Source of the DNA: Parasynechococcus marenigrum WH 8102
Lineage (GTDB): Bacteria > Cyanobacteriota > Cyanobacteriia > PCC-6307 > Cyanobiaceae
Length of the DNA: 32,000 nucleotides
NCBI RefSeq assembly: GCF_000195975.1
Contig: NC_005070.1
Coordinates: forward strand, 810,001-842,000
Direction of reading: 5' to 3'
Shown: positions 1-32,000 of the stretch, one piece after another
Layout of the letters: each line of letters opens with the position of its first letter
Position numbering within the stretch: position 1 is the first letter of the stretch
Position numbers and translations under genes: made by a program
The notes under the pieces: generated by a model
What the model was told of the DNA's origin: nothing
Database searches by the model: none
Seen by the model: the letters and a program-made list of their open reading frames with translations, nothing else

Positions 1-1068
1 GGCGGCACCAGCTCCAGGGCTGCGGCGGAAGGCCAGTGGACGTTGGATCTGCGTCGCACCATGACGGGGATCACCTGGAATGCTGCAGATCAGACGGTGC
101 GCATCGGGGGTGGATGCCGGATGGGGCAGGTGCTGGAGCAGCTGCATCCCCTCGGGCGCACCGTGAGCGCAGGGCTGTCCGGCTGGCCGGGTGTCGGCTA
201 TGTGCTGACGGGGGGGATGGGGCCCTTGAGTCGTGAGCAGGGCCTGGCGGTGGACCAGCTTCAGGCGATTGCAGGGGTCTGGGGCAGTGGTGAACCCTTC
301 CTGCTGCGCCGTGATCACGATCAGGCCTCGGCGGAGTGGCGTGGCCTCTGTGGAGCGGCACCGTTTTTGGCGGTGGTGCGTGAGGTGGTGCTCGCCACCC
401 AGCCCCTTCGCCCCCTCTGGATCAAAGCGTCGACGGGATCGCCCGATCAGCTGCCGGATTGGCTTGTCGCTGCGGAGTGCTCCGACCCCAGCACCACCCT
501 TCAATGGAGCTGGAGTGCTGATGGCAGCCTCCGGCGGCTGCAGGTGTCTGGCTATGAACAGCCCGGTTGGCAGCGGATTGATGGACTGCACCAACTGCCG
601 CCCCTGACGCCCCCGCCCTCAGGTGAATCCCGCCTGCATGGCGAGGTGGTGGGTCTGCTCGGACCGGCCCATGGCGAGTGTTGGCGCCGTTTGCTGCCGG
701 AGCTGCGGGCGCTGATGCATCGCTGCCCCCATGGCGGCTGCAGCCTGTCCAGCCAGCAGCTGGGAGATGCCACCGCTGCAGTGCCTACTGAAGCCACGTC
801 ATTTGTGCATCGTGATGCGGTTTGGAAGCCATGGATCACAGCGGTCTGGCCTGCCGGAGATGCAGAGGCCCGTCAGCGCAGCCTCCGGTGGTTATGCGAG
901 CTGTGGTCCGTGCTGGAGCCGCTCTGCCCAGGTGTGCATCTGGCGCAGTTGCATGACCATCTGCCCTTTCATCAGCGGGAGTTGGAATTGGCTTTCGGAC
1001 CCTGGTTGCCTGGACTGCGTCAACTCAAGGCACGTCGGGATCCAGACGGCACCTTGCCAGGGCTCTAA
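1..1068 (+). CDS. FAD-linked oxidase (PCMH/BBE-like), 5'-truncated by window edge
   Basis: Frame 1 is open from base 1. The Gly-rich segment SAGLSGWPGVGYVLTGGMGPLSREQGLAVDQL fits the FAD_binding_4 pattern. The C-terminal LKARRDPDGTL resembles a BBE-type tail. Stop TAA at 1066-1068. Confidence 0.65.
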   Translation, partial: GGTSSRAAAEGQWTLDLRRTMTGITWNAADQTVRIGGGCRMGQVLEQLHPLGRTVSAGLSGWPGVGYVLTGGMGPLSREQGLAVDQLQAIAGVWGSGEPFLLRRDHDQASAEWRGLCGAAPFLAVVREVVLATQPLRPLWIKASTGSPDQLPDWLVAAECSDPSTTLQWSWSADGSLRRLQVSGYEQPGWQRIDGLHQLPPLTPPPSGESRLHGEVVGLLGPAHGECWRRLLPELRALMHRCPHGGCSLSSQQLGDATAAVPTEATSFVHRDAVWKPWITAVWPAGDAEARQRSLRWLCELWSVLEPLCPGVHLAQLHDHLPFHQRELELAFGPWLPGLRQLKARRDPDGTLPGL

Positions 1069-1097
1069 TTTACGGTCCCTTCTGGCTTTGGCGTCCG

Positions 1098-2660
1098 GTG
1101 ATGGCCCAGCGTTCCAGTCCAGCTCTGGTGAATCAATGGTTCGCCAACCCCAGCAAGGATTTGCTTTCGGGCCTGGTGGTGGCCTTCGCGATGATCCCGG
1201 AGGCGATCGCCTTCTCCGGCATCGCCGGGGTGGACCCGAAGGTCGGCCTGTTCGGGGCCTTCTGTCTGTCACTCACCATTGCCGTGGTGGGTGGTCGCAT
1301 GGCGATGATCACCTCCGCCACCGGTTCAACGGCCCTGCTGATGACGGGACTGGTCGCAGCCGGTGAAGCCCGGGGTGCCGGGCTCGGGGTGCAGTATCTG
1401 ATGGTGGCGGGTCTGGTCACCGGCCTGCTGCAGATCCTCTGGGGCTACCTCCGGCTGGCGTATCAGATGCGGTTCGTGCCCCAGGGCGTGCTCAGCGGCT
1501 TCGTCAATGCCCTGGCGCTGCTGATCTTCCAGGCGCAATTGCCTCAGCTGGGCCTGGATCTGCATGCCGGCGGTGATGGCCACGCTGGTGGTCTGTTGCC
1601 CCACGGTGGTCAGATTCCAATCGTCTGGGGTCTGGTGCTGCTGGGTCTGGTGATCATTTATGGCCTGCCGAGGCTTACCCGGCTGGTGCCGTCCCAGCTG
1701 GTGGCCATTGTTGTGCTCACGGTCATCAGCATCGGCTTCAACCTGGACATTCCCAGCGTCAGCAGTCTTGGAACGCTGCCGGATGGATTGCCCACCTTCG
1801 CGGTTCCCTTCGGCGCGGGTGGTGTTCCCTTCAACCTCGACACCCTGGGCCTGGTGCTCCCCACAGCCTTGGCCATTTCCCTGGTGGGTCTGATGGAGAC
1901 CTTCCTGACTCAGGACATCCTTGACGACAAGACCGACACCACCACCAACAAAAACGTGGAGGCCCGTGGACAGGGCATCGCCAACATCGTGGCGTCGTTG
2001 TTCGGAGGCATGGCGGGCTGTGCCCTGGTGGGTCAATCGGTGATGAATGTGGACAACGGCGGCCGTACGCGTCTCTCAACCCTGTTCTCCGGCGTTAGCC
2101 TTCTGGCGATGATCCTGCTTGCCGGCCCCTGGCTGAAGCAGATCCCGATGGCAGCCCTGGTGGCGGTGATGATCAGCATCGCCGTGAGCACGGCAGACAT
2201 CAACGGCCTGCGCAACCTGCGCCGCATCCCCAAGAGCGACACCTCGGTGATGCTGATGACCTTCGCTGTCACCATGCTCACCACGCCCCACAACCTGGCG
2301 TTGGGGGTGTTGGCCGGTGTGGCCCTCGCGGGAATTCTGTTCAGCCGCAAGGTGGCCAAGGTGATCCAGGTGGAAGCGATCGATGTGAGCGATCAGGAGC
2401 GCCGTTACCGGGTTGTCGGTCAGTTGTTCTTCGTCAGCAAGGTCTATTTCCTGCAGGGATTTGATCTGCACGATCATCCCGAGAGAATTGTGATCGATCT
2501 CTCCTCAGCCCACATCTGGGATCAGAGCGGCGTGGCGGCGCTCGATCAGGTGATGCGTAAATTCCGCCTGGGGGGATCCGAGGTCTCCGTGGAAGGCCTG
2601 AACGACGAAAGCCTGGATCTGTTTGAGCGGATCGGAGGTAAGGAGTCCGCCCATGCCTGA
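1098..2660 (+). CDS. SulP-family inorganic anion (sulfate/bicarbonate-type) permease with C-terminal STAS domain
   Basis: 520 aa. The N-terminal [23 protein letters not shown] matches the SulP region. Many hydrophobic segments are present. The C-terminal part ([11 protein letters not shown]...[18 protein letters not shown]) is STAS-like. Confidence 0.9.
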
Positions 2661-2837
2661 GACATGGGTGGCGCTCACGCTCAGTTCCGATTTGTTGTTC
2701 TAAGCCGCTCGATTGTGGTCGTCCCATCCAACGACCAGCGGGTGCATGAGCGGCCCTAAATGCCCGTGGACGTTCAAGGCGTTGCCCTGCTGGGGCCATG
2801 AATCTGGGACAATCCCTCCCGATCCGTACTAAAGCTG

Positions 2838-3899
2838 ATGATCCGATCCAGTCGTCGTATCTTGATCGGAGCCATCACTGTTGTGGCTGGGCTGCTGGGC
2901 GGATGTGCCTCCCTGGACGAGGCCGGTCGTTCTCGGTTGGATCTGGTGAAGCAGAGGGATGAGCTTCTCTGTGGTGTGAGCGGCAAGATTCCTGGCTTCA
3001 GTTTCCTTACGCCGAAGGGCACCTACACCGGGCTTGATGTCGACATCTGTCGAGCCATGGCTGCTGCCTTCCTCGGCGATGCCGACAAGGTTCAATACCG
3101 ACCGCTGACGGCGCCAGAGCGATTCACTGCACTGCGCTCCGGCGAGATTGATCTGCTGTCCCGCAACACCACCCATACTCTCAGCCGTGATGCGGAGGGT
3201 GGCAATGGCCTTGGTTTCGCTCCTGTGGTGTTCCATGACGGCCAGGGCTTGATCGTGCCCGTCAACAGCGGTGTGACGAGCCTTGCTGATCTGAGCGGTC
3301 AAGCGATTTGTGTGGGGTCGGGCACCACAACCGAGCAGAACCTCAACGACGCCTTTGCCTCCAAGGGGATCCCTTACACCCCGATCAAGTACCAGGATCT
3401 CAATCAGGTGGTGGGCGGCTACCTGCAGGGACGCTGTCAGGCCATGACCTCAGACCGCTCGCAATTGGCCGCAGCCCGCTCCGGGTTCATTGAGCCGGAA
3501 GGCCATGTGATTCTTGAAGACCGTCTCAGCAAAGAGCCTCTGGCTCCGGCGGTGGTCGGCGGTGATCAGCGCTTGGTTGATGCCATGACCTGGGTTGTGT
3601 ATGCCTTGATCGAGGCGGAGGAGCGTGGAATCACCCAAGCCAATCTCGATCGTCAACTGCGTGCCGCTGAGGCGGATCCATCCCAGGCGGCCATGCGGAG
3701 ATTCCTGGGCGTTGATGGCGGTCTGGGCCGCAAGCTCGGACTTCCTGATGATTTCGTCGTTCAGGCCATCCGGGCCACCGGCAACTACGGCGAGATCTAC
3801 GACCGCCACCTCGGGCCGGAGAGCCCGGTGGCAATACCCCGTGGCGCCAACCGCCTCGCCGAGGATGGCGGTTTGATGATCGCGCCCCCATTCACCTGA
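2838..3899 (+). CDS. natF: Polar/general amino-acid ABC transporter, periplasmic substrate-binding lipoprotein (AapJ/NatF type)
   Basis: Lipobox LLGGCAS follows a signal sequence and the body is SBP-like. It is the first of four genes, linked by a TGATG stop/start overlap at 3897-3901. Confidence 0.8.
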   Translation: MIRSSRRILIGAITVVAGLLGGCASLDEAGRSRLDLVKQRDELLCGVSGKIPGFSFLTPKGTYTGLDVDICRAMAAAFLGDADKVQYRPLTAPERFTALRSGEIDLLSRNTTHTLSRDAEGGNGLGFAPVVFHDGQGLIVPVNSGVTSLADLSGQAICVGSGTTTEQNLNDAFASKGIPYTPIKYQDLNQVVGGYLQGRCQAMTSDRSQLAAARSGFIEPEGHVILEDRLSKEPLAPAVVGGDQRLVDAMTWVVYALIEAEERGITQANLDRQLRAAEADPSQAAMRRFLGVDGGLGRKLGLPDDFVVQAIRATGNYGEIYDRHLGPESPVAIPRGANRLAEDGGLMIAPPFT

Positions 3900-4789
3900 T
3901 GCGCCGTCATCGTCTGCTGCTGCAGCTGGGCTTGGCTCTGCTGTTGCTGGCCCTGATCGCTCTGCTGATCAACAACCTCACCGTGAACCTGATCCGCACG
4001 GGACTTGGTCTCGGTTTCGGTTGGCTCAGTCGTCCAGCGGGGTTCGCTCTGGCGGAAACAGCGCTCCCCTACGCACCCTCCGACTCGTATCTCTGGGCGT
4101 TGACCATCGGTTGGCTGAACAGCCTCAAGGTGATCCTTGCGGGTCTGGTGCTGGCCACGCTTCTCGGTGTCGCGGCCGGTGCGGCCCGCAACAGCGGAAA
4201 CCGCCTGCTGCGCAGTCTTGCGGGCACCTATGTCGCCCTGATCCGCCAGGTCCCGTTGCTGCTGCAGCTGTTGTTCTGGTATTTCGTGGCCTTCCTCGGC
4301 CTGCCGTCGATGCCTGTGGGCGGCTTGATTCAGTTGTCCAATCAGGGCATCCAACTGTTGGGGCTGAATCTGAGTGTGGAGTTCTGCGCTGTTCTCACCG
4401 GACTGACGGTGTTCACCGGGGCGTCCATTGCTGAAATCGTCCGCGGCGGCATCAACGCCGTGCCCCGGGGGCAATGGGAGGCTTTCCGCAGCCTCGGGCT
4501 GAATGAGGGCCTTGGCCTGCGGCGGATCGTGCTGCCCCAGGCGTTGCCGGCCATCCTGCCGGCACTTACCAGTCAATACCTCAACCTGGCCAAGAACAGC
4601 ACTCTTGCCATCGCCGTTGGCTATGCGGATCTTTATGCCGTCAGCGACACCACGATCACTCAGACGGGACGTGCCATCGAAGGATTTTTGTTGCTGTTGC
4701 TCAGCTTTCTGCTGCTCAATCTGCTGATCAGCGGCGGTATGGCGGCGCTCAACGGTGCGGTGCTGAGTCGTGTTCGGAGGAGCCGCTGA
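3899..4789 (+). CDS. natG: Amino-acid ABC transporter permease (AapQ/NatG type)
   Basis: Multi-TM protein with the EAA-type loop ASIAEIVRGGINAVPRGQWEAFRSLGL. Start and stop overlap the flanking genes by 1 nt each. Confidence 0.85.
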   Translation: MRRHRLLLQLGLALLLLALIALLINNLTVNLIRTGLGLGFGWLSRPAGFALAETALPYAPSDSYLWALTIGWLNSLKVILAGLVLATLLGVAAGAARNSGNRLLRSLAGTYVALIRQVPLLLQLLFWYFVAFLGLPSMPVGGLIQLSNQGIQLLGLNLSVEFCAVLTGLTVFTGASIAEIVRGGINAVPRGQWEAFRSLGLNEGLGLRRIVLPQALPAILPALTSQYLNLAKNSTLAIAVGYADLYAVSDTTITQTGRAIEGFLLLLLSFLLLNLLISGGMAALNGAVLSRVRRSR

Positions 4790-5763
4790 TGACCCGCTGG
4801 CTGGATCGTCTGATCACGCTGCTGATGTTGGCGCTGCTTAGCTGGGGCGGTTGGGTTGTGGTGCATTGGCTCCTGCATGGGGCCGACTGGTCCGTGGTGA
4901 GCGCCAACCTGCCGCTCTTTGCCGTGGGCAGTTACCCCTCGGATCAGCGTTGGCGGCCCCTGCTCTGGATCTCAACCTGCGTGGTGCTGGTGGTGTTGAC
5001 GCTGACGGCGCCAAGGGGGGCGGGCTGGCGCCGTGCGTTGCCCCCGCTCTGGATTGCCATGGCGCCGCTGGGATTGTGGTTACTGGCGGGGGGGCTGGGT
5101 CTTCTGCCCGTTGGAACACGCCACTGGGGCGGACTCACCCTCACCCTGTTGCTGACAGCGGGGAGCGGCTTGCTGGCGCTGCCATTGGGGGTGTTGCTGG
5201 CCCTCGGCCGCCGCAGTGATCTGCCGGTGCTGCGCTGGAGCAGCACGGTTTATATCGAGTTGATGCGAGCCGTGCCGCTGATCGCGGTGCTGTTTTTCGG
5301 GCAACTGCTGATTCCGTTGTTCCTGCCGCCAGGGTTGGAGATCAACCGTGTGCTCCGAGCGGTGCTGGCTTTTGCCCTGTTCGCAGCGGCTTACATCGCC
5401 GAGGACGTGAGGGGCGGGTTGCAGGCGATTCCCCCCACCCAGCGGGAGGCTGCTTCAGTGCTCGGTCTGTCTCCGTTGCAGACGCTGCAGTTGGTGGTGC
5501 TGCCCCAGGCGCTGCGTGTTGCTCTGCCATCGCTCACCAATCAGGCGGTTGGGCTGCTGCAGAACACCAGCTTGATGGCGATTCTCGGCCTGGTGGAGCT
5601 GCTGGGAATCAGCCGCAGTCTGCTGGCCAATCCGGCCTTCATCGGCCGCTATTTGGAGGTGTATCTCTGGTTGGCTGCTGTTTACTGGCTGGCGTGCACG
5701 GCGATGGCTCTGCTGGCCCGCCACCTGGAAGTCCAGCTCGACCCCGTTCGATTCAACCGATGA
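4789..5763 (+). CDS. natH: Amino-acid ABC transporter permease (AapM/NatH type)
   Basis: Multi-TM protein with the EAA-type loop AAYIAEDVRGGLQAIPPTQREAASVLGLS. It shares an ATGA overlap with the next gene at 5760-5763. Confidence 0.85.
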   Translation: MTRWLDRLITLLMLALLSWGGWVVVHWLLHGADWSVVSANLPLFAVGSYPSDQRWRPLLWISTCVVLVVLTLTAPRGAGWRRALPPLWIAMAPLGLWLLAGGLGLLPVGTRHWGGLTLTLLLTAGSGLLALPLGVLLALGRRSDLPVLRWSSTVYIELMRAVPLIAVLFFGQLLIPLFLPPGLEINRVLRAVLAFALFAAAYIAEDVRGGLQAIPPTQREAASVLGLSPLQTLQLVVLPQALRVALPSLTNQAVGLLQNTSLMAILGLVELLGISRSLLANPAFIGRYLEVYLWLAAVYWLACTAMALLARHLEVQLDPVRFNR

Positions 5764-6500
5764 CTGTTGCCATCCGCGCCACCGACCTGGTGAAGAGCTA
5801 CATCGCTGGGGTGAGGGCTCTGGATCGGGTGAGTCTGGAGGTGAGCAGCGGTGAGGTGCTGGTGGTGATGGGTCCTTCCGGATCGGGAAAGAGCACCCTG
5901 ATCCGCACCTTCAACGGACTTGAGAGGCTGGATGGTGGCGCCCTCGATGTTCTTGGGGTGCGTCTGGATTCCACCCATGCTGATCCTCAGGTGCGGGCGA
6001 TCCGCCGTCGGGTGGGAATGGTGTTTCAGCAGTTCAACCTGTTCCCCCATCTCTCCATCCTTGAGAACATCTCCCTCGCGCCGGTGAAGGTGCAGAAACG
6101 TCCGAAGGCGGAGGTGGAGCAGCGGGCGCTGGAGTTACTGGAGCAAATGGGGATTCAGGAGCAGGCAGAGAAGTACCCGGCACAGCTCAGTGGCGGCCAG
6201 CAGCAACGTGTGGCGATCGCCCGGGCCCTCGCCCTGGATCCTGAGGTGATGCTCTTTGATGAACCCACCAGTGCCTTGGATCCGGAACGGGTCAAGGAGG
6301 TGCTGGATGCCATGCGTCAGCTGGCTCGCGGTGGGATGACCATGGTGGTGGTGACCCATGAGATCGGCTTCGCCCGCGAAGTGGCCGATCGCGTGATGTT
6401 CATGGATCAGGGCCAGGTGGTGGAGACGTCGGATCCAGTGACGTTTTTCTCGGGGGCTCGGGAGGAACGCAGCCGCCGCTTTCTCAGTCAGATGGTCTGA
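5760..6500 (+). CDS. bgtA: Amino-acid ABC transporter ATP-binding protein (AapP/BgtA type)
   Basis: Walker A GPSGSGKST, signature LSGGQQQRVAIARAL, Walker B MLFDEPTSALD and H-loop VVTHE are all present. I chose the start at MTVAIRATDL (ATG 5760) rather than the longer 5694 ORF because of the ATGA coupling. Confidence 0.9.
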   Translation: MTVAIRATDLVKSYIAGVRALDRVSLEVSSGEVLVVMGPSGSGKSTLIRTFNGLERLDGGALDVLGVRLDSTHADPQVRAIRRRVGMVFQQFNLFPHLSILENISLAPVKVQKRPKAEVEQRALELLEQMGIQEQAEKYPAQLSGGQQQRVAIARALALDPEVMLFDEPTSALDPERVKEVLDAMRQLARGGMTMVVVTHEIGFAREVADRVMFMDQGQVVETSDPVTFFSGAREERSRRFLSQMV

Positions 6501-6509
6501 TGTCTCGCT

Positions 6510-6758
6510 TCAGGCTCCCCGTCCAGGGCCAGGATCTGAATCCAGTTCAACGATGACGTACTCGATTCGATCGTCATCGGAGCAGCAGAGGTCGCCGTAG
6601 TAGCGCTCCAACTGCTCGTAGGCCATGTCGTAACTGCTGAAGGACTGCCCGGTCAGCCCGTCCTGTTGCCCGTCGCTGCGAATGATGCGATGAACTGGGG
6701 GGCGCTCGCGTTCCTGGTCAGCCTCAGCCATCCACAAGGGGAAGTCGCGCCAGGGCAC
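6510..6758 (-). CDS. Small acidic hypothetical protein (73-82 aa)
   Basis: GC3-rich codon pattern on the minus strand. Start is either GTG 6758 or ATG 6731 (MAEADQ...); the ATG gives an 8-nt ATGGCTGA overlap with the upstream small ORF. Confidence 0.55.
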   Translation of the reverse strand: MPWRDFPLWMAEADQERERPPVHRIIRSDGQQDGLTGQSFSSYDMAYEQLERYYGDLCCSDDDRIEYVIVELDSDPGPGRGA

Positions 6759-6921
6759 GCTCGGCTGCCACCAGTTCCCGTTCGGTACTCATCCATCTCT
6801 CATTGCCGAGGGGGAGGTTCTGGACCTGGTCGGCAAGCAGCAGCATCAGCTGCTCACAGCGTTCTCGAAGCTCCTGACGCAGCACGGCACAACCGCTAGA
6901 CAGATGAAAGCCATGGCACAT
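6724..6921 (-). CDS. Small hypothetical coiled-coil-like protein (about 65 aa)
   Basis: ATG at 6921 (MCHGFHL...). The longer 7032 start would overlap the AEC transporter gene. Codon usage is plausible and the ORF is coupled to the downstream small ORF. Confidence 0.35.
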   Translation of the reverse strand: MCHGFHLSSGCAVLRQELRERCEQLMLLLADQVQNLPLGNERWMSTERELVAAERALARLPLVDG

Positions 6922-6962
6922 GGGTGGCCGCTGTCTAGCTTCAGGGCTGGCAGTGGAAGCCC

Positions 6963-7880
6963 GTGCTGCGTTTTTTGCTGGAGTTGCTCCCCGCACTCCT
7001 GCTCGGTTTCTGGGGCGGACGTCGTTATCCAACCCTGTCCGGGCGTCTCGCTATGCCGCTGGTGCGGTTCGGCGTGCCCATCAGCGTGATGGGTCTGCTG
7101 TTGAGAGGTGGGCTCGGTGGCGAGATGGTCGTGGCCGCTGTCCTGGCCGTGCTCGCTATCGCGCTTGTGCTGCTCCTGGCCCATCGTCTGCCGGGTTTCA
7201 ACGGTCTGCAGCGATCTTCTCTGCGGCTTGGCAGTTGCATTGGCAACACCGCTTATGTGGGGATTCCACTGGCCCTGGCTTTTCTGCCGAGCGAGGCCCT
7301 GCCGATCAGTATTGGCTACGACCTCGGCGCAACGTTGCTGACCTGGAGCCTTGGTCCGATGTTCATCGGTGCGGCGCCCTTGGGCCGGTCGCCCCTGTGG
7401 AGTCATTGGTTCATCAATCTCAGCAGCAGTCCCGCAACCCGTGGCTTATTGGGAGCGTTACTGGTCCAATGGACCCCTTGGAGCTCCGTCGTCGCCGAGG
7501 CACTGTGGTGGCCTTCACGGGCGGTGATCGTTGTGGCCCTTGTGGTGGTGGGCATGCGGCTGGGGAGCCTTTCGCGCGATGCCGTGTCGTTGTCGCCGAC
7601 GCGCCTGGGATTGGTGCAGGCGCTGGTGGTCAAGCTTGGCTTGTATCCAGGACTGCTGCTTCTTTTGGGGTTCGTGTTGCCACTGAATCCTTTGATGATT
7701 CAAGCCATCACCTTGCAGGGCGCCGCCCCAACGGCCATCTCACTGTTATTAATCGCCGAGTCTGTTGGTGTTGATCAGGAGCGCGCAGCTGGCCTTGTGT
7801 TCTGGAGCACTGTTTTGTCGTTGATCACGGCTTCGCTTTGGGGGACGGCACTGTCGTTGCTGATGCCAAGTGGTGGGTGA
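6963..7880 (+). CDS. AEC (auxin efflux carrier) family membrane transporter
   Basis: 305 aa with a GTG start and about 8-10 hydrophobic helices. The N-terminal LLPALLLGFWGGRR...VRFGVPISV pattern is typical of AEC/MdcF-like permeases. Confidence 0.75.
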   Translation: MLRFLLELLPALLLGFWGGRRYPTLSGRLAMPLVRFGVPISVMGLLLRGGLGGEMVVAAVLAVLAIALVLLLAHRLPGFNGLQRSSLRLGSCIGNTAYVGIPLALAFLPSEALPISIGYDLGATLLTWSLGPMFIGAAPLGRSPLWSHWFINLSSSPATRGLLGALLVQWTPWSSVVAEALWWPSRAVIVVALVVVGMRLGSLSRDAVSLSPTRLGLVQALVVKLGLYPGLLLLLGFVLPLNPLMIQAITLQGAAPTAISLLLIAESVGVDQERAAGLVFWSTVLSLITASLWGTALSLLMPSGG

Positions 7881-8135
7881 ATGGACGGCTTCATGTTCAT
7901 TCAGAGGGTTGCTTGGAAATATCCGTCATGGTGCTAATACGTTTTATGAAGAGGTGGAGATCTGTTCGTGCCTAGGCCTTGTGACGGTCTGGCAACCGTC
8001 GTTACATTGGCGGGGTAGCGACCGGGGAATTGAGGTGCAGCAGGTGGATCTTGTCGGTTCGTTGGGACTTGTGTTGTTGATTACAGCCTTGACGGTTCTG
8101 GGATATCGCATCAACCACGTTGTTTGATTGTGAAC

Positions 8136-8150
8136 TTGCGCCAAGCGCAA
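8136..8150. other. Perfect stem-loop TTGCGC-CAA-GCGCAA in the long AT-richer convergent gap
   Basis: Read directly: 6-bp stem with a 3-nt loop. No clear U-run follows on either strand, so terminator status is uncertain. Confidence 0.3.
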
Positions 8151-8269
8151 AATTATCTGGAATTGCTAATCAGTTAAGGAGTGCTTGTTGCTTGATTGGT
8201 GAAAAGTTTTTGAGGTTAAGTGGCATGATTCGTTGTCGTTTGTGAATCGTTCTTGGAGCTGGCTGTTGC

Positions 8270-8872
8270 TCAGCGTGGTTGAAAACAGCGAAAGGTGAGG
8301 TTGATTCTTGGTGTCTTGATGCGCCTGCGCTGGGGCACGCCATGCAGCCAATCCCGTTGACATCCGGGGTGCATGATCAGCAGATCACCGCTTGTCAGCT
8401 CAAGGGTGTGACGGTGCTGCCGTTGATGGCGATGGCGCAACTGGAAGTCCCGGTTCGATCCCAGAGACAGAGAGGCGATCGGTTGGCTCTGGTCGATCTC
8501 CGCTTCGTCATCGGCATGCCACCCCATCCGGTCTTCCCCATGGCGGTAAAGGTTGAGCAGGCAGCCATTGAATCGACAGCCGCAGGCTGTGTTGACCTGG
8601 TTCAGCATGGGCAGGAACCAGTTGGGCCAGCCTGCTCCGCAGTGCCGGGTCCCGCTGTAGCGATAGGACACGTCCTGTTCTGCCAGAAACATCGTCAGAC
8701 GCGGCACCGGATGGTGGCGGCCATAGACCTGAACGATCGGTTGCTGCCAGTGAACCCTTCTCATCAAGGTTGAGGACCAATCGATGGCTGTGAGCGGCGG
8801 CAGCCAGCTGCGATGGAGGGTCCAAGGCAGGGTTGTTGATTCAGATTGGATCTGTAAGACGTCGTCTCCCAT
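8270..8872 (-). CDS. alkB: Alpha-ketoglutarate/Fe(II)-dependent dioxygenase AlkB (alkylation repair)
   Basis: Carries WHADDE (HxD), DWLHGV (distal His) and RINLTFR (2OG-binding Arg). I chose the start at MGDDVLQ (8872), giving about 200 aa as in typical AlkB. Confidence 0.8.
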   Translation of the reverse strand: MGDDVLQIQSESTTLPWTLHRSWLPPLTAIDWSSTLMRRVHWQQPIVQVYGRHHPVPRLTMFLAEQDVSYRYSGTRHCGAGWPNWFLPMLNQVNTACGCRFNGCLLNLYRHGEDRMGWHADDEAEIDQSQPIASLSLGSNRDFQLRHRHQRQHRHTLELTSGDLLIMHPGCQRDWLHGVPQRRRIKTPRINLTFRCFQPR

Positions 8873-9689
8873 GACATCAACGTTGTTAATCCTTGGCGCA
8901 AGCCTGATGGATGCCGGCAATGTGTCGCGGGCTTCGGATGATCTGGTGCTCGGGGAGCAGATTGCAATTGCCATGGGGGGTGATCCCCAGGATGTTCAGT
9001 TGTTCCCTCTGCCGGATCATCCCCGCCCCCAGTCAGCTCGGTTGCACAACTACGCCCATGGGGGAGCGCAATCCGGGAGTGGGCCCAGTCTTGAGGAGGA
9101 AGCGGGCAATGTCCGCATCGGGTTCAAGCGACAGGTGCGGGCCGTTCGTCGACATGCTGCTTTTTATCAGTCACTGAGCGACGTGGATGTGCTGATCTCT
9201 GCTGGGGCCAATGACCTTCTCGATCAGCTGGAGGACGGCTCGGCGTTCGCCGCAGTGCTCAATACGGAACATCGCCGTGATGATCGCCAACTCATCTGTA
9301 GCAATGCCAAGCGGATCGTTCGTTATCTTCGGCGTGGGGTTGATCGTTTGACCGGTCTGGTGGATGAGGTGGTGGTGGCTGGAGCTTTCCCGGTGTCTGT
9401 AACTCCTGAGGTTCAGTCGACGGCGGAGAAGCTTGATTCCGCAACGTCCGATCGCCTCGTCGAGATCTTGGATGGCATCGGCGCCAAGGTTCAACGAAAG
9501 CTTGAACGCCACTTTGCTGATGATGGTTCTGTTGCGGTTCTGAATCTGAAAGCGGCATGGGACAGGGTTCAAGCCCCTTCATTTGTTGATGCGGTGCACC
9601 CCAGCAGCGACACGAGTCGTCAGCTGGCGGAACTGATCGTTCCTGAACTGATGCAGCAGCTCAACAGTTTCGGCTTTTCGGAAGGGTGA
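8871..9689 (+). CDS. SGNH/GDSL-like hydrolase
   Basis: Block I variant LLILGASLMDAGN, block III ISAGANDLL and block V DAVHPS. I chose the start at MTSTLL (ATG 8871). Confidence 0.6.
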   Translation: MTSTLLILGASLMDAGNVSRASDDLVLGEQIAIAMGGDPQDVQLFPLPDHPRPQSARLHNYAHGGAQSGSGPSLEEEAGNVRIGFKRQVRAVRRHAAFYQSLSDVDVLISAGANDLLDQLEDGSAFAAVLNTEHRRDDRQLICSNAKRIVRYLRRGVDRLTGLVDEVVVAGAFPVSVTPEVQSTAEKLDSATSDRLVEILDGIGAKVQRKLERHFADDGSVAVLNLKAAWDRVQAPSFVDAVHPSSDTSRQLAELIVPELMQQLNSFGFSEG

Positions 9690-10048
9690 CGTCCCATGAA
9701 GGGACCGCAGATGATCGGGATCCTTCCCATACATTCCTGGGTATGGGAGCCCGCATCACTCAGGACGAATTTCTCAAGCGTGCTCGGCAGCGCTTCGGGG
9801 ATCAGTTTGATTACAGCCAGATCCGCTGGAGAAGCTTCAAGAGCCCAGTGAAGATCCGCTGTACGCACCATCCGGTTCAGGAGATCACGATCACCCCTGA
9901 GAAACATCTGCAGACCCTGGGAGGCTGCAGGCACTGTCTGCGGGAGCGGCGGATCGCCGCCTTGGAACGGGAGCTCAATCGCCGGTCAGCACCCGAGCGG
10001 ACCCTTGCTCCGGAATCTGAAACTCAGGCGGTCAAGCTCACCCGCTGA
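9686..10048 (+). CDS. Small protein with a phage-type zinc-ribbon motif (FxxKAxxxxGxxxDYSxxxxxxxxxxxxxxCxxH...HLxxxGGCxxC)
   Basis: FLKRARQRFGDQFDYSQIRWRSFKSPVKIRCTHHPVQEITITPEKHLQTLGGCRHC matches, from memory, a domain common in phage and giant-virus homing-endonuclease-associated ORFs. GTG 9686 forms a GTGA overlap with the SGNH stop. An alternative ATG lies at 9743. Confidence 0.55.
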   Translation: MTSHEGTADDRDPSHTFLGMGARITQDEFLKRARQRFGDQFDYSQIRWRSFKSPVKIRCTHHPVQEITITPEKHLQTLGGCRHCLRERRIAALERELNRRSAPERTLAPESETQAVKLTR

Positions 10049-10917
10049 TAGCAGAACCACAGCCACTGCTGGAACAGCAGGTTGCGATGGGATCGCCAGG
10101 AGGTCTGGGGTTGGTCGGCATCGAAGTTCTCCGGCGGCGGCACATCACCGCGGGCCCGATCCCGTTCCATTTCACCGAGGATCCGTCCCACGTTGTATTC
10201 CGGATGGCCGAGGTGCATCAGCTGGCGCTGATCCGGTGTTTCAAAGATCGTGTAGCCGACGTCTTCTCCATAGGCCAGCAGCCTCAGTCGACCCTGGCGC
10301 TGGGCTGACTCCATGGCGCTGTCGGGCAACCCGGCGTGGCGGCTCTGCGGACAGAGAAATCGGTCGTCCTGGGTCCCCATCAATGAATGTCCAGGAATAA
10401 GGCTGCGCAACGGGTAGATGCCGAACAACTTTCGTTCGAACGGAATCTTGTCCACACCGGCCAGATAAGCGAGTGCAAAGCCGGCCCAGCACAGTCCCAA
10501 AGTGCTGGCGCAGCTATGGCGGGCCTCCTCGATCAGTTCCACCAGTTCCTGCCAGTAGTTGACCTGCTCGAAGGGCAGGTGTTCCACCGGTGCGCCCGTG
10601 ATGATCAATCCGTCCAGTGGTCCTTGGTGAAGGGCTTCCTCCCAACTGACGTACAGATCCTTGAGGTGCTCCTGGTCCCAGCTTTTGTAGGCATGGGAGG
10701 CGAGCCGGATCCACACCGGTTCGATCTGGAGGACGGACAGACCCAGGGGGTGCAGCAGGTTGAATTCGTACTGCTTGCCCAGGGGCATGATGTTGAGAAT
10801 GCCGATCCGCAGGGGCCGGATGTCCTGGAGTTCCGCCTGAGCGGGTTCGATCCAGGAGATCCTGTTGCGCTCCACGGCACCGATCTTGTGGTAATCGCGG
10901 GGAAGGATCAGTGCCAT
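10024..10917 (-). CDS. metA: Homoserine O-acyltransferase, MetA family
   Basis: N-terminal RIGILNIMP, active-site region STLGLCWAGFAL, and full-length similarity to MetA/HTS. Confidence 0.9.
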   Translation of the reverse strand: MALILPRDYHKIGAVERNRISWIEPAQAELQDIRPLRIGILNIMPLGKQYEFNLLHPLGLSVLQIEPVWIRLASHAYKSWDQEHLKDLYVSWEEALHQGPLDGLIITGAPVEHLPFEQVNYWQELVELIEEARHSCASTLGLCWAGFALAYLAGVDKIPFERKLFGIYPLRSLIPGHSLMGTQDDRFLCPQSRHAGLPDSAMESAQRQGRLRLLAYGEDVGYTIFETPDQRQLMHLGHPEYNVGRILGEMERDRARGDVPPPENFDADQPQTSWRSHRNLLFQQWLWFCYQRVSLTA

Positions 10918-10937
10918 GGGCTGGTCGTCGTCGTCAA

Positions 10938-12966
<2,029 letters not shown>

Positions 12967-13010
12967 GCCCTGCTTCGTTTGACGGATTCCTGCAGCGTAG
13001 TGGGAAGGCT

Positions 13011-13943
13011 TCAGGATGCCGGTGGACGACTTTCAGGGTGCCTGAGCAGGTAGTCCTTCACCGCGATCGGGCGTTGCTGGTTGTAGCCGACGGGCAACCA
13101 GAGATCGCCGGCATCGGCATTGAAATGAATTTCCCAGTGATACAAACCGGTGTAGGCCCGGGGGTCGTCCTTCATCAGCGAGGCATACAGAAGAACGGCG
13201 CGTCCGTAGTAGTCACTGTTGTTGTACCCCCAGAGACCACGTCGGATGTTCTTGAGTCCTCCTCGGCGGACCAGATAACGCGCGGCAGCCTGGATGGCGT
13301 CGTGGGGATCACTAATATCACCGGCGCCGATGCCGGGCTCCGTCCAGGTGGTGGGCAGAAACTGCATCGGGCCCTGGGCATTGGCAACGGACACGCCATC
13401 GATGCGCCCCATGCCGGTTTCCACCAGGTTCACCGCCGCCAGCACCTCCCATTCGATGCCGGTTGAGGCCTCGGCCTTCTTGTAGTAGCTGATCAGCTGC
13501 TCGGCAGGCTCCGGCGGAATGATGCGCCAGGCCGGCAGGGTGGAGGGGCCCCGACCGCGGCTCATGCGCAGGAATTCCCGGCGTGCCGCCAGGTGCCGTT
13601 CGGCCACGCTCCGCCATCGCAATGGCAGTGCGGCCACCACCTCCGTCGAGCGAACGGCGTCCTTGGAGAGCACCCGGTAGATCACCTGTTGCTGATGCCC
13701 CAGATCCGGCAGATCAGCCTTGGCCGTGGAAGGGTCTCGCAACGCTGCTTCCACTGATTCCAGGAGGTCGGCGGCTGCCTTGGGCTGGGCGGGAACGCTT
13801 GGATAGCGCCGTTGAACGGCCGCAACGGCGGACAGCCCCGATCGGTTGTCGCTCGTGCCGCTGCCCTGAAGGACCAAGGCGAGGGTGATGGGTGATGCCA
13901 CAGCGACCAGTGCAGCGGTGATCAGGACGGAACGACGTCCCAT
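13011..13943 (-). CDS. Lytic murein transglycosylase (SLT/MltB-like), exported
   Basis: N-terminal signal or anchor VLITAALVAVASPITLALVL, catalytic region EVLAAVNLVETGMG and AQGPMQFLPTTW. Confidence 0.8.
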   Translation of the reverse strand: MGRRSVLITAALVAVASPITLALVLQGSGTSDNRSGLSAVAAVQRRYPSVPAQPKAAADLLESVEAALRDPSTAKADLPDLGHQQQVIYRVLSKDAVRSTEVVAALPLRWRSVAERHLAARREFLRMSRGRGPSTLPAWRIIPPEPAEQLISYYKKAEASTGIEWEVLAAVNLVETGMGRIDGVSVANAQGPMQFLPTTWTEPGIGAGDISDPHDAIQAAARYLVRRGGLKNIRRGLWGYNNSDYYGRAVLLYASLMKDDPRAYTGLYHWEIHFNADAGDLWLPVGYNQQRPIAVKDYLLRHPESRPPAS

Positions 13944-13982
13944 GGCGGAGCTGTGCCTCTTGGCCGAAGCTACCGGTTCTGT

Positions 13983-14564
13983 TCAGGCCTGCAGAAAGGT
14001 GCTGCGGTCGTGGAAGTCAGCCCGACTGTCGCCGTGGCGCAGGGCCCAGTGGCTGATGCCGTTGGCCCCTCGATCCAGCACGGTGGTGAGGGACAGCTCC
14101 GGGCAGCATTCATTCGGCCACCAGCTGGACAGATCCAGCCGGGCATCAAGACGAAGCTGATGGTGCCAGCGGCGCAGGGTGATCTCGGGTGCGCTGTCGA
14201 GGGGCTGTTGAGACTGGCCCGAGCGGTAGCCCTCGAAGCGGTACGAGGCCCAGTCCCCGTTGGGCGCCAGGTTGATCTCCCAGTAGCCCGGTTGATCCGG
14301 AATGGCGAGAAATGCCTCGAAGCAGGTGGTGGTCCAGAGCTCATCTCGGCGCTGCCCAGCCACCTGAGGACCATCAATCAGACCGTCCGGCACCACGAGC
14401 TCACTAAGGCTGGAGACCGCGGCAGCCAGTACACCGAAGCTGAGCTCCAGCTGACCGTCTCGATTCCAGATCAGTTCACCGCTCACCTGGAGTCCATGGG
14501 GGACAGAACGCTCAAACGGCACCAGACGGGAGGCCTGAAGCAGCATCACGGCGAGGCGTGCCAT
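13983..14564 (-). CDS. DOMON/CBM9-like domain protein
   Basis: 193 aa, beta-rich. The segment ELWTTTCFEAFL...GYWEINLAPNGDWASYRF resembles carbohydrate-binding family 9 / DOMON-like proteins. The start lies 1 nt after the kinase stop (TGAGATG). Confidence 0.6.
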   Translation of the reverse strand: MARLAVMLLQASRLVPFERSVPHGLQVSGELIWNRDGQLELSFGVLAAAVSSLSELVVPDGLIDGPQVAGQRRDELWTTTCFEAFLAIPDQPGYWEINLAPNGDWASYRFEGYRSGQSQQPLDSAPEITLRRWHHQLRLDARLDLSSWWPNECCPELSLTTVLDRGANGISHWALRHGDSRADFHDRSTFLQA

Positions 14565-14565
14565 C

Positions 14566-15708
14566 TCAGCGACCCGCCAGGCGACGCACCATGGCCTTGA
14601 TCTCGGGCAACTGCTGTTCCACCGATTCGGTGAGGCGGAATTGCACGGCAGCTCTCTGCAGGTTGTGACCGTGACGTTCTGTGCGGAAGTAGAGGTCCCC
14701 TTCCAGATGATCCGTCAGAAAGCGCAGGCCGAGTTCCAAGGGGATCAGGCGAATGCAGTCCGGAAGGTAGTTCAGATCCCAGTCGCTGAGGAACTGGCGA
14801 GCCACGGAGAGGTAGCCATCGAGGATCGCTTCACATAGTTCAAGGTCGAAGACCACCGTGTTGAGATCGTCGGTTTCTTCGCCGGCCTTGTTGCAGCAAG
14901 AGCGCAGGCAATCGCCGATGTCGTAGTGAACCAATCCAGGCTTCACGGTGTCAAGATCGATCAGTCCAACGGCGTGACCGCTGGCATCATCGATCATCAC
15001 GTTGTTGATCTTGGGGTCGCCGTGGATGGGTCGCTGTTTCAGTTCACCGCGCTGCAGGGCGGCTTCCAGCACGTCAATGCCCTGCCGTCGTGCCTCGATG
15101 AAGGCACAGGCGGATTGGGCAGCATCGTCCAGTGAGGAGCACGATTTGCTGACGCTGTCGTAACGGTTCAGGTATGCCGGGGTGACGTGAAAGTTCTCGA
15201 GCGTGTCGGCCAAATCTTCCGTGGGAAGGTCACTTATCAGGCTGTGGAACATGCCCAGCCCGTAGCCCACTTCACGGGCATGGTCGCGGTTGAGAATCAC
15301 ATCCGTGGTGGTGGCGGCACCGATGTAGGTGATCGAGCGCCAGAACTCTCCGTCCTGCTCCACCCAGTGCCCGTCCTGCCGGCAGCGCACCACCTGGGGC
15401 ACTTCCCAGCGGCGGCCACGGAGTTCCTCTGGCGGGGAGGCCAGACGACGCTGAACGTGGTCCCCCAGGGCCACCAGGTTGCGCATCACCAGTTCGGGGC
15501 GTTCAAACACCCGGGTGTTCAGTCTCTGAAGCACGAAGGAGCCTGCTGGTCCACTGGGGCGATGGCCCTGGTGGGTCACCAGAAAGGTGTCGTTGACGTT
15601 GCCGGAGCCCAGGGAGCGTATGGCCGTGATCCGTTCGCGGGGATGGAAGCGACCCGCAATGGCTTCAACGGCCTTGCTCAAGGTGATCTCAAAGGTCTCA
15701 AGCTGCAA
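14566..15708 (-). CDS. APH-fold phosphotransferase, sugar-1-kinase-like (NahK/AmgK-type)
   Basis: Brenner motif HGDPKINNVMID and GLIDLDTV (DxD), with a Gly-rich N-terminal SLGSGNVNDTFLV. TTG start at 15708. Confidence 0.75.
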   Translation of the reverse strand: MQLETFEITLSKAVEAIAGRFHPRERITAIRSLGSGNVNDTFLVTHQGHRPSGPAGSFVLQRLNTRVFERPELVMRNLVALGDHVQRRLASPPEELRGRRWEVPQVVRCRQDGHWVEQDGEFWRSITYIGAATTTDVILNRDHAREVGYGLGMFHSLISDLPTEDLADTLENFHVTPAYLNRYDSVSKSCSSLDDAAQSACAFIEARRQGIDVLEAALQRGELKQRPIHGDPKINNVMIDDASGHAVGLIDLDTVKPGLVHYDIGDCLRSCCNKAGEETDDLNTVVFDLELCEAILDGYLSVARQFLSDWDLNYLPDCIRLIPLELGLRFLTDHLEGDLYFRTERHGHNLQRAAVQFRLTESVEQQLPEIKAMVRRLAGR

Positions 15709-15762
15709 ATGTCGCGCTGATCCCCGATGGCGCCAGGCTTAGGTGTGCAGAAAACCAGGCGA

Positions 15763-17277
15763 CTAACCGTCCAGTTGGCTCTCTATGGCATCCATCAACT
15801 GCAGGTAGGCCGGTCCTGAACTGCTCGCGCTGTCGTCGAGGCTCATCTCGCCTCGCATGGCTTTCCGGGCGTTATCGGCAATCACTGCGTTCACCACCAG
15901 ATCCAGCGCCTCGGGTACGTCGAGGTTCTGCAGGGCATCGGCGTAGCGCCGGCTGTGGCTCGGACGCACCGATTCCTGGCAGTAACTGGACAGTTCACGG
16001 CTGTCTGTCATCACCCGATAGGCCGTTTCCTTCACCGCAGGCCGTCCATATAGGGCCATGTACAACAGGTTCACCATCGAGGCGTCGTGGAGGGGGATGG
16101 CGTACTTGCGTGCGATCTGAGGCCAGTAGCGCAGAGCCTTCAGTCCCTCCAGACCGCCTTTGGGCAGCCCGGCGTCCTCACAGCTCTGCTCCAGCTCCTC
16201 CATGGACAAGGGACAGCGCTCTTCCCGGCGGATCAGGGATGCCATCACCTGGCCAGCTTGAAAGTTGCGGGTGGGCTTGCCCGAACTGGGCTGCATCATG
16301 CTGCCCCTCACATCCGCCACCATGGCTGTGAGCTGGGTGAAGGTGTGATCCCTCACCTTTTCAAAGTCGCCATCCCGCACCAACGTGGCCTCGATCCGTG
16401 GCACCGCGTAGCCGAGTTCGGTGAGAGGGATGGGTTGGCGGTGATACAGCTTCTGCCGGTCAGGGCGAGCCATCGACACGGTGGCGGCCTGATCAAGGCA
16501 TTGATCCAGCAACAGCGTCAGCAGCGTCGGCAGAACGCCTGGGTTCTCCTGGTGATAGGCGTAGCCGAAGCCGGCGAACACTGATGACATGTTCTTGGCG
16601 GCCTTGATGTATTGACCTTCCACGTTGTGGACTCCGGCCGCCACCTGGATGTTGGGTGAGAGATGGTCCAGCAGCTGAGCCCCCAGCATCGCGATGAGGG
16701 CATTTGGGTGACAGAAGTTGGCCGTGAAGCTGTCGAAGGGATTGCGCAGGGCTCCGTGGCGGTGGAATCCAGAGAAGAACGCCAGGTTCGGCTGCTTCTC
16801 GCAGAGCACGTAGGCGGTGTTGCTGATCGGGTCATGGTTGAACGACCCGGCTAGGCACGCCAGAACCACCTGTTCGCGCCCCAGTTCCTCCCGCAGGCGA
16901 CAGGCCTCCAGCAGATCCTCTTCAACGTGGTTGCTGTTCGCGCTCAGCACGACCACCTCACAGCGGAGAATCAGGTCGTGCAGGGTGTTGGGGATCCGCT
17001 CACCGGAGACGCGGTGGGTGCCCATGTCGAGCACTCGCTCGACATGGGCGCTGTCCATGCTGTCAACGACCTCCGGGGAGAAGGCCCCCAGCAGGTCCCG
17101 CCCCGGACGCGCGGCCAGCAGCAGCCTCCCGGCCTCGTTCTGCATGGCGCAGTTGTAGGCCAACGACGCGGGATAGAGCCCAACGCTGAAGAAGCCCACC
17201 TTGCCGGCCATGACTTCACGGACCCTCACGCGGATCGAGGCCGCATCCAGGCTGTGATCGAAAAAGGAGTTGCGCAT
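15763..17277 (-). CDS. 504-aa hypothetical protein with distant GpsA-like (NAD-dependent G3P dehydrogenase fold) features
   Basis: Long clean ORF with an ATG start. By eye, VVVLSANSNHV, AFFSGF and VHNVEGQYIKAAKNMSSVFAGFG are colinear with GpsA blocks. The N-terminal dinucleotide motif is degenerate (FFSVGLYPASLA). Confidence 0.75.
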   Translation of the reverse strand: MRNSFFDHSLDAASIRVRVREVMAGKVGFFSVGLYPASLAYNCAMQNEAGRLLLAARPGRDLLGAFSPEVVDSMDSAHVERVLDMGTHRVSGERIPNTLHDLILRCEVVVLSANSNHVEEDLLEACRLREELGREQVVLACLAGSFNHDPISNTAYVLCEKQPNLAFFSGFHRHGALRNPFDSFTANFCHPNALIAMLGAQLLDHLSPNIQVAAGVHNVEGQYIKAAKNMSSVFAGFGYAYHQENPGVLPTLLTLLLDQCLDQAATVSMARPDRQKLYHRQPIPLTELGYAVPRIEATLVRDGDFEKVRDHTFTQLTAMVADVRGSMMQPSSGKPTRNFQAGQVMASLIRREERCPLSMEELEQSCEDAGLPKGGLEGLKALRYWPQIARKYAIPLHDASMVNLLYMALYGRPAVKETAYRVMTDSRELSSYCQESVRPSHSRRYADALQNLDVPEALDLVVNAVIADNARKAMRGEMSLDDSASSSGPAYLQLMDAIESQLDG

Positions 17278-17334
17278 GGACTCAGCCTATGAAGTCCGCT
17301 GTTGAGGAGACTGTGTCCAAGCAGCTGCTGGGCC

Positions 17335-17919
17335 ATGAGCCTCACTTTGTATGGCGGTCCAAAAACGCGTGCCTCGATGCCGCGTTGGTACCTCGAGGAA
17401 AAAGGGATTCCCTACGAGCTCAAGGAGCTGGATCTGCGGGGAAACCAGCACCGACAACCTGATTACCTGACGATCAATCCGTTCGGAAAGTTGCCGGCTC
17501 TGGTTGACACGTCCCATCAGGGACTGGACGGTCAACCGCCGAAACTGTTTGAGTCTGGAGCCATCTTGCTGCACCTAGCGGAGCACCATGCCGGCGAGAT
17601 CACATCAGCTTCGCAACGCTCGCTGATCGCGCAGTGGCTGTTGTTTGCCAACGCGACTCTGGCCATTGCTCTGTTTGTTCCCAGCAACCGTGAGCGGGAG
17701 TTCCCGAGGTTGATGGAGGAATTGAACCGCCAGCTCACAACTGGTCGGCCCCTGGTGGGGGATCAGTGGGGTGCAGCCGACTGTGCCGTCACGGCGTATC
17801 TCGCTTATCTACCGATCTTCTTCCCCCAGGAGGATCTTTCCCCTTATCCGGCGATTCAAAGCCTGATCACCAGCACGCAGCAGCGACCGGCCTACCGAAA
17901 GGTGATGGGCATGGCTTGA
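17335..17919 (+). CDS. Glutathione S-transferase
   Basis: MSLTLYGGPKTRASMPRWYLEEKGIPYELKELDL...INPFGKLPALVD is a typical GST N-terminal thioredoxin-like domain. I chose ATG 17335. Confidence 0.85.
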   Translation: MSLTLYGGPKTRASMPRWYLEEKGIPYELKELDLRGNQHRQPDYLTINPFGKLPALVDTSHQGLDGQPPKLFESGAILLHLAEHHAGEITSASQRSLIAQWLLFANATLAIALFVPSNREREFPRLMEELNRQLTTGRPLVGDQWGAADCAVTAYLAYLPIFFPQEDLSPYPAIQSLITSTQQRPAYRKVMGMA

Positions 17920-17955
17920 GCAAACGCGGTGTAATGCGGAAAAGGTTCCGTTGTG

Positions 17956-18429
17956 ATGCTGTCGTCCCGTCAGGAGTTTCTGCTCGCTTATCGCTGGCCG
18001 ATCGCCCGGGTGGGGTCAAGCCTGATCCTCGGCGGGGCTGTTCTGGTTCTTGCTCAAACTGCGGTGCGACTGCTGAGCCAACCGATTCCGATCGCGATCG
18101 AAGGCGGTCTGCAGGTGGACAAGCTGGTGCTGCCGCCGACTGTGAACATCAGCAGCTCAACTCCGCTACCCGTTGTGGTGAAAGACTCGGTGTCCGTCGC
18201 CAACAAGCAGCCGCTGACGATCAGAGGTCCGCTGACGGTGAAGGCGCTTCAGGGAACCGTGCTGGTGAAGGGTGATGTGCAGGCCAAAGCTCAGGTGTCC
18301 TCGATCGATACGCCAGTGACCGTTCAGGGCGATGTGTCTGTTCAGGACAAGGTCACCATCGATGGCAAGGTTCATGTGGATGGAAATGTGGGCGCCAAGG
18401 TGAAGCCAACGATTCGGCCCCTCAAGTGA
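17956..18429 (+). CDS. Membrane-anchored beta-rich repeat protein (hypothetical)
   Basis: One N-terminal TM segment (SSLILGGAVLVLAQTAV), followed by repetitive V-x-V-x-G-D/K-V strands. Confidence 0.65.
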   Translation: MLSSRQEFLLAYRWPIARVGSSLILGGAVLVLAQTAVRLLSQPIPIAIEGGLQVDKLVLPPTVNISSSTPLPVVVKDSVSVANKQPLTIRGPLTVKALQGTVLVKGDVQAKAQVSSIDTPVTVQGDVSVQDKVTIDGKVHVDGNVGAKVKPTIRPLK

Positions 18430-18434
18430 GGACC

Positions 18435-19802
18435 TCAACGACCGTCAGACAGAGGCACCCTTCTCAATGACTTCGGTTGGTTGCGCGGGGCCTGGCCATC
18501 GCCGGCCAACAGGCCACGTTCCCAGCGCTTGGTCTGCCTCAACCCCAGGGCTCCGCCGGCACTGACGATCAGACCGATGCTGATGAGCCCCCAGCCCCCA
18601 TTAATGCCGATGAGGATGGCTCCCAACCACAACAACCCCCAGCAGACCGGTTGAGCCCGACGGATCCAGATCAGTGCGGTTGAGCAGCTGCGGCAATGGA
18701 TGGTGTGGGAGACATAGCGATCCATCAACGCCGTTGTCGGCTGACGGTTCGGTAGAGGCTGGCCGGCAAATGGCTCACCACCGTTGTGGTTAAGCCAGCG
18801 ATGCAACGCTGCCACGTAGACGTCTGCAGCCGTGGGCAGGAAAAAGGCCCGCTCAGCCGCAGCGCTGCCCCCGGCCGCTTCCAGGGTGCGTTCCTGCCAG
18901 TGAAGGAAAACCTGATCGTCTTCCAGCACCTTGTGGTTGCCGATGTGCTGCAGCCAGCGGGGTCGCAGGCCGATCAGCAGCCGTGGCAAGGCTGACTGGA
19001 ACTGGAACGGGAAGCGTGCAAACAGGCGGCATTCGCCGCGACGGATCGGCACCGCGTAAACCACGGTGAGGATGCGACCGAAACCCTTGGCGGTGAGGTC
19101 ATGCCACATCAGCTGCGGTGCCAGGAACGTGGTGGACTGGGCGCCGAGCTTGCCCCGCCGTGGCCCCTCCTCCCAATAGGCCTTGAAGCCACTGGCGTCT
19201 TCTGCCGTGATTGTGGCTTCCACCGGGGCTGCGTTCTCCCGCTTGCCCACGGTTTTGTGGTGCGTGAACGGCACGTGGCTCACATCCAGCACGTTTTCCA
19301 GCAGGGTGACGGCGTCCATGGGCAGGTCGCGGAACGTGTCCTGCACCGTCCAGCTGTCGGGGTTCTCCTCCAGTGCCGGCACCAGCGGCAGCTGCTCGGG
19401 ATCTGCGCTGTCCGGGGAGCCCATCCACACAAACAGCAGTCCCTGAGCGCTGGCGGTCGGCAGGCTGGCGCAACGGGATCGTCGGCTGTCCGGTTGGGTG
19501 TTCTCCAGGGCCTGGGGGATCTGCCGGCACTGGCCATCACCGTCGAAACTCCAGCCGTGGTAGGGACATTCGAGTTGGCCTGCATCGTTGATGCGCCCCT
19601 CACTCAGGGGGACAAGCCGATGGGGGCAAACGTCGGGAAAAACGCGCCAGGATTCACCTGATTGGTCCCACCAGATGACCAGATCGCGCTCCAGCAGCGT
19701 GAAGCGATTGGGGCGCTGCGGATCGAGATCCTGCAGGTAGCTGATCGGCCACCACTGTTCTGTCCAGGTGGGATGCATCGGCCGGCCGAACAATGGGGCC
19801 AT
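18435..19802 (-). CDS. Rieske [2Fe-2S] oxygenase of the PAO/Tic55-like family
   Basis: Rieske motif CPHRLVPLSEG...CPYHGWSF, mononuclear-iron region NVLDVSHVPFTHH, and C-terminal CRSC plus hydrophobic helices. An alternative start lies at 19778. Confidence 0.85.
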   Translation of the reverse strand: MAPLFGRPMHPTWTEQWWPISYLQDLDPQRPNRFTLLERDLVIWWDQSGESWRVFPDVCPHRLVPLSEGRINDAGQLECPYHGWSFDGDGQCRQIPQALENTQPDSRRSRCASLPTASAQGLLFVWMGSPDSADPEQLPLVPALEENPDSWTVQDTFRDLPMDAVTLLENVLDVSHVPFTHHKTVGKRENAAPVEATITAEDASGFKAYWEEGPRRGKLGAQSTTFLAPQLMWHDLTAKGFGRILTVVYAVPIRRGECRLFARFPFQFQSALPRLLIGLRPRWLQHIGNHKVLEDDQVFLHWQERTLEAAGGSAAAERAFFLPTAADVYVAALHRWLNHNGGEPFAGQPLPNRQPTTALMDRYVSHTIHCRSCSTALIWIRRAQPVCWGLLWLGAILIGINGGWGLISIGLIVSAGGALGLRQTKRWERGLLAGDGQAPRNQPKSLRRVPLSDGR

Positions 19803-19834
19803 GATCGCCAGGTTTGTTCGTCGCCGCGTCCGTC

Positions 19835-21067
19835 ATGCCGCGCCTTGCACCGGATCAGCTTCTTGAGGAACTCACGCCGGTCGATGACCTTCTGATCGTT
19901 CAGGACCTCGACGGCGTCTGCATGCAGCTGGTGAAGGATCCCCTCACCCGCCGCATGGATCCTGGCTACGTGAATGCCGCGGCGGACCTGCGAGGGAGCT
20001 TTGTGGTGCTCACCAACGGCGAGCACGAGGGACGGCGTGGGGTGAACCGTCTGGTGGAAGCGGCGTTGGGGGATCAGATCAAACCGGACCAGGCGGGCCT
20101 CTACCTGCCGGGTCTGGCCGCCGGCGGCGTTCAGTTTCAGGATCGTTTCGGTCATCTCAGTCACCCTGGGGTGAGTGAGGCGGAAATGGCGTTTCTGGCC
20201 GCGGCGCCCCTGCGGATGGAGCAGTTGCTGCTGGAGCGCCTGCCGTCGAAACTGCTGGGGGTGTCATCGGAGCAGTTGAAGGTGCTGGCGCAGCAGGCCG
20301 TGCTCGACACCCAGGTGTCACCCACCATCAATCTCAACGGTATTTTCGCGCTGGTGCCAGGGGATGTGTCCCGTCAGAGACGTCTTCAGCAGATGCTGGC
20401 CGAACTGATGGACCAGTTGCTGCAGGAGGCCAGTGCCGCGGGACTGGAGGGATCATTCTTTCTGCATGTCGCACCCAACCTGGGGCGCGATGCCGACGGC
20501 CGCGAACGGGCCAAGCCCGCTGCTGCTGGAGACGTCGGCACAACCGACATCCAGTTCATGTTGACGGGGTCGCTCAAGGAGGCAGGCCTGCTGGTGCTGA
20601 TCAATCAACACATCTCCCGCCGCCATGGGGTCTTCCCCCTGGGGGAGGAATTCAACGTGCGCACAGCTCCTCGGGATCATCAAGCCCTGCTGCAGTTGGC
20701 CGAGGAACGGTTGCCGATGGAGTGGATGCCGCGTCTTGTGGGGGTGGGCGACACGGTGACGTCCACGCAGGCCGCCGACGGGCACAGCTGGCTCCGGGGC
20801 GGCAGCGATCGCGGCTTTCTCACCCTGCTGAAGGATCTGGGGGCCTGCAGCAATCAACCCAATCGCGTGATTCTGGTGGACAGCAGCCATGGCGAGGTGG
20901 ATCGTCCGAGCCTCGCCGATGGTCGTTTGCTGGGCATCAGTGATCCGGAGGATCCGCTGGAGCTGGATGTGCTGATGCCCGGGGGGCCGGCGGACTACAT
21001 CAGCTGGTTTCAGACCTTGGCGCAGCGTCGACGGGCTGGCGGTCATGCCATTCCCGAGACGGCCTGA
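19835..21067 (+). CDS. stpA: Probable glucosylglycerol-phosphate phosphatase (StpA/GgpP-like)
   Basis: About 410 aa. LLIVQDLDGVCMQLVKDPLTRRMD...VLTNGEHEGRRGVN matches my recollection of StpA N-termini. The identification is from memory only. Confidence 0.55.
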   Translation: MPRLAPDQLLEELTPVDDLLIVQDLDGVCMQLVKDPLTRRMDPGYVNAAADLRGSFVVLTNGEHEGRRGVNRLVEAALGDQIKPDQAGLYLPGLAAGGVQFQDRFGHLSHPGVSEAEMAFLAAAPLRMEQLLLERLPSKLLGVSSEQLKVLAQQAVLDTQVSPTINLNGIFALVPGDVSRQRRLQQMLAELMDQLLQEASAAGLEGSFFLHVAPNLGRDADGRERAKPAAAGDVGTTDIQFMLTGSLKEAGLLVLINQHISRRHGVFPLGEEFNVRTAPRDHQALLQLAEERLPMEWMPRLVGVGDTVTSTQAADGHSWLRGGSDRGFLTLLKDLGACSNQPNRVILVDSSHGEVDRPSLADGRLLGISDPEDPLELDVLMPGGPADYISWFQTLAQRRRAGGHAIPETA

Positions 21068-21962
21068 TCTTCAGCAGGAACGGCATCTGGCTGATCGAGG
21101 GTCTGCCACCGCTCACCCAGACCGCGTGTTCATGACTCCAAGGCCGTTTTCCGGGAACGATCAGACGCGACTTGGAGGCATGATCTGGCAGAAAGGAGGC
21201 CAGGAATCCTTTGTACCTGACGAAGCTTTTGAGATCGCTGAACAGCACCCCATCGGCGGTTTCCACCAGTTCAAGCTGGCCATCCGGCCGGATGCCGTAG
21301 ACGATGCGCACATCGGCGAGTCGCATCTCCCCATAAACGCCTGCATAGGACGGTGGCGCTTCCTGGGTGGTGTTGGTGAAGGCGTGCAGGCCGCCGATGA
21401 ACACCCGCAAACGCTCCTCAAGCTCAGCTGTGAGCGAGCCGTAGCCGTGCTCCAGCTCGCCAGCACGGCTGATGCCCACCCAGGCCCGTTCGGCCGCAGC
21501 GGCACGATTGTCCGCAGGCCAGAGACCGTTGGCCAGCATCAGATCACCGTGCAAGCGCATGGCCAAGTCACCGTTACCGCTTCCGCGGGCAAAGGTGGGG
21601 CCTGAGGTGAACAGCAGAGCCTCCTCATCGTCATTGGCGTCCAATCCCCGGTTCCAGCCACCGAAGAACTCGACCGTGGTCCAGCGGGGATCCACAACAA
21701 CGCTGGTGTAGCCGATGTTGATGCTCGTGCCATCGGATCGGAGCACATTCAGCGTCTGATCAGGCAGAAATCGCGTCAGGCGATCCCTGGCTGGAGGCGG
21801 TGGAGGCGGTTCGACGTCAGGAACCAGCCTGCTGATCGGCTCCGGCCGTGAGCGCTCTGCACGATGCTCAGGATGCATCCACCATGCGATGCCCATGCCG
21901 AGCAAGCCTGAGGCCAGGCAGAGAGCCAGCAGCGGCAGGGAACGCACAGAGCAGGATTGCAT
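21000..21962 (-). CDS. Exported/anchored hypothetical protein with a Pro-rich linker
   Basis: Signal or anchor LPLLALCLASGLLGMGIAWW, then EPPPPPPARD, then a roughly 250-aa globular part. Its 3' end overlaps stpA by 68 nt. Confidence 0.65.
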   Translation of the reverse strand: MQSCSVRSLPLLALCLASGLLGMGIAWWMHPEHRAERSRPEPISRLVPDVEPPPPPPARDRLTRFLPDQTLNVLRSDGTSINIGYTSVVVDPRWTTVEFFGGWNRGLDANDDEEALLFTSGPTFARGSGNGDLAMRLHGDLMLANGLWPADNRAAAAERAWVGISRAGELEHGYGSLTAELEERLRVFIGGLHAFTNTTQEAPPSYAGVYGEMRLADVRIVYGIRPDGQLELVETADGVLFSDLKSFVRYKGFLASFLPDHASKSRLIVPGKRPWSHEHAVWVSGGRPSISQMPFLLKIRPSREWHDRQPVDAAPRSETS

Positions 21963-22011
21963 CGCTTCAGTGTGAACCGAGTGAGGAGACTGAGCAACAT
22001 CGTTTTGCTCT

Positions 22012-22038
22012 CAATCATTCTGTTCCAATGAGTGATTG
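22012..22038. promoter_or_regulatory. Imperfect inverted repeat CAATCATTC-N9-GAGTGATTG upstream of arsS
   Basis: Read directly: 8 of 9 positions are complementary. It lies in the 258-nt divergent intergenic region. Confidence 0.3.
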
Positions 22039-22220
22039 CAACACTGATAGCAATCAGAACGTCGCTTGTCTTAATCGGCCAATTCACGTTCAAATCAATC
22101 GGATGTTTGTCTTGATTGATACGGATGGCTTGAGCTCGAGTCGTCAGCTTGATCTGCCGGACCACTTGTCAGATCCACGGTTTAATGAGCTAGTACGAAC
22201 AGTGAAGCTGTGTTGAGGAG

Positions 22221-23171
22221 TTGGTGCTGATCACCCGTTCACTGCCCTTCCCCCCGCTGCAGCGCCGGGCTCTCACCACCCTTCAGGTGAATCTCGGCTA
22301 TCGCTGCAATCAGAGCTGCAGCCACTGCCACGTCAATGCCGGTCCCACCAGGACCGAAATGATGAGCGCGGAGCTGGTGGCGCTGATTCCTTCCGTGCTG
22401 GGGCGACGAGCGATCCGTTGTTTGGACCTCACCGGCGGGGCTCCCGAACTTCACCCTGACTTCCGTTCCCTGGTGCGTCGCGCCCGGGATCAGGGGGTTG
22501 CTGTGATCGATCGCTGCAATCTCACGATTCTTTCGGAGCCGGGACATGACACCTTGGCCCAATTTCTGGCCGACCATCGGGTCGGGGTGATCGCCTCCCT
22601 GCCCTGTTACAGCGCCGCCAATGTCGACCAACAGCGGGGCGATGGAGTGTTTGAACGCAGCCTTGAGGGTCTTCGGATGTTGAATGACCTCGGCTACGGC
22701 AGTGGGGACCCGGAACGATCCCTTGATCTGGTGTTCAATCCGCATGGTCCGTCTCTTCCCCCAGCTCAGGGGCTGCTGGAGGCCGATTACAAACGCGAGC
22801 TCGGATCCATGGGCATCCGCTTCGACCGGCTGCTGACCCTGGCCAACATGCCGATTCAGCGCTTCTCCCGCCAGTTGGAGCTGCAAGGTCGGCTGACCGC
22901 CTATCAGCGCCTGCTGGAGGAGGCCCACAACCCCGCCAATCTCGCGGCCGTGATGTGTCGCCAACTGCTCAGTGTCGATTGGCAAGGTCATCTTTATGAC
23001 TGCGATTTCAACCAGCAACTGGCCCTGTCAGCCCAGGGCGGCGTTCGTCATCTGCGCGATCTGCTGGATGACTCGATGGTGATCGAGGGTGATCCGATCC
23101 GAACGGCGCAGCATTGTTTCGGCTGCACGGCGGGGGCGGGATCGAGCTGCGGTGGGGCACTTCAGGGTTGA
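22221..23171 (+). CDS. arsS: Arsenosugar-biosynthesis radical SAM / Cys-rich domain protein
   Basis: TLQVNLGYRCNQSCSHCHVNAGP (CX3CX2C) plus the C-terminal HCFGCTAGAGSSCGG. Start is TTG 22221 or GTG 22224, after GAGGAG. Confidence 0.8.
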   Translation: MVLITRSLPFPPLQRRALTTLQVNLGYRCNQSCSHCHVNAGPTRTEMMSAELVALIPSVLGRRAIRCLDLTGGAPELHPDFRSLVRRARDQGVAVIDRCNLTILSEPGHDTLAQFLADHRVGVIASLPCYSAANVDQQRGDGVFERSLEGLRMLNDLGYGSGDPERSLDLVFNPHGPSLPPAQGLLEADYKRELGSMGIRFDRLLTLANMPIQRFSRQLELQGRLTAYQRLLEEAHNPANLAAVMCRQLLSVDWQGHLYDCDFNQQLALSAQGGVRHLRDLLDDSMVIEGDPIRTAQHCFGCTAGAGSSCGGALQG

Positions 23172-23446
23172 GCCCGGTCCGTGCCAGCGATGCGGTTGAT
23201 GGCGACGCCGGCGGGGGCCAGCAGCAGCACCGTTTCACTGATGCGTTGCTGCTGGCCATCCAGGGCATGCACCCCTCCTGAGACCAGATCAGCGGCGCGC
23301 TGGGCAAGATCTGGAGTGAGACGACTCAAATTGAGCACCACAGTGCGTTGTTCCCGCACAGCCAGCACGGCTTCCAGGGCGTCATTGAACTGATCGGGCA
23401 TCAGCACAACCACGTCGTGCCATCCATCGGAGCGACTGTTCACCAT
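23162..23446 (-). CDS. Minimal SepF (DUF552) domain protein, 94 aa
   Basis: VVVLMPDQFNDALEAVLAVREQRTVVLNLSRLTPDLAQRAADLVSGGVHALDGQQQRISETVLLLAP aligns by eye along the B. subtilis SepF C-terminal core. Confidence 0.75.
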   Translation of the reverse strand: MVNSRSDGWHDVVVLMPDQFNDALEAVLAVREQRTVVLNLSRLTPDLAQRAADLVSGGVHALDGQQQRISETVLLLAPAGVAINRIAGTDRAQP

Positions 23447-23495
23447 GGGGTCATGATGTGGGGCTGTTGCTGAACGCGTGGTGTCGCCTGCAGGA

Positions 23496-23702
23496 ATGTT
23501 GCTCGCTTTGCTGGGCCTGGGGCTCTGGGGAGGGGTTGTGTCAGCTCATGATCACGGCGGGCAACCGAAGCAGGCGATGTTCAAGACGCGCGCTGAAGCG
23601 GAGGCAGCGGCTCCTGGCTTTGGCTGCCAAGGGGCCCATCCCATGGGTGAGATGTGGATGGTCTGTGAGAAGCATGGTCAATCCGAGCAGCACGGACACT
23701 GA
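23496..23702 (+). CDS. Small secreted His-rich protein with a GCxGxHxMGxxWMxCxxH motif
   Basis: Signal peptide MLLALLGLGLWGGVVSA, then HDHGG..., and a C-terminal HGQSEQHGH. The motif is shared with the next gene. Alternative GTG starts lie at 23478 and 23481. Confidence 0.7.
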   Translation: MLLALLGLGLWGGVVSAHDHGGQPKQAMFKTRAEAEAAAPGFGCQGAHPMGEMWMVCEKHGQSEQHGH

Positions 23703-23705
23703 GCC

Positions 23706-24104
23706 ATGGCAACGGAAGGGGGACATTGCGGCAGCAAACCGAAGCGGATTGCCATCGGGGTCGCCCCGCTGGGCACCATTTCGATCGGCATCGTGCCGAT
23801 GGGGGTGATTTGTATCGGTGTGGTGCCGATGGGAGTTGTCTCCATCGGCGTGGTGGCGATGGGAGTCTTCAACGCCGCCATCGTTGGGATGGGGCTGGTG
23901 GCCGTCGGGGTGAACACGATGGGCGTGATCACGGCCGGGCCAATGAGCATGGGATTGATTCAGATCCGCTCAACCACCAACCCCCGCTACCTCGCCTACC
24001 CCAGCCGTGAGGAGGCGGAAGCCCAGGCGAAGGTTCTGGGTTGTGAGGGGATGCATCGCATGGGTGATCGCTACTGGATGCCCTGCAATGAACACCCCAA
24101 GTAG
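23706..24104 (+). CDS. Membrane protein: hydrophobic pentapeptide-repeat domain plus a C-terminal GCxGxHxMGxxxWMxCxxH motif
   Basis: Lies 3 nt after the previous stop. Residues 15-86 are hydrophobic with Gly at every 5th position. The C-terminal YPSREEAEAQAKVLGCEGMHRMGDRYWMPCNEH is paralogous to the upstream protein. Confidence 0.7.
   Translation: MATEGGHCGSKPKRIAIGVAPLGTISIGIVPMGVICIGVVPMGVVSIGVVAMGVFNAAIVGMGLVAVGVNTMGVITAGPMSMGLIQIRSTTNPRYLAYPSREEAEAQAKVLGCEGMHRMGDRYWMPCNEHPK
23784..23873 (+). repeat. Three tandem 30-nt repeats (ATCGGYRTSGTGSCGATGGGRGT...) inside the CDS
   Basis: Units at 23784-23813, 23814-23843 and 23844-23873, read directly. Unit 1 contains the perfect palindrome ATCGGCA-tcg-TGCCGAT. 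Confidence 0.85.
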
Positions 24105-24113
24105 GGGAACGCC

Positions 24114-24569
24114 TCAGTCCTGACAATTGGGGCACAGGGCCCGCACATTGAGACTGGACTCGATCAATTTGAAGCCGAACTGCTGTGCGGCATCGGCGCC
24201 GGCCATCAGCACAGGCTCACTTTCAAATTCTTCGGTGCGGCCGCAGCGGATGCACACCAAGTGGTGGTGATCGCGGTGATCCCCATGGGCAAGCTCAAAG
24301 CGACGGCCGCCTTCACTGAGCTCCAACTCCTGCAGAAATCCCATATCCGCCAGCAGGCGGAGGGTTCGGTACACGGTCGCCAGCGAGACCTTCAGCTGCA
24401 GGGAGGCCAGTTGTTGATGCACCTCCTCGGCGCTCAAATGGCAGCCTGAGCCGCGATGTTCGAACAACTCGAGAACCCGTTTCCGCTGGGGTGTCAGACG
24501 ACGACCGTCCTGGTGGAGGCCCTGCTGCAGAGATCCATCGGCGGGAGCAGACGGGGAGGGCAGCGACAC
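24114..24569 (-). CDS. Fur-family metalloregulator (Fur/Zur/PerR subtype undetermined)
   Basis: Winged helix LATVYRTLRLL, then HGDHRDHHHLVCIRCG and CPNC (two CxxC pairs). GTG start at 24569. Confidence 0.9.
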   Translation of the reverse strand: MSLPSPSAPADGSLQQGLHQDGRRLTPQRKRVLELFEHRGSGCHLSAEEVHQQLASLQLKVSLATVYRTLRLLADMGFLQELELSEGGRRFELAHGDHRDHHHLVCIRCGRTEEFESEPVLMAGADAAQQFGFKLIESSLNVRALCPNCQD

Positions 24570-24597
24570 CGATCAGAATCAGCTTTCTCAATAGTAG

Positions 24598-24607
24598 TCA
24601 TTAATGA
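24598..24607. promoter_or_regulatory. AT-rich perfect palindrome TCATTAATGA between the fur-family gene and a divergent operon (candidate operator)
   Basis: Read directly. It sits 29 nt upstream of the fur GTG. Its resemblance to Fur/Zur boxes is only partial. Confidence 0.3.
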
Positions 24608-24686
24608 GAGGCTTTAGCTCATCGTTCTTGGGATGGGTGCTTTACCCACAACGGTGATACGTTCCGGGCGGTGGTTTTTTAGAACG

Positions 24687-24953
24687 ATGGAGACTCACGT
24701 GCTCACTTTCAGCATCACCAAGCCTTTCGTCGAGTGGGCCAGGTTCTACGACCAATCAGCGCCCTTCCAAAGAGCAGCCGGCATCACTTCGCTCTATCGC
24801 GGTGTCAGCAAAGACGACCCCAGCAAGGTGTGTGCCGTCATGCAAGCCCTACCCGGTGTGATGGAGCAGTTCATTGAAGACAACACCGAGTTGATCGTCT
24901 CCTCCGGTCACGTTCTGGAGAGCACCGTCAGCCAGGTGTTCCTCGCCGGCTGA
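24687..24953 (+). CDS. Small conserved cyanobacterial hypothetical protein (88 aa; possibly DUF3764-like)
   Basis: METHVLTFSITKPFVEWARFYD...LYRGVSKDDPSKV resembles a picocyanobacterial family I recall; this is unverified. Linked to the next gene by a TGATG overlap. Confidence 0.6.
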   Translation: METHVLTFSITKPFVEWARFYDQSAPFQRAAGITSLYRGVSKDDPSKVCAVMQALPGVMEQFIEDNTELIVSSGHVLESTVSQVFLAG

Positions 24954-25186
24954 TGGGCTGGAATCCTGCCCGGGCCTGGACCAGTCAGCACCCTGTCGGG
25001 GGGTATCGCCACTTTCAGCTGGTTCTGCAGGGTGGTCGTGGCGATCAGCGTTGGGTGGAGCTGGCGGCGGTGCTGGCACCGGGCTTTCGTGAGCGGGTGC
25101 TCTGGAGTGATTTGGAGGATCCCCACCGCTGGGTGAGTGGTTGGCAGTCCATTCCCGAGAGCCATGCGGATCCTGCAGCTGAGTGA
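24953..25186 (+). CDS. Trp-rich small hypothetical protein (77 aa, 6 Trp)
   Basis: 1-nt stop/start overlap with the upstream gene. Trp occurs at residues 3, 9, 34, 51, 60 and 64. Reminiscent of the 'tryptophan-rich conserved hypothetical' family. Confidence 0.55.
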
Positions 25187-25925
25187 CCCCCATCTGGTGG
25201 CAGCCGATGCGGCCCTGGTGCGTGAACGCCCGGCCATGACTCTGCTCGATCGGGCCCTGCTGGAGGGGCAGCGCAGCCATCCCGATTTGGTGCTGATCAG
25301 CGGTGATCTCTGCCAGGACGAGAGCTGGGGCGGCTACGTCCGCCTGGGTCGCCTTCTAGATCGTCATGTCAACGTTCCAGTCGGCCTATTGCCCGGCAAC
25401 CACGATGACCCGCTGCTGCTGAAGGCCGTGCTGGGTCGTCGTTTCTGCACGGCTCCCGCCGAGTTGATTGTTCAAGGCACGCGGCTGGTTCTGCTCAACA
25501 GCCACCGCAGCGGTTGTTCCGCCGGTTGGCTCGGGCCACACCAGCTGCAGTGGTTGCAGGAGCGACTCGCTGATCCTTTGCGCCGGGATCTTCCTCTGGT
25601 GGTGGCCCTGCATCACCCGCCGGTGGCCATCGGTCACCCCGTGATGGACACGATGAATCTCAGCGATCACCACCAGCTAGCAGCCATTCTTCAGCCCCAC
25701 GCTGCGTTGCGAGCTGTGGTTTTCGGTCACATCCATCAGCACTGGCACGGAACCTGGCCGCAGCGTCCGGATGTCCCCCTGCTTGGCTGTCCGTCCACCC
25801 TGCGCAGTTTTCAGTGCGTGCAGCCCTGCCCGCTGGGTCGGGCGGAAGACCCGGGGGGACGTCTTCTGGAGATTCACAACGATGGCAGCCTCAGCCACCA
25901 GGTGCTGCGCTGGTCCCCCTGTTGA
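25164..25925 (+). CDS. Metallophosphoesterase (Icc/CpdA-like)
   Basis: Motifs LSDPH, SGDLCQ, PGNHD, LHHPP and FGHIHQ. ATG 25164 overlaps the upstream gene by 23 nt. Confidence 0.85.
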
Positions 25926-25927
25926 GC

Positions 25928-26200
25928 TCAGCCCATTCCCTTCTGGGATTCACGGAAGGCCTTCAATTTGTCGATGTCCTTCTCTTCATCAATGCCGTAG
26001 TCCGTCAGGATCAGCGCCTTGCCGATAGTGCCGAGGGCGTATTCGATCCGATCGAGATCGCGGCGCCCGCTTTCGTCCTTACGGGCAGCTCGGATCACCT
26101 CGGGACGAAGCTGATCGGCCAGTTGCTCGATGGCGGTTGCGATGGCGCCGGCCTGATCCAGCGGGTCGGTGTGATCCATGGAGGCCTGGGGCGTGGGCAA
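25928..26200 (-). CDS. Small acidic hypothetical protein (83-90 aa)
   Basis: Clean ORF 23 nt downstream of the 2OG oxygenase gene on the same strand. No motif recognised. Confidence 0.55.
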   Translation of the reverse strand: MPTPQASMDHTDPLDQAGAIATAIEQLADQLRPEVIRAARKDESGRRDLDRIEYALGTIGKALILTDYGIDEEKDIDKLKAFRESQKGMG

Positions 26201-26223
26201 CAGGGAAACTCTGCCAGCTGGGC

Positions 26224-26916
26224 TCAGAACCCCCGGGCCACCGGCCGTTGACTCGAGAGAGACACGTTGCCGGGGGGGGAGGAGGGCTGCGGTGCTGCAG
26301 CGGGGGCCGCCACGGCATTGAAGGCGAGCGACCAGCGTTCGCCATCGCCACGGAAGGGCATCACCGAATGGGGCTGCCAGGCCGGGAACACGTAGTACTC
26401 ACCAGGCACCGGCAGGACGTAATGGGCCATCCCGGTGCGGAAGGACTGCAGATGCCAGTCCTCTGGGCCGTGAAAGCAGAGCTGGCCGTCAAAGCTGTTG
26501 CCGTTGATCTGGGGCGGCACCTTGAGAAAGATCACCCCAGAGAAGCTGCCGCCGTGGGTATGGGTTGGGTTGTAGTCGCCGGCGGTCTGGCAGTTGATCC
26601 ACAGATCGATCATCTGCAGCCGGTAACGACCCGGCACCCAGGGACCACGCCCCTGGGGTGGCTGCCGATCCATCACGTGGCGGATCCAGCGGTCACAGGC
26701 GGGAAGCAGAACCTCCGCACTGAGTTGCTGCACCGCCGGTTGGTCAGGCCTTAACTCCCGTTGCTGACGCAGCTGACCAGCCAGCTTGGCGGAGGCGTCG
26801 GGACTGGCTGAAGGATTGGCCAAAACGGATTCACCCAGATCGATCAGCTGGTTCAGCAAGGGGGCTGGAAGCGTGCCTCGCAGAATGGAGCGTGGAAACA
26901 GGTCAAGAACCTCCAT
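26224..26916 (-). CDS. 2OG-Fe(II) oxygenase family protein (2OG-FeII_Oxy_5-like)
   Basis: NPTHTHGGSFSGVIFL and FPAWQPHSV fit the HxH/D...H family found in cyanobacteria and cyanophages. Confidence 0.75.
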   Translation of the reverse strand: MEVLDLFPRSILRGTLPAPLLNQLIDLGESVLANPSASPDASAKLAGQLRQQRELRPDQPAVQQLSAEVLLPACDRWIRHVMDRQPPQGRGPWVPGRYRLQMIDLWINCQTAGDYNPTHTHGGSFSGVIFLKVPPQINGNSFDGQLCFHGPEDWHLQSFRTGMAHYVLPVPGEYYVFPAWQPHSVMPFRGDGERWSLAFNAVAAPAAAPQPSSPPGNVSLSSQRPVARGF

Positions 26917-26983
26917 AGGCTCACTAAGACGCTGCAGGTCATCGTGCCAGCGCCAGAGTGGGGGCGATGTTCATGGGGTAGCG

Positions 26984-27487
26984 ATGCTGCGCAAGGCAGT
27001 GCTTGCTGGTTTGCTGCTCCTCGGCTGCAGTGCGTCGGTCGTGGCGCAGCCGTTGCCAGGCCAGCATGGGCCGACGGCGGAACTGCTCGAGGGCGGCGGC
27101 CTGCGGCTAAGCACGCGTCGCACCAACGATCGCTTCCAAGATGGCAACCGGCTCTGGAAAGTGGAGCTGCACCGCGGTGAGCGACTGTTGGCCAGCTGGC
27201 AGGCTGCCAGCGGCATTGCTGAACGGCAGACCGCAGATCGACTCTGGAGTCCTGGTAATGCAGCTCCTCTCCCGGCGGGGGAGTACAGCCTGGGACAGCC
27301 GGAACCCTGGGGAGATGATCTCTGGTTCGATCTGCAGCCGCGCTTTGATACCACCCGCAGCGCTCTGGGCATTCACCGTTGCTATCCAGGGACGGGGTGC
27401 ATCTGCATGCCAAGCCGCGCGGAGATTGATGCACTGGCAGCTTGGGTGAGACGGGGACGATTGCGCAGGCTGCGTGTGATCAACTGA
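26984..27487 (+). CDS. L,D-transpeptidase (YkuD)-like lipoprotein
   Basis: Lipobox LLLGCS. GIHRCYPGTGCICMPS fits the H...(S/T)xGC(I/V)x(M/L) catalytic motif. I chose the start at ATG 26984. Confidence 0.65.
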   Translation: MLRKAVLAGLLLLGCSASVVAQPLPGQHGPTAELLEGGGLRLSTRRTNDRFQDGNRLWKVELHRGERLLASWQAASGIAERQTADRLWSPGNAAPLPAGEYSLGQPEPWGDDLWFDLQPRFDTTRSALGIHRCYPGTGCICMPSRAEIDALAAWVRRGRLRRLRVIN

Positions 27488-27566
27488 ATCCAATCGCTGT
27501 CAAAGACAAGTCTTCTGCAGCACTGACCAAAGTCGTTGGGATCTTTAGAAACGAGTCGTTTGTCCC

Positions 27567-28649
27567 ATGAACGCCTTCATGGATGTGAACATCTGGATGA
27601 TCGTCGGCTTTTTGCTGGCGGCCTATTCCGTTGTGGCCAACGACTCACTGCAGACGTTGGGTACGTATATCTCGTCGAATAAAAAGCGCACCCCGAAAGC
27701 GGTGCAGATGCTGTTTATCTGCACCGTCACCATCATCGTTCTGATGATGGGTTGGTTCCTCAAGGACGGTGACCCCGCCTGGGGCCGCCTGAGTGTTCCC
27801 GGCAAGGAGTTTCCTCTGCCCGAGCCATTCAACTGGGTCTACATCCTTCCGCCCATTGCGGTGTTGGCCCTCACCCAATGGGGCGCTCCGGTGAGTACAT
27901 CGTTTCTGGTGCTCTCCTCCTTCAAGCCGGCCAACATCGGCAAGCTGCTCAACAGTTCGCTGACGGGGTATGTCCTGGCCTTCTGCGTGGGCTTGGCGGC
28001 CTATGGCCTGGGCATGTGGCTGTTGGAACGTTGGGTGTTCCGCCGCACGCAGGAGGGCAAGGACTTCAACAAGGTCTGGTATGTCTTGCAGTGGTTCTCC
28101 ACCGGCTTCCTTTGGAGCATGTGGCTGGTGCAGGACCTGGCGAACATCTTTGTGTTCCTGCCCCGCAAGCTGGACTTCTTCCCGATGGCGATCTGCACGG
28201 CGGTGCTGTGCGTGGGTCTCTGCGTGCTGGTGGCCACCGGCGGTGGTCCGATTCAAGGGGTGCTGCGGTCCAAAACGAACACGTCCGACCTGCGCTCGGC
28301 CACGGTGATCGACTTCTTCTTCGGTCTTTGTCTGCTCTACAAGGCGTTCCTCTCCACCTTCCCGCTGAGCACCACCTGGGTGTTCCTGGGCCTGATCGGT
28401 GGTCGGGAAATCGCCCTGCGGATCAAGGAGCAGGAATTTGAGACCGTCTTCACTAACCGCGAGAGCGGCAACCTGGCCAAGATCATCGGCAGCGATCTCT
28501 GGAAGGCCTTCGTCGGTGTGGTGGTGAGTCTGGTGATCGCGCTGAGCATCCAACCTCTGGTGCAACTCACCGGCGGTTCCACCCTTCAGCAAACGGGCCA
28601 TGTCAGCGGAGCCGTCTTTCGTGGCCGCTTTTTCATTTGGTTTGTCTAG
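27567..28649 (+). CDS. Polytopic membrane protein, possible distant PiT/PHO4-like transporter
   Basis: 360 aa with about 9-10 TM segments. VANDSLQTLGT resembles the GANDVANxFGT signature. The functional assignment is weak. Confidence 0.8.
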   Translation: MNAFMDVNIWMIVGFLLAAYSVVANDSLQTLGTYISSNKKRTPKAVQMLFICTVTIIVLMMGWFLKDGDPAWGRLSVPGKEFPLPEPFNWVYILPPIAVLALTQWGAPVSTSFLVLSSFKPANIGKLLNSSLTGYVLAFCVGLAAYGLGMWLLERWVFRRTQEGKDFNKVWYVLQWFSTGFLWSMWLVQDLANIFVFLPRKLDFFPMAICTAVLCVGLCVLVATGGGPIQGVLRSKTNTSDLRSATVIDFFFGLCLLYKAFLSTFPLSTTWVFLGLIGGREIALRIKEQEFETVFTNRESGNLAKIIGSDLWKAFVGVVVSLVIALSIQPLVQLTGGSTLQQTGHVSGAVFRGRFFIWFV

Positions 28650-28824
28650 CCGATCATTCAATGTCCTTAAGGATCGATTAAGACGGATGTACTGACCGGC
28701 TCGGTTTTGTCCGGCCCAATGGCGTGAATCCTTTGCTTGAACCCTGACCAGTCCACGATCCCAGCGCCGCGATGCCAGCGGCCGTTTTCAGTCCAGCGGA
28801 GATGCCAAGGCACGCCCTGTTCAG

Positions 28825-29289
28825 GTGTGGCTGAAGCCTGATGTGCTCGAGCGGCTGGATTCCTATTGCTTGTTTTATGGCGTTGGACGCGGACGTGCCA
28901 TCGGCCATCTGCTGCAGGGGGCCCTCCCTGATCCAAGCTGGCTTCCGCAGCGACCGGTATTTCTCGAGGAACCATCGGACGGCACAGAAGCTTGCACCGG
29001 AACGCCGGCAGAAACCACGCCTGAAGCCGATCCATCCATCACGTCTGCTGCTGAGCGGCCGATGCCGTTGTTCCAAGCCGGAGATCTCATCAGCAACAAC
29101 AGCGGCCGACGCCATGGGGTCATCGCTGAGGAGCCCTGTCTGTGGGCCGAGCCGGTGCTGCTGCCCAACGGCGAACAGCGCCACGGCCACTGGACCTACG
29201 CCGTGGCATGGGATGGTCAGATGGGGTTGACCATCCGCTACGCGGAAGATCTGCTGCATTCGCAGGAGCAAGACCGACAGGTCGGCTGA
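28825..29289 (+). CDS. Hypothetical protein with an RHH-like N-terminus
   Basis: GTG start. VWLKPDVLERLDSYCLFYGVGRGRAIGHLL looks like a ribbon-helix-helix. The opposite-strand 242-aa ORF has shadow-ORF composition. Confidence 0.5.
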   Translation: MWLKPDVLERLDSYCLFYGVGRGRAIGHLLQGALPDPSWLPQRPVFLEEPSDGTEACTGTPAETTPEADPSITSAAERPMPLFQAGDLISNNSGRRHGVIAEEPCLWAEPVLLPNGEQRHGHWTYAVAWDGQMGLTIRYAEDLLHSQEQDRQVG

Positions 29290-29352
29290 GGGGCCGTGGT
29301 CACTGGCCCGGGTTCTGGCTATTGGATGGGAAGGTGGGACCCTGGAGCATCG

Positions 29353-29670
29353 ATGACCTGGCTGCTGCTTCTGTTGATCCCCATGACGGCCGCAGCAGCA
29401 CCGCAACTACCCCTGAGTCTGCAGCAATCGATCGTTGAAGCGCACCGCTCATTGCTGGCGGCTGGATGGCATCCAGCGCCGGATCAGCAGCCATCCCCCG
29501 ATGAACGCCACTGGTCCGCAGTGACGCTGGACAGCTTGTCCTCCTGTTCCGGCACGGGGGAGGGGTTCTGTTGCTTCGATTACCGCCGTGATGGCCAGAC
29601 GCTGTCGGTGGTGACTGTCCCCTCGAGGCCAGGTGAAGCCTCCGTTGGTCGGGTGACCCGGTGGTGGTGA
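29353..29670 (+). CDS. Small secreted Cys-containing hypothetical protein
   Basis: GGAG lies 5 nt upstream of the ATG. Signal peptide MTWLLLLLIPMTAAAA. Confidence 0.55.
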   Translation: MTWLLLLLIPMTAAAAPQLPLSLQQSIVEAHRSLLAAGWHPAPDQQPSPDERHWSAVTLDSLSSCSGTGEGFCCFDYRRDGQTLSVVTVPSRPGEASVGRVTRWW

Positions 29671-30237
29671 TCAGGGGTTGAGTCGCTGTTCCAGCCAGCC
29701 ATTCTCCCGGCGCCAGAGCAGACGCTGGTGAGGGTGGTGGCTCAGGTCGAGCAGTTCCACCTGCTGGAGGCTGATCGGCACCATCACGAAGTGGTCTGGG
29801 ACGGGAGCATCTTCTGGCAGTTCCTGGGGGAAGGGCGCTGCGGGTTCAAAGGGTTGTCCTGGATGCGGCCATCCCCACAGGGCTCGTCCACTGGGAGACA
29901 GGGATCGCCACTGGGCCTGGTCTGGAGAGACCGCCACCTGTGCAGCTGTTCCCCGAAGCCGGTATTGCTGCTTGGCTTTCGTCAGCAGCCAGCAGAGTTC
30001 CACCTGAGGTTGATGATTGAACTCTGCGATTTTGCTGCTGCGGCCATCCGTATACAGCTCCAATTGATCCGCTCCGTTCCAGCCGCGGAACACCAGCGTT
30101 CTCACCCTGGGGGTGCCATCAGAGGCCACGGTGGCGAGTTGCAGCCAGCGGGCACTCACCTGGCGGCCTTCGCGCTTGAGGGCACCGCGAAGTCGTTGCC
30201 GCCAGGGGGGCAGGGCTCCATCCGTCGCTGCTGTCAT
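29671..30237 (-). CDS. Pyridoxamine 5'-phosphate oxidase-like FMN-binding protein
   Basis: RVRTLVFRGW...LELYTDGRSSKIAE...VELCWLL...QYRLRG follows the PNPOx split-barrel pattern. Confidence 0.8.
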   Translation of the reverse strand: MTAATDGALPPWRQRLRGALKREGRQVSARWLQLATVASDGTPRVRTLVFRGWNGADQLELYTDGRSSKIAEFNHQPQVELCWLLTKAKQQYRLRGTAAQVAVSPDQAQWRSLSPSGRALWGWPHPGQPFEPAAPFPQELPEDAPVPDHFVMVPISLQQVELLDLSHHPHQRLLWRRENGWLEQRLNP

Positions 30238-30281
30238 GGTCTGAAATAGCTCCTCAGAACAGAAAACATGGGCTGGCAGGG

Positions 30282-30551
30282 TTGATCAAAGAGTTGATCA
30301 TCACCGTGGCGAGTGACTTGAAAGAGCGTGTGCTCAGTGCCCTGCGCGCTTGCCGAAGCTCGGACGATTTGGTGGCCTTGGATGAGCAATTGGCCATTGA
30401 TTGTCGCGACGCCCCCTTGCACCAAGTGATCTGCGATGCCCTTCGGGATCGCAGTGTGGCCCCGGTGGAAGCCGCCAATTGGTTGACGACGCTGATGGAG
30501 CACCGTAACCAGCAGCTCACGGCTTGTTTGAACCTGTCCTGCCAGGTCTGA
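30282..30551 (+). CDS. Hypothetical small protein (non-ATG start)
   Basis: The only protein-like frame in this region. Start is TTG 30282 or GTG 30306, with no internal ATG near the start. Confidence 0.4.
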   Translation: MIKELIITVASDLKERVLSALRACRSSDDLVALDEQLAIDCRDAPLHQVICDALRDRSVAPVEAANWLTTLMEHRNQQLTACLNLSCQV

Positions 30552-30553
30552 GG

Positions 30554-31525
30554 TCAGGACAGTCCAAACAGCCTGGCCTGCTCTACAGCGGCTCGGATCA
30601 CGATGGCGTGCCGCCTCACCAGGGGCATCAGTTCGTCGTAACCCCCTCCGATCACCGTGGCGATGGGGATGCTGCGGCGCAGGGCCGCATCCAGGACGAG
30701 TCGATCGCGTCGTAACAGACCCTCGTCGCTCAGCTCCAGTCGTCCAAGCCGGTCATCCCGATGGGGGTCCACACCGGCGTTGAACAACACCAGATCCGGT
30801 TGTTGGTCATCCAGCACCTGCGGGAGTCGGTCCCCGATGGCGGCCAGGTAGTCGTCATCTCCAGTTGCGTCTTCAAGAGGAATGTCGATGTCGCTGGCCA
30901 CCTTGCGCAGCGGAAAATTGCTGGCGGCATGGACGGACAAGGTGGTGATGCGCGGCTCATCGGCAAAGCAGGCCGCAGTGCCATCGCCTTGATGCACATC
31001 CAGGTCCACCACCAGCAACCGTTGCACCTCGCCGTTGTCCAGCAGCACGCGCGCTGTTGTGGCCACGTCATTGAAGATGCAGAACCCGCTACCAAAGCCG
31101 GGATGGGCGTGATGGGTTCCCCCTGCCAGGTGACAGGCGATTCCATGCTGAAGCGCCAGGCGAGCCGTCAGCAAGGTTCCCCCGACGGATAGCCAGGTGC
31201 GCTGCACCAGGGGCCGGGTGGCAGGAAGCCCGATGCGGCGCTGTTCCGAGCGGCTGAGTTGATCACGGCTGAAGGCCTGGTGGTAGCTGCGCCGGTGGAT
31301 GCGCTCCAGATCCCGTCGGGGGATACTGAGGGGGCGGCGGATCTGGTTGGCCTGCAACACCTGTTCGTCAAGCAGCAAACGACGCAGCAGCCTGAATTTG
31401 GCCATCGGGAAGCGGTGCGTCGAGGGCAATGGAGCGGAGTACAGCTCGTGATAGACCGCGTGCAGTGTCAAGGGTCCAGCCGCAGTTGGCAGGCTGCAGT
31501 CTTCGTGTTTGGTGCGCTGAGCCAT
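30554..31525 (-). CDS. Histone deacetylase-family (acetoin utilization / acetylpolyamine-type) deacetylase
   Basis: HHAHPGFGSGFCIFND, DLDVHQGDGT and VIGGGYDE. An alternative TTG start at 31471 would give 305 aa. Confidence 0.9.
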   Translation of the reverse strand: MAQRTKHEDCSLPTAAGPLTLHAVYHELYSAPLPSTHRFPMAKFRLLRRLLLDEQVLQANQIRRPLSIPRRDLERIHRRSYHQAFSRDQLSRSEQRRIGLPATRPLVQRTWLSVGGTLLTARLALQHGIACHLAGGTHHAHPGFGSGFCIFNDVATTARVLLDNGEVQRLLVVDLDVHQGDGTAACFADEPRITTLSVHAASNFPLRKVASDIDIPLEDATGDDDYLAAIGDRLPQVLDDQQPDLVLFNAGVDPHRDDRLGRLELSDEGLLRRDRLVLDAALRRSIPIATVIGGGYDELMPLVRRHAIVIRAAVEQARLFGLS

Positions 31526-31680
31526 TGGGCGATGCCTCCATCGCGCAGCAAGCGACAGATCACGGCTCCTCCTCTGGATCCGAGTCCGTCAAAAAACCAT
31601 TCGGAATCCAGGTTCAGGGATTGAGCCTGAAGCGGGGACGCTGTGATCAGCGCCAACGTAAAGATGACGAGGGAACGCAC
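31468..31680 (-). CDS. Candidate small secreted protein (70 aa)
   Basis: GTG start. Signal peptide RSLVIFTLALITASPLQA, and two Cys in the mature part. Its stop TGA overlaps a TTG that could be the true HDAC start (TTGA). Confidence 0.35.
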   Translation of the reverse strand: MRSLVIFTLALITASPLQAQSLNLDSEWFFDGLGSRGGAVICRLLRDGGIAQWLSAPNTKTAACQLRLDP

Positions 31681-31709
31681 GGGCCTGGCTGAATGGCCCT
31701 ATTCAAAGG

Positions 31710-31961
31710 TCAGGCCAGCTGGCGTTCCATGAGCCAGGAATTGAAGCCACTGCGTTCCATTTCTGCGATGCAGTCCTGTTGTTTGCGCAGATGGCTCTGG
31801 CGGACACGCGTCAGCCGTTGTCCCTCCTGGCTGGACAGGCCGGCGGCCAGGCGCTGCTGTTGAAGCAGGTCCAGCTCATGGTCGAGATGGTCCATCAGTT
31901 TCAGCAACGAATATCCCTGCTTGATCTGCTGCTGGCTGAGCTCAGTGACGAACCGACGCAT
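31710..31961 (-). CDS. Small coiled-coil-like hypothetical protein (83 aa)
   Basis: Clean ATG-initiated ORF, rich in Gln and Leu. No motif recognised. Confidence 0.55.
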   Translation of the reverse strand: MRRFVTELSQQQIKQGYSLLKLMDHLDHELDLLQQQRLAAGLSSQEGQRLTRVRQSHLRKQQDCIAEMERSGFNSWLMERQLA

Positions 31962-32000
31962 CGCATTCTCTTAAGGATCTTTTAACTCTTGCATGCTGCG

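Follow-up and report, generated by a model that had tools for sequence, protein, structure and literature searches.

CusF, CopM, PcoE and PCuAC are periplasmic chaperones or buffers of Cu(I). In CusF, a site made of His, Met and Trp binds Cu(I), and the transporter Ctr1 is fed by a Met/His-rich ectodomain. Both Prochlorococcus and marine Synechococcus show high sensitivity to free copper, and zinc, nickel, cobalt and iron are extremely low where they live; to our knowledge, the CopM, CopRS and CopBAC systems of freshwater cyanobacteria have not been described in them. Here we analyze two adjacent genes, P1 and P2, in a 32,000-nucleotide stretch of the Parasynechococcus marenigrum WH 8102 genome (the window, to which all coordinates refer). 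Each encodes a protein with one copy of the domain DUF3721 (Pfam PF12518), and like CusF, CopM, PcoE and PCuAC the two are small, predicted to be exported, supplied with His and Met as ligands or candidate ligands (in CusF also Trp) and flanked by Met/His-rich segments. The four described proteins act between the outer and inner membranes, as we propose for P1 and P2. We found no similarity of sequence or fold between P1 or P2 and CusF, CopC, CopM, PCuAC or the cupredoxins in Pfam, NCBIfam, the PDB or Foldseek. Unlike the CusF-type chaperones, DUF3721 has two invariant Cys in addition, and its strand-helix-hairpin of about 33 residues is far smaller than the OB-fold of CusF or the helical bundle of CopM. 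Nor are P1 and P2 members of the Ctr family; the hydrophobic part of P2 has no Ctr match in Pfam.

P1 occupies positions 23478 to 23702 of the forward strand and encodes 74 residues when read from the GTG at 23478, forming a small and, by prediction, exported DUF3721 protein. Two alternative starts exist: the GTG at 23481 gives the 73-residue form found in the databases, and the ATG at 23496 gives the 68-residue RefSeq protein WP_042503213.1. P2 (23706 to 24104, forward strand; CAE07379.1 / Q7U7W6 of WH8102) starts with ATG and encodes 132 residues, predicted to be a membrane-anchored DUF3721 protein. In the list of open reading frames, the P1 stop and the P2 start are separated by 3 nucleotides; this gap and the peptide strings quoted in the original prediction are exact. 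A block at 23449 to 23461 on the forward strand (GGTCATGATGTGG; core CATGAT at 23452 to 23457) may be the -10 promoter element of the pair, and a block containing CATAGT or CATGAT stands 25 to 35 nucleotides ahead of the P1 start in many Synechococcus loci, whatever gene lies upstream. A generic sigma-70 promoter scan had no match at the candidate site, and generic promoter and terminator scans together with Rfam found nothing at the P1-P2 locus. The identification of P1 with SYNW0863 was dropped, as P1 has only a later RefSeq accession. We also discarded an arsenic link by way of the conserved upstream gene ArsS: the synteny is real, but a chemical rationale is absent and P1 appears to have a promoter-like block of its own. 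There are no copper genes in the WH8102 neighborhood of the pair.

The original prediction had suggested that DUF3721 might cover a motif common to the two proteins, and that the two modules were paralogous. Both suggestions proved correct: P1 scored 56.9 bits and P2 52.6 bits against PF12518 (gathering threshold 27), and BLASTP aligned the two proteins with 17 of 39 positions identical (44%, E 1e-9). Because both Pfam matches and the BLASTP alignment agree, the shared module reflects homology and not chance. The motif residues are also conserved, as had been expected. Across 170 DUF3721 instances, drawn from 50%-identity cluster representatives, the two Cys were present in 100% and 98%, the two His in 97% and 78%, the two Met in 80% and 85%, and the Trp in 91%; conservation over the core C-x-G-x-H-x-M-G...W-M-x-C-x-x-H was 78 to 100%, with the Gly at 99%. 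The WMP motif of the Pfam family reads WMPC..H in P2 and WMVC..H in P1, the change from Pro to Val being typical of the P1 subfamily, and the invariant His and Cys of PF12518 are kept in the alignments of both proteins.

DUF3721 and GLTT were the only Pfam or NCBIfam matches in P1 and P2. A profile search of PDB sequences, with E-values up to 10, gave no match to DUF3721, and in Foldseek the P1 model had no significant match in either the PDB or BFVD (best PDB match E 3.7). When compared with zinc fingers, ribbons and knuckles, the arrangement C-x3-H-x8-10-C-x2-H with a helix before the hairpin matched no Pfam zinc-finger model and no solved fold. Curated picocyanobacterial genomes annotate PF12518 proteins as 'uncharacterized conserved secreted / membrane protein (DUF3721)'. 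A search of literature full text found no publication on DUF3721 or on the P1 and P2 genes, and the searched supplements of four WH8102 omics studies do not mention either. Within the literature and databases searched, the PF12518 family is without assigned function, solved structure or publication, and the pairing of P1 with P2, the complementarity of their His-rich segments and the fusions to copper proteins are new relative to the descriptions found.

P1 begins with a predicted signal peptide (MVSPAGMLLALLGLGLWGGVVSA; 23478 to 23546, forward strand), delimited by hydropathy and by the -3/-1 rule across homologues. The hydropathy profile places the h-region at residues 7 to 21, followed by V-S-A, with cleavage predicted between VSA and HDH. 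We found 130 P1 homologues, every one with PF12518, whose sites are either of AxA type or L-x-G/A-C lipoboxes, the lipobox variants occurring in other clades. The hydrophobic h-region and AxA-type site of P1 are those of a Sec-exported protein, and the export claimed originally gains credibility from hydrophobic signal peptides or lipoboxes throughout the family and from the Cyanorak-style label 'conserved secreted protein (DUF3721)'. An ATCUN site has a free alpha-amine, His at mature position 3 and a residue other than Pro at position 2; cleavage after VSA would leave H-D-H at the amino terminus of P1. The original prediction of such a terminus holds for part of the family: X-X-His occurs at 37 of 65 distinct P1 junctions, with cleavage sites set by a crude -3/-1 rule, and is absent in lipoprotein forms, including those of Prochlorococcus. 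The many P1s that would expose X-X-His resemble the ectodomain of human Ctr1, which has Met/His motifs and an ATCUN site.

The DUF3721 domain of P1 (FKTRAEAEAAAPGFGCQGAHPMGEMWMVCEKH; 23580 to 23675, forward strand; residues 35 to 66) matches Pfam at 1.7e-15 and has, in the AF2 model, a strand-helix-hairpin topology at a pLDDT of about 83. Residues C50, H54, M56, W60, M61, C63 and H66 are invariant in the P1 alignment. Behind the domain lies a His-containing C-terminal tail, GQSEQHGH (23676 to 23699, forward strand). Among 75 distinct P1 tails 85% end in His, with 2.1 His per tail on average, and Prochlorococcus orthologues have a poly-His C-terminus. In other words, mature P1, at about 50 residues, is predicted to be little beyond one DUF3721 domain and a His-containing tail.

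P2 has 1258 homologues, and relatives of it are present in 543 species genomes. Its N-terminal motif HCGSKPK, followed by R14, is encoded at 23724 to 23744 on the forward strand and is presumed to be cytoplasmic by the positive-inside rule; in 64 sequences C8 is invariant, and H7, G9, K11, P12 and K13 are at least 90% conserved. An analogy between the HCG of this motif and the Ni-hook was rejected, since P2 has neither the second Cys nor the Pro-Cys-Gly-x-Tyr context nor the processing site. The hydrophobic region (23745 to 23954, forward strand; residues 14 to 83) had been described as a Met/Gly-rich hydrophobic domain. More exactly, register and hydropathy show seven decapeptide repeats of the unit xxIGxVPMGx, each ending in Met-Gly, with no charged residue past R14, and a 30-nucleotide tandem DNA repeat at 23784 to 23866 encodes part of them. 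Four stretches of P2 match Pfam PF01744 (GLTT) at 61.8 bits (threshold 21, 4.1e-17); as GLTT is a repeat family to which no function is assigned, this match is a formal one and does not tell what P2 does. The AF2 model renders the repeats as low-confidence beta strands. At the C-terminal end, the DUF3721 domain (23997 to 24098, forward strand; residues 98 to 131; Pfam 3.8e-14) is modeled at a pLDDT of 77 to 89, with C113, W124, M125, C127 and H130 invariant and H117 and M119 at least 90% conserved. A sensing role, which had been raised as an alternative to metal binding, finds no support: the presumed cytoplasmic part of P2 is only about 13 residues long, and an output domain is absent.

The pairing of the two genes extends well beyond WH8102. 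In 49 of 80 loci, spanning Synechococcus through high-light Prochlorococcus, P1 is the gene that immediately precedes P2, and P1-P2 is conserved across nearly all Synechococcus and Prochlorococcus. The His-rich segments of the two proteins are complementary: loci with P1 have them in the P1 tail, loci without it in the P2 linker. Specifically, the median number of His in the P2 linker was 0 with P1 present (n = 52) and 5 with P1 absent (n = 29), a difference with a Mann-Whitney p of 9e-11 before any phylogenetic correction, and linkers of the HDHHGHHGHH type occur. The P1 tails, for their part, had 3.3 His on average and reached HHHHH in Prochlorococcus.

Another line of evidence is the company that DUF3721 keeps in larger proteins. 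P0336, represented by one sequence on an assembled contig of 1.5 kb, is a Ctr copper transporter (PF04145, 54 bits, cutoff 25.3) in which DUF3721 makes up the N-terminal, ectodomain side, exactly where Ctr proteins have their metal-collecting ectodomain. A search seeded with P0336 returned only P0336, so recurrence of the fusion could not be shown. P0281 combines Cu-oxidase_2/_3 domains, a P1-type DUF3721 with the tail SHEHHHGGSHSGH, and RTX repeats; its cluster has 17 members, one of them from a Cyanobium sp. NAT70 MAG. The full motif is also present inside phage portal, XkdF-like prohead protease, DUF5824 and polyvalent-type proteins. These viral copies come from uncultured contigs, and a tblastn search of the cultured phages in INPHARED with P2 and two phage-type DUF3721 segments gave no match. 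Since the motif occurs in cytoplasmic phage proteins, its conserved residues could be a structural Zn site or mere determinants of the fold.

The metal-binding role originally predicted is strengthened by the complementary His-rich tails and linkers and by the Ctr and multicopper oxidase fusions, which make metal binding likely, with copper leading. We propose that P1 and P2 form a two-part envelope metal-binding module for which copper is the most likely metal, a reading that we somewhat favor. We consider it probable that the module is a transition-metal binder of the envelope; that its physiological metal is copper, the leading candidate ahead of zinc, nickel and cobalt, we suggest only tentatively. 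P1 would be exported by its Sec signal peptide, or in other clades by a lipoprotein signal, and P2 would be held by a hydrophobic anchor, uncharged and studded with Met, that carries its DUF3721 domain at the periplasmic end, with the HCGSKPKR N-terminus in the cytoplasm. Judging from the DSSP registers of the AF2 models, the hairpin would gather Cys, His, Met, Met and Cys on a single face, with the Trp packed on the helix, and Cu(I) or another soft metal may bind at this face. For Cu(II) or further divalent ions, the capturing element would be the His-rich tail or linker, together with the X-X-His amino terminus of many P1s. Soluble P1 and tethered P2 could thereby buffer or relay periplasmic metal, either sequestering it or handing it over to inner-membrane transporters. 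We infer the topology, ligand-face geometry, metal identity and direction of transfer in this model. It is very improbable that the P2 repeats form a Met-lined membrane conduit of a new kind, probably oligomeric, relaying Cu(I) between P1-loaded DUF3721 and the cytoplasmic His-Cys; if they did, P1 and P2 would be a minimal picocyanobacterial system of copper uptake or export, unrelated to P-type ATPases, Ctr or RND.

Several observations count against a copper pair. Tails rich in His are just as characteristic of Ni, Zn and Co proteins, and under oxidizing periplasmic conditions the two Cys might pair in a disulfide and not bind metal. The WH8102 locus is without copper genes, and the Ctr fusion is a single sequence. 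Near the pair in Prochlorococcus we found not copper genes but zur-znuABC in 4 of 24 loci (L059, L069, L070 and L075, at 0.3 to 5 kb from P2) and an adjoining HupE/UreJ in 3 of 24 (L062, L066 and L077), with a ZnuA-family protein adjoining in L062 as well. Such neighbors would suit a module of the same architecture whose physiological metal is zinc, nickel or cobalt, a reading we think unlikely, in which the Cys2His2 set (C-x3-H...C-x2-H) would form a tetrahedral site and the poly-His tails would scavenge scarce divalent ions for uptake by systems like ZnuABC or HupE/UreJ. The conserved candidate ligands do include two Cys and two His, and the phage copies would face the reducing conditions of the cytoplasm, in which C2H2 sites mostly carry Zn. 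The poly-His tails of Prochlorococcus P1 and the HDHHGHHGHH-type linkers of P2 also fit; segments of this kind recall the ZnuA loop and the Ni chaperones HypB and UreE. However, the invariant Met and Trp are atypical of Zn or Ni sites, both informative fusions are with copper proteins, and the metal-gene neighbors occur in a minority of loci. Upstream of P1 in loci L057 to L080 we found no consistent match, at up to five mismatches, to the Zur box GAAAATGATTATCATTTTC, which is like the box in the Prochlorococcus znuA-znuC intergenic region, and the gene identifiers do not appear in the searched supplements of the WH8102 Zur-regulon study, though P1 was outside the original annotation. We consider it improbable that DUF3721 is a small structural or adaptor domain, stabilized by a disulfide or an ion, without a role in metal trafficking, and that P1 and P2 are envelope proteins serving, for example, cell-surface organization or as a target of phage interaction. 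Its occurrence in phage portal, prohead protease and polyvalent-type proteins is consistent with such a role, as are the lack of any fold or sequence relative with a known metal site among those found and a P2 hydrophobic repeat like that of no known transporter; yet this would leave unexplained the recurrent His-rich flanks and their complementary distribution, the Ctr and multicopper oxidase fusions, and the conservation of Met and His beside Cys.

Beyond P2, and convergent with it, is the gene of a Fur-family regulator (CAE07380.1; 24114 to 24569, reverse strand; Pfam FUR 5e-33), with the two stop codons 9 nucleotides apart. The closest solved relatives of this protein are Fur and PerR, and a Zur orthologue was ruled out by its score of 42 bits against SynZur (7NE9), as compared with 78 bits against a Fur. 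A palindromic operator lies 5' of fur (TCTCATTAATGACTACTATTGAGA; 24586 to 24609, reverse strand) and exactly matches TCTCAWTAR-N4-TACTNTTGAGA, for which 0 chance matches are expected in the window and one was found, even with three mismatches allowed. Each of 48 loci has one copy, and its place is always upstream of fur; none was found upstream of P1 or P2 in the window or in these loci, and the operator does not place the pair in a Fur regulon. The association with fur noted originally stands as far as position goes, with fur adjoining P2 in 57 of 80 loci (all Synechococcus and the low-light-IV-like Prochlorococcus), but the genes are convergent, P1 and P2 have no operator, and the adjacency is lost in other Prochlorococcus loci. 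The link to the regulator is thus weak and positional only. The tail-to-tail arrangement might work through transcription, with read-through from P1-P2 running antisense across fur, or the reverse, and tuning Fur levels like alr1690-alpha-furA in Anabaena; we regard this as doubtful, and it is compatible with all readings of the protein function. In Anabaena, the convergent neighbor alr1690 shares its transcript with an RNA antisense to furA (PMC6202907). The alr1690/alpha-furA locus of Anabaena sp. PCC 7120 is like P1-P2/fur in that a gene for a hydrophobic protein converges on fur, with scope for antisense; the likeness is one of gene arrangement, and an antisense transcript at P1-P2/fur is a prediction. 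Besides this cyanobacterial precedent, the idea draws on the close spacing of the stops, with no terminator-like structure found between them by a scan that spans one simple terminator type only, and on the convergent adjacency, which may on the other hand be just the strong core synteny of picocyanobacteria and is lost in most Prochlorococcus.

As the original GenBank record of WH8102 gave P1 no accession, array and proteome studies done earlier may have missed it. With mature P1 at about 50 residues, metal-binding chemistry and an NMR structure would be easy experiments. DUF3721 is of wider interest as well, being found also in a giant multicopper oxidase, in a Ctr transporter and in head proteins of phages. 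As a putative two-part envelope metal-binding module in 543 species genomes, P1 and P2 are a candidate for the missing periplasmic step of trace-metal handling in picocyanobacteria.

The reading frames and gaps reported in the original prediction were recovered unchanged, and its sequences and coordinates are correct. P1, a small exported-type protein (74 aa, GTG start), is encoded at 23478-23702 on the forward strand, and P2, a membrane-type protein (132 aa), at 23706-24104 on the same strand, with 3 nt between the P1 stop and the P2 start. The neighbouring Fur-family gene (24114-24569, reverse strand; Pfam FUR, 5e-33) converges on P2, its stop 9 nt away (24105-24113). Exact-sequence matches gave CAE07379.1 / Q7U7W6 for P2 and CAE07380.1 for the regulator, and included no P1 accession from the original WH8102 genome record; the original annotation overlooked this gene. 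Database entries for P1 are limited to a 73-aa form (start at 23481) and the 68-aa RefSeq protein WP_042503213.1 (start at 23496).

The suggestion that Pfam DUF3721 might cover the motif shared by the two proteins was right: both match PF12518, at 56.9 bits for P1 and 52.6 bits for P2 (threshold 27 bits). P2 has an additional Pfam match to the GLTT repeat, and NCBIfam holds no model matching either protein. By BLASTP, the two C-terminal modules are 44% identical over 39 residues (E 1e-9). A 90%-clustered collection contained 130 homologues of P1 and 1,258 of P2, all with PF12518 and exclusively from marine Synechococcus, Cyanobium and Prochlorococcus. A profile of the domain only retrieved 549 clusters (50% identity) among 1.84 billion representatives, extending the family beyond picocyanobacteria to uncultured phages, to a Ctr protein of eukaryote type and to actinobacteria-like lipoproteins that carry two or three copies. 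One secreted subgroup (cluster representatives P0263, P0269, P0286, P0299, P0305 and P0338) shares a second His-rich motif, HHVPGDDH(T/S)G, directly after the signal peptide.

The Cys/His/Met motif on which the prediction was built is conserved in these homologues. Among 170 instances of the domain, drawn from the 150 best representatives, the first half of the core reads C (100%), G (99%), H (97%), M (80%) and G (88%), and the second half W (91%), M (85%), P (84%), C (98%) and H (78%). In a 39-sequence alignment of P1, A33, M34, F35, T37, A41, A44, A45 and F48 are invariant on the N-terminal side, as are C50, G52, A53, H54, M56, M59, W60, M61, V62, C63 and H66 in the core. The P2 alignments have C113, W124, M125, C127 and H130 invariant in the domain, and G115, H117 and M119 conserved in at least 90%.

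A hydrophobic stretch at the start of P1 leads into V-S-A. P1 homologues have comparable signal peptides, replaced by lipoboxes (for example, LIGCS) in several clades of Synechococcus and in essentially all Prochlorococcus. Curated genomes name P1 an 'uncharacterized conserved secreted protein (DUF3721)' and P2 a 'conserved membrane protein (DUF3721)'. At its N terminus P2 carries the motif H7-C8-G9-x-K11-P12-K13 (H-C-G-S-K-P-K, 23724-23744), which hardly varies across Synechococcus and Prochlorococcus and in which C8 is invariant. After K11, K13 and R14 there follow at once about 70 residues without any charged side chain, arranged as seven decapeptides each closed by Met-Gly and encoded in part by a 30-nt tandem repeat (23784-23866; 2.8 copies, 79% match); in homologues an acidic or His-rich segment comes after this hydrophobic region. 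P1 exports the same domain; from this and from the positive-inside rule we infer that P2 would lie with its N terminus inside and its C terminus outside. AlphaFold draws the hydrophobic part as beta strands, not helices, with low confidence.

The domain itself is modeled confidently by AlphaFold2, with a pLDDT of about 83 in P1 (strand 33-35, helix 38-44, hairpin 53-56/59-62) and 77-89 in P2 (helix 101-111, hairpin 117-119/123-125). From the hairpin register in the DSSP strings, C50, H54, M56, M61 and C63 of P1 would share one face, with W60 and V62 turned towards the helix. Neither a structural nor a sequence relative of the domain was found in the PDB, and a BFVD structure search gave no significant match.

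Scanning one genome per species, we detected P2 relatives in 543 genomes and retrieved 80 loci. The order ArsS, (SepF-like), [P1], P2, convergent Fur characterizes all Synechococcus and low-light-IV-like Prochlorococcus loci; the other Prochlorococcus and the Cyanobium-like loci keep the P1-P2 pair and lack Fur and ArsS. In 49 of the 80, P1 is the gene immediately before P2. In the window, the conserved upstream neighbour of P1 is an ArsS-type arsenosugar radical-SAM gene (22221-23171; TIGR04167, 431 bits), whose 3' end is overlapped by 10 nt by a 94-aa SepF-family frame on the opposite strand (23162-23446), present in only some of the related loci. Downstream of fur lie genes for a DUF3764 protein (24633-24953) and a CpdA-like metallophosphoesterase (25137-25925), both with synteny confined to the closest Synechococcus clades. 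In two Cyanobium-like/freshwater loci the P1-type and P2 frames form one stop-free frame (L074, 5476-6570) or overlap (L079, 5559-6548), which suggests a natural fusion or a lost stop codon.

Histidines are distributed between the two proteins in a complementary fashion. In genomes without P1, P2 ends in HH and its linker is rich in His (HDHHGHHGHHGG, for instance), whereas in genomes with P1 the linker is usually His-free and the His residues are found in the P1 tail instead, reaching HNHHHHH in Prochlorococcus. The median number of linker His is 0 with P1 (n = 52) versus 5 without (n = 29; Mann-Whitney p = 9e-11, a value that ignores phylogeny, with likely only a handful of independent transitions behind the pattern). 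This distribution argues that P1 and P2 share one task, and that the His-rich segment is part of it.

The proposed link to the Fur-family regulator stands as far as adjacency goes, the regulator adjoining P2 in 57 of the 80 loci, but adjacency is lost in the others and regulatory sequence does not follow it. Fur and PerR, rather than the WH8102 Zur structure, are the nearer relatives of this regulator. Upstream of fur is a strongly conserved palindromic operator, TCTCAWTAR-N4-TACTNTTGAGA (24586-24609; here the near-perfect TCTCATTAATGACTACTATTGAGA), unlike the classical Fur box. The pattern, with 0 occurrences expected by chance in the window, occurs once per locus in 48 related loci, always upstream of fur, and probably marks autoregulation. 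No copy precedes P1 or P2, either in the window at up to 3 mismatches or in the 48 loci; P1 has upstream only a conserved -10-like block, and the Prochlorococcus loci have no consistent Zur-box-like sequence there. The Fur association is therefore positional. A terminator scan of the P2-fur gap gave no terminator-like hairpin, and the two transcripts may overlap as antisense and interfere. A parallel exists in Anabaena, where the antisense furA RNA (alpha-furA) and the convergent neighbour alr1690 are transcribed together (PMC6202907).

The prediction had also given mature P1 an X-X-His (ATCUN) terminus. With cleavage sites predicted by a simple -3/-1 rule, mature position 3 would be His in 37 of 65 distinct signal-peptide junctions of P1 homologues (HDH, HEH, NHH, GHH, KDH, GSH and EAH, among others), a frequency high enough to be interesting. 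The lipoprotein forms lack it, and the predicted terminus would be an accessory trait, restricted to certain clades rather than defining the family.

As to the metal that would be bound, a His/Met/Trp/Cys ligand set chemically suits Cu(I); CusF is one comparison, which implies no membership. Two fusions to copper proteins occur in the 549-cluster family. P0336 (396 aa) starts with DUF3721 and continues into a Ctr copper-transporter domain (PF04145, 54 bits against a threshold of 25.3), so that DUF3721 occupies the position at which Ctr proteins carry their metal-collecting ectodomain; P0336 is the sole member of its cluster, comes from a 1.5-kb contig and, used as a search query, recovered no sequence but its own. 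P0281, a giant secreted protein (1,851 aa), unites multicopper-oxidase domains with FG-GAP and RTX repeats and also contains a P1-type DUF3721, which is followed by the His-rich tail SHEHHHGGSHSGH; its cluster has 17 members on contigs up to 69 kb, one from a Cyanobium sp. NAT70 MAG.

Several observations nevertheless speak against copper exclusively. Poly-His tails are equally typical of Ni, Zn and Co proteins. In four Prochlorococcus loci (L059, L069, L070 and L075; about 6900-11100), zur-znuABC lies 0.3-5 kb downstream of P2; these clusters carry Zur-box-like palindromes, and L059 has a cytochrome c6-like gene after P2. A HupE/UreJ gene adjoins P2 in three loci and a ZnuA-family gene in one, and a porin-like gene with a His-rich N terminus lies just upstream of, and divergent from, P1 in two (L064, L070). 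In the Prochlorococcus locus L062 (5899-8881), the genes for a His-tailed P1 lipoprotein and P2 are followed first by one for an 87-aa protein, then by a HupE/UreJ transporter gene and finally by one for a ZnuA-family binding protein. The 87-aa protein lacks DUF3721 and has only the hydrophobic repeat of GLTT type; L065 and L068 encode it too. The complete motif is found, moreover, inside cytoplasmic or virion phage proteins (portal, XkdF-type prohead protease and DUF5824 proteins), where it would by default be read as a structural zinc site. These phage copies (P0360, P0273, P0355 and P0318; viral loci L081-L096) come from uncultured viral contigs, often with two domain copies, and cultured-phage records yielded none. 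Weighing the evidence on both sides, we consider it probable that P1 and P2 bind metal; that the metal is copper specifically is a tentative proposal, with chances somewhat below even.

A literature search including supplements found no mention of the DUF3721 family or the P1/P2 genes. The Pfam domain is already known, and curated annotations record the secreted and membrane nature of the proteins; the metal-binding argument, the complementary His-rich architecture, the copper-protein fusions and the breadth of the family appear to be new. The observation as a whole is confirmed, and its interpretation as a periplasmic metal-handling pair is partly supported. We class P1 and P2 as putatively of the periplasmic metal-binding or chaperone kind, on an unrelated and structurally uncharacterised mini-domain. 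P1 makes a good lead for experiments: it is very small, is ubiquitous in phototrophs of global importance and escaped the first WH8102 annotation.
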